The notes beneath the pieces were generated by a model that made no database searches, was not told the origin of the DNA, and saw only the letters and a program-made list of their open reading frames with translations. The translations under genes were made by a program, and so were the position numbers. A stretch of 64,000 nucleotides of DNA, taken from the NCBI RefSeq assembly GCF_902652985.1, contig NC_047020.1, positions 15,624,001-15,688,000 on the forward strand. Direction: 5' to 3'. The stretch is from Pecten maximus. Its lineage: Eukaryota. Positions 1-64,000 of the stretch are shown here, in pieces. How positions within the stretch are numbered: position 1 is the stretch's first letter; the number at the start of each line of letters is the position of its first letter.

Positions 1-339
1 AATTAGAATCAACAGCTTCAAAATATGATTTGAGGATAAGATCATTTGTAATCTTAACCCTGCCCTATTACTCTAGCCATTGTCTATATATATTTTTTAA
101 AATTTACCATTCTTAATTTCTCACTGTTTACATTGGCAAGAATAAGAAACACAAATTTTCGTAAGGCATGATTAACATTTGTATCTTACCTTAATTTGGA
201 GAGGGTGTCATGTTCATAGTATAACAATACCTCTCCTTCTTCTACACCCTACCCACAGTCTACATTTGACTCCATTTTGATCACCTAGCTGTGTCAACAC
301 GTAATCTAGGCCGAAATTCTTCACATAGACATATTTTTC

Positions 340-506
340 TTTCAAAACGAAAGTAGAAATTTACAATAAAAAGATAACATTTAATAATTAAGTATAGTAT
401 AACTATATTTGTCTCCGATTCATTTAACTCCAAATCAATCACATGTGATCGGTTCATTTGCCAGGTGTCGTCGTTACTTTTTTTGTTTTCAAAACGAAAG
501 TAGAAA
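340..506 (+). promoter_or_regulatory. Duplicated IRF/ISRE-like element TTTCAAAACGAAAGTAGAAA upstream of the PARP gene
   Basis: Exact 20-bp direct repeat at 340-359 and 487-506 in otherwise unrelated flanks. Contains AANNGAAA-type IRF half-sites. Confidence 0.6.
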
Positions 507-831
507 CTCCCAATGAAAATTTAAACGTTCATGCATTTAGTGTGTTGGTACATTTCCGTAGAATAATGATTTTAATTGGTCTCAGTGTATTATCAACGGA
601 TGAAATTGGTATTTGCTTACCTTGTTTATCAAATCAGGAATAATTACTGGTCATCGCCAGCCAGGTAGTACAGGTAACGTAAGTACGTACGCTTTTAGGC
701 CCACCAGATGTCAACTTCCTTCTTCAAAGCGTGTCGAATACACAGATACGCTGAAGGGATGAGTGGTTAAACCAGAGTTTTGGCCTAATTATAAGAAGCA
801 TTACTGATGTCACAGTCAAGGAGTAAAGAAG

Positions 832-3800
832 ATGGCAGTGAATCGAAGGGATATGTGTAAGTGTTTTACCAACAGGTACAGGACCAATCGCTTGTAGCCC
901 TAAAACCGGGAAGTGTATTGATCAGTAGGAGTTGATTTTACATATACATTTTGTATATATACATTGGGGAGTTACAGTCTGCCTTGATAACTAGGACCTA
1001 CAGCCTACCTTGATACCTAGGAGTTACAGCCTACCTTGATAACTAGGAGTTACAGCCTACCTTGATAACTAGGAGTTACAGCCTACCTTGATAACTAGGA
1101 GTTACAGCCTACCTTGATAACTAGGAGTTACAGCCTACCTTGATAACTAGGAGTTACAGTCTACCTTGATAACTACGAGTTACAGCCTACCTTGATAACT
1201 ACGGGTTACAGCCTACCTTGATAACTAGGAGATACAGCCTACCTTGATAACTAGGAATTACAGCTTACCTTGATAACTATGCCCTACAGCCTACCTTGAT
1301 AACTAGGAGTTACAGCCTACCTTGATAACTAGGAGTTACAGCCTACCTTGATAACTAGGAGTTACAGCCTACCTTGATACCTAGGAGTTACAGCCTACCT
1401 TGATAACTAGGAGATACAGTTTACCTTGATAACTAGGAGTTACAGCCTACCTTGATACCTAGGAGTTACAGCCTACCTTGATAACTAGGAGTTACAGCCT
1501 ACCTTGATAACTAGGAGTTACTATAAATACATACATTTATGGTGTAATGAATATATCAATACACTTTCCAATCATTGTTGTGTGTTAGACATTCCACAGC
1601 TGAACCTGTATATATGTAAACATGAAATCTACTCTATTGCTGTATTATGTGTTTACTCTGAACTGATGAGCTAACTAGCTTGAAAACTACATATACTACA
1701 TGTAGGTAAAGCATATACATATTTGAGAAGTTAAAGTCTACATATATCTTAATTAATTGATAACTACACAATTGTGCTGTTAAAATCTTTAAACAACTTC
1801 TCAATATACCCAAGAAGTACAAGGTCATACTTTTTTTGTCAGTAGCATACTGGAATGAAGGGTTACCATTTAAGATTGTTCAAATATATGATCTTAACTT
1901 ACTTTTAATGTTTCATTGGTCAAACATGTTAAAATCTTTAATCAACTGTTTCTTATTTACAAAGAGGCCCAGAGTAATGATATTGGTCAGATAGCATGTA
2001 GACTTTAAAAATGGGCTATTAGGATCATAGAGGATCATAAAGGATCATAAAGGATCATTGAGGTTAATAGACAACAATAGAGGACCATAGAGGTCCATAA
2101 AGGAAAATAGAGGACAACAGAGGATCAAAGAGGATCATTAAGGACCATTTAGGTCCATAGAGGAAACACAAGATCATAGTGGACATGATAGGGAATCGAG
2201 GACCAAAAATGATGAAAGTGGATCATAGAGGATCATAAAGGGCCATTAAGGTCCATAGAGGAAAAAAGTGGACCATTGGGGACCATGTACAATAGAGGAC
2301 AACAGAGGATAAAGAATCATAGAGGACCATGATAGACCCTAGAGGAGTCCACAGTGAGGATTGCCTTGTTTACAGTAACCACTGTGGTCTGTAGGTCCAA
2401 ATGAATCCACTCAAAGGTTGTTTGATAAAACATCTCCGGTAATAAAACTGAGATCACATGTTCTTTAGTATATGACAAACATTGCCGTTGATGACATTAA
2501 ACACTAAATACTAGGTAATGTCTTTTTCTGTATTGTTTCTTTTTGTAGGTCCCTCAGCTGATGATAGGGATGTGGTACAGAGGCTGGGAAACATACGATT
2601 GACAATGAGGAAAGGACTTCTACAGCAGGAAAAGGTAGCACAGAAATTTTGGAAATGCATATAAAAGAAAACAACATTGTTTTCGATATATATTAATTTA
2701 CCTTCATGAAGGGAAAGAGAGCTGATTTTTAGGCCTATATGCCTAATTTTAAGGTCATATAGAGGTTGAAGGTTGAATTTAAATTCTTTATCTGGGATAT
2801 TATAGCACCTGACTCACCATGTAGTTTATGCTACTTGATGTGTATAAAGTAGGATGGCAAGATGGTGTATTGCTCAAAACTTTTGTCTGAAGATGGACCC
2901 CTGTGAACTGTGACCATAATTGAGCATAGTTGCGCCTAATTTCCATGTTATGCCTCAGACATAACCATGGTTACCTCAGACATAACCATGGTTACCTCAG
3001 ACATAACCATGGTTACCTCAAACATAACCATGGTTACCTCAGACATAACCATAGTTATACCTCAGACTTAACCATGGTTATACCTCAATGATCAGACATA
3101 ACCATGGTTATACCTCAGACATAACCATGGTTATACCTCAATGATCAGACATAACCATGGTTATACCTCAGACATAACCATGGTTATACCTCAATGATCA
3201 GACATAACCATGGTTATACCTCAGACTTAACCATGGTTATACCTCAATGATCAGACATAACCATGGTTAAACCCCCTGTGTTAAGTAATCCAGTTTATAT
3301 AGGACCCCTATTGGTATAATTTTTTGAACTATCATTTTATACACGTTTGACTAAAATATGTTTCCCTTTAGTCCTATTTATGATGTGTCTAACTGCACGT
3401 TCTAGTTGTAATAACTTAATACAATTTTTCTTAGCATTAATCCATTAGAGAAGTTTTTACTGTTTTAATTTTACAGTTGGTGTAGCTGCTTCAGGTTAAC
3501 TGACAAAGAATCGAAAATTTGAAGTGGATATACAGTTTAGTTTATAACATGTCATCACCGGAAACCCACGAGATACCGCTCTTACGTTTGTATCACTAAC
3601 GTAGAGTAACGATGAGCTGTGTGTCGTTGGTTCCTGACGATGATAACATGTTAGCTACAATAAAACATTATTTTTGTGTCTTCCTGTCAAGGATTTATAT
3701 CAGTCATATCTCCATTGTGGTTTGTCATCAATAACTTCTACTCTGTATTTTTCAGGCAGATGTAATAGTTACAAATTCCTCGGGAAATCTCAATCTAAAG

Positions 3801-6800
3801 GCTGGTAGAACCACACAGGCACTGTTAGAGGCTGCCGGGGACACACTACAGGAACAGTGTAATAAAAATTACCCACAAGGCATCAGGCCTGGGGAGGTTG
3901 CAGAGACAAACGGAGGCAATCTTGATTGTCAATATGTTTTTTATTGTTTCATGACATCATGGGATGATGCAGAGAGAGCTGCCTCACGAGGAGTATGTAT
4001 CTGTGATGTGTCTAATTCATTATTTGATAATATACTGGTAGCAACATTAATTTAGAGGGTTAAAGTGATTTTAAAGCTTTTTTAAGGAGACTGAAATCAT
4101 TAACAATCAACAGTGTGCTAAGTAAAAAAGACAACACATTAACAATCAACAGTGTGCTAAGTAAAAAAAGACAACACATTAACAATTAATCAACAGTGTG
4201 CTAAGTAAAAAAAGACAACACATTAACAATCAACAGTGTGCTAAGTAAAAAAGACAACACATTAACAATCAACAGTGTGCTAAGTAAAAAAAGACAACAC
4301 ATTAACAATCAACAGTGTGCCAAGTAAAAAAAGACAACACATTAACAATCAACAGTGTGCCAAGTAAAAAAAGACAACACATTTTATGATTGATGTAATG
4401 AATATATCTTACTGTCAGTATAGAGAAATTAAAACCCCTTCAAATAATCTGTATAAACCAGACTCTGTTGCATCACATTCATACTTATACTTATAGTAAT
4501 TATTAATGGAATTTCATTTCCTCAATTTAAACCCATTTTTAAGATTATTAACAGAAACAAAGTGTGTTTGATAGTAGGTCAGAGATTGAGACTTCAATGT
4601 AGATCACACTGCACTAACTAATGTATGTAAACAGCCAATCACCATGCAATTCAGGATGTCTTAGTTTAAAGTTAAAATGCCTACAGAGCCTTTTTTGTCA
4701 ATATGTAACCATGAATTATCCATTTTTATATGAGTATAAAACTATATTTTTATGAAGGATTTTTTTTTTTTTGGTTTGTTTATGTAACAAAATAACTTCT
4801 CTAATCTAAATTCCATGTCTTCATGTTCACAATGTGATGTTTTTCAGGTTTTTTGTAAATGTATGAAAACCTGCCTAAACATGGCGGATTCCAATGGGGT
4901 GTGTTCTATGGTTTTCCCGGCCCTGGGGACAGGACTGTTGAAATTCCCAGTGGAGGAGATTTATAACCTAGTGGTGCTGTGTGTCTTAGATTTCTCCAGA
5001 TCAAAACCACAGTCTACACTTACTGATATAACTATGGTGGTCCATCCCAACGATGATGAGATATTAAAAGTAAGTGACATCCGCAGAAATAGTAATGTTC
5101 AAATGTTACAGTAATTCATAGATAATGAATTTGTATTGAGAATTATAGCTGTATACTTCTTTATCCATTATATTATATTTTCCAAATGATTACACTGTGG
5201 TCATGTGATATGTGTTATGGAGATATTTGGGGAAGAGTTCTAGCTATATGGACATCATTCTTGGTTGACTTTCACTTTCGCTAGTCTCTGCACCCCTGGA
5301 TGTGCCTAGGCAAAATTTAAGTCACAATTGACTAGCTACCATGTATGACTTGTGTCTGGGTAAAAAAAAACAACTAATCACGAAGCTGATATCTTTCTTT
5401 TGAAGATCATAGAGGAACAACAATCAAGTAAAGGTATTGTGACCTTGAGGTGTGTTTGATGTACATCAAAGACTCCCAGACAGTAAAAGTGAACTTAAAC
5501 ACCTGGAGTATTAAGGATGCATAGACATATTTTATCTCTAAATGACACTGTAAAGTATAAGGGTTGATTACATGTAAAATAAAGGACAGGATGTCGGAAT
5601 TCAATCTAATTTACTATGTTTTTGATGAGATGGTTCCCTTTTTTAGGGATTTCGTGAAGAAAATAAAAAGTTGCTGAGGAAGCCAAAAGATTGTGCAGGT
5701 AAGTAAGTACAGGATAATTGTCAATTAGAACACTTCTCTCAAACCACAGATATAAATTGGGTCAAATTCAAAAACAATGACTACAACCAATACCCAAGAA
5801 GTATGGAGTGTTTGAACTTTAATTATCTCATCTCAGAACACATGTATGGAAATTTAGGGACTACCGCCCAGTATACAAAGTATCCAACTAATGGACCTCA
5901 GTTGGTGGACTCTATTCCGACCCAGAGCAGTTTTTTTCTCTAAGAAAGCTGAGATCGGACCATTCTATGATGTTGTGGTCGAGTCTATGGAGAAGACACT
6001 TTCTCCCTATTGTAGTGGACAGCATTTAATAGCCTCTTATTTAGTGAGGTAGCTTCCAGCTTCACATACCACAAGAAGACTTTGTCTGAAAATGACTCAA
6101 AGGGCAATAAATCTCACAAACAGACACTTTAGATTGATAAAAAATCAGCAAACATGGAAAAAATAGGATATAGTAATTGTTCTAGATCTCCAAGGGTCAC
6201 AGAATGCACATATTTCACCAAACTTGGCACCAAAAGGCCTTACCAGGAACAAGGGCAAAATCTACCAATGAATCTGTCTCATTTTAAACTCCCGTGTGTA
6301 TATTTTAATGATATGGCTCAGAATATACATTTATGCTGAATAACGGGATACTAACATGCCAATGAAAATTGGGTGGGGTCATAAGATCATAGCATCCACA
6401 ACCCAGAAAATATGTCTCTGAAACTCATTTCCCCAATGGTAATGTCTTTATCAAATTTTATCAATAGATGTTTCTTAAGTGATGAAGCTTAGAATGATGA
6501 TCAAGAAAGGAATATTTTTATAGGGTGTTACTGATACCCGACAATTTTGCAATACTGTTTATATAAAACTTCTTTTTGTACTTGTAGAAAAGACCAGGAT
6601 GTTTTTAAAACTGATTATATACCCACCATTTGAGGACGATTCCTTCACTGTATATTATACAACAGTATGATTGTATCCCTCATAGATCACGACAGTTAAA
6701 GGTCCATTATGGTTCTCACAGGTGAATTCTAACAAATGAAGACTTTTGAGTCAACCTTAAAATGTAATTTAAATTTTTGTTTTTTATTTGTTTTTATTTC

Positions 6801-9800
6801 ATTTTGAAGAGACCAAAGGTGATCTTGAACAGAGGAGTGAAAAGATACAGATTGGACGAACTTGCGTTGCTATAGTAACAGGATCCATTGTAGAACAACA
6901 GGTATGTGACCTTGACCTACTGGTGACCTTGAAAACTTTTTTTATCCCTTCAGATATCTCATAGAGTTAAACAACGAAATTCAAACGACAAAATAATTTT
7001 ATAGTCTGCTAATGCAAAAAAGTCTTTGCTCTATGCTCTGAGTGCAAAAAAAAAAAAAAAAAAATGACAACATAATATAAATACCTGTAACGGGGGAAAA
7101 TCATGCTTGATACTTCAATTAAAAAATCAAATTTGGATTATTGCACAGTGTATTTGTAACCCTGGTACAAAGATGTCTGTCACAATAATAACCAGTTATG
7201 CATTATATAATTGAATTGAACTGTGCATGTTGATTACATCACAAACGAGGTTTTGTCAACAACATTTACTGTACCCACTAATAATTCATGTTATAGAGTA
7301 TCATGCTATGAAATGGGTCAAATCAACTAGGCCAAACAAAACAATATCTGTAGGTAAGATTTCATGGTAAAGAAATCTACCAATTTTATTAGTTCCTATT
7401 CTGACAAAACTTAGACCCCTACCAGTGAATTATTACAGTTTGATAACTAGCAGGGCTTGTAGGGGACATCAATACTCAGTTTGCTTGTTCTTTTTGTGGA
7501 GGTTTTTTGTGGGTTTTTTTTCAATATTTGTGTGAGTGATTGATCATGATTTTGACATCAAAAGTTTAGGTTAATATAAAAACATCTAGAGCTATTAAAT
7601 ATATTGAACCAGGAAACAAATAACATTTTTTGTTTTGCCTTAAATCACAAACTTGGATGTAAATTCAGGCAGATGTCCTTGTAAACTTGACCAACAATAA
7701 GTTGAGACTAGACAGAGGGTCACTGTCCAGGGCTTTCCTAGATGCTGCAGGTGAAGGACTTCAGACGGAATGTGATACATTTGCTGGTGGTCTGAGTTGT
7801 GGGGATATTGCTGTGACCGGTGGCTACTCCCTGCCCTCTGTGAATGTGTTCCACACTACACTGCCTTATTATATGACAAAGGAAAAAGAATCCAACATAG
7901 AGGTAGCAGACATTTTTCTCCTGACAACATGTATTCTTTGACAACATTGTAATCTTTGACAACATTGTATTGACAACATTGTAATCATTAACAACATTGT
8001 AATCATTGACATTATTGTATTCTTTGACATTATTGTAATCATTGACAACATTGTAATCTTTGACAACATTGTAATCATTGACAACATTGTAATCATTAAC
8101 AACATTGTAATCTTTCACGACATTGTATTCTTTGACAACATTGTAATCTTTGACAACATTGTATTCTTTGACAACATTGTAATCTTTGACAACATTGTAA
8201 TCATTGACAACATTGTAATCATTGACAACATTGTAATCTTTGACATTATTGTAATCATTGACAACATTGTATTCTTTGACAACATTGTAATCTTTGACAA
8301 CATTGTAATCTTTGACATTATTGTAATCATTGACAACATTGTATTCTTTGACAACATTGTAATCATTAACAACATTGTAATCATTAACAACATTGTAATC
8401 TTTAACAACATTGTAATCTTTCACGACATTGTATTCTTTGACATTATTGTAATTATTGACAACATTGTAATCATTGACATTATTGTAATTATTGACAACA
8501 TTGTAATCATTGACATTATTGTAATCTTTGACAACATTGTATTCTTTGACAATATTGTATTGACAACATTATAATCTTTGACAACATTGTATTCTTTGAC
8601 AATATTGTAATCTTTGACAACATTGTAATCTTTGACAACATTGTAATCTTTGACAACATTGTAATCTTTGACAACATTGTATTCTTTGACAACATTGTAT
8701 TGACAACATTATAATCTTTGACAACATTGTATTCTTTGACAATATTGTAATCTTTGACAACATTGTAATCTTTGACAATATTGTAATCTTTGACAACATT
8801 GTAATCTTTGACAACATTGTAATCTTTGACAACATTGTATTCTTTGACAATATTGTAATCTTTGACAACATTGTAATCTTTGACAACATTGTAATCTTTG
8901 ACAACATTGTAATCTTTGACAACATTGTAATCTTTGACAACATTGTATTCTTTGACAACATTATAATCTTTGACATTATTGTAATCATTGACAACATTGT
9001 ATTCTTTGACAACATTGTATTCTTTGACAATATTGTAATCATTAACAACAATGTAATCTTTGACAACATTGTAATTTTTGGCAACATTGTAATCTTTGAC
9101 AACATTGTAATCTTTGACAACATTGTAATCTTTGACAACATTGTAATCATTGACATTATTGTAATCATTGACAACATTGTAATTTTTGACAACATTGTAT
9201 TCTTTGATAACATTGTAATCTTTAACAACGTTGTAATATTTGACCAAAGGCAAGTGAGCTTATGCCATGGATAGTGCAGAGTGCTATGCCTGGCAGGCAA
9301 TCTGTACTTTTTTTCATTTTAACAACTTCTGATCAATATAACCAGATGCACAGATACCTGATTTTATGCCTGTAGCATGCTGAGGTGATGACCTTTGGCC
9401 TAGAGATCTGATATTGGGCCAGAGCATGCTGGGGTTAAAGGCTACCAAGTTTGTTGAAAATAACTATTACCTTGACTTACATTCAAAGTCACATGGTTCA
9501 CTGTCTAAAAATCTTTAAACAGCAATTTGTCAATGACCAAGAGACCTGACATTGGGCCAGCAGTATGCTGGGATCAGGGCTACAAAATTTGTTTAAATGA
9601 ATGACCCTTAAGCCTATACTCTTATATTGTATGAACTGGTTTTTAGCTAATTAACATCTACATAAATTACTTAGATCAATGTCAAAGTTGTATAAGAAGC
9701 AGGTGAGTGATACAGGCTTTAAACTTCACTGACAAAGTTATAAGCCATTCCCATATCAAATGTTAAGACATTTTACCAGACAAATGACTGATGGCCCTGA

Positions 9801-12800
9801 CAAAATTCATTCTACAGCTAGGGTTGCTCTAATGCATACATGTAGCAGATGCTGAATTTGTCTAACATTTCATGCTTCATTTAAAATCAAGTTAAGGAGG
9901 TTTGTATCTTCCATATCTAGGCTATACAAACAGTGTACTAGTACTACAGCCATTAAACTTTCAGGTTCTACTGAAAACATGTTGAAGATGCTGAAATTGA
10001 CCTTCAATTGCACTGTAAACTCACATATTATAGAAGTCCTATTTTTGTGCTGAGGCACCCCGCCAAATTGTACTAGTTGTAGTTGTTGTATATGTGAATG
10101 TTGTTTTGTACAACAAAAATTGCGAGTGTACAAATTCAACATCACACTACATGTAATTTGATTAAATTCAATTATGTACTAAAGTTTGAGTCAGTTGAGT
10201 ATTTTAGACTAACTGTCTACTCTATTTTGTATCAGAGATTATTGTTTAACAATTAATCAGGTTTTATAGAATAGGAGAGATAAAGTATTTTGATTAGTTT
10301 TATGATTTAAAGTGTGAAGTGTATGTCCTGCTGTAGGTCCTGACACTAGTGGTTCAGCAATGCCTGATGCAGTTAGAGGATATGAATCTCCGAAGTATTG
10401 CTTTTCCCTGTTTTGCCTGTGGTCAGCACCGCTATCCAGACTCTGTTGCAGCGACGACCTTTCTTCAGACTGTTGATGAGTACATCCAGAACAACAATCA
10501 AACTTGTGTTGAGGAGATCTCCTTGGTGATATACCCTGGAGGACCATCTCTGTGGAAGGAAGTCTGGCAGGTCAGTGCCTCCTGCTCTTCTAAATCTGAT
10601 ACTTAAATTCATCAAAATTTAAGAGTTTTGCTCCTGATTAGTTACCTTGTTTTTACATCGTACATAAAGGCAACCCAGGAGTTTCAAGAATGAATCTGAT
10701 AGAAAATATAAAGTAAATCAGTTTAAAAGTTTGTTATTGATGTAATTTTCAATTGAAATGAAATCTTAATTAACTTTTTATACAAAATCCAATAAAGCTG
10801 TATGGAAAGTAATGGTAAAGATATCAATGTTGCATCAATTTTAATGGTAAAAGAAGTTACACTTTAGAATACATATGTACGGTAGTAGGTGAAATAACAA
10901 AAAAAAAACTATTTTTGATTTCATTTGTCGTGCATTAACCTTGTCCACACCATTTTATGTGAGTGTGAGTATGGGGGGTGGGGGTGGGGGGGTGATATAG
11001 ATATATTTTTATGGATGTCCGTCTGTCACCCTCAACCACATCCCGATCCATTCATAATCAATTTCATATGTGAAGAAACCCAAAAAAGATTTGGTAACAT
11101 CAAATTCTAACTTCAAGTTTTACACCTTCTGGTGGTCATTAGTCAAGGTCACCTTTGACCCCTGCTGGGTACAATGTGTCCTGTCTTGTTCTGAATCAAT
11201 GTCCAAATCAACAGATTTAGTTACTGTTTATATCAAGGTAACATCAAGCTATATTCACATCATCAGCTTCATCCTAAAACCACTTAACAGATTTTGGGGG
11301 AACTTGACGAGATGGAAGGCCAAGTTGAAAGCTAAACCAGACATGCAGGGAACCATAGGGAGTTGGCTTTTATTCCTTATCCACTAATATATCTACAGAC
11401 AATGCCATTTACTTGTTGTAGTCGTACAACTGAAGAAACAATATTCAGAGAATTGAAAAAATTATCCCTTTAGGTTGTTTCCTTTGAGATCAGGTTCCCC
11501 ATTTTATCTATGTAAAAAATAGACAATAACATTCATTTTGTATGTAAACTATAATAGCAAACTATGACTCCCTCCCCAATAACAAACAGGGGACCTTAGA
11601 GACTCTTCAGGTTTCAAACCTATTCATCACAAATGGTTGTGAATTTCATTTCTTCTATCATTTTTTTCAGACATTTGTCAAGGAACTTAAAACTTTAAAG
11701 AAAAGACATGTTAAAAGTTCTGACACTGAGGTAAAGCCTGCAGTTCTACCTGGCTGGGGAGCCAGACCAAAGGTGATAGTTAGGCCTGTATATCAGCTGA
11801 AGAAAAAACCCAAACATACAGTCATTCCAGTGACTCCAGCTGCTCCGGTACGCGGAACAAAAGAATGGTTCCAATTGAAATACACTGAGGATATTTGTAC
11901 ACCAGATTACTGGGTACACCACAAGGGGGGAACTCCAGTCAAAAAACTCAAACTTTCTCTGGAAGTCTCCCTGAAAAAGGCTTACGTGCTGAAGCAGGTT
12001 GATCATAGTACTAGAGATGCTGTTGTCAAACTAGTAAATGAAACTTGGGAAATGGATAAATTTGGAGCGGGTAAAGATGCTAGGGGCTTAGATGAGCTTG
12101 GTTATAGTAAAATTGAGGTGAAGGAAGTGCTACGAGTAGAAAACTTGGATCTGTATGAAAAATATGCGACAGAACGACAGAGGATTTTTTCAAAAGCTTC
12201 AAAGAAAGGCCAGTCTTTGACCTCAGTCAAAGATAGTAATGGTTCAGATGGAGAAGTTTGTACTTATACCAAAATGAAGCCTTGTTTAAAGAATGAGCTA
12301 TTTCCTGAGATAAATGAACATTATTTATTCCATGGGACCAAGGAAAACATTATCGAGAAAGTGTTGTCACAGGGCCTGGACAATAGGATGGCTGGGGACA
12401 ATGCCATGTTTGGTCAAGGTGTTTATGCTGCTGAGAGTTCTACAAAAGCAGATCAGTATGCTGGTTGGTATAAACAATTCTATTGCATGTAATTTTTGAA
12501 AGAATCATATTTTATGTAGAACATCAATGGGCGAAGGCAACTTAAATTTGTATAACTGGAATGTCTTTAAACGATTCTTATAATCTCCATTTGGTGCAGA
12601 GTGCATTTTAGGAATGATCGGAAACCAAGTTGAAATTTGTAATTATTCATAATATAATGAAGGTAGTCTTCTCAACTTTCATAAGTAGGTAAATGCTTAG
12701 TTGTGCATGGTGAATCTTGTGACATGATCAGGAAAACAATATGGTGGACAGGCAGCCATCTTGTATTTTATGGTCAAAGTTTGTTACTGCCGATTCTCAG

Positions 12801-13470
12801 AAAGTTTTAAAAGGATCTTTTTTGAAATTTCACATCTAGGTTTTTCGTTTGCATATCTGTCTGGTGTGTTTTGCAAATTGATTTGAAACCAAGATGGGAG
12901 ACAGACAACCATCTTTGCTAGGTGATGTTTGTTATCACTATTTCTTAGAAAAAAACATTGGATTATTCTCATACTTCATGTGTAGGTTGTTCATCCTTCC
13001 TAGTTAGTAGAATAAGGTACTGATCAGAAACGAAGATGATTGTTGATTAGTGCTTTCTTAGTCCGTCAAAGGAGACAAAGAACTTTAGGTGATCTCTTTT
13101 AGATTTGAAAATAAACTTAAAGAAGATACAAAATTATTATACCTTTTCGATGATTTTTTTCATACTAGTTGAAATTTTGATATTGTGTAAAAAAAATTTC
13201 TTGTGTATCTTTATAGATTTCAAAGACAACAGGACTACATCTCCAAAGAAAATGTTTCTGGCAAGAATGTGCCTAGGGGAAGCATATGTATCCAAGACTG
13301 CTAACAAGTACAGGCGACCTCCTTGCAAAGAGTGTTTCCAAGACAACTGTGCTCACAAAAAATTTTACGACAGTGTAGTAGGAGATGGGAAGTGGATCTT
13401 TCGGGAATTTGTTGTGTACGATCCACGGCAAAGTTACCCAGAATTCCTCATCACATATGTCAGGAAATGA
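832..13470 (+). CDS. Macrodomain-containing poly(ADP-ribose) polymerase (2 macrodomains + PARP catalytic domain; PARP14/15-like architecture, no WWE domain seen), ~742 aa
   Basis: Exons, all GT-AG and phase-consistent, total 2229 nt: 832-856, 2549-2634, 3756-3992, 4848-5069, 5647-5698, 6810-6901, 7669-7902, 10337-10570, 11671-12463, 13217-13470. Macro 1: EKADVIVTNSS..ALLEAAG..GEVAETNGGNL..SMVFPALGTG. Macro 2: QQADVLVNLTN..LSRAFLDAAG..SIAFPCFACG. PARP domain: NEHYLFHGT, MFGQGVYAAESSTKADQY, MFLARMCLG, YDSV, REFVVYDPRQSYPEFLITY. Confidence 0.92.
968..1521. repeat. 26-bp minisatellite (AACTAGGAGTTACAGCCTACCTTGAT)n, ~21 copies, PARP intron 1
   Basis: Tandem units visible directly, with no spacers. 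Confidence 0.95.
2020..2345. repeat. Degenerate ~10-bp tandem repeat (AGGATCATAG)n
   Basis: Recurrent aggatcatag/aggaccatag units. Confidence 0.8.
2953..3268. repeat. 21-30-bp minisatellite with palindromic core ATAACCATGGTTAT
   Basis: Units cagacataaccatggtta(ta)cct, with or without caatgat. Confidence 0.9.
3544..3652. repeat. Degenerate ~110-bp hairpin (ATAACATGTCATC...GATGATAACATGTTA), probable transposon remnant
   Basis: Imperfect inverted arms around a ctcttacgtt...aacgtagag apex. Confidence 0.5.
4099..4383. repeat. ~40-bp minisatellite (ATTAACAATCAACAGTGTGCTAAGTAAAAAAAGACAACAC)x7
   Basis: Tandem copies visible directly. Confidence 0.95.
5268..5280 (-). promoter_or_regulatory. Consensus IRF-E (CGAAAGTGAAAGT on - strand) in PARP intron 4
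   Basis: actttcactttcg at 5268-5280 is the reverse complement of the GAAAGTGAAAGT IRF1/2 consensus. Confidence 0.4.
7922..9240. repeat. 18-bp minisatellite (TTGACAACATTGTAATCT)n, ~70 copies, PARP intron 7
   Basis: Tandem units; explains the spurious repetitive VVKDYN / MLSKIT ORFs. Confidence 0.97.
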
Positions 13471-13713
13471 TTATATTTTTGTGACAGACATATTATGTAC
13501 ATGACTTATATTTTACTCATATACAAGTGTAATTATTTATTTAGAGTAATTCATATGTTTTTATATTTACATATTGATTTTTAATGTTTATTCACATAAA
13601 TACATGTTGTTATCTCAATTTTAAGAGTGTTCATTTATATCTTGATTACGATACAATTTATCCTGCAGATAAAAGTTGTTTTTATAACTTTCATACTATT
13701 TATACATGTTTGA

Positions 13714-13719
13714 AATAAA
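13714..13719 (+). other. Candidate polyadenylation signal of the PARP gene
   Basis: AATAAA about 245 nt after the stop codon, in an AT-rich 3' region. Confidence 0.45.
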
Positions 13720-13934
13720 CAGTTTTCATCCAATTTATATATAATAGTTTTATCCTATTATAGGTTGCATGACCTTTTCCAATCCTCCTTTGTCCGTTGT
13801 TCTTCGTTAGTTTTCACATTTTCATATTTTTAACTCCTAAGCAAATTTTAATGATATTTTGTGATAATTCGTGCACAATTTTGCTCTGTTGCCAAACCAG
13901 GTATGTTGTATTGCTGTTTATACATTGTAAGAAC

Positions 13935-14602
13935 TATACCACAACAAAGTTAGGGGGGTATACTGGAATCAGGTTGTCCGTCCGTCCGTCCGTCCGGCCG
14001 TCCGGCCGTCTGTAGACGCATTTTGTCCAGACAACTCCTCCTAAACCGATGGGCAAATTCCGATGAAACTTCACACAAATATTAATGATCATGTGTATAG
14101 ATGTGCATGCCACTTTATTTTTCTCAAAATTATGGTTGCTATGGCAACTGGTCACTATAAACAGGTTTTCCGATAAGAACCATAACTTTAAGTTTGTCCG
14201 GACAACTCCTCCTACACTAAATGGCCAATTTCAATGAAACTTCACACAAATATAGAAGACCATGTGTAGATGTGCATGCCACTTTCTTTTTTTTCAAAAT
14301 TATGGTTGCTATGGCAACTGCTCACTATAAACAGGTTTTCTGATAAGAACCATAACTTTAAGTTTGTCTGGACAACTCCTAAACTAAATGGCCGATTTCA
14401 ATAAAACTTCACACAAATATAGAGGACCATGTGTAGATGTGCATGCCACTTTATTTTTTTTTTCAAAATTATGGTTGCTATGGCAACTGGTCACTATATT
14501 ACTGGGTTATCTTAGTTGACCTCTAATTAACAGTTCCAATTCACCATTGACTCATGCAGATTGCGGGGGTATTAGTCAGCCATCCTGGCGACAGTTCTAG
14601 TT
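13935..14602 (+). mobile_element. Non-autonomous Helentron-associated (HINE/DINE-1/pearl-like) element
   Basis: 5' block followed by a (GTCC)n microsatellite, three ~171-bp internal tandem repeats, and a 3' GGGGGTATT plus short hairpin (gtcagcca..tggcgac) ending CTAGTT. Confidence 0.75.
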
Positions 14603-15520
14603 AGAATTATAACCACTGAGATGAGTTTGAAACATTTTTAATCTGTCTCACCCTTAGGGACTACAAAGGGGCAGGACCAAAAGTGTCAAAATGGCTTTAA
14701 TTTCAACAATTTTCTTCTCCAGGTTTAGATATATTATATGCAGAATTATTCTTATTATACATGAAAGTATGGAAGATGCTATAATATTGATACTGTAATT
14801 GTACTTCACTGCTGTACTTCATGCTGCCCCCTCTTGAGATGGGATGAAATGTAGTTTGAAATGGGTGTCGTGTTTAAACTTTTATCCCATTTATTTGTCC
14901 ACAATCATCAGATTGTGGGCTTTTCAAATCACCCTGCGTCTGTGGTCCGTTTTCTCAATCTGTTGTCCATCCATAAACAATCCTTGTTATCACTATTTCT
15001 TGAAAGGTACTGGAGGGATATTTCTCAAACTTCATGTGTAGGTTCCCCTTTGTACCTAGTTGTGCCATATCTATATAGTTTTTGGTCAGAAAAACAAAAT
15101 GGTTGATGGGTGGCCATCTTGGACTTTGAGAATTGATGTTTGTTATCACTATTTCTTGAAAATTACTGGAGGGATATTCCTCAAACTTCATGTGTAGATT
15201 TTCCTTTGTCCCTTGTTGTGCCAATTTAATTCATAATTTTGATTAGAAAATCAAAATGGCTGCCAGGTGGCCATATTAGATTTTGAGAATTGAAGTTTGT
15301 TATCCCTTTATTCTTTAAAAGAACTGAATTAAGGGATGTTTTTGAAGTTCACATGCAGGTTCCACATGTTCATATTATCAGATAATTAAGAGGAAAAGAG
15401 GAAAGAAGGAAAAAGTAGAGAGAAGATCAATCTGACATAAAACTAATAAAGATCAATTGACATTCAATGGTGGGCACAAAGATCCCTTTGAAATATCTTG
15501 TATATAAACTTCCATATTCT

Positions 15521-15738
15521 CGCGGTGGCCGAGTGGTTAAGGTGTCCCGGCACTTTATTACTAGCCCTCCACCTCTGGGTTGCGAGTTTGAGACCTACGT
15601 GGGGCAGTTGCCAGATACTGACCGTAGGCCGGTGGTTTTTCTCCGGGTACTCCGGCTTTCCTCCACCTCCAAGACCTGGCACGTCCTTAAATGACCCTGG
15701 CTGTTAATAGGACGTTAAACAAAACAAACCAAACCAAA
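15521..15738 (+). mobile_element. tRNA-derived SINE with V-domain-like core
   Basis: A box TGGCCGAGTGG, degenerate B box GAGTTTGAGACC, core GGTTTTCTCCGGGTACTCCGGCTTTCCTCC, tail GTCCTTAAATGACCCTGGCTGTTAATAGGACGTTAAAC followed by (AAACC)n. Confidence 0.85.
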
Positions 15739-15754
15739 TCCATATTGTTTTGAT

Positions 15755-16960
15755 AAACAAGAGGCCCAGAGGGCCTGTATCGCTCACCTGGTTTCATGAG
15801 ATATGAAACAAGAATGATGCTTAAGTATATTTGTTGCTGGTATTGCTATGTCAATATATATCATAAGCATTTTATATGGGAACATGTACATTGGTTTTAT
15901 TTTAATACTAAAAATGCCAAAAGTGCATTAATCCATGAAATGAAATTGACTTTTGGTGCTACCCCATAGGGATCCTACCACACAAATGTGAGTGATATCC
16001 ATTGCTTAGTTTCAGAGAAGTTGTTTAAACAAATTGACCAATTTTGGCCCCACCCCTCAGACCCCTGGGGGGTCAGCCCCACCATTTGTACAATTTTTAA
16101 TCCCCACCCCATAGGGATGCTACCAGTAAAATATGAGCGATATCCATTGCTTAGTTTTATATCAATTCTGCAAACTGACCCCTTTTGGACCCGCCCCTCA
16201 GCTCCCAGGGGGGTCGGCCCCGTCATTTGTACAATTTCAAATTAATTCCTACCCCAAGGTGATGCTACCAGTAAAATATGAGAGATATCCATTGCTTGGT
16301 TCAGGAGAAGAAGTCAATTATATGAATATAGCCCGACTGACCAAATTCGGCCCCGCCCCTCAGGCCCCTGGGGGGTCAGCCCCATCATTTGTACAATTTT
16401 GAATCCCCACCTATAGCCGGATTGACCACATTCGGCCCCGCCCCTCAGGCCCCTGGGGGGTCAGCCCCATCATTTGTACAATTTTGAATCCCCACCCCAT
16501 AGTGATGCTACCAGGCAAATATGAGCGATAGCTATTGCTTGATTCAGGAGAAGAAGTCAATTATATGAATATAGCCCGATTGACCACATTCGGCCCCGCC
16601 CCTCAGGTCCCTGGGGGGTCAGCCCCATCATTTGTACAATTTTGAATCCCCACCCCATAGTGATGCTACCAGGGAAATATGAGAGATAGCCATTGCTTGG
16701 TTTCAGAGAAGAAGTCGTTTATATAAATAGCGCCAAATTGACCCCTTTTGGCCCCGCCCCAGAGGCCCCCAGGGGGTCAGCCCTATCATTTGTACAATTT
16801 TGAGTCCCCTACCCATAGGGGTGCTTCTGACCAAATTTGTGCAAATTCCAATCAGCGCTTATGAAGAAGAAGTCAAATAAGTCAATTGTTGACGGACGGA
16901 CGGACGACAGACGGACGGACGACGGACGACAGACGCCACGGTATGGCATAAGCTCACCTT
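15755..16960 (-). mobile_element. HINE-like element with GC-rich internal tandem repeats
   Basis: End hairpin AACAAGAGGCCCAGAGGGCCTGTATCGCTCACCTG, (GACG)n microsatellite at ~16891-16935, repeated cggccccgcccctcaggcccctggggggtcagcccc units. Confidence 0.75.
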
Positions 16961-17419
16961 TCTAACAAATTTTCTTCTACTTCAGATATGATAATTGTTT
17001 TCATCTATATACATCTATGTTGATTTCCTCTCAGTCTTAAACCTGATGTCTTTCAAACTTAGTAGACATTATGATAATTATATGTAGATCTGTTTTCCAA
17101 AGCAACATTTTCATTCAACAGTTTGAAATTGGTCATTGTATATTTCAGTGTTTGTCTGCAGATTTTCCAACTTCATTTTAAACTGGTCTCTAAGAATGTA
17201 TGTATGATTTGTTATCATCAACACATAGTTATAGTTTTCTCATCAGCATTTCCATAGAACATTTCTTCTTACATTAAATTTCTGTATTTCATGCACTGGC
17301 ATCAGAAAGGCATAAAGTGTTCTGTTCTGTTCATCCCCTGTTATATTGTAAGATGTTGTAAGTATAATGTAGAGATCTGTTAGGCCTGGGCTTCACATCA
17401 ATATGTGATTGTCCATTAG

Positions 17420-18595
17420 TAACCATGTTGTTGGTCCATCTACCTTGTCCAATAGTAACCACTTTGTTTGTCCGTCTACCTTTTCAAATTGTAACCACTT
17501 TGTTTGTCCATCTACCTTGTCCAATAGTAACCACTTTGTTGGTCCATCTATCTTTTCCAATAGTAACCACTTTGTTTGTCCATCTATCTTGTCCAATAGT
17601 AACCACTTTGTTGGTCCATCTATCTTTTCCAATAGTAACCACTTTGTTTGTCCATCTACCTTGTCCAATAGTAACCACTTTGTTGGTCCATCTACCTCCA
17701 ATAGTAACCACTTTGTTAGTCCATCTAACTTGTCCAATAGTAACAACTTTGTCCATCCACCTTTTCCAATAGTAACAACTTTGTTAGTCCATCTACCTTG
17801 TCCAATAGTAACAACTTTGTCAATCTACTTTGTCCAATAGAAACAACTTTGTCGTCCCTCTACCTTGTCCAATAATAACAACTTTGTCGTCCCTCTACCT
17901 TTTCCAATAGTAACCACTTTGTCCATCTATCTTGTCCAATAGTAACAACTTTGTCCATCTATCTTGTCCAATAGTAACAACTTTGTCGTCCCTCTAGCTT
18001 GTCCAGTAGTAACTACTTTGTTACTCTACCTCCTCCAATAGTAACCATTTAGTTTGTCCATCTACCATGTCCAATAGTAACCACTTTGTTGGTCCATTTA
18101 CCTTGTCCAATAGTAACCACTTTGTTTGTCCATCTATCTTGTCCAATAGTAACCACTTTGTTTGTCCATCTACTTTGTCCAATAGTAACCACTTTGTTGG
18201 TCCATCTATCTTGTCCAATAGTAACCACTTTGTTGGTCCATCTATCTTGTCCAATAGTAACAACTATGTCCATCTACCTTGTCCAACAGTAACCACTTTG
18301 TTGGTCCATCTATCTTGTCCAATAGTAACCACTTTGTTGGTCCATCTATCTTGTCCAATAGTTACCACTTTGTTTGTCTATCTACCTTGTACAATAGTAA
18401 CCACTTTGTCCATCTACCTTGTCCAATGGTAACCACTTTGTTGGTCCATCTATCTTGTCCAATAGTAACCACTTTGTCCATCTATCTTGTCCAATAGTTA
18501 CCACTTTGTTTGTCCATTTATCTTGTCAAATAGTAACCTCTTTGTTTGTCCATTTATCTTGTCCAATAGTATCTACTTTGTTGGTCTATCTACCT
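17420..18595. repeat. 32-36-bp minisatellite (CCAATAGTAACCACTTTGTTGGTCCATCTACCTTGT)n
   Basis: Tandem units; source of several spurious repetitive ORFs. Confidence 0.95.
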
Positions 18596-20000
18596 AGCAA
18601 TTAACAGAGCCATATGTAGACATAAAACTTGAACGAACTACCTAAGGCCATTTACAAATTCTTGGTTTTGTTGACTTTAATCAACTTTGATTTCTTTTAT
18701 TGCAGTCATTGTAATTTCTTAGAAATGAAAGAGTATTGAGTTAAAATTTTGGTTAGACAACATGTTATTCCAGAATGAGTAATCTTTGAGGTTCAAGATT
18801 ATAGATAGAATTTAAAATTATCAGTAAATGTTGAGGTGAAAGTTTGGTATGATAACATATTTACAAATCAAGTACATCTTGTACACATATTTGTTTTAAC
18901 CAACCTAAAGTTCGAGGTCACATGTCAAGGTAAATAAAAGTAAAATGCAGTTATAATCTCAAAAGGCCATTGGGTAATTTACTAGGGATATTTGATTTTA
19001 ATAAAACACCTGACTTTAATATTTACCTGTTATCTTATCTTTGCTTTCAGATATTATCCATCAAATATTTTATTAAGTTTTGTATGACTTACACCTGAGA
19101 GGGCTGTGAGTAAAATTTTCAATTTGTTATACAAGAGTATAATTATAACAATAATACTTATTCTAATAGACTTTCAGGTCGATAACACTGAGTCAGAAAC
19201 TCTTCTAGCAAGTGGCCGACAATAAAATGTACAATATTTACAGCAGGCATTTACTTCAGGTTTGTGTTTCTGATATTATTGTTGAAAATTATAAATGAAT
19301 AAGTAAAAAAAAAGCATAATGTCCAAGTTGTTTTCTCTTCATTTACACATCAGTAATTGTAATAAGCTTATATTGGTGTTTTCTATTCATTCCCAATTGT
19401 GTTGGTACAGTTGAGTGTAGACTAAAGGTTAATACACCCAAGTGCACTCCGAGTGCATTCCGTTTGGACTCCTAGGTAAACTTGGAGTGCACTCCGAGCG
19501 GACTCCGAGTCTACCTGGAGTCCTTTAAGACACCATGTCTGCCCGGGTCTATAATCAGGCTATATCATATATATATTAATACTTTGATGTTTTTAATATA
19601 ATTTATACATAAATAAATAGATTTTTACAAATTACTTTTGTTCTGTTAATATTACTATAAACATTTGTTTAGTCTACTAGGAAATTAGGAATATTTGTTT
19701 TATTGTTAATACATTGTATTATGATGCCTACATGTTAAATTAATATTGATTATGATCCATAAAAGACAGCTATACAATTTATGCTATAATCAGGTTTCTT
19801 TGAAATTTTATTGCTTATTATTTCATATTTTATTAAAATGTAATTAAATTGGATTTCATTTTATTACGGAATTGAAAACCAAATTATTATTTCAATATTT
19901 ATTTCTGAACATATATCATGCGGATCCAGGGGGGGTCAGGATTCAAATTCATACAAAGAAGCTCGAGGGGCAGGGCCAAAGGGGGTCCATGAGGTAATAA

Positions 20001-20220
20001 TTTGGTTTATTTTGTTTAACGTCCTATCAACAGCCATGCATGGTCATTTAAGGACGTGGCTGGTTTTGGAGGTGGAGGAAAGCTGGAGTAATCAGATAAA
20101 AATCACCAACCTATTGTCAGTATCTGGCAACTGCCCCGCGTGGGTTTCGAACTCACAACCCAGAGGTGGAGGGCTCGTGATAAAGTGTCTGAACACCATA
20201 ACCATTCGGCCACAGTGGCC
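20001..20220 (-). mobile_element. Diverged inverted copy of the 15521 SINE family
   Basis: Reverse complement contains ggccactgtggccgaatggtta, gagttcgaaaccc and the tail gtccttaaatgacc..ggctgttgataggacgttaaac. Confidence 0.8.
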
Positions 20221-20289
20221 CTACCATTTAGTAATACAACGAATTGTTATATAATGACTTCTTTAAACTTAGCTATACATATTTATATT

Positions 20290-20719
20290 ACAGTGGAAGC
20301 ATCCCCAGGTGGTCGGGATTCAAATTTTTACAAATGATGGGACTGACCCCCAGAAGCCTGAGGGATGGGACCAATATTGATATTAACTACTTCTTCTCTG
20401 GAACTAAGCAATGTATGATATTTATATTTCATTGGCAGCATCCCTAGATGGCTGGGCTTCAAATTTATAAAAATGATGGGGCTGACCCTCCAGGAGCCTC
20501 AGGGGCAGGCCAAAAACTGGCAGTTCTGCTCTAATTATGTAAACCAAGTTCAATTAATTTCCTTTAAGTCTTCATTTGAATCAGAAAGCTATTTGTTCAT
20601 TAATTACATTACTGAATGGCACTGTACCAACACTGGAAAAGTTTGTATAATTTAAGTTAGTTTTTTGTCATATTTGCTGACATCCAGGTGAGTGATACAG
20701 GCCCTCTGGGCCTCTTGTT
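20290..20719 (+). mobile_element. 3' part of a HINE-like element (same family as 15755)
   Basis: Ends CAGGTGAGTGATACAGGCCCTCTGGGCCTCTTGTT, the reverse complement of the 15755 end. Confidence 0.65.
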
Positions 20720-22369
20720 ATTGATATTTTACTCTGAAGTCAGGAAGTGAAACATACAAATGTATGTGCATGAAGAAAAATTCTAACTTTGACTGTCTTT
20801 GCATCGTCACAACACCAACAAGACATACTCTGTCTCAGGACTAGCTGGGGTTTCTGACGATGGTGCATTCACCAAGCTTTGTTAACTCCAAATTATAAAC
20901 CTTGAGATATCATACCAATTCAAACCAATTTTACAGCCCTTTTGATATATTGACAGCCGATACAATAAAGAGGACTTATTAAACAACCTGGTTAAAATAT
21001 TACAAGGTCATTTTTTATTACCATCTTCGTATGAAAATGAGGACATAGATAATGTCAGGAATATCCCGATAAATCACACACAGATAATTTTGGAGGATAA
21101 TTGAGCTGCAAAAATATAACCAGAGAATGTGATGAGATGACTCAATCAAAAAAACATATTCCCTTTCTTCCTACAACAGTTTACGAATAATAGAAATCAT
21201 TACCATTGTCCAGATAAAAATACCTGGCTGCTCCTTAAATCCAGAGCAGCAATGGTCATTGTGTTTATCTTTCTACCTTTACTGTTAGTTTGTCTCAGAA
21301 ATGCATAAAAAATGGCTCCCATGGAACAGAAATATATCTACAATTAACACAAAAATAAACGAAGAAATAAAAGTGTCTTTGGGATGCAACTACAACTATT
21401 TATATTTACTTCTAATGTGAAAGATACATAAGACAGGTTCTTTGAGCTGAAAACAAATTGCTGACTGGCAGCCACTCTGGATTTTGAGTTGTAAGTGGAT
21501 ATAACTATTTCTCAGTTCGAGGACAGCCTCCCCTGAGTGCATGATATGCAAGTGTGTCAGTGTTTTGGGAGGCTGCAACATGTTTGAGTGAGCGGTATCC
21601 GTTTTGCAGCCATACTCAAATTAAGGGCCCACAACTGAAAATTACTAAAGACTGCCTGTAGATGAGAGACAATTTGATAAACCAACTATGTGGCTAAAAA
21701 TGTCATTTGCGTACCCAGTCATATAAATATGTTTGCGTATATGTTGCAGACATGTACAATATTCATTTTGTTTTGAAACTTTGAAGCATTATGGTTGTTA
21801 CATTAAACAACGATTCAACTGACCAAAGATCAATGTCTCTGGGTCAAAGGTCGAGATTAAATTAGTATTTTTCCACTGTTTAATATTTTGTTAAAATGCT
21901 TTGAAGCAATGTTGGTTAGAAGGTCTCTTGCAAGCAAATCAGTAAGTGTTGTATGGGAAAGTAGTCTGGTAAGAAAATCAAGTGGTATTTTGATTCAAAT
22001 CTTAAGACGTAATGTTGACATATCAGATATTTATTTGATGTAGACGTATATATATATTCCAAACTGTCAGAATATACTGATTTTTTTTGCTGTACTGAGA
22101 TGTACATCCTGATGGAATCACACAGGTGTAAAATTACCAGGTATTTTCCCAAAATAGCACCCGTTGTGCATGCAAACATCTGGTATCGCAGCATGGAGAC
22201 CTGTCAAATCCTTAAAGGGCTTTTAAACTTGTCAAATGTTGGGTTTTAAATTGTGTAACAGGTTTGTATCTATAACTTCAGGCATTTGTGGCTTGAAATT
22301 AACTTCAAATGAATACATTATAGGTTTAAATCATTAGTAATAAAATATAGCGGCTGATTTACTTGTGTG

Positions 22370-23085
22370 TGACCAAGAATTAAAGGAGTCAACTGTCTTA
22401 CGGTCAAGGTTACAGGGTCAAAGGTCCAGGTAATTTTTTTTCCATGGCATGATGAAGCAAAGATGTTCATAATTAAACAAGGAATCAACAGACAAGAGGT
22501 AAAGATCATTGGGTCAGAGGTCTAGGTCACTGGGTCAAAGGGTAAAGTCACTTTTTGTAGCTTTTCACTGATGAACATTATGTTATAACACTTTGAAGCA
22601 ATTTTGGTCAGGATTAAACAAAGAGTTAACTGACCAAAAGTCAAGGTCAAATTTTCTACAATTTCAGTGATTTTTTGTGACACTATGAAGCAATGTTGGT
22701 TGGATTTCAACAAGGAGTCAACCTGACTTAAATTCAAGGTCATTGGGTCAAAGGTCAAGGTCCAAATTTCTTTCTATCTTTTCACTTACCAGGGTAAATA
22801 CTTTTTGTGATATTATGAAGTTAAGTTAGTGGGAATTTGACAAGAAACCAACTGATTTAAAGTCAAGGTCACTGGTTCAATTTAGTGATGAACATTTTGT
22901 TATGCAATTATGAAGCAAAGTTGATCATAGCTAAACAAGGAGCCGACTGACCAAAGACCAAAGGTTTAAGGTCAATGTCAAATTTAGTATTTTTCACAGA
23001 TGAACATTTTGTTCAGATATTATCAAGCAAAATTGGTCTAAATTAAAGGATAAGTCAACTGACGAAAGATCAAGGTTACTGGATT
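22370..23085. repeat. Degenerate ~120-bp repeats rich in TCAAGGTCA; a related array lies at 30490-31040
   Basis: Recurrent aaggagtcaactgac..tcaaggtcactgggtcaaaggtcaagg..ttttcactgatgaacatttt units at both loci. Confidence 0.65.
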
Positions 23086-23991
23086 ATAGTTTGTTTGTTG
23101 GGTATATAGTGATATGTTCAGGCAGGAACTCCTTGTAGTAGATAATGGCTTCCTCATTGTACAACATATGGGAGGTCTGCTGCATACCATCCAGAGGAGT
23201 TAAGATTGTCTTTCTGAAGTGTCTGTTTCTTAGCTTATTAAGAAACACATACCGCCAAGGGTAGGGAGTATTGAAACACTCAACTGGGATCTTAACTTGA
23301 GGTTATTTGACCAACACAGCTAACCAACTGAGCTATCGCAGCCCTCAAGGTCAAGGTAATTTGGGTCCAAAGTTCAAAGACAAAGTGGATCTCTGACTAT
23401 GACCATGCATGGCTCTTGTGAAATTAAATTTATATGGGCGGATGTCTTTTTATGATTATGGGGGATATATTGCCACAATACTGACCTGTCAGTGTTCTAT
23501 TTTTTTTTTTTAATGACTTGACACTTCCAATGCCATAAATAGGATATACAGTTCTGATTTTCGATATTGAAAAGTTCTAGTAATAGATCTAGAACAGTAA
23601 ATTGGCATCTGACATCTCAAATATAATCAACAGATTATAGGCTAGTGTTTCAAGAAATGAATGAAAACTACTGGTATGAAATAAATACTGTATCCAAAAT
23701 TCAGTACCAGTTATGAGGATAAGATCTGTAAATTGATCATGTCTGTCCCATCACTATATCAGTAAACACACTACAGTCAGATACCAGTGGATAAGTCATC
23801 TTATATCTGAAAGCTAAACCCTATTCATAATAAAAACAATAACTTGATAGAAACAAACGTCTTTTATTTACATAAATACACAGTACATTCAGTCATTTCA
23901 CTTACATCCAATTAAAACTGATCAGTAAACGAAGTAAATCAATTAAACTGTCTAATTTACAGTTCATATTTCCTATATCACACTTCTTTCA

Positions 23992-36200: not shown

Positions 36201-39200
36201 ATCTTATTTTCTTCCTGTGAAGGAGCTGGACATAATAGCCAATGGAATTGAATGGCAGGCCACTCTACCAATCACAACCATAGGAAAGTTAGATGCCATT
36301 GTGTTCTGGTTTGACCTTCACCTTGATGATGAAATCTCTATAACAACAAACCCTTCCATGGAGAACTGCTGGGAGCAAGCAATATTCCCTGTACTTCCAT
36401 CCCATTTCCATCAAAACTGCTGTGGAATGCTTCATGGTAAATATTATAAGACTCTATCATATGTGGTCATGTAGGATAGGGATATTCCACCCGAGGGGTC
36501 ACAAAATGTGGTAAAACCCGAGGCTCTGCCGAGGGTTTTACCACATTTTGTGACCCAGAGGTTGAAATATCCCTATCCTACATGAACCACATATGATTGA
36601 GTATTTTTCTCTCATTCCCCAACCTAAAATATGCAAAAATAGGCACTATCTGTCGATAGCTTTCTCAGATAGACGCCATTTTTTCTCAATCCAAACTTTT
36701 TTTCTACTGCATATAATAAAAAAAGAACAGCGCCAATCGATTTACCATACCCCATATATGCAAACAACGTTTGCTGTTCTAAAAACGAAGGAAACCATTC
36801 ATTTCCACAGTCTTAACGTTGTTTCAGCAGCCCTGTCATTGCAAGCGAAGCCAAATCACTTGATGTTGGCCAAGCTAGTGTGTCCTTTCGCGTGAAAATA
36901 TAGTTCCATGTTTTATTAATAAAAAACAATAAAAGAACGTGTTTTTTTACATAATTTATATCATAAATAAAAAAAATTATTATCTGATTACATATCTTAA
37001 TTCAATGACGATGTGTTTACAAATCTATAGATAGATCTACTTTCGGTTCGGCGACCTACTTTTGTATCATTGCGTGCGCGTGGCTATCCTACACCGGAAG
37101 CGAGGTAATACACACACAGCAAGCATGGGTGTATTTACCTGGACAGACCAGTATGATACCGGTAGGGATGAGAGAACAGTAATTGCTTAATATGATTGCA
37201 GCTCTAATGAATTTTTTTTATATATAATTTCCTTTCATTAGAATGCATTCCTCAACTTCATAATCTTTAATTTTTCAGACACACAACATGGTTTTATAAT
37301 TCGAGAGGGAGACTCTCTTCATGTGAAGTTCAGTCTGGGGGAAAATTGTCTGTGGTTGGTGTCTTGTCACTGTTGCCATGACAGTGATGAATCGGTGCCC
37401 TACATGCCCTTGGCAGACTTCATCTGTCCACCTCAGGTCACAGAACAATACATGCTGGACAGGACAGAAATAGACAAACTTAACAATTTGTATTACAATA
37501 AAATGTTCTGTCAAGCTATAGACAAACACGTTTCACTTCTCAATGGTGCCGACAGCCTCAGAATCCTGGATTTCTGTGGTGGATTATCTCCCCTTTGTTT
37601 ACAAGCACTGAAGGATAGTCATCATCTAGGTATTGTAATAGCTAGAGAAGGGCTGCAAGACCTTATATGGAAGCTGATGTCTGTAAATGGCATAGAAAAT
37701 GACAGACTTCTGCTTGTGGAACCTTCAAATCTGTCAGAGGTTGAGGGAGAGTGTCAACTCCTCTTGTGCGACATCATTGAACAATGTGGCATTCTTAAGC
37801 AGCAAGTCCTAGAGGACATCGCTCTTCTCAGGTGAGTAAACAAAACAAGTTCATTAGTATTTTTCAAATTAGACTAAGTACACTTTCCAGGTACGTCAAG
37901 CTCTAACACTTTCCAGGTAAGTCCAGTTTGAACACTTCCCAGGTAGGTACAGTTTGAACACCTCCTAAGTAGGTACAGTTTGAACACTTTCCAGGTAGGT
38001 CCAGTTTGAACACCTCCCAAGTAGGTACAGTTTGAAAACTTCCCAGGTAGGTACAGTTTGAACAATTCCCATGTAAGTCCAGTTTGAACACTTCCCAGGT
38101 AAGTCAAGTTTGAAGACTTCCCAGGTAGGTACAGTTTGAAGACTTCCCAGGTAGGTACAGTTTGAACACTTCCCAGGTAGGTACAGTTTGAACACTTCCC
38201 AGGTAGGTCCAGTTTGAACACTTCCCAGGTAGGTACAGTTTGAACACCTCCCAGGTAAGTCCAGTTTGAACACTTCCCAGGTAGGTCCAGTTTGAACACC
38301 TCCCAAGTAGGTCCAGTTTGAACACTTTCCAGGTAGGTCCAGTTTGAACACTTGCCACAAGCAGGCCGTGTTTGTCCCAGGTACATCAAGTTAGACTAAG
38401 TACATCTTCCAGGTATGTCAAGCTAGTGTGCTTCCAAGGTACGTCAAGTTAGAATAAGTACAACAACTATGCTTTCCAGGTAGGTCCAGTTTGTACACGT
38501 CCAAGGTAGGTCCAGTTTGTGCACGTCCAAGGTAGGTTAATTTAAGTACAATTTCTAGGTAGGTCAAACTAGTATGCCTCCCAGATAGGTCAGGTTAGAC
38601 TAAGTACAACAACTAAGCTTTCCAGGTAGGTTCAGTTTGAGCACTTCCATGGTAGACCCAGTTTGAGCACTTCCAAGGTTGGTCACGTTTGTACACATTT
38701 CAGATAGGTCAAGTTACACATGAATTGACTACTGATATACATTATGTATACCCAGGGTCAACCTTTCCACTGTATATATGAGAGTTCCCTGAAACATATC
38801 TCCTGTGATAAATTAAATTGAAATAGAATAGACTAGTAATACATACCTGTACTTCATGTTCTTCTTCAAACACAGGGCCACATGTCTATGTTCTGGGGGA
38901 GTCATCATTCCTGGCAAGGTTACCATCCATGGTCTCTGTGTGGAGTCGGAAATGCTACATGGAGATAGTGCCGTCATCAATGAACGCACACTGGGTTACA
39001 ACATTGCCAAGTACATGAACAATTATCAGGTAGGTCTTCACCAAATCTGAACATCTACCCACTTTAATGTAATTGTACCCCACTACCTACCGTACAACAA
39101 AGTATTATAAAGCACTGTCATTATTTATTTTATTCCTTCTGCAAGCCTTTCATTTTAGTTATATTGGCATAGTGGTTCTCGTTCTGGGTAATAGGAGGAT

Positions 39201-40973
39201 ATTACACTAATTGTATCTTGTCTTATTCCATTTTAGATATACATGTATATTTGCTTTAATAACAGTTTTACAAAAAGTTCATCGGAAATCTTGTGATTGT
39301 CCTTCTGGTAGGGATTTCTGACTTTCAACTTTGCCAGTATTTATAAATTTTTAAAAAGTTTTAAAAATTTAAAAGATAAAACTGTCTTAAGATTAAAATT
39401 TTTCACAAGTCCACCTGGTTATATACGATCTTGAGGCAAAGATGGGTAAAGTATCTGGGGGCATTACCTCTTAGAAGCTGTTCAATTTCTATGTTTGGGC
39501 ATACCTAGCATTGCAAGTATTCAGTACATGTTGGCCATGATGTTTTCTTGAGAGATTGTCCCTAGTATTATCCAGATATCTGAAATCCAGATATAAATAT
39601 TGGAGTGACTGAGGGTGCAACATTTACTCTTGGATGTGATTCCATAATGGTGTCAAGGTATACATGTAGTTGGTGTGTTCATATATTGGGTATTCCAATC
39701 ATTTGTGGTGGATTCCAATAGTGAAGGGTTTGAGTGTTGATCAAGTTTCAGTGATTTGGTAATCTACAATCCATAGTGAGTGATTAGTAATGTGGACAGG
39801 TTTCTAGCTGTGATATTCTGTATAATGTTGTGTGTATTTGACAGTGATTTTACTCTTGAAAAAAAGAATGCCTGACAGGTGGCAATCTTAGATATTTAAC
39901 CAACCAATCCATCATCAAATGGGAGCAGAGGCAGAATAAATTGTCCATTGTGAATTTATCAAGAAATACAGAATGGATCTTCTCCTTGGTGCCTTGTTAT
40001 GCAATTTACCAAGATTGATGAGATAAACAAAATGTCTGACTGAAGGCCATCTTGGATTTTGTTTCAGGTCTTATTGCTATTTCTCAGAAAGTGCTGGATT
40101 AATGTCATATGCACCAGTATAATCATCTTGGTGCCTAGTGGTGCATGTTAAGTTTGTGACTGATCAGATAAACCTAATTGTTGATTGGACAGACTGGCCC
40201 CCAGCCCCAAAGAATGGAATTATCCCCCCTAGTTTGACTAGACATATCCTAGGGACCAAAGTTATAAAGAACAATTTTATTTATAACCTAATAATATTCT
40301 GGACAGGTGTCAGTCTACCACTAGGTTTAATCTGGCATTTTGTTAGTTTTAGGATTGTTATTGCTATTCTCAGTAAGTGTTAGATGGATTCTCCAAAACC
40401 ATTACAAAAACAGGTTTCCCTTGGTACTTTGTTGAGGCTAATTGGATTACAAAATTGCCAACAGGTGGCTATTTTGCTTTTTGACAGATGAAGTTTTTGC
40501 TATTCTCAGAAAATATTGAATTAATTTGAATTTTATTGCATGTTTTATGTTTCAAATAATTTCTGTTTAACAATACAAATATGTCCTTCTTCCAGATGAC
40601 TAACCATGTTGATATAGATCTGGCAACGTTATCACATGTCAGGCTCTCGGACCCATTTGTCTTGATGAAATTTGATCTCAACGAGCATCTCCATAATGAT
40701 GAGCCTCCATCCTTTCTGGAGCAGACACAGGAGGTGAAGGTCACCATGACAGATGTAGGACATCTCACTGCTGTTGTATACTGGTTTGAATTTGAACTGG
40801 CTGATGGTTTGAGGTTCACAACACTCGATGGAACCTCCCATTGGAAACAAGCTGCTGTAATGTTAAAATCTCCTATTGAATTTACAATGGGACAAACAGT
40901 GGACTTAAACATTTCATTGAAAAACAGTTGTATCAGTATCAAAATTGGTAAACAGTTGAATGATACTCCATGA
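27280..40973 (+). CDS. PRMT9: Protein arginine N-methyltransferase 9 (TPR + two PRMT modules), ~786 aa
   Basis: Exons 27280-27572, 31835-32071, 32834-33001, 33157-33268, 34842-34918, 35400-35574, 36223-36436, 37279-37831, 38876-39029, 40596-40973 (2361 nt, phase-consistent). N-terminal TPR; [12 protein letters not shown]; motif [13 protein letters not shown]; double-E loop [13 protein letters not shown]; CWEQA; second module ends SHWKQA. Confidence 0.95.
27773..29119. mobile_element. Non-autonomous TIR transposon (CAGAG..CTCTG, 7-bp TSD, P-like) carrying ~4 tandem 210-bp repeats
   Basis: TIR CAGAGACATATATACAGAGAGATT / AATCTCTCTGTATATATGTCTCTG. TSD CAGAAAA at 27766-27772 and 29120-29126. Unit starts near 27950, 28150, 28360, 28570. 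Confidence 0.85.
29500..30160. mobile_element. Older, inverted relative of the 27773 element (single internal unit)
   Basis: ~29795-30150 is a reverse-complement copy of ~27785-28170. Degenerate TIRs lie at ~29505 and ~30155. Confidence 0.7.
32062..32300 (+). repeat. 34-38-bp tandem amplification of the PRMT9 exon 2 / intron 2 junction
   Basis: Unit GAATACTGAG|GTATGTAACTTAACTGGTTCAAGGTCGG, about 6 copies including the real donor. Confidence 0.9.
33429..34691 (+). mobile_element. HINE-like element with ~300-bp internal repeats (PRMT9 intron 4)
   Basis: 5' hairpin AGGTCACCTGAGACAAAGTCTCAAGTGACCT, gtccgtcgtcgtgcgtccgt tract, 3' CAGGTGACCGTTAAGGCCCATGGGCCTCTTGTT. Confidence 0.8.
36463..37176. 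mobile_element. Non-autonomous element with ~125-bp terminal palindrome and asymmetric inverted repeat (Crypton-like architecture)
   Basis: Palindrome ~36463-36590. Internal TTCTCTCATTCCCC (~36607-36620) is inverted relative to terminal GGGATGAGAGAA (~37165-37176). Confidence 0.65.
37876..38715 (+). repeat. 26-bp minisatellite (CCAGTTTGAACACTTCCCAGGTAGGT)n in PRMT9 intron 8, degenerating 3'
   Basis: Tandem units visible directly; most contain CAG|GTAGGT or CAG|GTAAGT. Confidence 0.92.
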
Positions 40974-42141
40974 ATAAAAGAACCGATATCAGACACCATT
41001 GTAAAATAGCCAATGAATTGTACATCACCAAATACAGTGAATACATTTTATACAATATCCAAAATTGTAATCTGTACAGTGAATCCATGTACTATATGTA
41101 TTGTATATACAGTTGTCATTAATAGTCCAGGAAATACAATCAAACCATTTTAACAATGACAGATGAAATATTTTAAGACTTCTGAAATTCAAGTTATTGA
41201 CTGATGCTGTAGCCAGGAAGTTCTGCAATGTATAGAGGCCAAGAAAAGCATGTCACTATGTCGGTGACGAAGAATTGACATTACAGGGAAACAATTCTTG
41301 AAATGCAATCAATTTAACAAGAAATATCTTTAAAAAAGATAAACGGCATAGTTTTAATGCTGGTGGTTATAATGTAAAACTGCTGGTTAAATAAATCAAC
41401 AAATTAATGCGTTTCAGCACAGATAACAAAATTATATCAGTTTGAATCATTTTTGGTGATAATAAGACTGCATTTGAATCAGGAATATAATTTTATTAAT
41501 GTATCATTTGAAAAGGATACATCCACTTATTCAGCTTGCATTCAATCTTAACTTTGTTTCGTCTTTTTAATTGCATATCTGTATTTTGCATTTACTGCTA
41601 CATTGACCAATCACATACTTCATCTTGACCAGTAACGCCACCTGTCGCGTCATATCCGGGCCAAAAGAATATTATACGGCCATGCCGAAAAATCTTCAGG
41701 TCAAATCAGAACTTTTTTAACTTGCATGTCAGCTTTAATCTTGAACCCTAATATTGCAAGGCTAAAGGTTTGGAATGATATAATCCCGCCAGAATCATCT
41801 AATATAAAGGTCTTAATTATTAAGAATCCTTCTCCTGACTGAAGCAAGCTTTTATCACAGTGCAAAGCCTTTCCTGAAGGAAGCATGAACGGGGACTGAA
41901 AGATAGTATCAATAGTAAGAAATGCAAGAGATTGTATGAAATTGTGTGAATTCTGTCAAAATGGGAACTTTCCTCAAAAGTTGCAAACTATATTTGTTAA
42001 TTTCAAAAATGGTGGAACAAACACAAAAGACAATTTAAAGGCAGATTATTTGCAATAGGTACATGTTCAAATTCCTAAGGAAGACTCCATTGATCAGTAA
42101 CTGAACTTTGAGGTATCCATTGGCTGACCTGTTGTGTAAAA

Positions 42142-43000
42142 AAACAAGGGCCCAATGGGCCCAAATCGCTCACCTGCAATGCAGTAATCTTTTCATATAT
42201 GGATCCTGCAGTTATTTGAAAGCATGCTACAGGACCAATATAATGTCTCTCTGCACTTTGGCTATTCACTAAAAGTCATTAAAAGATTTAAGCATACTTG
42301 ATCGACGTGACCTTGAAGGTCAAGGTCATTCATTTGAACAAAGTTGGTAGCACTTCACCCCAGCATGCTACAGACCTAATATCAACTCCCTGGGACGCTT
42401 GGTTATTGAGAGGAAGTCGTTTAAAGATTTTAGCCTTTTTGACTCCTGTGACCTTGAATGAAGTTCAAGGTCATTCATTTGAACAAACTTGGGAGCCCTT
42501 CACCACAGCATGCTGCAGGCCAAATATTAGGTTTCTGGGACTGTTGGTTATTGAGAAGAAGTTGTTTAAAGATTTTAGCCTTTTTGACTCCTGTGACCTT
42601 GAATGAAGGTCAAGGTCATTCATTTGAACGAACTAGGTAGTCCTTCACCCCAGCATGTTACAGACCCAATATCAAGTCCCTTGGTCTTTTGGCTATTTAG
42701 AAGAAGTCGTTTATTATTATTTTTAGCATATTTGACCCCTGTGACATTGAATGAAAGTCAAGGTCATTCATTTGAACAAACTTGATAGCTCTTCACCCCA
42801 GCATGCTACAGACCCAATATCAACTCCCTGGGACACTTGGTTATTGAGAAGAAGTCGTTTAAAGATTTTAGCCTTGTCAACTTTATTCATTTGAACAAAC
42901 TTGGTAGCCCTTCACCCCAGCATGCTATAGGCCCAATATTAGGTCTCTGGGCCTTTCGGTTATTGAAAAGAAGTTGCTTGAATGGAAAAGTTGACGCCGG
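42142..43000 (-). mobile_element. HINE-like element with ~145-bp internal repeats
   Basis: End AACAAGGGCCCAATGGGCCCAAATCGCTCACCTG; repeated tgaccttgaa..caaggtcattcatttgaacaaac..cttcaccccagcatgctacag units. Confidence 0.75.
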
Positions 43001-43460
43001 ATGGCCTGTCAACTTTGTCAACTTAATACTGAAATTGTTAATGGCTTTAAGAAGTGTCATTCAGTAGTCACAAAATATGAACATACAACAGGAGGAAGTT
43101 TAAATATTATTTATTTGATATCAAATGAACATAAAAGCTAACAACTAGTCTATGAAAAGGAGGTATGCTGGTACTAGTGAAACTGTATACATAATGCAAA
43201 GTCAGAACTGCAGCCATTTGTCATGTTTCCATGCAGTTTTATAGACACTATTGTAAAATGAAGAGGAAATGCAGATAATCATAATTATTTATGTGTAAAA
43301 TATGCTACATATACAAATTTTCAGTTAGCTCCAGTATAGTATATTGGAGTGATAAGTGCAGTGCACTCAACCATGGGTATCCGACAATGACAGTTCTGCA
43401 GGACAGGTATATCTGTTTATATCATAAAATTGTGGAGCCGCTGCAGGCACATAACGATGA

Positions 43461-43893
43461 TTGTTGGATATGGAATTTATTTCACACTCGTAAGTTGTTT
43501 TTTAAAAGTTGCAAAAGACATTCGACAGCAAGTGTCTTTTGCAACTTTTAAAAAATAACTTACGAGTGTGAAATAAATTCCATACCATCAATCATGAGTC
43601 AAGTGACCTATTTCTACCACAATAATATCGGCTTGAATCAAAGGGAAATGTGGCCAAGTATAATTGTGCGTATGCAAATAAAGTGTACCGGTGACGTCCG
43701 TGACCCGGTGATGTGACATCATTGATTATTGATGACGTCAATAACAATTGCAGCTTGGGTCAAAGTTCGAATTCTTGACCAATCAAAAGACCGGAAGGTC
43801 ATATACCACTAGGGGTATATAACATATATTTATCCAACAGTCGGCACATTTATACACTGGCTTGAGAGTGGAATAACAGTATTGTGGTAGAAA
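43461..43893. mobile_element. ~430-bp long-hairpin element, copy 1
   Basis: Palindrome ~43468-43585. TTTCTACCACAATA (43611) is inverted to terminal TATTGTGGTAGAAA. A second copy lies at 45257. Confidence 0.8.
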
Positions 43894-45256
43894 ACATATT
43901 TTACTACTGTACCTGTAGATAGTACTTTTTAAATGTATCAAAATTACTGCATTTATACCAATGTCAGCAGTAACTTTCATATATCAAGTTGAAATGATTG
44001 AAAGTACAGAAACATTCCACAATAAATGAATCCATGTACATCTTTTCAAATTGACATATAACACAATAAGAAGAATATGGAAATGCAATTTTGTTGATTT
44101 TTTTATAAAACAAAAATAAAATCATCCACTTTTCTGTCACTTGTGTACCATAATAAATGTATTTACCTTGTATTATGTACATTTTTTGCAAACTAACAAT
44201 CATGAAAGGATACCTTGATTGGCACATGCCGAATCAGCCGGTCAGCCTAATTTTTTATCAGTTCCTCGTCTGGTTTCTCTTGGGTTCCACCTTATCAACT
44301 GGACATACGAAAGTGGATACACTTGTTGGGTGATTACGAATCTATCATGCCAATGACTTAAAACTGATTATAAGTTTATTTCTGGTAATCATCTGGGTTC
44401 CATAACAAAGTTAGGAACAAAGGCTGATTGCAAGTCTCCATGTATACTTCCCATGTGGAGATATTTATCTAGGTAGTATACATACAAAACACACTCAATT
44501 AAGTTTTTAAAAAAACACTGTATTTTAAGTGTTATTTTTTTTCTTTTTCCTACAGGGGAGAATAAATTACACAACTTTGTAAAAGCATATTTGAGCAGCA
44601 ATCCATCTATTTCAAGCTTTTTTGATTGTCCTTAAAATACTATTAAATGTACACATTGTGTTGCACTTGTGTTTTGATGGGGGACGGTTTGTGTTGCTTA
44701 TCTACAAATAAATAGTTAAAAAAATGTATTTTCCATCTCCCACCAAAGATTCACATCTCGAGTAGCTTGTACAATATCTTGGACATAGAAACTTTGTAAA
44801 AGAATTATAGACTCTCCAGGCAGTAACACTAGTTGCCGACTTCCATGCAGCAAAATGATAAATAAAACTGATGATGTATACACAATTTGGATACAGACTA
44901 TGATATCACAGTTTTTCTCGACTAACATCTTCATAACAAACTCGCACATCTCTTAACAAATACATAGCAAACCGAGGTTAGTACTTAATTCCTCACCATT
45001 AAAGAGGAATTCCTCACCATTAAAGAGGAAATTGGTATGTTTTTTACTATGATGTAAATATAACGATTACATTCTCTGTCGGGCACACATTTCAACTTGT
45101 ACATTCTATATATTAAGTGAATGTAATAAGTTAGGATCTGTTTAAACACATGCCTCTCAATCACAAACAATATTAAAGCATTGTTTCCATAATATTACTC
45201 CAAAGCTTTGTGGGCAGGGTTGAACTGTATGGTAAATAGAGGTTACACAACAAGTT

Positions 45257-45690
45257 ATTGTTGGATATGGAATTTATTTCACACTCGTAAGTTATTTTTT
45301 TAAAGTTACAAAAGACATGAGCCTTAGCGAGCGTCTTTTGTAACTTTTGAAAAATAACTTATGAGTGTGAAATAAATTACATATCCAAAAATCATGAGTC
45401 GTGTGACCTGTTTCTACAACAATAATATCGGCTTGAATCAAAGGGAAACGTCTTATTTCGTGCATACAAATAAGGTGTACAGGCGACGGCCGTGACCCGG
45501 TGATGTGACGTCATTCGATTATTGATGACGTCAATTACAATTGTAGCTCGGGTCAAAGTTCGAATTCTTGACCAATCAAAAGACCAGAAGGTCATATTCC
45601 ACTAGTGGTATATAACATATATTTATCCAACAGTCGGGCCATTTATACAATGGCTTGAGAGTGGAATAACACCGGGTATTGTGGTAGAAA
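45257..45690. mobile_element. ~430-bp long-hairpin element, copy 2 (same orientation)
   Basis: Alignable end-to-end with 43461-43893; palindrome ~45261-45388. Confidence 0.8.
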
Positions 45691-46262
45691 CAGGCTTTTT
45701 AATCTACGTAATCTCCTGGAATAAATTACTTACATTTGGTTCCATTTTACTGAAGTTCAATTAATGTGGTTCCATTTTACAGAACTCTTTTAAACTTTCA
45801 GGTTTTCTCTCGTATTACATCCACACACATACACAAAAATATTTTAGACGGTTAACAATCAATCTATAGGATGATAGATGTAACATCAAACATGACAAGC
45901 AAATACCCAAAATATTAAACTTATTTCTCTTTAACATATCCATTCTAATCAATCTTTTTAAAATCTTTTTTCATGCAGTTCATGGATTCCTTCAAGTAAA
46001 TGCTGATGAAAATGTTTTATAAGAATCAAATTATGTTTCCTCCATTCTTGAAAATTAATCCTTCATTGTGCAATGTTTTATTCTACAAACGAATCATAGT
46101 AAGTTTTCTGTTACAGTAACTTCACAGCCTGGTGTTTCAGAGTAGACACGCCACAAGATGTGTCCAAGTAAGACTGTTAGTTGCACATCACACAAAACCA
46201 CTCAATGTTGACAGTTAATCTGCCTTGGCATAGCTTTGTCAAGCTGTCTTCAAGGTTTAATG

Positions 46263-46621
46263 TCAACAAGAACTTCTCACACCACTTTTACCATCATTTT
46301 CATCATCATCATCATCATCTACAGACGTTTTCTCACTTTTGTTTTCATTGCTTTTCTTTGCTTTTTCCATATTTTCACTTTTATTCATTTTGTGTCCAGA
46401 ATCTGCCTCCTGTTTTTCCTCATTTACATCTTGAATTTTTTCTTTGTTTTTGTTTTCACCACTGTCTTCTTTCTGTTTTTCTGTTTTTGTAAAACATTCT
46501 GTGGTGTCTTCCATTTTTGTATCGCATGTATTGGTATTATATTTTCTGTTGTTTTCCTCATTCAAAACAGCTTTGATCCTGGACAACAAACCACCATCTT
46601 TGTCCTCAACAGCCCACAAAC
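46263..46621 (-). CDS. DNAJA3: Alternative terminal coding exon of DNAJA3 (charged/acidic ~119-aa tail; isoform ~560 aa)
   Basis: Acceptor tatttacag| at 46622-46623 is phase 1, matching the donor at 48558. Open frame GLWAVEDKDGGLLSRIKAVLNEE...DDDDDDENDGKSGVRSSC*. Confidence 0.7.
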
Positions 46622-46844
46622 CTGTAAATAGATACATAGATCCTAATAAAACAATGTTTAATTTGTATTGCAGAAACTTTGGCAATGATATCTAAATAAC
46701 TAAGTCATGCAAGTCATTTGACTCGCCAACTTTGCTTCTAAAGAAATATGTGTAGAAAAATATTAACCAATTCAGAAATTTAGATTTCATATTGGTGATC
46801 TAAGTTTAAGTTGTATAAATCAAACAAGAAAATATTTACCAGTG

Positions 46845-47602
46845 AAGTGATAAAACATCTCATCTAGGTCTACGGCCAGTCAACAAGTGATAAAACATCT
46901 AATGTAGATCTACGGCCAATCAACAAGTGATAAAACATCTCATCTAGGTCTACGGCCAGTCAACAAGTGATAAAACATCTAATGTAAATCTATGGCCAAT
47001 CAACAAGTGAAAAAACATCTTATCTAGGTCTATGGCCAATCAACAAGTGATAAAACATCTAATGTAGATCTACGGCCAATCAACAAGTGATAAAACATCT
47101 AATGTAGATTTATGGCCAATCAACAAGTGATAAAACATCTAATGTAAATCTATGGCCAATCAACAAGTGATAAAACATCTTATCTAGATCTACGGCCAAT
47201 CAACAAGTGATAAAACATCTAATGTAGATCTATGGCCAATCAGTAAGTGATAAACCATCTAATGTAGATCTACGGCCAATCAACAAGTGATAAAACATCT
47301 AATGTAGATCTACGGCCAATCAACAAGTGATAAAACATCTAATGTAAATCTATGGCCAATCAACAAGTGATAAAACATCTTATCTAGGTCTATGGCCAAT
47401 CAACAAGTGATAAAACATCTTATCTAGGTCTATGGCCAATCAGTAAGTGATAAAACATCTAATGTAGATTTATGGCCAATCAACAAGTGATAAAACATCT
47501 AATGTAGATCTATGGCCAATCAACAAGTGATAAAACATCTAATGTAGATCTATGGCCAATCAACAAGTGATAAAACATCTAATGTAGATCTATGGCCAAT
47601 CA
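46845..47602. repeat. 40-bp minisatellite (CAACAAGTGATAAAACATCTAATGTAGATCTATGGCCAAT) x~19
   Basis: Exact 40-bp periodicity, no spacers. Confidence 0.97.
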
Positions 47603-48184
47603 TTTCCTGATTTTAATCAGGTTTGCTTCATAACACCACCACAAATTATCAACAAGCAAAAACACAAAACAAAAACTGAATTTGAAAAAAACGTAACCTG
47701 TGATTTCAATCCGCTTCTTCATTATACCATACCAAAATATTAACTTATTAAAGATTTGACTATGGAATACAAGACGGCCATCACGCAGTCATATTCTTCA
47801 CATAAAGTCCCATGGAAACTTGTATGCACATTTAAGAAATACTTATGCCCAGCACTTTCCGATAGCAATGTTATCAAATTTAACACTCAAATCAAAGGTG
47901 GCCACCTGGCAGGTATAATGTTCCTCTGATTTGCAAACAAAAGTATGGGGGAAGAGCCATTCTTGTCTTCAGAGACATTTTCTAGTTCTGGATTGATGCA
48001 TTTGTACAAAGTTTAAGATATAAAGAAACTGTAACAAGATTAAGATATAAAGAAACTATGAATTTATACACTTAAAATATATATTTAGTTTGGAACCTTC
48101 ATCATGATAACTTGAACAGACACAAATATCACTAATGTACTAACACTTACATGTTGATTATGGTCATGGGAAATTTTTTTGACT

Positions 48185-51100
48185 TCATCCAAATATTTTA
48201 CGTTTCATTTTTGATAAGAATGATTCATTCTCTTCACTGTCAGACACATATTCCCCTGATGCTTCTTCCTCAGCATCAGTCTTTTTATCAGCCCCTAAAA
48301 CGAAAAATTATCGATTCAGGAAATCTGATTTAAAGATTCAACGTCATACTGTTTCTCATAGACCATAATCAACATTAATCAAGCAAGGGAATTTACAATA
48401 TCCATGACTGCGGCACTTCATTTTCAACTGCTAAAGCTGTTAAGTTAATTTCTATCGTGTTAGAAAGATTTTTTGCATGAGCTGTAATCCAATGGAATTC
48501 TACACCTGCAAAATATCAAATCATGTTTGAAGATGTAGGCACCTGTAATCAACTTACCTATATCAGTATCGACCAGCCCGTTAATAGTGCCACTCACTCC
48601 TTTTTCTGTTTCAGCAAAAGCCAAAATTATAGCTTTCTGTGTATCTGTTAATGATCTGCAAAGAAACAAGGATAACCATCATATTAGACAACACTTTTTC
48701 AGTTAAACTGTTAAATTAATTAGAAGTTTTTCTTCTTTAAGAAATGTCAGTAATTTACATTTGTTTGAAATTACCAAAACTGTACATCTAGAAAGTGTCA
48801 GTAATCAGCCATCTTGTTTCTAGTTGAATAGTGTTAATGAAGAGAACAATGCAAAGTATTTTAAACAATATTTGGTATCAAGACACTTCAAGCAAATCTA
48901 TAAATTGTTAAAAATAATTAAGACTATCAGCATGGAGTCCATGATCCTGAACACACCCCAGACTTTAGATGACTTACTTGGGTACTTGTATTTTTAAATG
49001 GATGTAGTGGTCACCCCGTCCATGGCTATTGACACGGGCCGCACCTTTCCCAGTCATCCTGATCCTACTGTGGGAATGGCTCCCCGCGGGAATCTGAATG
49101 GAACAATAGCAAAATATGTCGATCACATTCAGCTTACAAACCGCAAAGCGTGACAAAATGTCCATTAATTCAACAAAATATGCTTATCCTGTTCCATAAG
49201 TTTATGAAGAAAAGACTTTGTAAATTGTATAACAATCTCATTAATGTAGTTTAAAAGTTTATTTTCATTTAAAGTCACTGATGTGGATTCGGAAAAAATC
49301 TCTTTGGTGTTCATATTGAAATAATTTGAAGACTTGAGTACATTTGACAACTGACTTCAAAATGGATTTAGGTTTCATTTGAACAAACATGATCAGGAAT
49401 CTTGAATGTAATAATAAAAAAAAATATGTTCAAAAGAAGAAATTCAATGATTTCAAACTATTTGACCTTGTGACCTTAAAATGAGTCCATGCCATTTCAA
49501 AAAACTTCATTCATTTAGAAAGAGGTTTTTTTTTAAAAAAAGATCTACATTTATTTGAACCCTTAGATTTCGGAAGTAGGTTAAAAGTAATTCATTTGAA
49601 CAAATTTGGTAGTCCTTTATCCTAGCATACTACTTGCCCAATAGCATGACCCTGGCCTCTTGGTTATTGCCAAGAAGTCATTTAAAGTTTGAGCACATGT
49701 GACTCCTGTGATGTGTCATATGACCTTTTAAAGGCCATTATCTGTAATAAAGACATGAAGCTGCAGACAAATCCTAAGTGACATCCGAAGTGCTAACCTA
49801 CCTTTAAAAGTATATCTTCGTATACACCAGGGATCTTCAATGTACCTCCCAACACAGCTTGGGAAATACATATATTGACATCACTATGAATATCTGCTCC
49901 CTCACGCCGGAAATCTCGACTTCTTGAAACCTGCAATACAAAATATTTTGTAAAACACTACCTGGTAAAAAGTTCTACTGTAGTCTTCGTATAAGAGCAA
50001 CAAGGGCAATTACAAAATTCTTTAGCAGCCCAAGTTTGCAATCTTTTGCAAATCAAAAACATACAGGGCTCAAAGTGGATACTTTTACCAGGTGGCCTAT
50101 TTGGCTACAAAGTCATACAAGAGGCCCATGGGCCTTAACGGTCACCCGAGATATGAAATATTTCAGTAAATATAATTGACCCTTTTTGGCCCTACCCATC
50201 AGTATAAAGGGGTCAGTCAGGGCCAACATGCACAAACCATCAAACTGTCATCCCATGCTGATAACGTTAACCAAATTAGAATTAATTGCAACACAAATTC
50301 AACAAATCATAGTCTAAAATGTGATTTCCCTACATAAACTATAGTAAAGTTTACCCCCTCCCCAGGGGCAAACGTGTGACCCAAGGGTCATGAAATTCAC
50401 AATTTTGGTAAAGCACCTTAAGACCCTTCCATCTATGAAGAGTGTTTGATTCCACCCTATCTCAGAGTAGAGAAGAAGATTTTTGAAGTTTTAGTCAATT
50501 TGACCCTTTTTGGCCCCGCCCCTCAGGCCCCTGGGGGGTGGGGACCATATAATTCCCGATTTTAGTTGACCTTTCGCCATAGAAGCTCCCTGCCAAATTT
50601 CATTGAATTTGGGTCAGCGGTTTTGGAGAAGAAGTTGAAAATGTAAATTGTTTACGGATGCACGACGAACGACGATGGACAAAAGGCGATTAGAATATAG
50701 GTCACTTGAGACTTCGTCTCAGGTGACCTAAAAATCTAGGTACCAATTGGAAAAGTTAGTTGCCAGCCAAGTTATCTTACTTCTTTAGTACAGTATAAAA
50801 TCTCTCTGTAATTTTTTTCCATTGTGAACGTCACTTTAGCATTGACTGCAACCTTTTAGAGATTAACAAAATCCAATACACAAAAATAGGCGCCACTTTG
50901 AGCCCCAACATATTGTTTTTTTCTCGGTTTGATTTAAGTGCGATTCTTTTCATCGAGTGATGAATGATTCTACAGGCCAATGCTTTTTGGAAAATCTGTT
51001 TATTTTTCACAAATATATTAAACTGAAAACAGTATGTTCAAGTCTGGAAGATCATACAGCCCGAGATTAACACAGGTTCATTAGCATACTGATAACTCCT

Positions 51101-54100
51101 AAGAGTTTAATGCAGAATTGTTATCCAGCAAGATGGTACCCGTTTGCATAGCCAGGTATTTATAATAATGTGTCTTATACAAGGTCAACATAAACCAACT
51201 ACTGTTGACATGACTCACACCGACATCCTTCATGTGATTTAGGCCTATACATTACCAATTGTTCTTAACAGTGATTCTTAATCAAAAGTAAAAACATATA
51301 TCCACCTACTTTAAAAGTTATAAACACCTCTTGTTGCCCAACAGGCATTCTCACAGTCTGACCATTTTCTACACCTGTAAAAATTCAAATTATCATTTCC
51401 AAAAACTGATGATTAAGTCTCTGTCATCATGCAAAACTGATTTAAATGACCAATAATGATTTAAATTAATTATTTTGCAATGTGACATGAACTGTCCATA
51501 ACACATTAAGAACAATTTATTTTTGTCAATAGGGTCGTGATGAAGTAACCATGGGTCTCCATACCTATACCAAATATCCTCAAAAAGATCAACTCACTTC
51601 TTTTTTAACAACTCTGCATTTTGTTCTGGGTAACAATCAATTGTATGTCAACTCATAATTTGTAATAGAGAGGAAACTTAACTATGAGTAGAAGTGATTT
51701 ATAATGGGAGTTTTTAAGTCAGCTGGATTAATATATATATATATATATATATATTATATTCATTTGGCAAATAAAATCCATCAGAAAGAGAGATAAGAAT
51801 TATTATTAAATCAGTAAAAAGCAACCATGGAGTCTTTAATTACCTGCAGGAACTGGCACAATTACTTTCTTACGAAGGATAATTTTTCCTTTGCCTTGAC
51901 AATCAAAACATGGTTTGCTGATAATTGTGCGTTTGCCCATACAGCGCCGACATGTTGATCTCATTATAAAGGGACCTGTGTTGATAGTCTCCTGTAACAC
52001 AAATACAATGTCGTCAGTATACATGATTAGCTCAAACATAAACAGGAGTTCTTCAGAATTATCTGTCTCACTTTGACTACTTAAAATGTATAGATAATAA
52101 CACATAACAAAACAGCCTACTGAGACCTTGGTGTCAAAAAATAGCAATAACAAAGTTGAAGTGCTAAAATTCCAGATGGCCACATCTCGGCCATTCCATT
52201 TTTATGATGTCTTCAAATTTAACATGCACAACTTGGCACCAAAGGAACCAACATATAAAAGTCAAGAAAAAGATCACCAGTATTTGCATAGAGACAGTGA
52301 TAACAACTCAGCTGTCAAACTTTAATATGGAAGTTTAACCTATCAGTCCTATTGGCTCACTTCTGTTTCTTTGGCCGCAGCAAGAGGAAAATGGGGTCAT
52401 TTTTATGTTGGTTTTGATGAAGAGCTTTCAAAGGAAATAATCCACCCATAAAGTCTGAATTCTTGAGTTCAGACTAGATTAATTTTTGAATTCTTGAGTT
52501 CAGACTAGATTAATTTTTGAATTCTTGTGTTTAGACTAGGTTAATTTTTTAATTCTTGTGTTCAGACTAGATTAATTTTTGAATTCTTGAGTTCAGACTA
52601 GATTAATTTTTGAATTCTTGTGTTTAGACTAGGTTAATTTTTTAATTCTTGTGTTTAGACTAGATTAATTTTTGAATTCTTGTGTTCAGACTAGATTAAT
52701 TTTTGAATTCTTGTGTTCAGACTAGATTAATTTTTGAATTCTTGTGTTTAGACTAGATTAATTTTTGAATTCTTGTGTTCAAGCTAAATTAATTTTTTGA
52801 AACATCATATTTTGGAAGAATTTTTCAGACCAGATTAAATTTTAAAAGAATTTTTCTAAATAATGAGTCCATAATATGGAAAACCATAGTGTACTTGCTT
52901 TATAAGACTCTCTGGATTTTCATTTTATGCCTCAAGGCAAACAATAATTCTTTTTAATCCTGGATCAATGGAGGTAATTTGGGGATAAAAATGCTGGTTT
53001 TGATAGATAAGGGACAATTAGTATCAAACGATGCATTACCATTCCAGTGCCATTACACTGGGGACAGGTGTCGACACTGGAACCAGGTTCTGCCTTGCGG
53101 CCATTACACCTCGGGCAAGTGTCTGTGACGTTCAAGTGGATCTGTTTATTACAGCCCCGTACAGCCTCTAGGAATGTTAGGTCCATCATGACCTGCAAAA
53201 ATCAAATTACACAGTTTACAAATATCATTACATAAATGAATACTTAAAACTTTTTCATCTGTTTAACATAAATGTGAAATTAATTTATATAAAATGATAT
53301 TAATTGCCCTCACTGGTTTGGATAGAAGCATGCGATATGTCATAATGTTGAAGGAAACCAGATCATCCAAAGTAACTTCCATTATCAGGCAGGTGGCCCA
53401 ATATCTTTCAATGTAAGATCAGGGAATTTACCCTGGCTACCTAGGTGAAATGCAAGTGATTTTTATCATATGACTGAAACATAAACCATTTCAAGTTTTA
53501 AACAGCATATTAGTTACTAAGTCATTGCATCACCTTGCTTGAGTAAACAAATTTTAAACACAAAGTATACAAATTCACAAACCTCTGATGCAGGTGCGAA
53601 TCCATATTTTGATTCTTCATAATCAGTACTTCCACCAAAACCTTTTCCAAAAATGTCTCCAAATATATTACGAAAAAGTTCTTCTGGATCAGAAGCTGAA
53701 AAACCTGAAAAATAGTTAATTTACCAAGTTATTTCATAAACCTGTAATACTCAATATCTTGATATATTCTTAGAATACTGTAATGAATTCCAGGTATTAA
53801 ATTGCATATACCTCTATCTTGGGGGAAAAATTCATATTCCATATATTTATTTTCTTTTAGCTGAAATGTTCCAAGTTAGGTGAAAATGCCTGTGGAAAAT
53901 ACAATAGAGATTAAGAGGAAATTTTAATCACTAAAACGTGTTAATATTGACGAGTGCAAAGGCAAATGAGCCTAAAGTGTAATTTGATTATAAAGCACCC
54001 AGTACTAGTGCAGTAATACTGTATCATGTCCGTGCTATCTTGGGATCATTTGTAGTAGGTTTGACCTAAAATAATTGATAGAAAAAGAAGTCTAAAGTGT

Positions 54101-57100
54101 GTGTCCATTATGAACACTGATTGTGTAATCCTGTCAATGTTATGAAATGTCAGCTACAGCATCTGCGTTGGAATCTGGATCAGTTTGAACACACTTGATG
54201 ATCTCGGGTTCATTCCAGGCAAGTTTCAACTAATTTGATTTTCATCTAGTTCTACCTGAATGATTTAGACCCATCTATATAGGTGGAACCGGAGGAGTTT
54301 TCAAAATGTGATTTTCAAAATGGTAGCCATAGTGGCCATCTTGGATTTCAAATTGACCCAGAAATAAGGAACACATGGTCACAATCATCTCATGATCATT
54401 CCTAGCAAGTTTTAGCTAAAATCTACCAGTAGAACTTGGGAAGTTGAAAATGAGTTTTACAAAATGGCGACCATATTAAATGGCCATCGTGGTTTTTAAA
54501 ACAACCAAACAAATATTTATAGTTCCTAAGGACTATCCAAGGATCATTCAAATTCTTGGCAATTAATATATTCTCACTACTGTAACTACAGAAATTCAAA
54601 ATATATTTCACATAACTCTTTGTTACGTGCATTTCCTTAACATCCCAAAATTACCAATGGAATTGGAGAAATTGAAAATGTGCTTTTCAAAACAACTTCC
54701 ATCTTGAATATTGAACCAACCCATAAAATAAATATGTAGAACCTTTTGTCCACATAATTTACTGATTTATACAATAATAGAGGTTATGAATAATTTAGTG
54801 TTTCCTGGCCCTGGTATGGACTAAAATAAAAAGAAATATATATAAAAAAAAAGGAAAAAAAAGACAATAATCCTTCAAGCCTTACCTTGGAAACCACCAT
54901 GTTGTCCTTGTCCAAACCCTGCTCCCGGATGTCCTCCACCTGCCCCACTCGTCGTTCCAAATGTATCATACTGCCTCTTCTTGCTATCGTCACTTAAAAC
55001 CTGTTTTTACATATCAAACAGATACTTGTTAACTTATATGAAACCTCTATCTCACAGTTACTAGCATTTTTTGAAGACTCCATACAGAAACAGTCTGACA
55101 TTCATTCATAACTACAGACAATATTACATTGATGACAGTGTGAAACTCTGTGTTGATAACAGCATCTGTGAAATATTACATTACATTAATGACAATGTGA
55201 AAGTTAGTGTTAACAACAGTATCTTAAATATTACATTACAATAAATATTATAATGGCAGTGTGAAATGTTGACAATGATATCAGATAGTGTGAAACTGTG
55301 CTGACAACAGCATCAGTTAAATATTTTAAGTACCGATGAATGAAAAACTATGTGGAAATAAATGTTTGATGTTCATTCACTAATTCATTTCCTTTTAAAC
55401 TGAATTATTGGGGTTTTTTTTGTATGGCCAATATATTTTGATAGATGGAAAAAAGTGGGTCCAATAATGGTCATTTATTTTCATTCTGCAGGACTGAGTG
55501 GGGAATAATATCCATTTACCTCGTATGCTTCAGAAACTTCCTGGAATTTGGCTGCAGCATTGTTATCATTTTTGTTCACATCAGGATGATATTTTTTGGC
55601 AAGCTAAAACAGGTAAAATCATCTTTGAAAATTTCTATTTGTAGTTGTGCTGAACATATAAACATCAATGTCAAATCCCATTTGTTTACTTTAATTTGCA
55701 AACAAAGTTTCACTTACATTTTGTTTCCATGTGTAACAATAATCATCAAAACCTGAGTCCCCACATTCATTTTGTTTGTATTCTCTTCATTGTAGGAATT
55801 ATAAAACATTGAATTTGGTATAATTTGCCAAAGAAATGACCTATTTCTATTTCAAAAAAGAAATCAAATTTTAACCGATATATGCTCTTTCACTAAAAAA
55901 AAACAGTCTTATATCTGGCAGCCCTAATCCCCATGTTTATTTGCGATTAAATATATAGTACAGAGTTTTAAGTGAAAAGTTGTACCCAATTTAAATTGAA
56001 GAAAAACAATAACAGTCACTTACCTCATAATAAGCCTTCTTAATTTGTTTTGTGTCAGCATTTTTTGGCACACCTAGTACATCATAGAAATTCCTCTTTG
56101 ATAACCGTGTACTGGTGTGGAAGGGTCGAACAGATGCATATCCAATGGCTGGAATAAAAAATGCAAGAAAATGAAAATGAGGAAATGAACATTTCAATCA
56201 CACTTAACTTTTGGTTTTGTATGCCCCAGAAGTCACCGATATCATATTTTATTAAACCATGTGTTGCCATTATATTGTACAGTGTATATAGGGTGCCAAT
56301 ATCTAAATCACCATTTTAGTGTTTGAAGGCAAGATTATCATCATTAAAATCATGATGTTTTATATGTGCCGGTTGGTCTGTGATAAATGATATGCATATT
56401 AAATGCAAAAAAAAACAACTGAAAACTTAAATCAAATGATAAAACTGCATATATGTATGACTTCAGGTGAGAATAATTATATATAATTTAACGGTTATGC
56501 AATCAAGAACTGATTTTCAACACAAGCTATTGCTTTCATTGAAAGATATTGTATCATTATGGCTGTTCGATTGAGGGATATTGGTAGTCATCTGTTATGT
56601 GTTGTTTAAATACCAGCATTACAAGCTTTTTGGTGTTAGAGATGAATGACATGGTTAGGCAATGAACAGTTACCGGTAGTTGGGAGTGCCAGACAGACTG
56701 CCAGGAGTGTCAAATGGTAATAACAATGATAATACTGGACACAGGCAAATGCCTATATATTTAGATCAAATGTTTTCCGACAGTGGATAAGTTCCTCATT
56801 GTCTTTTTCATGGTTGAAAAAACCTTCTAGTTGTCCCCAGTACTTATCAAGCCAGACGTCAAATGTTTTCAGTGTCAGTGATGTGACATCACTTGGCAGA
56901 GGGTTCCAATGGTTGACCACCCTTTCTTTAAATGTGTACATGTATCATGTCCCCCCCCCCCCCTGTAACCTTCTGTGCTTCAGCATTAATAACATAATTA
57001 ATTAGTTATAAACTGTTCTCATACCTTAATTCTTTTAATCCTGCATGCGCATGCAGGTATCTGTTTTGTTGCTCTGCTTTTTACATTTTCAATTATGTTA

Positions 57101-60100
57101 ATATCCATTTGAGTAAACAGATTCCATATGCTTGCTCCATATTTCAGGTATGGACTAAGTGCTTTATACAAATAAAAGTATACATGTATACAAGTAGCTC
57201 AAAGTATTTTCATCTAAATACGTGTAAATATATGCTCTTCTAATTTTTTGCTTTATTGACCGATTCATATATATGGTCCGTAAAAGTTTGCTGTCTGTGA
57301 TTATTCCCATGCAAATCCCTCTATTTGTTAAGTTTTTCCAATTCAACTTTTTTTCTCATCCTTGAACATATAAAGCTGTAGGGTATCTGTTGACCTATTG
57401 TTTTCTAATGTTAGAACTTTACATTGAAACTGCAAAGGGCTATAACTCTGCAAGTTACATCAACTCGGTCCCATGGCATTGTCAAACTCATCAGAGATCT
57501 AAATGATAGAAGGCTGCATACCATTAACTAAATTGTCTTGGCCAAACTAGTCCCTTTTGGTATAGTGTTACATATAAATATAAAAAAGGCCTGAAATGTT
57601 TTCATTAGAGCTGTGTATCAATAGGTGGGTAGCGATACGATTCGTAGCACGATACAGGGGTCAGGATACAATACGTATCACGATATATGAGTAGCTGATG
57701 ACCTATCAGATATCTGGTATTCCAGTGTACAGTAGTCATGTTTTGTTTGTGGTATTTCGGAATATTAAAGAGTCTTTGTTGACATTTGTTTAAAAAACAT
57801 AAATTGTAGTCAATAGAGAACAAATCAGTTATAAAAATTTCTGACACAAAAAGATAGATATTGACAGAAATTGACAGTTCTTGTGTAAATACAGTGTCAC
57901 ACTAGTTATTGGCCCATGTTAAAAAGAAGACAACCGTTTTTGCTTACAAACTTATAGGAGCTTTCCAGTATGTGTTTTTTTTTCAAATCATCCTGCATTT
58001 GAGTAAATTATTACTCGTACATAGTATAGTAACTGTTATTCAAATAGTTACTATACTATGTGCAAGTAACTTTTATTCAAATTTGCCCTGCAGGTAGGGC
58101 ATAAGAATTGTACCTGCTGCCCCCCATTGCATGATCGTAAGAGGCGACTAAATTTGGGATCTTATCTTTTAACAACTTTCTTCTTCCTAATGTCTCCCTT
58201 GACAATGCCTCACTTTTGGCCTTTAGTTGAGCGTTCGCCCCTGTGAGGAAGGCTTTGAGTTCTGTCCCCTAGCCGAGACATACCAGAGTCTTTAAAAATG
58301 GTAGTTGCTACTCCTGCTTAGTGCTCAGCATATTTGGAGTGGGACGACTGGTTCGCCCGTTGTCAGTATAATGTGACCGGGTGGGGTGTGCTGCTGGGTG
58401 TCTTTGGCAGTATGCTTCAGTTAGGTAGCGCTATAAATCGGCAAAAGTTCCGGCCTATCACAAGGAGACTTAACAAAAACATACCGCAGCCTTCCAAAAC
58501 ACACATACGCACTCACCACACGCATGCATGACGCACGCACGGGAGGCCGTCCTTAAATGACCTTAGCTGTTAATAGGACGTTAAACAAAATAAACCAAAG
58601 TTATTCAAATGCAGGACTTGTTGATATTGTTTTGACCAATTTATTATCAATATTCAATATCATGATTCATCATATGTGATAGCCCAGATGACTTGCGGTT
58701 TGACCAGACTAACATGCACATTTTAACGGAATGGTCAACTGACAACGAAATCTACCATTTCAGATGTTTGGAAACGTTATGTAACCCGTGGAACAGTTGT
58801 TAATAACCCTCGATGCGGAAGGACGCCATTTCTGGACGAACGTGAGAAGCGTCGCGTTATTCTTTGTGTCCGGAAAAACAGAAGAAATTCTTTAGCCGAA
58901 ATAACCAGCAAAGTAAATAATTCTAGGACCATTGTAAATGATGCTCCGGTTAGTTCCAAAACTATTGACAGGTTTTTAAAGTCTGAGGGCTACGCTAGAC
59001 GAATTACAAAGAAAACTATGGTCGTTCGAGAGGTTAACCTGAGGAAAAGAGTATCTTTTTGTTACGAAAAAAGAAATTTGACAGTGGATAATTATTGGAA
59101 AGGTGTTATATTTTCCGATGAGAGCCAGATTGTTGTTGGTAATGACAACAGGATTTTTGTATGGCGAAAAAAGGACGAGGGGTACCGCCCGGATTGTGTC
59201 TGTCCCAGGTCACAAAGGAAACTTTCGGTGATGATTTGGGGGTGCATTACTTACAATGGAGTTGGAACCATATGTTGTGTTGACGGTACTATTAATGCTG
59301 TAAAATATATCCAAATTTTAGAAGATAATCTCTGGCCGGTAATTGCCAGACACTTTGCAAATGACAGGTATGTGTTTCAACAAGACAATGCCCCCGTTCA
59401 CAAGGCCCGTGTGGTGTCGGAATATTTTGAAAACAACAATATTTCAACATTAGAATGGCCTCCACAGAGCCCAGATTTAAATATAATTGAAAATGTGTGG
59501 CTGAAGATTAAAATAAAACTTAAATCGATGGTACACAACATCAACAATAAAAACCAACTGTACGAGGCTATCACGGATGTGTGGCGATCGTTGGAAACGG
59601 AATACATCCAGAGTTTATATAACACAATCCCAGACCGTCTGAAGGAAGTCAGGAAAGCAAAGGGCAATATTACCAAATATTAAGTAAGTAAAACAAACAG
59701 GTTTTTCAGATATGGCGGTTTTAATTTAGGCAACACTATACCGCACGTTATAACGCAACGTCATTTTGTCTGAATACTTCTGTCCGGTCTCTGTAGCTAC
59801 ATGTTGCGGGAAATAGTTAACACTTTTGAAAAGTGTCAAATACTTTCACGCTACACCAGAGAAGTTCATCCAACAAGTAGATATGAAAATTTACCTACTG
59901 ATGGGCAATTTCGCCGTTCAGCAGGCTATCTGTGTATATCAAACTAGCCCTGAGTGATTTATCTAGGCCTACAATGTCAGCCTTACATTCTATTTGACCA
60001 GAGGGAGGGAACATGGGAAACTGAACCTTGAGACTGGATGACTGCAATTGACAAGGTACTGGTAGACATTCACTTGGCTTTAGATCATATGTGTGGAGAA

Positions 60101-60409
60101 GGTATCGGGTTCAAATTCCGATATTTTCTCGTTATCATTACAGTACATTTTATATAACAAATGCATGAATGGCTGGCTGTCAAAGGAACACGTGTTTCAA
60201 GGACATCGCCGGTTGTTCGTGACGCAATCAAGTATTTTACCATCAACGCAGTTACGATGAGCTGGACATGTCGTCAGCATCAAAATCTGGTGTCTTTTAG
60301 CAGAGGAAACATCACTACTGTAGTTTTTCTGTGGATTATAAGATGTTAAAACGCTCTGTTTACAGCTCCTCTGCGTCACTCCGCTGCATGCTCGCCTAAT
60401 CGCGGCCAT
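48185..60409 (-). CDS. DNAJA3: DnaJ homolog subfamily A member 3 (Tid1), mitochondrial, ~477 aa (proximal last exon isoform)
   Basis: Exons 60409-60241 (least certain; basic presequence-like MAAIRRAC..), 56148-56024, 55603-55520 (KYHPD), 55000-54886 and 53704-53583 (G/F-rich, DPEELFRNIFG), 53192-53040, 51991-51844 (four CxxCxGxx motifs across these two), 51374-51310, 49930-49802, 49093-48978, 48655-48558, 48294-48185 (..ESFLSKMKRKIFG*). Total 1434 nt, in frame. Confidence 0.93.
50117..50730 (-). mobile_element. Shorter inverted copy of the 33429 HINE-like family
   Basis: ACAAGAGGCCCATGGGCCTTAACGGTCACC at left and AGGTCACTTGAGACTTCGTCTCAGGTGACCT at right. Confidence 0.8.
52458..52797. repeat. 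31-bp minisatellite (GAATTCTTGTGTTCAGACTAGATTAATTTTT) x~11
   Basis: Tandem units visible directly. Confidence 0.95.
56760..57400 (-). pseudogene. Decayed CR1/L2-type LINE ORF2 3' fragment
   Basis: Minus-strand peptides FKERVVNHWNPLPSDV..FDVWLDKYW and GIITDSKL..IRRAY..TYLDENTL..LY, interrupted by frameshifts; typical of the CR1 ORF2 C-terminal region. Confidence 0.65.
58084..58598 (+). mobile_element. Composite SINE (Nin/Deu-like block + degenerate tRNA head + Meta-like core + shared tail)
   Basis: GCATGATCGTAAGAGGCGACTAA block, AAAAATGGTAGTTGCTACTCCTGCTTAGTGCTCAGCA core, and a tail GTCCTTAAATGACCTTAGCTGTTAATAGGACGTTAAAC nearly identical to the 15521 SINE. Domain names are from recollection of SINE superfamilies. 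Confidence 0.65.
58727..59683 (+). mobile_element. Tc1-family DD34E transposase, 5'-truncated, antisense within DNAJA3 intron 1
   Basis: Stop-free frame 58727-59683 (first ATG at 59018). HTH remnant KSTISDVWKRY..GTVVNNPRCGRTP, WKGVIFSDES, VMIWGCI, FQQDNAPVH-34 aa-SPDLNIIENVW, C-terminal GNITKY. Confidence 0.93.
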
Positions 60410-60740
60410 TTTCTTTTCTAGAAGGCACTTAGGGGATATAATCCAATTTCCGAAAACAATAATCACACGTCAAAACTCTTCAATTACATGACTCTTATAT
60501 GGGAGAAATACATTTCTTTGTGTTCATCAGGAAAGGTTTTATCATTTTCTTGCAAGAAATAATCTTTGACCAGATAATACAATTTTCGAAAATGACATTA
60601 TGCCACATTTATATTACAGGCAAATCTCGCGTTATTTCGTTAACCGGAAACTTCAAAATCATCTGCTGGAAGTCATCTGCCACTTCCTAGTTTCCGTTCC
60701 AATCAAGATCTCTGAAGCACATTCTTGCAGCAGGTATAAC
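60410..60740. promoter_or_regulatory. Putative bidirectional promoter DNAJA3 / CORO7 with candidate non-coding CORO7 first exon
   Basis: Immediately upstream of the DNAJA3 ATG. ETS-like ACCGGAAAC and CACTTCCT; candidate donor CAG|GTATAA at 60734. The CORO7 ATG exon is preceded by a splice acceptor, so an upstream exon is expected. Confidence 0.5.
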
Positions 60741-62749
60741 TGATTAAGTGTGTGTATACATAATATTGAACATACAACATTTGGTGATCGATCATTAGCT
60801 GTCTATGTTTTTATTTTCACTGACTCCTCCATCATAATACAATTAGATTTGGATCCGCCCCCTACAGTAGGCCTCCAAAAGCCAAGCCACCCAATTCAAC
60901 TGCAAATTATTAATGCCCGGTCCTACATCATGAAAAAGAAGCTTGCATGCTCCATCATCTCAGCGACAGAGACCTATATAAGTAACAATACAATAATGAA
61001 TTTACAAGCCACACTGACCCACTCCTTTTACACTACTCCTCCTGTTTTACTGGGGAAACAAGGAAAAATACATTCCAGTGGAATGTCAAAATAGGAATTG
61101 AATACAGGTCTGTCATCTGATAATCTGATGTGGCTTTACCTCCTGAGCCAAAGAAGTATGCTCAGTCAGCTGAGTGCCTAAACCATATTTAACTCTATTG
61201 CTATGTACAAGACACACCGGCCTGCACTTTTTACAATGGCATTAGCTCATATATACATGTATGTCAACCACCTTGTGCAAATTGATTAACAGTAACAATG
61301 CATAGTGATATGTCACACTGGCATATGTCACATTTTATAGTCACCTCAGACAAAGTTGTTGTCATCATATACATGCATCGTCTCCATCTCGGAATATCAA
61401 TGATTGTGACTATATATTATATTAGTGTCATGTGCGAGAGGGGTTCTATATAATCAATTGGCACTTTGAACTTATTACAAACCCCTGAACCAGTGTTATC
61501 AATATTTGGCAGGAACTTTGCTTGGTAAAAGGTGTTTAAAATGTATTATAAAAAATTCTGAATTCCTTTACGACACACAATATGGTAGGATACAGGCCTA
61601 TATGTGACCAAAGCATTGTTAGTTTGAGTCCCAACACAGGCACAGTGTTGTATCCTTGAACAAAATACTTCATTCTGTTGTGTTCAAGTCGACTTCTATA
61701 AAAGATGGTGGTTGGGCAGTACAAGAAATGTTGTGTGTAAGCTGTTAGCAGTTCTGTCTGTATGATACCCAGGAAGTTTGGAAAAAATTCTATGGTTGCT
61801 AAATACAATTAAAACTATTAAAGGCCCAGTAATAATTTGTGAACCGCTTTTGAGATGGCTGTGTTGCTATATAATATGTCAAAGCTACGTTACAACCTTT
61901 AATTGAAATCCACAGATCAGATATGACACATTGGATTGACAGGATGTTTACACAGTGGTATTTATATTATATAGCTAATCAACTTGAACATTGTTCTTCA
62001 AACTTTTAACGTAGATGGAATTGGAAGCATGGGATATACCGGTAATAGTTGATGGTATAAAACTTTTGGCTCTTACCACAGGCGTCACTGCCTTCATACA
62101 GGATCTTAAAGAGATGAGGTCAAATTGGCTAAAATTTCATCAAATGTTTTGTTCAGAGCCAAGCCAATTTCTCTTCATTAGTTCTTTTAATGTTATACTA
62201 ATTGGATAGGGTCATGGAAAAACTTCATGAGATATTGAGTATTCAACGTATAAAAAGAAAGCAAGTATTTTTTATTTTACAATTATCAACCTTTTTCAGG
62301 TGAATACAAAGATTTATCAACCTGAGAAAGTGATGTTTCGCGAGGCATGTTAATATTGCATCTAATTTTGACCTGTGCAGACTGTTTTAATAGACGAATC
62401 AGCATTGAGTAAATACTGTAATCATATAATAAATTGAATTATTAGCTTTGGAAATACATTTTTCCTTTGAATTATACACAGTCTTTTAGTTATCAGAGTT
62501 CAAGATAACCAAGTTTGACTGTAGTGTATTGTTATTGGACAGATTGCAGCTCTAAAATAATGAACGTGTTGCAGCTCTAAAATAATGAACGTGTTGGTGT
62601 TGGTGTTTACATGCATGTATATCTGAATTTAGGTGATTGCTAAGGTGCCAAATAAATGCCCAATGAGATGCATTGCTAACTAAATAACTTTTTAAGAATG
62701 TATTTGATTTTTTGTGACATTATTGAATTTTACAGGTTACACAGGAAAC

Positions 62750-64000
62750 ATGGCGTGGCGTTTCAAGATTTCAAAGTATAAAAATGCTGCAGCAAAATTC
62801 CCAAAACGAGAGGTATTTTATATCTGAAATCAACATTAAAATCTAGTCATGCTGCTACTATAAAGAGGTTTGAAAGTAATTAAGATCAAAGGATAAGACA
62901 GCCTTTTAATATTTTGATGGTATTAAATTGATGCTGGTATAGAAGAAATGAGTGATGTTACAGAATTATTTAAATGTATATAAATACATGTACTAAAAGT
63001 TGTCAATGATCACATGAATTTTCATAAATGGGAAAATAATTTGATATGTACAATAAGATGGCATCAACCAAGATGATTTATGTTTAATGTGTTTGTTACC
63101 AAAATATCAAAATCTGGTATTTGTAGCATGATATTCAACCCAGTAATATTATACTGAAAACAGACTAACCAGTCTAAATGCCACCTCAATTTATACTGAA
63201 AGTTATAAAACAGAGTGCAGTAAGTACCAATTTTATAGATTTTCGTTTGTCTTGGTCAGGAGAATCCAGATAGAACCAATAACCTTCCTTGCATTGGTAA
63301 GCGGTTATCAGCATCTGCCATCAAGACAAAATGTGAGGATTTGCCAAGCAAGGCATTGGGAAAGAAAAAGGGTAGTTGTGGAGTGGGAAGAAGATCCCGA
63401 TATATTGTTGTAGTGTGTGTTGCTGATTGATGTTAGCTCTACTAATGGAGATAATCATTTTCTTTTGTACAGGAATGGATACCAGAATTATCAGTAGGGA
63501 ACTTAATGCAATCCTGTGGTAATCATATCAAAGCCAGCGGTGCTTTCATGGCTTTCAACACTGTTCATACAGGTACAGTCAACTTTTAGATATTTCATTA
63601 ATCATTGTATGTCTTTTCATGTATTAATCATGTACTTGTTTTCAGTTTTGTAGCTATTTTAGAAGTCTGTGGTGATGGACTAAAAATGAAAACGCCAAAA
63701 GGTTAACAATGCCTTCATCAAAATTTCTTCCAAAATCTTACCTAGACACCATTGCCATTTCTTAATCAAACATTGGTCATGCTTATCAAATGCATGTACA
63801 TATGTATCTATTTATAAAAAAAATGATAAAAAAAAAGCTCTCCTCAAAAGTATGTTGTATATATAACTTAGTGAAATACCTTTTACTTGAAAATTATTAA
63901 CCTCCTGGTCTTGATCATAGCCAAACTTGTTAATAACTGCAATATAAACATCACACATTCATCAATATTATCTTTTCCAGGTGGTGGTAGCCTAGGGATA
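62750..64000 (+). CDS. CORO7: Coronin-7 / pod1 homolog, 5' part (continues beyond the window)
   Basis: Exons 62750-62812, 63473-63572, 63981->64000: MAWRFKISKYKNAAAKFPKRE EWIPELSVGNLMQSCGNHIKASGAFMAFNTVHT GGGSLGI, matching the coronin-7/pod1 N-terminus. Confidence 0.9.

What the first reader, a model, noticed from the sequence alone, without database searches (positions are those of the whole stretch)
340..506. Duplicated IRF/ISRE-like boxes suggest the PARP is an interferon-stimulated-like antiviral gene in an invertebrate
Seen: an exact 20-mer TTTCAAAACGAAAGTAGAAA at 340 and 487 in non-repetitive flanks, 330-490 bp before the ATG, and a perfect GAAAGTGAAAGT on the - strand in intron 4 (5268-5280). 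Known: IRFs bind AANNGAAA repeats, vertebrate macro-PARPs are ISGs, and molluscs have IRFs and dsRNA-inducible responses but no recognised interferon. Inference: an IRF-driven ADP-ribosylation defence module.
Basis: partly seen in the sequence, partly recalled or inferred. Interest (0 to 1): 0.7.

Follow-up and report, generated by a model that had tools for sequence, protein, structure and literature searches.

The report
Scallop PARP behind paired IRF boxes
A scallop ADP-ribosylating enzyme gene has two identical DNA boxes just upstream of where its RNA is seen to begin, and similar boxes sit in front of several of the scallop's virus-sensing genes, so it is likely switched on by IRF proteins as part of an interferon-like defence, although binding and induction are untested.

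Summary
The exact 20-mer at 340 and 487 is real (0 of 100 shuffles). It lies about 290 and 140 bp upstream of the furthest RNA 5' end (648) of an intact 742-aa Pecten maximus macro-PARP (two macrodomains, H-Y-E PARP). The flanks match none of the repeats tested. The core fits an IRF element. The same motif lies 45-270 bp before the probable start codons of viperin and 5 of 6 RIG-I-like receptors. It occurs in CpG-rich DNA within 4 kb of 7 of 16 immune-type genes versus 0 of 14 housekeeping controls (p=0.006, best of six filters; unfiltered 9/16 vs 5/14, p=0.23). Against: a pre-set replication on IFI27-like genes gave only 2 of 9; the motif also occurs before an NTHL1-like gene and inside repeats (20 of 30 sampled copies of the 16-mer). 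The intron-4 site is real but otherwise unsupported. Verdict: likely IRF-controlled, ISG-like promoter; binding and induction untested. IRF-ISRE activity and poly(I:C)-induced PARP14 are already reported in oysters. The scan noted similar motifs before, on other DNA (scallop MYND-OB cluster, Aplysia PARP14).

The parts
340..359 (+). Distal IRF-E/ISRE-like box (CAAAAC-GAAA-GTA-GAAA)
   Evidence: exact copy; about 290 bp upstream of furthest RNA 5' end
487..506 (+). Proximal IRF-E/ISRE-like box, identical, 147 bp downstream of the first
   Evidence: about 140 bp upstream of furthest RNA 5' end
290..760 (.). CpG-undepleted promoter-like stretch; the only 500-bp bins above 0.7 between -10 kb and +13 kb are 1-1000; possibly shared with the head-to-head paralogue
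   Evidence: sharing is inference, not confirmed by RNA
648..856 (+). Exon 1: 5' UTR from 648 or earlier, ATG at 832, spliced to exon 2
   Evidence: contigs in 3 of 4 runs end at 858 with exon-2 letters as loose end; longest starts at 648
832..13470 (+). Macro-PARP gene, 10 coding exons (832-856, 2549-2634, 3756-3992, 4848-5069, 5647-5698, 6810-6901, 7669-7902, 10337-10570, 11671-12463, 13217-13470), 742 aa: Macro, Macro, PARP with H615-Y646-E722
5268..5279 (-). Perfect IRF-E 12-mer in intron 4; function unsupported (also fits a Blimp-1 site)
   Evidence: PMC2938208 passages
181..200 (-). Splice-donor-like AAG|GTAAGA, candidate end of a non-coding first exon of the divergent paralogue
   Evidence: sequence only; no RNA contig covered it

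Best explanation
The two 20-mers lie in the proximal promoter of an intact, expressed macro-PARP gene and are likely binding sites for scallop IRF transcription factors, which would raise this gene's expression together with viperin, RIG-I-like receptors and other macro-PARPs when dsRNA or virus is sensed. Shown: sequence, position, gene model, expression, recurrence of the motif before immune-type genes, presence of IRF genes. Inferred: an IRF1/2-like dimer sits on each AAAAC-GAAA-GTA-GAAA box; the pair arose by an old local duplication and was kept exact by selection; the promoter may also drive the head-to-head paralogue 5 kb upstream; the protein reads ADP-ribose with two hydrolase-dead macrodomains and writes it with an H-Y-E PARP domain. 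No interferon-like cytokine is needed for this: direct RLR/STING to IRF signalling would do.
For: Exact pair beyond chance; third exact genomic copy against about 0.01 expected, 90 bp before another ATG exon. RNA 5' end at 648 or earlier. Motif S = AAA[ACG][CT]GAAA[CG][CT], written before the immune loci were scanned, found before viperin and 5 of 6 RLRs, 45-270 bp from probable start codons and on the sense strand. Immune-type vs housekeeping: 9/16 vs 2/14 in CpG-rich DNA (p 0.02), 7/16 vs 0/14 within 4 kb (p 0.006). De novo, the top 8-mer in viperin+RLR upstream regions is AAAGTGAA (6/7 vs 0/14). Motif-first, non-repeat 16-mer sites lie before an IRF gene, a PARP14-like gene, a NADAR gene, a caspase, a RING/B-box gene and MIEAP-domain genes. 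Four IRF loci keep R-C-x-x-N (three with S, one with K), the residues that contact GAAA (PMC7819612). Oyster IRFs activate ISRE reporters (PMC5557890); three oyster genes annotated PARP14(-like) or PARP partial rise 1.9-3 fold after poly(I:C) (PMC7064767 Table S5).
Against: No binding or induction data for this gene. Unfiltered gene-first test is not significant (9/16 vs 5/14, p 0.23), six filters were tried, and four RLRs are close paralogues. Pre-set replication on IFI27-like genes: 2 of 9. 0 of 4 IRF genes have motif S within 9 kb of the first detected coding exon; two have it 13.6-13.9 kb away, start sites unverified. 2 of 5 other macro-PARP genes scored negative. The motif also sits before an NTHL1-like repair gene and in several repeats; 8 of 19 non-repeat loci had no identifiable neighbour. 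IRF knockdown did not blunt ISG-homologue induction in Nematostella (PMC8713801). The oyster PARPs were not shown to be orthologues of this gene, and one further PARP14 row is unregulated.
Confidence: 0.66

Rival explanations
1. The boxes are bound by an IRF (or another general activator) that keeps the promoter open and gives steady, not inducible, expression; the motif is a common promoter element rather than a mark of an antiviral regulon.
For: Exon 9 is held by 20 of 23 listed runs from 7 studies (treatments unknown, some may be DNA). Two boxes precede an NTHL1-like gene. Several repeats carry the core. Mammalian IRF1 drives basal expression of defence genes (PMC7819612).
Against: 0 of 14 housekeeping genes have a CpG-context box within 4 kb and AAAACGAAAGTA is absent from 120 kb of proteasome-gene DNA; a general element should appear there.
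Confidence: 0.2
2. The boxes are Blimp-1/PRDM1 (or other zinc-finger) repressor sites, since these share the GAAAGT core with IRF elements.
For: BLIMP1 and IRF motifs overlap and both families are ancient (PMC2938208 passages). The intron-4 site and several RLR boxes have the GTGAAAGT form.
Against: BLIMP1 motifs have a GTG or GNG triplet before AAAG; the window's boxes read ACG there, and carry a second GAAA half-site. I did not search the genome for PRDM1.
Confidence: 0.06
3. The pair is a neutral by-product: a local duplication or a repeat relic in AT-rich DNA, with no regulatory role.
For: 3' flanks show residual similarity. The 15-mer TTTCAAAACGAAAGT is barely enriched (18 vs 12 control) and several copies lie in one repeat end. 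20 of 30 sampled 16-mers lie in one 1.27-kb repeat.
Against: The box is 20/20 identical while 3' flanks are about 57-67% alike; neither repeat tested aligns to the promoter beyond the box; an exact third copy stands before an unrelated gene start.
Confidence: 0.08

Closest known systems
Vertebrate IRF-E / ISRE promoter elements (IRF1/IRF2; PMC7819612, passages)
   Same: AANNGAAA core, two GAAA units, proximal promoter position, found before viperin, RLR and macro-PARP homologues.
   Different: GAAA units are 3 nt apart (canonical ISRE spacing is 2, recalled) with a third degenerate CAAA half-site 2 nt before; no IRF9/ISGF3 or true interferon is known in molluscs (recalled); binding untested.
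Human macro-PARPs PARP14 / PARP15 / PARP9 (PMC10221186, section 14 and passages; PDB 3vfq, 5o2d, 3q71)
   Same: Tandem macrodomains plus C-terminal PARP domain; macrodomains align best to PARP14 (E 2e-34).
   Different: Only two macrodomains, no RRM/KH/WWE by Pfam; catalytic triad H-Y-E in 80 of 85 relatives whereas PARP12 has Ile at that column and PARP14/15 have Leu (recalled); NAD-binding half matches tankyrase best. Named hits are all molluscs.
Oyster and scallop IRF / ISG-like antiviral response (PMC5557890, PMC8218723, PMC13524488, PMC7064767; passages and one supplement)
   Same: Four IRF genes; IRFs act on ISRE reporters; viperin, RLRs and PARP14-annotated genes rise after poly(I:C) or OsHV-1.
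   Different: In the passages seen these studies used mammalian ISRE/IFN-beta reporters or the CgIFNLP promoter; they do not give a native motif shared by viperin, RLR and PARP promoters, which is what is seen here.

Membership tests
IRF-E / ISRE element | AANNGAAA core with two or more GAAA units | tested here: met
   AAAAC-GAAA-GTA-GAAA at 344-359 and 491-506; definition from PMC7819612. Spacer between the two perfect GAAA is 3 nt.
IRF-E / ISRE element | Lies in the promoter or enhancer of the gene | tested here: met
   RNA contig starts at 648; CpG o/e 1.28 at 290-760. True start site not mapped: contigs cannot show it.
IRF-E / ISRE element | Shared by promoters of ISG homologues more than by housekeeping genes | tested here: inconclusive
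   7/16 vs 0/14 and 9/16 vs 2/14 with CpG filter, 9/16 vs 5/14 without; 2/9 in the pre-set IFI27-like replication.
IRF-E / ISRE element | An IRF with GAAA-contacting residues is encoded | tested here: met
   4 IRF loci; RCALNS in 3, RCALNK in 1.
IRF-E / ISRE element | IRF protein binds the site | not testable with these tools
   needs EMSA or ChIP
Interferon-stimulated-like gene | Induced by dsRNA, virus or cytokine | not testable with these tools
   only contigs of runs without treatment labels were available; oyster PARP14-annotated genes are induced but orthology was not established
PARP14 | Three macrodomains with RRM/KH and WWE domains | tested here: not met
   two Macro + PARP only, 742 aa, in-frame stop before the ATG, 2498-nt RNA contig
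PARP14 | Hydrolase-active macrodomain 1 | tested here: not met
   by sequence only: neither domain has the loop-1 Gly / loop-2 hydrophobic-aromatic pattern given in PMC10221186; first domain aligns to PARP14's second
Macro-PARP (macrodomains + PARP catalytic domain) | Macro and PARP domains in one chain | tested here: met
   Pfam PF01661 x2, PF00644
Dispersed repeat | Flanks shared with other genomic copies | tested here: not met
   no alignment beyond the box to the 30 loci, the 27 other loci, or the two elements; no genome-wide search of the flanks was run

The most novel reading that the evidence does not exclude
The scallop genome carries a readable native IRF code, (G/C)AAAA(C/T)GAAAGTA(G)AAA and variants, that marks an interferon-independent antiviral regulon. 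That regulon includes an ADP-ribose arm unlike the vertebrate one: a mollusc clade of compact macro-PARPs that keep the catalytic glutamate (possible chain-forming writers), PARP14-like genes and a NADAR-domain gene, with this box pair driving two head-to-head paralogues; a Helentron-like repeat spreads the same box to about a hundred further sites.
Probability: 0.35. Interest if true: 0.72.

Novelty: new member of a known kind. Interest (0 to 1): 0.47.

Why it matters
Whether invertebrate ISG homologues are switched on directly by IRFs is open: oyster IRFs work on mammalian reporters, but IRF knockdown had no effect in Nematostella. A native motif found in the same position before viperin, RLRs and macro-PARPs gives exact probes for EMSA, reporters and ChIP in a farmed bivalve, and a way to predict unknown defence genes from sequence. 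It also points to an unstudied mollusc macro-PARP clade with an H-Y-E active site as a candidate effector.

Tried and rejected
Genome-wide 16-mer enrichment (154 vs 7) as proof of a regulatory motif: rejected as stated, since 20 of 30 sampled loci are one repeat; after excluding that repeat's flanking bases the count was 29 vs 14, 7 of which share another segment. 15-mer count (18 vs 12): uninformative. RNA test of the bidirectional promoter: no contig covered 181-330 and the paralogue's exons were covered by one shallow contig in 1 of 4 runs, with no 5' information; no conclusion. Nucleosome-length spacing (146-148 bp seen here, at one RLR and in one gene family): the search was limited to that spacing (8 hits, 0 control, about 4 independent), so it cannot show a preference. 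STAT (GAS) or NF-kB partner sites: one TTC-N4-GAA at 554, chance level by my estimate; no kB match near the boxes. First exon of the sixth RLR (C18) not found in about 29 kb upstream, which is repeat-filled. Protein Atlas gave no result. Hu et al. 2022 on scallop IRFs is not held. Cross-species promoter conservation could not be tested: no related genomes are held. One of 10 IFI27-like matches (unplaced contig) and one duplicate proteasome gene on an unplaced contig were left out of the counts.

Full report
OBSERVATION. The 20-mer TTTCAAAACGAAAGTAGAAA is present exactly at 340-359 and 487-506 on the + strand and nowhere else in the window with up to 3 mismatches; 0 of 100 shuffles give two matches. 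GAAAGTGAAAGT lies at 5268-5279 on the - strand (3 of 100 shuffles give one). The whole genome has three exact copies of the 20-mer and none of the reversed control; Markov models of order 1-4 expect about 0.01. The third copy ends 90 bp before an ATG exon of an unrelated gene with a weak KH-domain match.

THE GENE. Ten GT-AG exons from 832 to 13470 give an open 742-aa frame, identical to the NCBI protein named 'PARP14-like [Pecten maximus]'. It has two Macro domains and a PARP domain and nothing else in Pfam. The triad H615-Y646-E722 is kept in 80 of 85 relatives found (5 have a gap at the third column); the named hits are bivalves and gastropods (search limited to 353-2000 aa and E<=1e-20). 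The macrodomains align best to human PARP14, the NAD-binding half of the catalytic domain to tankyrase, its end to PARP12, which has Ile where this protein has Glu. By the criteria in PMC10221186 (section 14 read) neither macrodomain looks hydrolase-active; this is my reading of the sequence. It is therefore a macro-PARP but not a PARP14 by architecture. RNA contigs in 3 of 4 runs join exon 1 to exon 2 as modelled; the longest (2498 nt) starts at 648, so the boxes are about 140 and 290 bp upstream of the furthest 5' end seen. Contigs cannot fix the true start. CpG o/e is 1.28 over 290-760, and 1-1000 holds the only 500-bp bins above 0.7 between -10 kb and +13 kb. The upstream neighbour is a paralogue on the - strand, head to head, whose coding sequence begins about 5 kb before the window; a third paralogue follows, and one public model fuses those two into 1421 aa. 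A donor-like site near 190 on the - strand suggests a shared promoter, but RNA did not confirm it.

IS IT A REPEAT? The 16-mer AAAACGAAAGTAGAAA occurs 154 times against 7 for the control, but 20 of the first 30 loci are one 1.27-kb dispersed element, and 7 of 29 loci of a pattern that excludes it share a 250-nt segment. The window's promoter aligns to neither beyond the box. The 30-100 bp downstream of the two window boxes resemble each other more than GC-matched genomic DNA does (p 0.001-0.014); upstream flanks do not. The simplest reading is an old local duplication with the box kept exact, which implies selection (inference).

GENE-FIRST TEST. I wrote motif S, AAA[ACG][CT]GAAA[CG][CT], before scanning immune loci and scored up to 9 kb upstream of the most 5' coding exon detected for viperin (1), RLRs (6), IRFs (4) and other macro-PARPs (5), against 12 proteasome genes and two housekeeping regions of the window (loci; this gene and its head-to-head neighbour excluded). 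Results: any match 9/16 vs 5/14 (p 0.23); CpG-rich context 9/16 vs 2/14 (p 0.02); within 4 kb 8/16 vs 3/14 (p 0.11); both filters 7/16 vs 0/14 (p 0.006); with a following A 8/16 vs 3/14 (p 0.11), and with CpG 8/16 vs 1/14 (p 0.013). The filters were not fixed in advance and four RLRs are close paralogues. Reading the sequences, the boxes stand about 125 bp (viperin), 45, 59, 67, 146 and 120/266 bp (five RLRs) before probable start codons, all on the sense strand (start codons not RNA-verified); the CARD-bearing RLR on C12 has two boxes 146 bp apart, like this gene. De novo, AAAGTGAA is the top 8-mer for viperin+RLR (6/7 vs 0/14), although the top 7-mers are unrelated words. Three of five other macro-PARP genes have matches, two do not; no IRF gene has one within 9 kb, but two have perfect boxes 13.6-13.9 kb upstream in CpG-rich DNA, one followed by a donor-like site. 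A replication fixed in advance on IFI27-like genes gave 2 of 9, both in one cluster: weak.

MOTIF-FIRST TEST. Of 19 independent non-repeat loci of the 16-mer that I examined (this locus included; out of 154 sites, 100 listed), the neighbours were: this PARP, an IRF gene, a PARP14-like gene with four boxes, a NADAR-domain gene (290 bp), a caspase (two boxes), a RING/B-box gene (two boxes), MIEAP-domain genes, an NTHL1-like glycosylase (two boxes), the KH-like gene, an SLC34-like exon and an OB-fold-like family (both named from recall, no Pfam hit), and 8 unidentified. The set leans to immune, cell-death and ADP-ribose genes but is not pure.

INTRON-4 SITE. A perfect IRF-E, but in CpG-poor DNA (0.26); the related 13-mer is only 1.9-fold over control genome-wide (845 vs 456). 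Real, possibly functional, unsupported.

THE FACTOR. The genome has four IRF loci whose recognition helix reads RCALNS in three and RCALNK in one; R82, C83, N86, S87 contact GAAA in IRF1 and the family consensus is AANNGAAA (PMC7819612, passages). Blimp-1 shares GAAAGT but wants GTG or GNG before AAAG (PMC2938208, passages); the window's boxes have ACG.

WHAT IS KNOWN. Oyster IRF2 and IRF8 are induced by poly(I:C) and activate human ISRE reporters (PMC5557890, passages); scallop IRFs are said to bind ISRE (second-hand in PMC13524488, passages; the primary paper is not held); an oyster IFN-like protein has been proposed (PMC8218723, passages). In the Lafont data 5 rows name a PARP: three PARP14(-like) or partial rows rise after poly(I:C) (peak log2 0.9-1.6), PARP1 rises in control too, one PARP14 partial is unregulated (PMC7064767 Table S5, rows found by search). 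PARP14 is listed among oyster antiviral effectors (PMC12803857, one passage). In Nematostella, partial IRF knockdowns did not change cGAMP-induced expression (PMC8713801, passages). Searches listed no paper whose title or abstract start gives a native mollusc IRF motif shared by viperin, RLR and PARP promoters; the library lacks most subscription journals, where shellfish immunology is often published, and other supplements were not read. Two earlier notes of this scan report similar motifs on other DNA; they are unchecked and not counted as support.

VERDICT. Observation confirmed; interpretation partly supported. Most likely an IRF-controlled, ISG-like promoter of a mollusc-type macro-PARP (0.66); steady IRF-driven expression 0.20; neutral by-product 0.08; Blimp-1 0.06. 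It is a new member of a known kind of element. Its value is that it supplies a native, testable motif and a candidate regulon for an open question; interest 0.47.

Noticed in passing
L030, L035, L039, L048 and 16 more loci: A 1.27-kb dispersed element (20 of 30 sampled sites, so about 100 copies if the sample is typical) carries GAAAACGAAAGTAGAAAAA about 320 bp from one end; its ends show a short subterminal inverted repeat and a 3' hairpin, like Helentron-associated elements (label recalled). It could spread IRF sites.
   Followed up: partly
L065, L073, L075, L076, L084, L085, L086: A shared 250-nt segment has the 17-mer box next to an NF-kB-like palindrome (GGGGTTATCTCCCC) and ends in a donor-like site; mobile promoter cassette or element fragment, unresolved.
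   Followed up: partly
L026-L029, L156 (0-50 kb upstream of the window): Two further 2xMacro-PARP genes on the - strand; public protein P0004 (1421 aa) appears to fuse them into one model.
   Followed up: yes
L216:2798-9513: A NADAR-domain gene has a perfect box 290 bp before its first long ORF: a candidate ADP-ribose eraser under the same control.
   Followed up: partly
L089:4973-9654: An NTHL1-like DNA glycosylase gene has two IRF-type boxes before its probable ATG; unexplained.
   Followed up: no
L023:566-3698: The third exact 20-mer precedes an unnamed gene with a weak KH match, a candidate unknown defence gene.
   Followed up: partly
L101, L102, L107, L198-L201: A tandem gene family on C12 and two unplaced contigs has paired boxes 139-152 bp apart; not identified by Pfam.
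   Followed up: partly
L140:4655-5723; L194:1501-1712; L241-L242: Clusters of boxes: six within 1.1 kb on C5, a 67-bp tandem array on C2, and five copies in a repeat near the end of C18.
   Followed up: no
L119 and L120: One viperin exon matches twice, 2.6 kb apart, with equal scores: exon duplication or assembly artefact.
   Followed up: no
window 58727-59683 (+): Open 318-aa Tc1/mariner transposase ORF (DDE_3, HTH_Tnp_Tc3_2) inside an intron of a DnaJ gene (about 46-60 kb, - strand).
   Followed up: no
window 24607-41000: NDUFC2-like gene (-) and a TPR + arginine-methyltransferase gene (PRMT9-like, +) lie head to head; no motif S in the 9 kb scanned.
   Followed up: partly

Follow-up and report, generated by a model that had tools for sequence, protein, structure and literature searches.

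A scallop macrodomain PARP with an intact H-Y-E triad, from a predicted PARP lineage duplicated in molluscs and annelids

Macro-PARPs and the catalytic glutamate

Animal macro-PARPs are regarded in the literature as mono-ADP-ribosyltransferases that have lost the catalytic glutamate, and to our knowledge this residue is gone from all vertebrate relatives of this build. Possession of the full H-Y-E triad does not suffice for the synthesis of chains, as PARP3 and PARP4 carry it yet make mono-ADP-ribose only. The closest described systems in overall architecture are PARP14, PARP15 and PARP9, all of which carry tandem macrodomains followed by a C-terminal PARP domain. The third triad residue of PARP14 is Leu and the PARP9 triad reads Q-Y-T, and Glu was noted in only one protein of clade 3, that of a ciliate (Citarelli et al. 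2010). Invertebrate PARP14-like genes are duplicated in clusters (Perina et al. 2014, PMC4245714).

Here we describe a gene of the scallop Pecten maximus within a window of 64,000 nucleotides, the whole stretch of DNA that was analysed. Its product has the macrodomain-PARP order of PARP14, PARP15 and PARP9 and, as with invertebrate PARP14-like genes, the gene is duplicated in a cluster, with seven paralogs sharing its chromosome, itself included. Unlike PARP14, however, the scallop protein is devoid of a WWE, KH or RRM region, and its third triad residue is Glu in place of the Leu of PARP14 and the Thr or Ser of PARP9, whose degenerate triad is accompanied by catalytic inactivity.

Gene structure and domain layout

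The gene occupies positions 832-13470 of the forward strand and comprises 10 exons, with every intron bounded by GT..AG. Its exon peptides are all found, in sequence, in a public protein of 742 amino acids named "PARP14-like [Pecten maximus]" (P0152). A preliminary description made from the DNA alone had located the gene and its exons, overlooking only a 52-nt mini-exon. Exon A (832-856) carries the start codon, residues 1-8 and the first base of codon 9; its ATG is followed by the donor GTAAGT, and its peptide is that of P0152 residues 1-8. This exon is without cover in the RNA reads compared, and its existence is supported by an N-terminal piece of equal length that precedes the first matched exon of the Ylistrum ortholog. 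Exon B (2549-2634, residues 9-37) encodes the first strand of macrodomain 1 between an acceptor ending in ttgtag and a gtagca donor, with the split codon T/GT specifying Cys and the peptide matching P0152 residues 10-37. The N-terminal half of macrodomain 1 is encoded by exon C (3756-3992, residues 38-116; Pfam Macro, 1.9e-6) and the C-terminal half, with its FPALGTG loop, by exon D (4848-5069, residues 117-190; Pfam Macro, 1.4e-5), both of which match P0152 at 100%. The mini-exon, D' (5647-5698, residues 191-208), was located via the P0152 peptide; it is flanked by acceptor ttttttag and donor gtaagt, and encodes a Lys-rich linker between the two macrodomains.

Macrodomain 2 begins with a first strand in exon E (6810-6901, residues 208-238), whose peptide is present in P0152. 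RNA contigs from three runs have a loose end that matches 6869-6898 and joins exon F, and contigs from four runs of four studies end exon E at 6901. The N-terminal and C-terminal halves of the domain follow in exon F (7669-7902, residues 239-316; Pfam Macro, 6e-10) and exon G (10337-10570, residues 317-394; Pfam Macro, 3.1e-5), the latter with both joints observed in four runs. Exon H (11671-12463, residues 395-659; Pfam PARP, 6.2e-11; joints in four runs) encodes a linker at about residues 412-449 and the N-terminal part of the PARP domain, including His615 (12331-12333), Tyr646 (12424-12426) and Lys653 (12445-12447). Exon I (13217-13470, residues 659-742 and the stop codon; Pfam PARP, 0.014) encodes the C-terminal part, with a Cys-x2-Cys-x4-Cys-x-His insert (13324-13356) and Glu722 (13405-13407). 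The triad codons CAT, TAT and GAA thus begin exactly at 12331, 12424 and 13405, where they had first been read. The 3' untranslated region covers at least 13471-13550, as RNA contigs extend to 13505-13550.

The gene is intact and transcribed. Its last three splice joints (7902/10337, 10570/11671 and 12463/13217) are present in RNA contigs from four runs of four studies, and a fraction of ∼0.38 of the sampled words, which is roughly the exon share, occurs in runs from 8 studies. Because the RNA joint from 12463 to 13217 is direct, a hidden exon between these positions is ruled out.

From N to C terminus, the protein consists of macrodomain 1, macrodomain 2, a disordered linker of ∼40 residues and a PARP domain of ∼290 residues. 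The AlphaFold model (mean pLDDT 86.6) contains three folded units, with a disordered stretch at residues 412-449 (pLDDT under 50), low confidence at residues 202-212 and a confident region at residues 450-742. Pfam matches to Macro in exons C, D, F and G (E values from 6e-10 to 3e-5) and to PF00644 on the ortholog P0001 (1.4e-13) are in keeping with this arrangement. Pfam on the exons and the model both bear out the original reading of two macrodomains joined to a PARP domain without a WWE. No WWE domain (PF02825) was detected on the exons by Pfam or in a six-frame scan of the whole chromosome, and the model has no folded unit where the linker sits. Moreover, PF02825 occurs in none of ∼100 family proteins, although it is present in PARP12 matches. 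A degenerate WWE domain in the linker was also considered and is ruled out, the linker being disordered and not conserved. Ankyrin and SAM domains likewise gave no match on the exons, and P0152 and its kin are recorded with PF00644 and PF01661 only.

The macrodomain profile best matches the MD1-2 tandem of PARP14 (1e-63), followed by PARP9 and PARP15, and these are the closest solved relatives of the macrodomains. Macrodomain 1 is closest to macrodomain 2 of PARP14 (2e-24), with 82.6 bits for MD2 and only 31.5 for MD1 in a single PARP14 chain. Counterpart segments read KADVIV and FPALGTG in the scallop domain and KTDVVV and FPAIGTG in MD2, such that the ADP-ribose-contacting Asp and the G-T-G loop are kept. 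The macrodomains are therefore predicted to be of the PARP14 MD2/PARP9 reader type, where the comparison of MD2 with MD1 concerns macrodomain 1 alone.

Placement of the H-Y-E catalytic domain

Homology searches recovered 1315 relatives at E≤1e-3, of which 61 also pass E≤1e-30. Named family members come from bivalves, gastropods and annelids, and orthologs in other scallops are 79-84% identical to the P. maximus protein; a look-up in the ESM Atlas returned generic PARP clusters only. In 32 full-length members, H615, Y646, K653, C695, C698, C703, R721, E722 and F723 are invariant, and all six same-chromosome paralogs retain H615, Y646, K653, C695, C698, C703 and E722. Among 76 representatives that include the C-terminal part, the 60 most frequent sequence contexts around the Glu all read [FY]RE[FY] except for one R-Q-F. 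Judged from these alignments, the family keeps H-Y-E, the Lys of the tankyrase/PARP1-type S-K-S..Y motif and a three-Cys insert of its own. Its catalytic domain belongs to a distinct, large lineage that has undergone much duplication among molluscs and annelids.

The preliminary description had called the catalytic domain tankyrase-like, which holds for the half that carries the His and the Tyr. The segment MFGQGVYAAESSTKADQY, whose resemblance to tankyrase had been noticed, shares 11 of its 18 positions with the tankyrase-2 counterpart, and the best solved relatives of exon H are tankyrase-2 and tankyrase-1 (4e-6). The characterization does not extend to the Glu-bearing half, however, since the best solved relative of exon I is PARP12 (8e-5), with the tankyrases next. 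The Glu of R-E-F-V-V-Y aligns with the Glu of AEYVIY in tankyrase-2 and with the Ile of SIFVIF in PARP12. Scored against the family profile, tankyrase-2 reaches 96 bits, tankyrase-1 93, PARP12 92, PARP15 77, PARP14 65.5 and PARP1 44. With the catalytic part of the AlphaFold model as query, the top Foldseek matches are tankyrases (TMt about 0.78).

In a tree of the catalytic domain, the family is monophyletic at 99/99. A further split, also at 99/99, places the family, tankyrase and protist H-Y-E PARPs on one side and PARP12 and scallop PARP14-like (clade-3) rows on the other; scallop tankyrase enters the former side as one 68-residue exon, and the branching inside that side is unsettled. The tree is made without PARP1-4 and clade 6, and its tankyrase and PARP14-like genes are represented by single scallop exons (about 95 residues for the PARP14-like rows), so that the deep position of the family is not fixed. 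When the family was forced to unite with the PARP14-like exons, the AU test gave a marginal p of 0.056, which is no formal rejection. A phylogeny of the catalytic domain had been proposed as a check on the earlier reading, and in the tree the family does not nest with the PARP14-like rows but is split from them at 99/99, with the marginal AU value as a caveat. The profile, Foldseek and the tree concur with the earlier description of a domain-shuffled PARP, a mosaic of PARP14/PARP9-type macrodomains and a catalytic domain that is not of the PARP14/15 type.

With somewhat less than an even chance of being right, the enzyme might be a Glu-bearing mono-transferase whose family diverged early within clade 3 (the PARP12/PARP14 group) without losing the ancestral Glu, and in which the macrodomains serve targeting only. 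PARP12, an H-Y-I mono-transferase of clade 3E, shares MFLARV..GE, RPP, FYDS and YPE with the C-terminal half of the scallop protein and scores level with the tankyrases in the family profile. The scallop protein also resembles PARP12 in the short loop ahead of its Glu strand, and the nearest non-family PARPs of the scallop genome by BLAST are H-Y-I/M single-exon genes. With its Glu-bearing half nearer PARP12, the family could indeed be an early clade-3 branch that has kept its Glu. PARP12 nevertheless has zinc fingers and a WWE domain and no macrodomains, has Ile for the Glu, and lies across the 99/99 split, which separates the family from every sampled clade-3 row. The Lys of S-T-K-A-D-Q-Y is likewise common to tankyrase and PARP1 exons, whereas PARP12 and the scallop PARP14-like exons have Tyr at this position. 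The near-universal retention of the Glu shows that this residue matters, which is as compatible with mono- as with poly-ADP-ribosylation. In functional terms, PARP3 and PARP4 are the most sober analogue, H-Y-E being insufficient for chains, although both are PARP1-type enzymes that carry a regulatory helical domain, and protein chains of this type reach only about 44 bits against the family profile.

A more tentative possibility, which we consider unlikely though worth setting out, is that of a chain-forming reader-writer, whose macrodomains bind mono-ADP-ribose while the H-Y-E domain extends the mark, or nearby sites, to oligo- or poly-ADP-ribose. The likeness to tankyrase 1 and 2 speaks for it: the scallop protein shares with them the triad, the motif MFG-x-G-x-Y-x-AE-x-S-x-K-x-x-QY with its tankyrase/PARP1-type Lys, a donor loop of equal length and a C-terminus of the form YPE[YF]LITY. 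Tankyrases are also the top match of the catalytic part by sequence profile and by structure, and the family lies on their side of the tree split. Furthermore, macrodomain 1 is of the reader type exemplified by PARP14 MD2 and not of the hydrolase-like MD1 type. Conversely, PARP3 and PARP4 demonstrate that the triad does not suffice, identity to tankyrases is about 21-22% in the structural alignment, and the scallop protein lacks the ankyrin repeats, the SAM polymerisation domain and the zinc motif of the tankyrases. In the family profile, a gap stands opposite tankyrase-2 GGGTGCPVHKDRSCYICH, the zinc-binding Cys/His motif that follows S-K-S-N-Q-Y, and the family has its own Cys cluster further downstream, a 14-residue insert close before the Glu strand that may likewise tell against chain formation.

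It is very improbable that the gene is a PARP14/15 ortholog that lost its WWE domain and regained the Glu by reversion. NCBI automatic names for family members are 'PARP14-like' or 'PARP15-like', the macrodomains are clearly of the PARP14 type, and the AU test is not below 0.05. Gastropod members also give weak matches, under the cut-off, to PARP14 KH domains, a hint that the regions beyond the catalytic domain have an ancestor in common with PARP14. We disfavour orthology because PARP15 and PARP14 score well under tankyrase and PARP12 in the family profile, because of the 99/99 split, and because the scallop has separate genes of this kind: on another chromosome, macro, WWE and PARP14-signature exons (YFAVNASYS/H-Y-M) occur together, and scallop PARP14-like exons have Met at the catalytic Glu position. 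In addition, PARPs of the choanoflagellates Savillea parva and Salpingoeca spp. and of the dinoflagellate Cladocopium goreaui share H-Y-E and the [FY]REF...YPEYL C-terminal signature. Since the R-E-F catalytic type thus exists in choanoflagellates and a dinoflagellate, the Glu is more simply explained as retained. Against the family profile these proteins reach 125-227 bits, more than any human PARP does, and an R-[RP]-P-C...C-x-H cluster is found at the matching place in S. parva and, in shorter form, in two Salpingoeca species. They differ from the animal family in having protein kinase or tandem PARP partners and no macrodomain, and they do not form a single group with it in the tree.

Finally, clusters such as that of the seven paralogs often hold pseudogenes, but a decaying or non-functional duplicate is rejected as scarcely credible here, given an unbroken reading frame across 10 exons whose splice sites are canonical, spliced RNA in several studies, the identity to orthologs of other scallops and the retention of all catalytic residues.

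Proposed function and significance

The reading that we favour, with a probability of roughly 0.75, is that reader macrodomains have been combined with a Glu-keeping catalytic lineage on the tankyrase side to give a Glu-dependent transferase. The macrodomains would dock the enzyme on ADP-ribosylated proteins, and the catalytic domain would move ADP-ribose from NAD+ using its own glutamate, with no reliance on the substrate-assisted route of H-Y-aliphatic mono-transferases. By virtue of this docking and Glu-based transfer, the enzyme could attach ADP-ribose to a mark already present, or next to it. By analogy with macro-PARPs that have likewise been duplicated, it probably acts in immune or stress signalling.

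Our literature search found nothing on molluscan H-Y-E macro-PARPs and no biochemical data on any family member. A widespread macro-PARP family with an invariant H-Y-E, whose catalytic domain seems to fall outside the PARP12/14 group, would imply either that macrodomains and PARP domains were united more than once, or that losses of the Glu came later and were more numerous than has been assumed. As a natural test case, the family could also show which features besides H-Y-E decide between mono- and poly-ADP-ribosylation, and its members are candidate effectors in the responses of bivalves to viruses and stress. Oyster papers use 'PARP14' only to label responsive genes in expression lists and do not state which family is meant.

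More speculatively, and we think it rather doubtful, the protein might act as a self-priming amplifier that converts mono- into poly-ADP-ribose in invertebrate innate immunity, in which case the three-Cys insert would be a zinc-binding site giving the acceptor pocket its shape. A point against the reading that we favour is that, where PARP1 and tankyrase have a Ser that we take to contact nicotinamide, the P. maximus protein has Ala, and some other family members have Ser.

An intact, spliced macro-macro-PARP gene

The gene occupies window positions 832-13470 on the forward strand and comprises ten coding exons, with every intron bounded by GT..AG. These exons lie at 832-856, 2549-2634, 3756-3992, 4848-5069, 5647-5698 (a mini-exon of 52 nt), 6810-6901 (exon E), 7669-7902 (exon F), 10337-10570, 11671-12463 (linker and part of the catalytic domain) and 13217-13470 (exon I), all in the + orientation. 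Each was translated separately in its own phase and compared with P0152, a public Pecten maximus protein. All ten peptides are found in P0152 in the same order and with zero mismatches, and the coding total of 2229 nt yields 742 residues plus a stop codon. This exon-by-exon match confirms the gene span and start codon proposed in the preliminary description, which had also located every exon except the 52-nt mini-exon. The gene is already known in RefSeq, where P0152 carries the automatic name [quoted passage not shown]. P0152 served as the query for whole-protein analyses.

The window contains no N bases. Four minisatellites reside in introns, at 968-1521 (21 units of 26 bp), 2943-3273 (23/53 bp units), 4098-4383 (7 units of 40 bp) and 7922-9244 (74 units of 18 bp), and the last of these gives rise to open reading frames that are long but spurious, on either strand.

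Evidence from RNA takes the form of assembled contigs, and thus speaks to presence and splicing rather than to expression level. Words sampled from 10300-13500 are present at shares of ~0.36-0.56 in runs of eight studies, and the usual share of ~0.38 approximates the exonic fraction of this interval. Four runs from four studies were aligned on 7600-13550 (5951 letters). The splice joints 7902/10337, 10570/11671 and 12463/13217 occur in contigs of all four runs, such that macrodomain 2 is spliced straight to the linker and catalytic exon with no intervening exon. A single contig of 1901 nt covers exons I to F and continues upstream, and contig sequence 5' of exon F corresponds to 6869-6898, the end of exon E. 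Together with the sequence comparisons described below, these data show that the macro-macro-PARP is intact, spliced and conserved.

Several minor features of the contigs were also noted. At the intronic segments 9230-9459 and 12748-12951, contigs extend into unrelated flanks on both sides in four of four runs; each segment is probably one copy of a repeat or mobile element that is transcribed and also occurs elsewhere in the genome. In run X1, whose RNA nature is a guess, a 1213-nt contig (9152-10364) spans intron sequence and the acceptor at 10337 without a break; a retained intron, pre-mRNA or genomic DNA carried into the library could each account for it. Single-base differences in the contigs of some runs, at 7740 (A>G), 7765 (A>G) and 11789 (T>C), are most simply alleles that differ between individuals.

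Domain architecture and the catalytic site

Pfam places Macro domains on four exons and PARP on the final two. An AlphaFold model of P0152, computed with 32 aligned family members (mean pLDDT 86.6), resolves macrodomain 1 at residues ~14-200, macrodomain 2 at ~213-410 and a confident catalytic domain at 450-742, with a low-confidence stretch (pLDDT <50) at 412-449. The proposed lack of a WWE domain between the macrodomains and PARP is borne out: Pfam finds none on the exons of the gene, a six-frame scan finds none on its chromosome (the 14 WWE matches of the genome all lie on other chromosomes), and none appears among the precomputed Pfam domains of ~100 family proteins, whereas vertebrate PARP12 matches do carry it.

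With the macrodomain family profile, the top solved relative is the PARP14 tandem of its first and second macrodomains, MD1-MD2 (1e-63), followed in order by PARP14 MD2, PARP9, PARP14 MD3 and PARP15. On its own, macrodomain 1 reaches 82.6 bits with MD2 versus 31.5 bits with MD1 of the same PARP14 chain, and both K-x-D-V-[IV]-V and FPA-x-GTG are conserved in it. Macrodomain 1 therefore groups with the reader-type macrodomains and not with the hydrolase-like MD1.

The catalytic triad is encoded by His615 (CAT, 12331), Tyr646 (TAT, 12424) and Glu722 (GAA, 13405), exactly where it had been placed from the sequence. HMMER alignments set the Glu of R-E-F-V-V-Y opposite the Glu of “AEYVIY” in tankyrase-2, which we take to be the counterpart of PARP1 E988, and opposite the Ile of “SIFVIF” in PARP12. 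The motif likeness to tankyrase noted earlier holds at 11 of 18 positions. When a catalytic-only family profile was scored against solved relatives, tankyrase-2 (96 bits), tankyrase-1 (93 bits) and PARP12 (92 bits) ranked above PARP15 (77), PARP14 (65.5), PARP13 (49), PARP10 (48) and PARP1 (44), and Foldseek with the catalytic part also returns tankyrases first (1e-14, TMt ~0.78). The designation of the whole domain as tankyrase-like is only partly apt, since the exon bearing His and Tyr is closest to tankyrase but the exon bearing Glu is closest to PARP12. The Lys of S-T-K-A-D-Q-Y is common to this protein and to the scallop tankyrase and PARP1 exons, whereas PARP12 and the scallop PARP14-like exons have Tyr in its place.

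The zinc motif of tankyrases is missing; instead, 14 residues rich in Cys are inserted ahead of the Glu strand when compared with tankyrase-2. The insert has the form Cys-x2-Cys-x4-Cys-x-His (window 13324-13356, P0152 residues 695-705) and is a hallmark of the family, the H-Y-E macro-PARPs of molluscs and annelids that include this gene. The alignment of 32 full-length members shows no variation at C695, C698 or C703, nor at H615, G616, T617, Y646, E649, K653, Y657, R721, E722 and F723, and D701 is almost invariant.

As read from the sequence, every residue required for Glu-dependent NAD+ chemistry is present. The macrodomains would dock on ADP-ribosylated targets, and the catalytic domain would attach ADP-ribose by means of its own Glu rather than through substrate-assisted catalysis, with an acidic residue, Ser, an existing ADP-ribose or nucleic acid as candidate acceptors. 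We consider that the enzyme may be a Glu-dependent mono-transferase (probability of about 0.45); that it makes oligo- or poly-ADP-ribose seems less likely, and the rest of the probability goes to neither.

Relation to PARP14/15 and the origin of the glutamate

On scallop chromosome C12, exons for macrodomains, for a WWE domain and for a catalytic domain follow one another in series; the catalytic exon bears the signature YFAVNASYS...P-x-MYI[IV]F, in which Met occupies the third triad position. Such genes lie at G000:C12:19101000-19150015 (+) and G000:C12:8543120-8558268 (-) and, judged by sequence, they are a better fit to PARP14/15 than is the gene studied here.

An unrooted tree of the catalytic region (IQ-TREE, LG+C20, 41 rows, 327 columns) was built from 20 family members, nine protist PARPs, vertebrate PARP12, two Pomacea PARP12-like proteins and single scallop exons, leaving out PARP1-4 and clade-6 rows. 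The family forms one group (99/99). A further 99/99 split sets all PARP12, H-Y-I/M and PARP14-like rows, representing clade 3, against a side made up of the family itself, exon 1 of the scallop tankyrase and the H-Y-E PARPs of protists, with no resolved order on this H-Y-E side. Forcing the family together with the PARP14-like exons costs 33.5 log-likelihood units (p-AU 0.056), a result that is suggestive against this union but not a formal rejection. The tankyrase and PARP14-like genes enter as short single exons. Within these limits, the tree speaks against nesting in PARP14/15 and does not establish kinship with tankyrase. The earlier view that the gene is not a PARP14/15 ortholog is supported by the 99/99 split and the separate C12 genes, with p 0.056 in the AU test.

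Several protist proteins carry the signature [FY]REF...YPEYL, among them those of the choanoflagellates Savillea parva, Salpingoeca kvevrii (a protein kinase fusion) and S. macrocollata, and of the dinoflagellate Cladocopium goreaui and related transcripts. A Cys...Cys-x-His cluster similar to the family insert occupies the same place in Savillea parva, with a shorter form in two Salpingoeca species. With the family profile, these proteins reach 125-227 bits, higher than any human PARP. Given these protist relatives, retention of the Glu in the animal family is a simpler explanation than its regain. Clade-3 PARPs have been described with this Glu in one protein only, from a ciliate, and with aliphatic residues at the third triad position in macro-containing subclades (Citarelli et al. 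2010). Proteins with R-E-F and YPEYL in our search include P0246, P0258 (Salpingoeca kvevrii), P0253 (Savillea parva) and the P0231 cluster (Cladocopium goreaui); in some of them a protein kinase domain is fused on, and in some the PARP domain is present as a tandem pair.

Distribution of the family and scallop paralogs

A HMMER search of 1.84 billion representatives yielded 1315 relatives at E<=1e-3, of which 61 reach E<=1e-30. Family members occur in bivalves (scallops, oysters, pearl oysters, ark shells, unionids, venerids, mytilids, Solemya, Mya and Dreissena), gastropods (Physella, Bulinus, Aplysia, Lymnaea, Littorina, Babylonia and Plakobranchus) and annelids (Lamellibrachia, Ridgeia and Dimorphilus). 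Bivalve members are mostly macro-macro-PARPs of ~700-770 residues and gastropod members are longer, one of them with weak, below-cut-off matches to PARP14 KH domains. Among 76 cluster representatives (<=50% mutual identity) with a C-terminal part, [FY]RE[FY] is found in all but one (R-Q-F) of the 60 commonest Glu contexts.

A literature search found no description of H-Y-E macro-PARPs of molluscs. An immune or stress role for the family would be only an analogy, drawn from duplicated macro-PARPs (Perina et al. 2014, PMC4245714), a PARP14 review and oyster expression lists that name “PARP14”. Automatic names vary among PARP14-like, PARP15-like, PARP12-like and even tankyrase-like, and so reveal the ambiguity of class; P0072, a 288-residue family fragment from Physella acuta, is called “poly [ADP-ribose] polymerase tankyrase-like” by NCBI, whereas full-length members bear one of the other three names.

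Six further scallop paralogs all reside on the same chromosome, and the triad of His, Tyr and Glu is conserved in every one of them, as is the Cys cluster. Two lie within ~50 kb upstream of the gene on the opposite strand (G000:C6:15574399-15590551 and 15610309-15618308, both -), and the others are at 12203673-12216715 (+), 12238990-12244742 (+), 35108421-35109612 (-) and 35136853-35138435 (-). One C6 paralog is arranged head-to-head with the gene, a few kilobases past the left end of the window.
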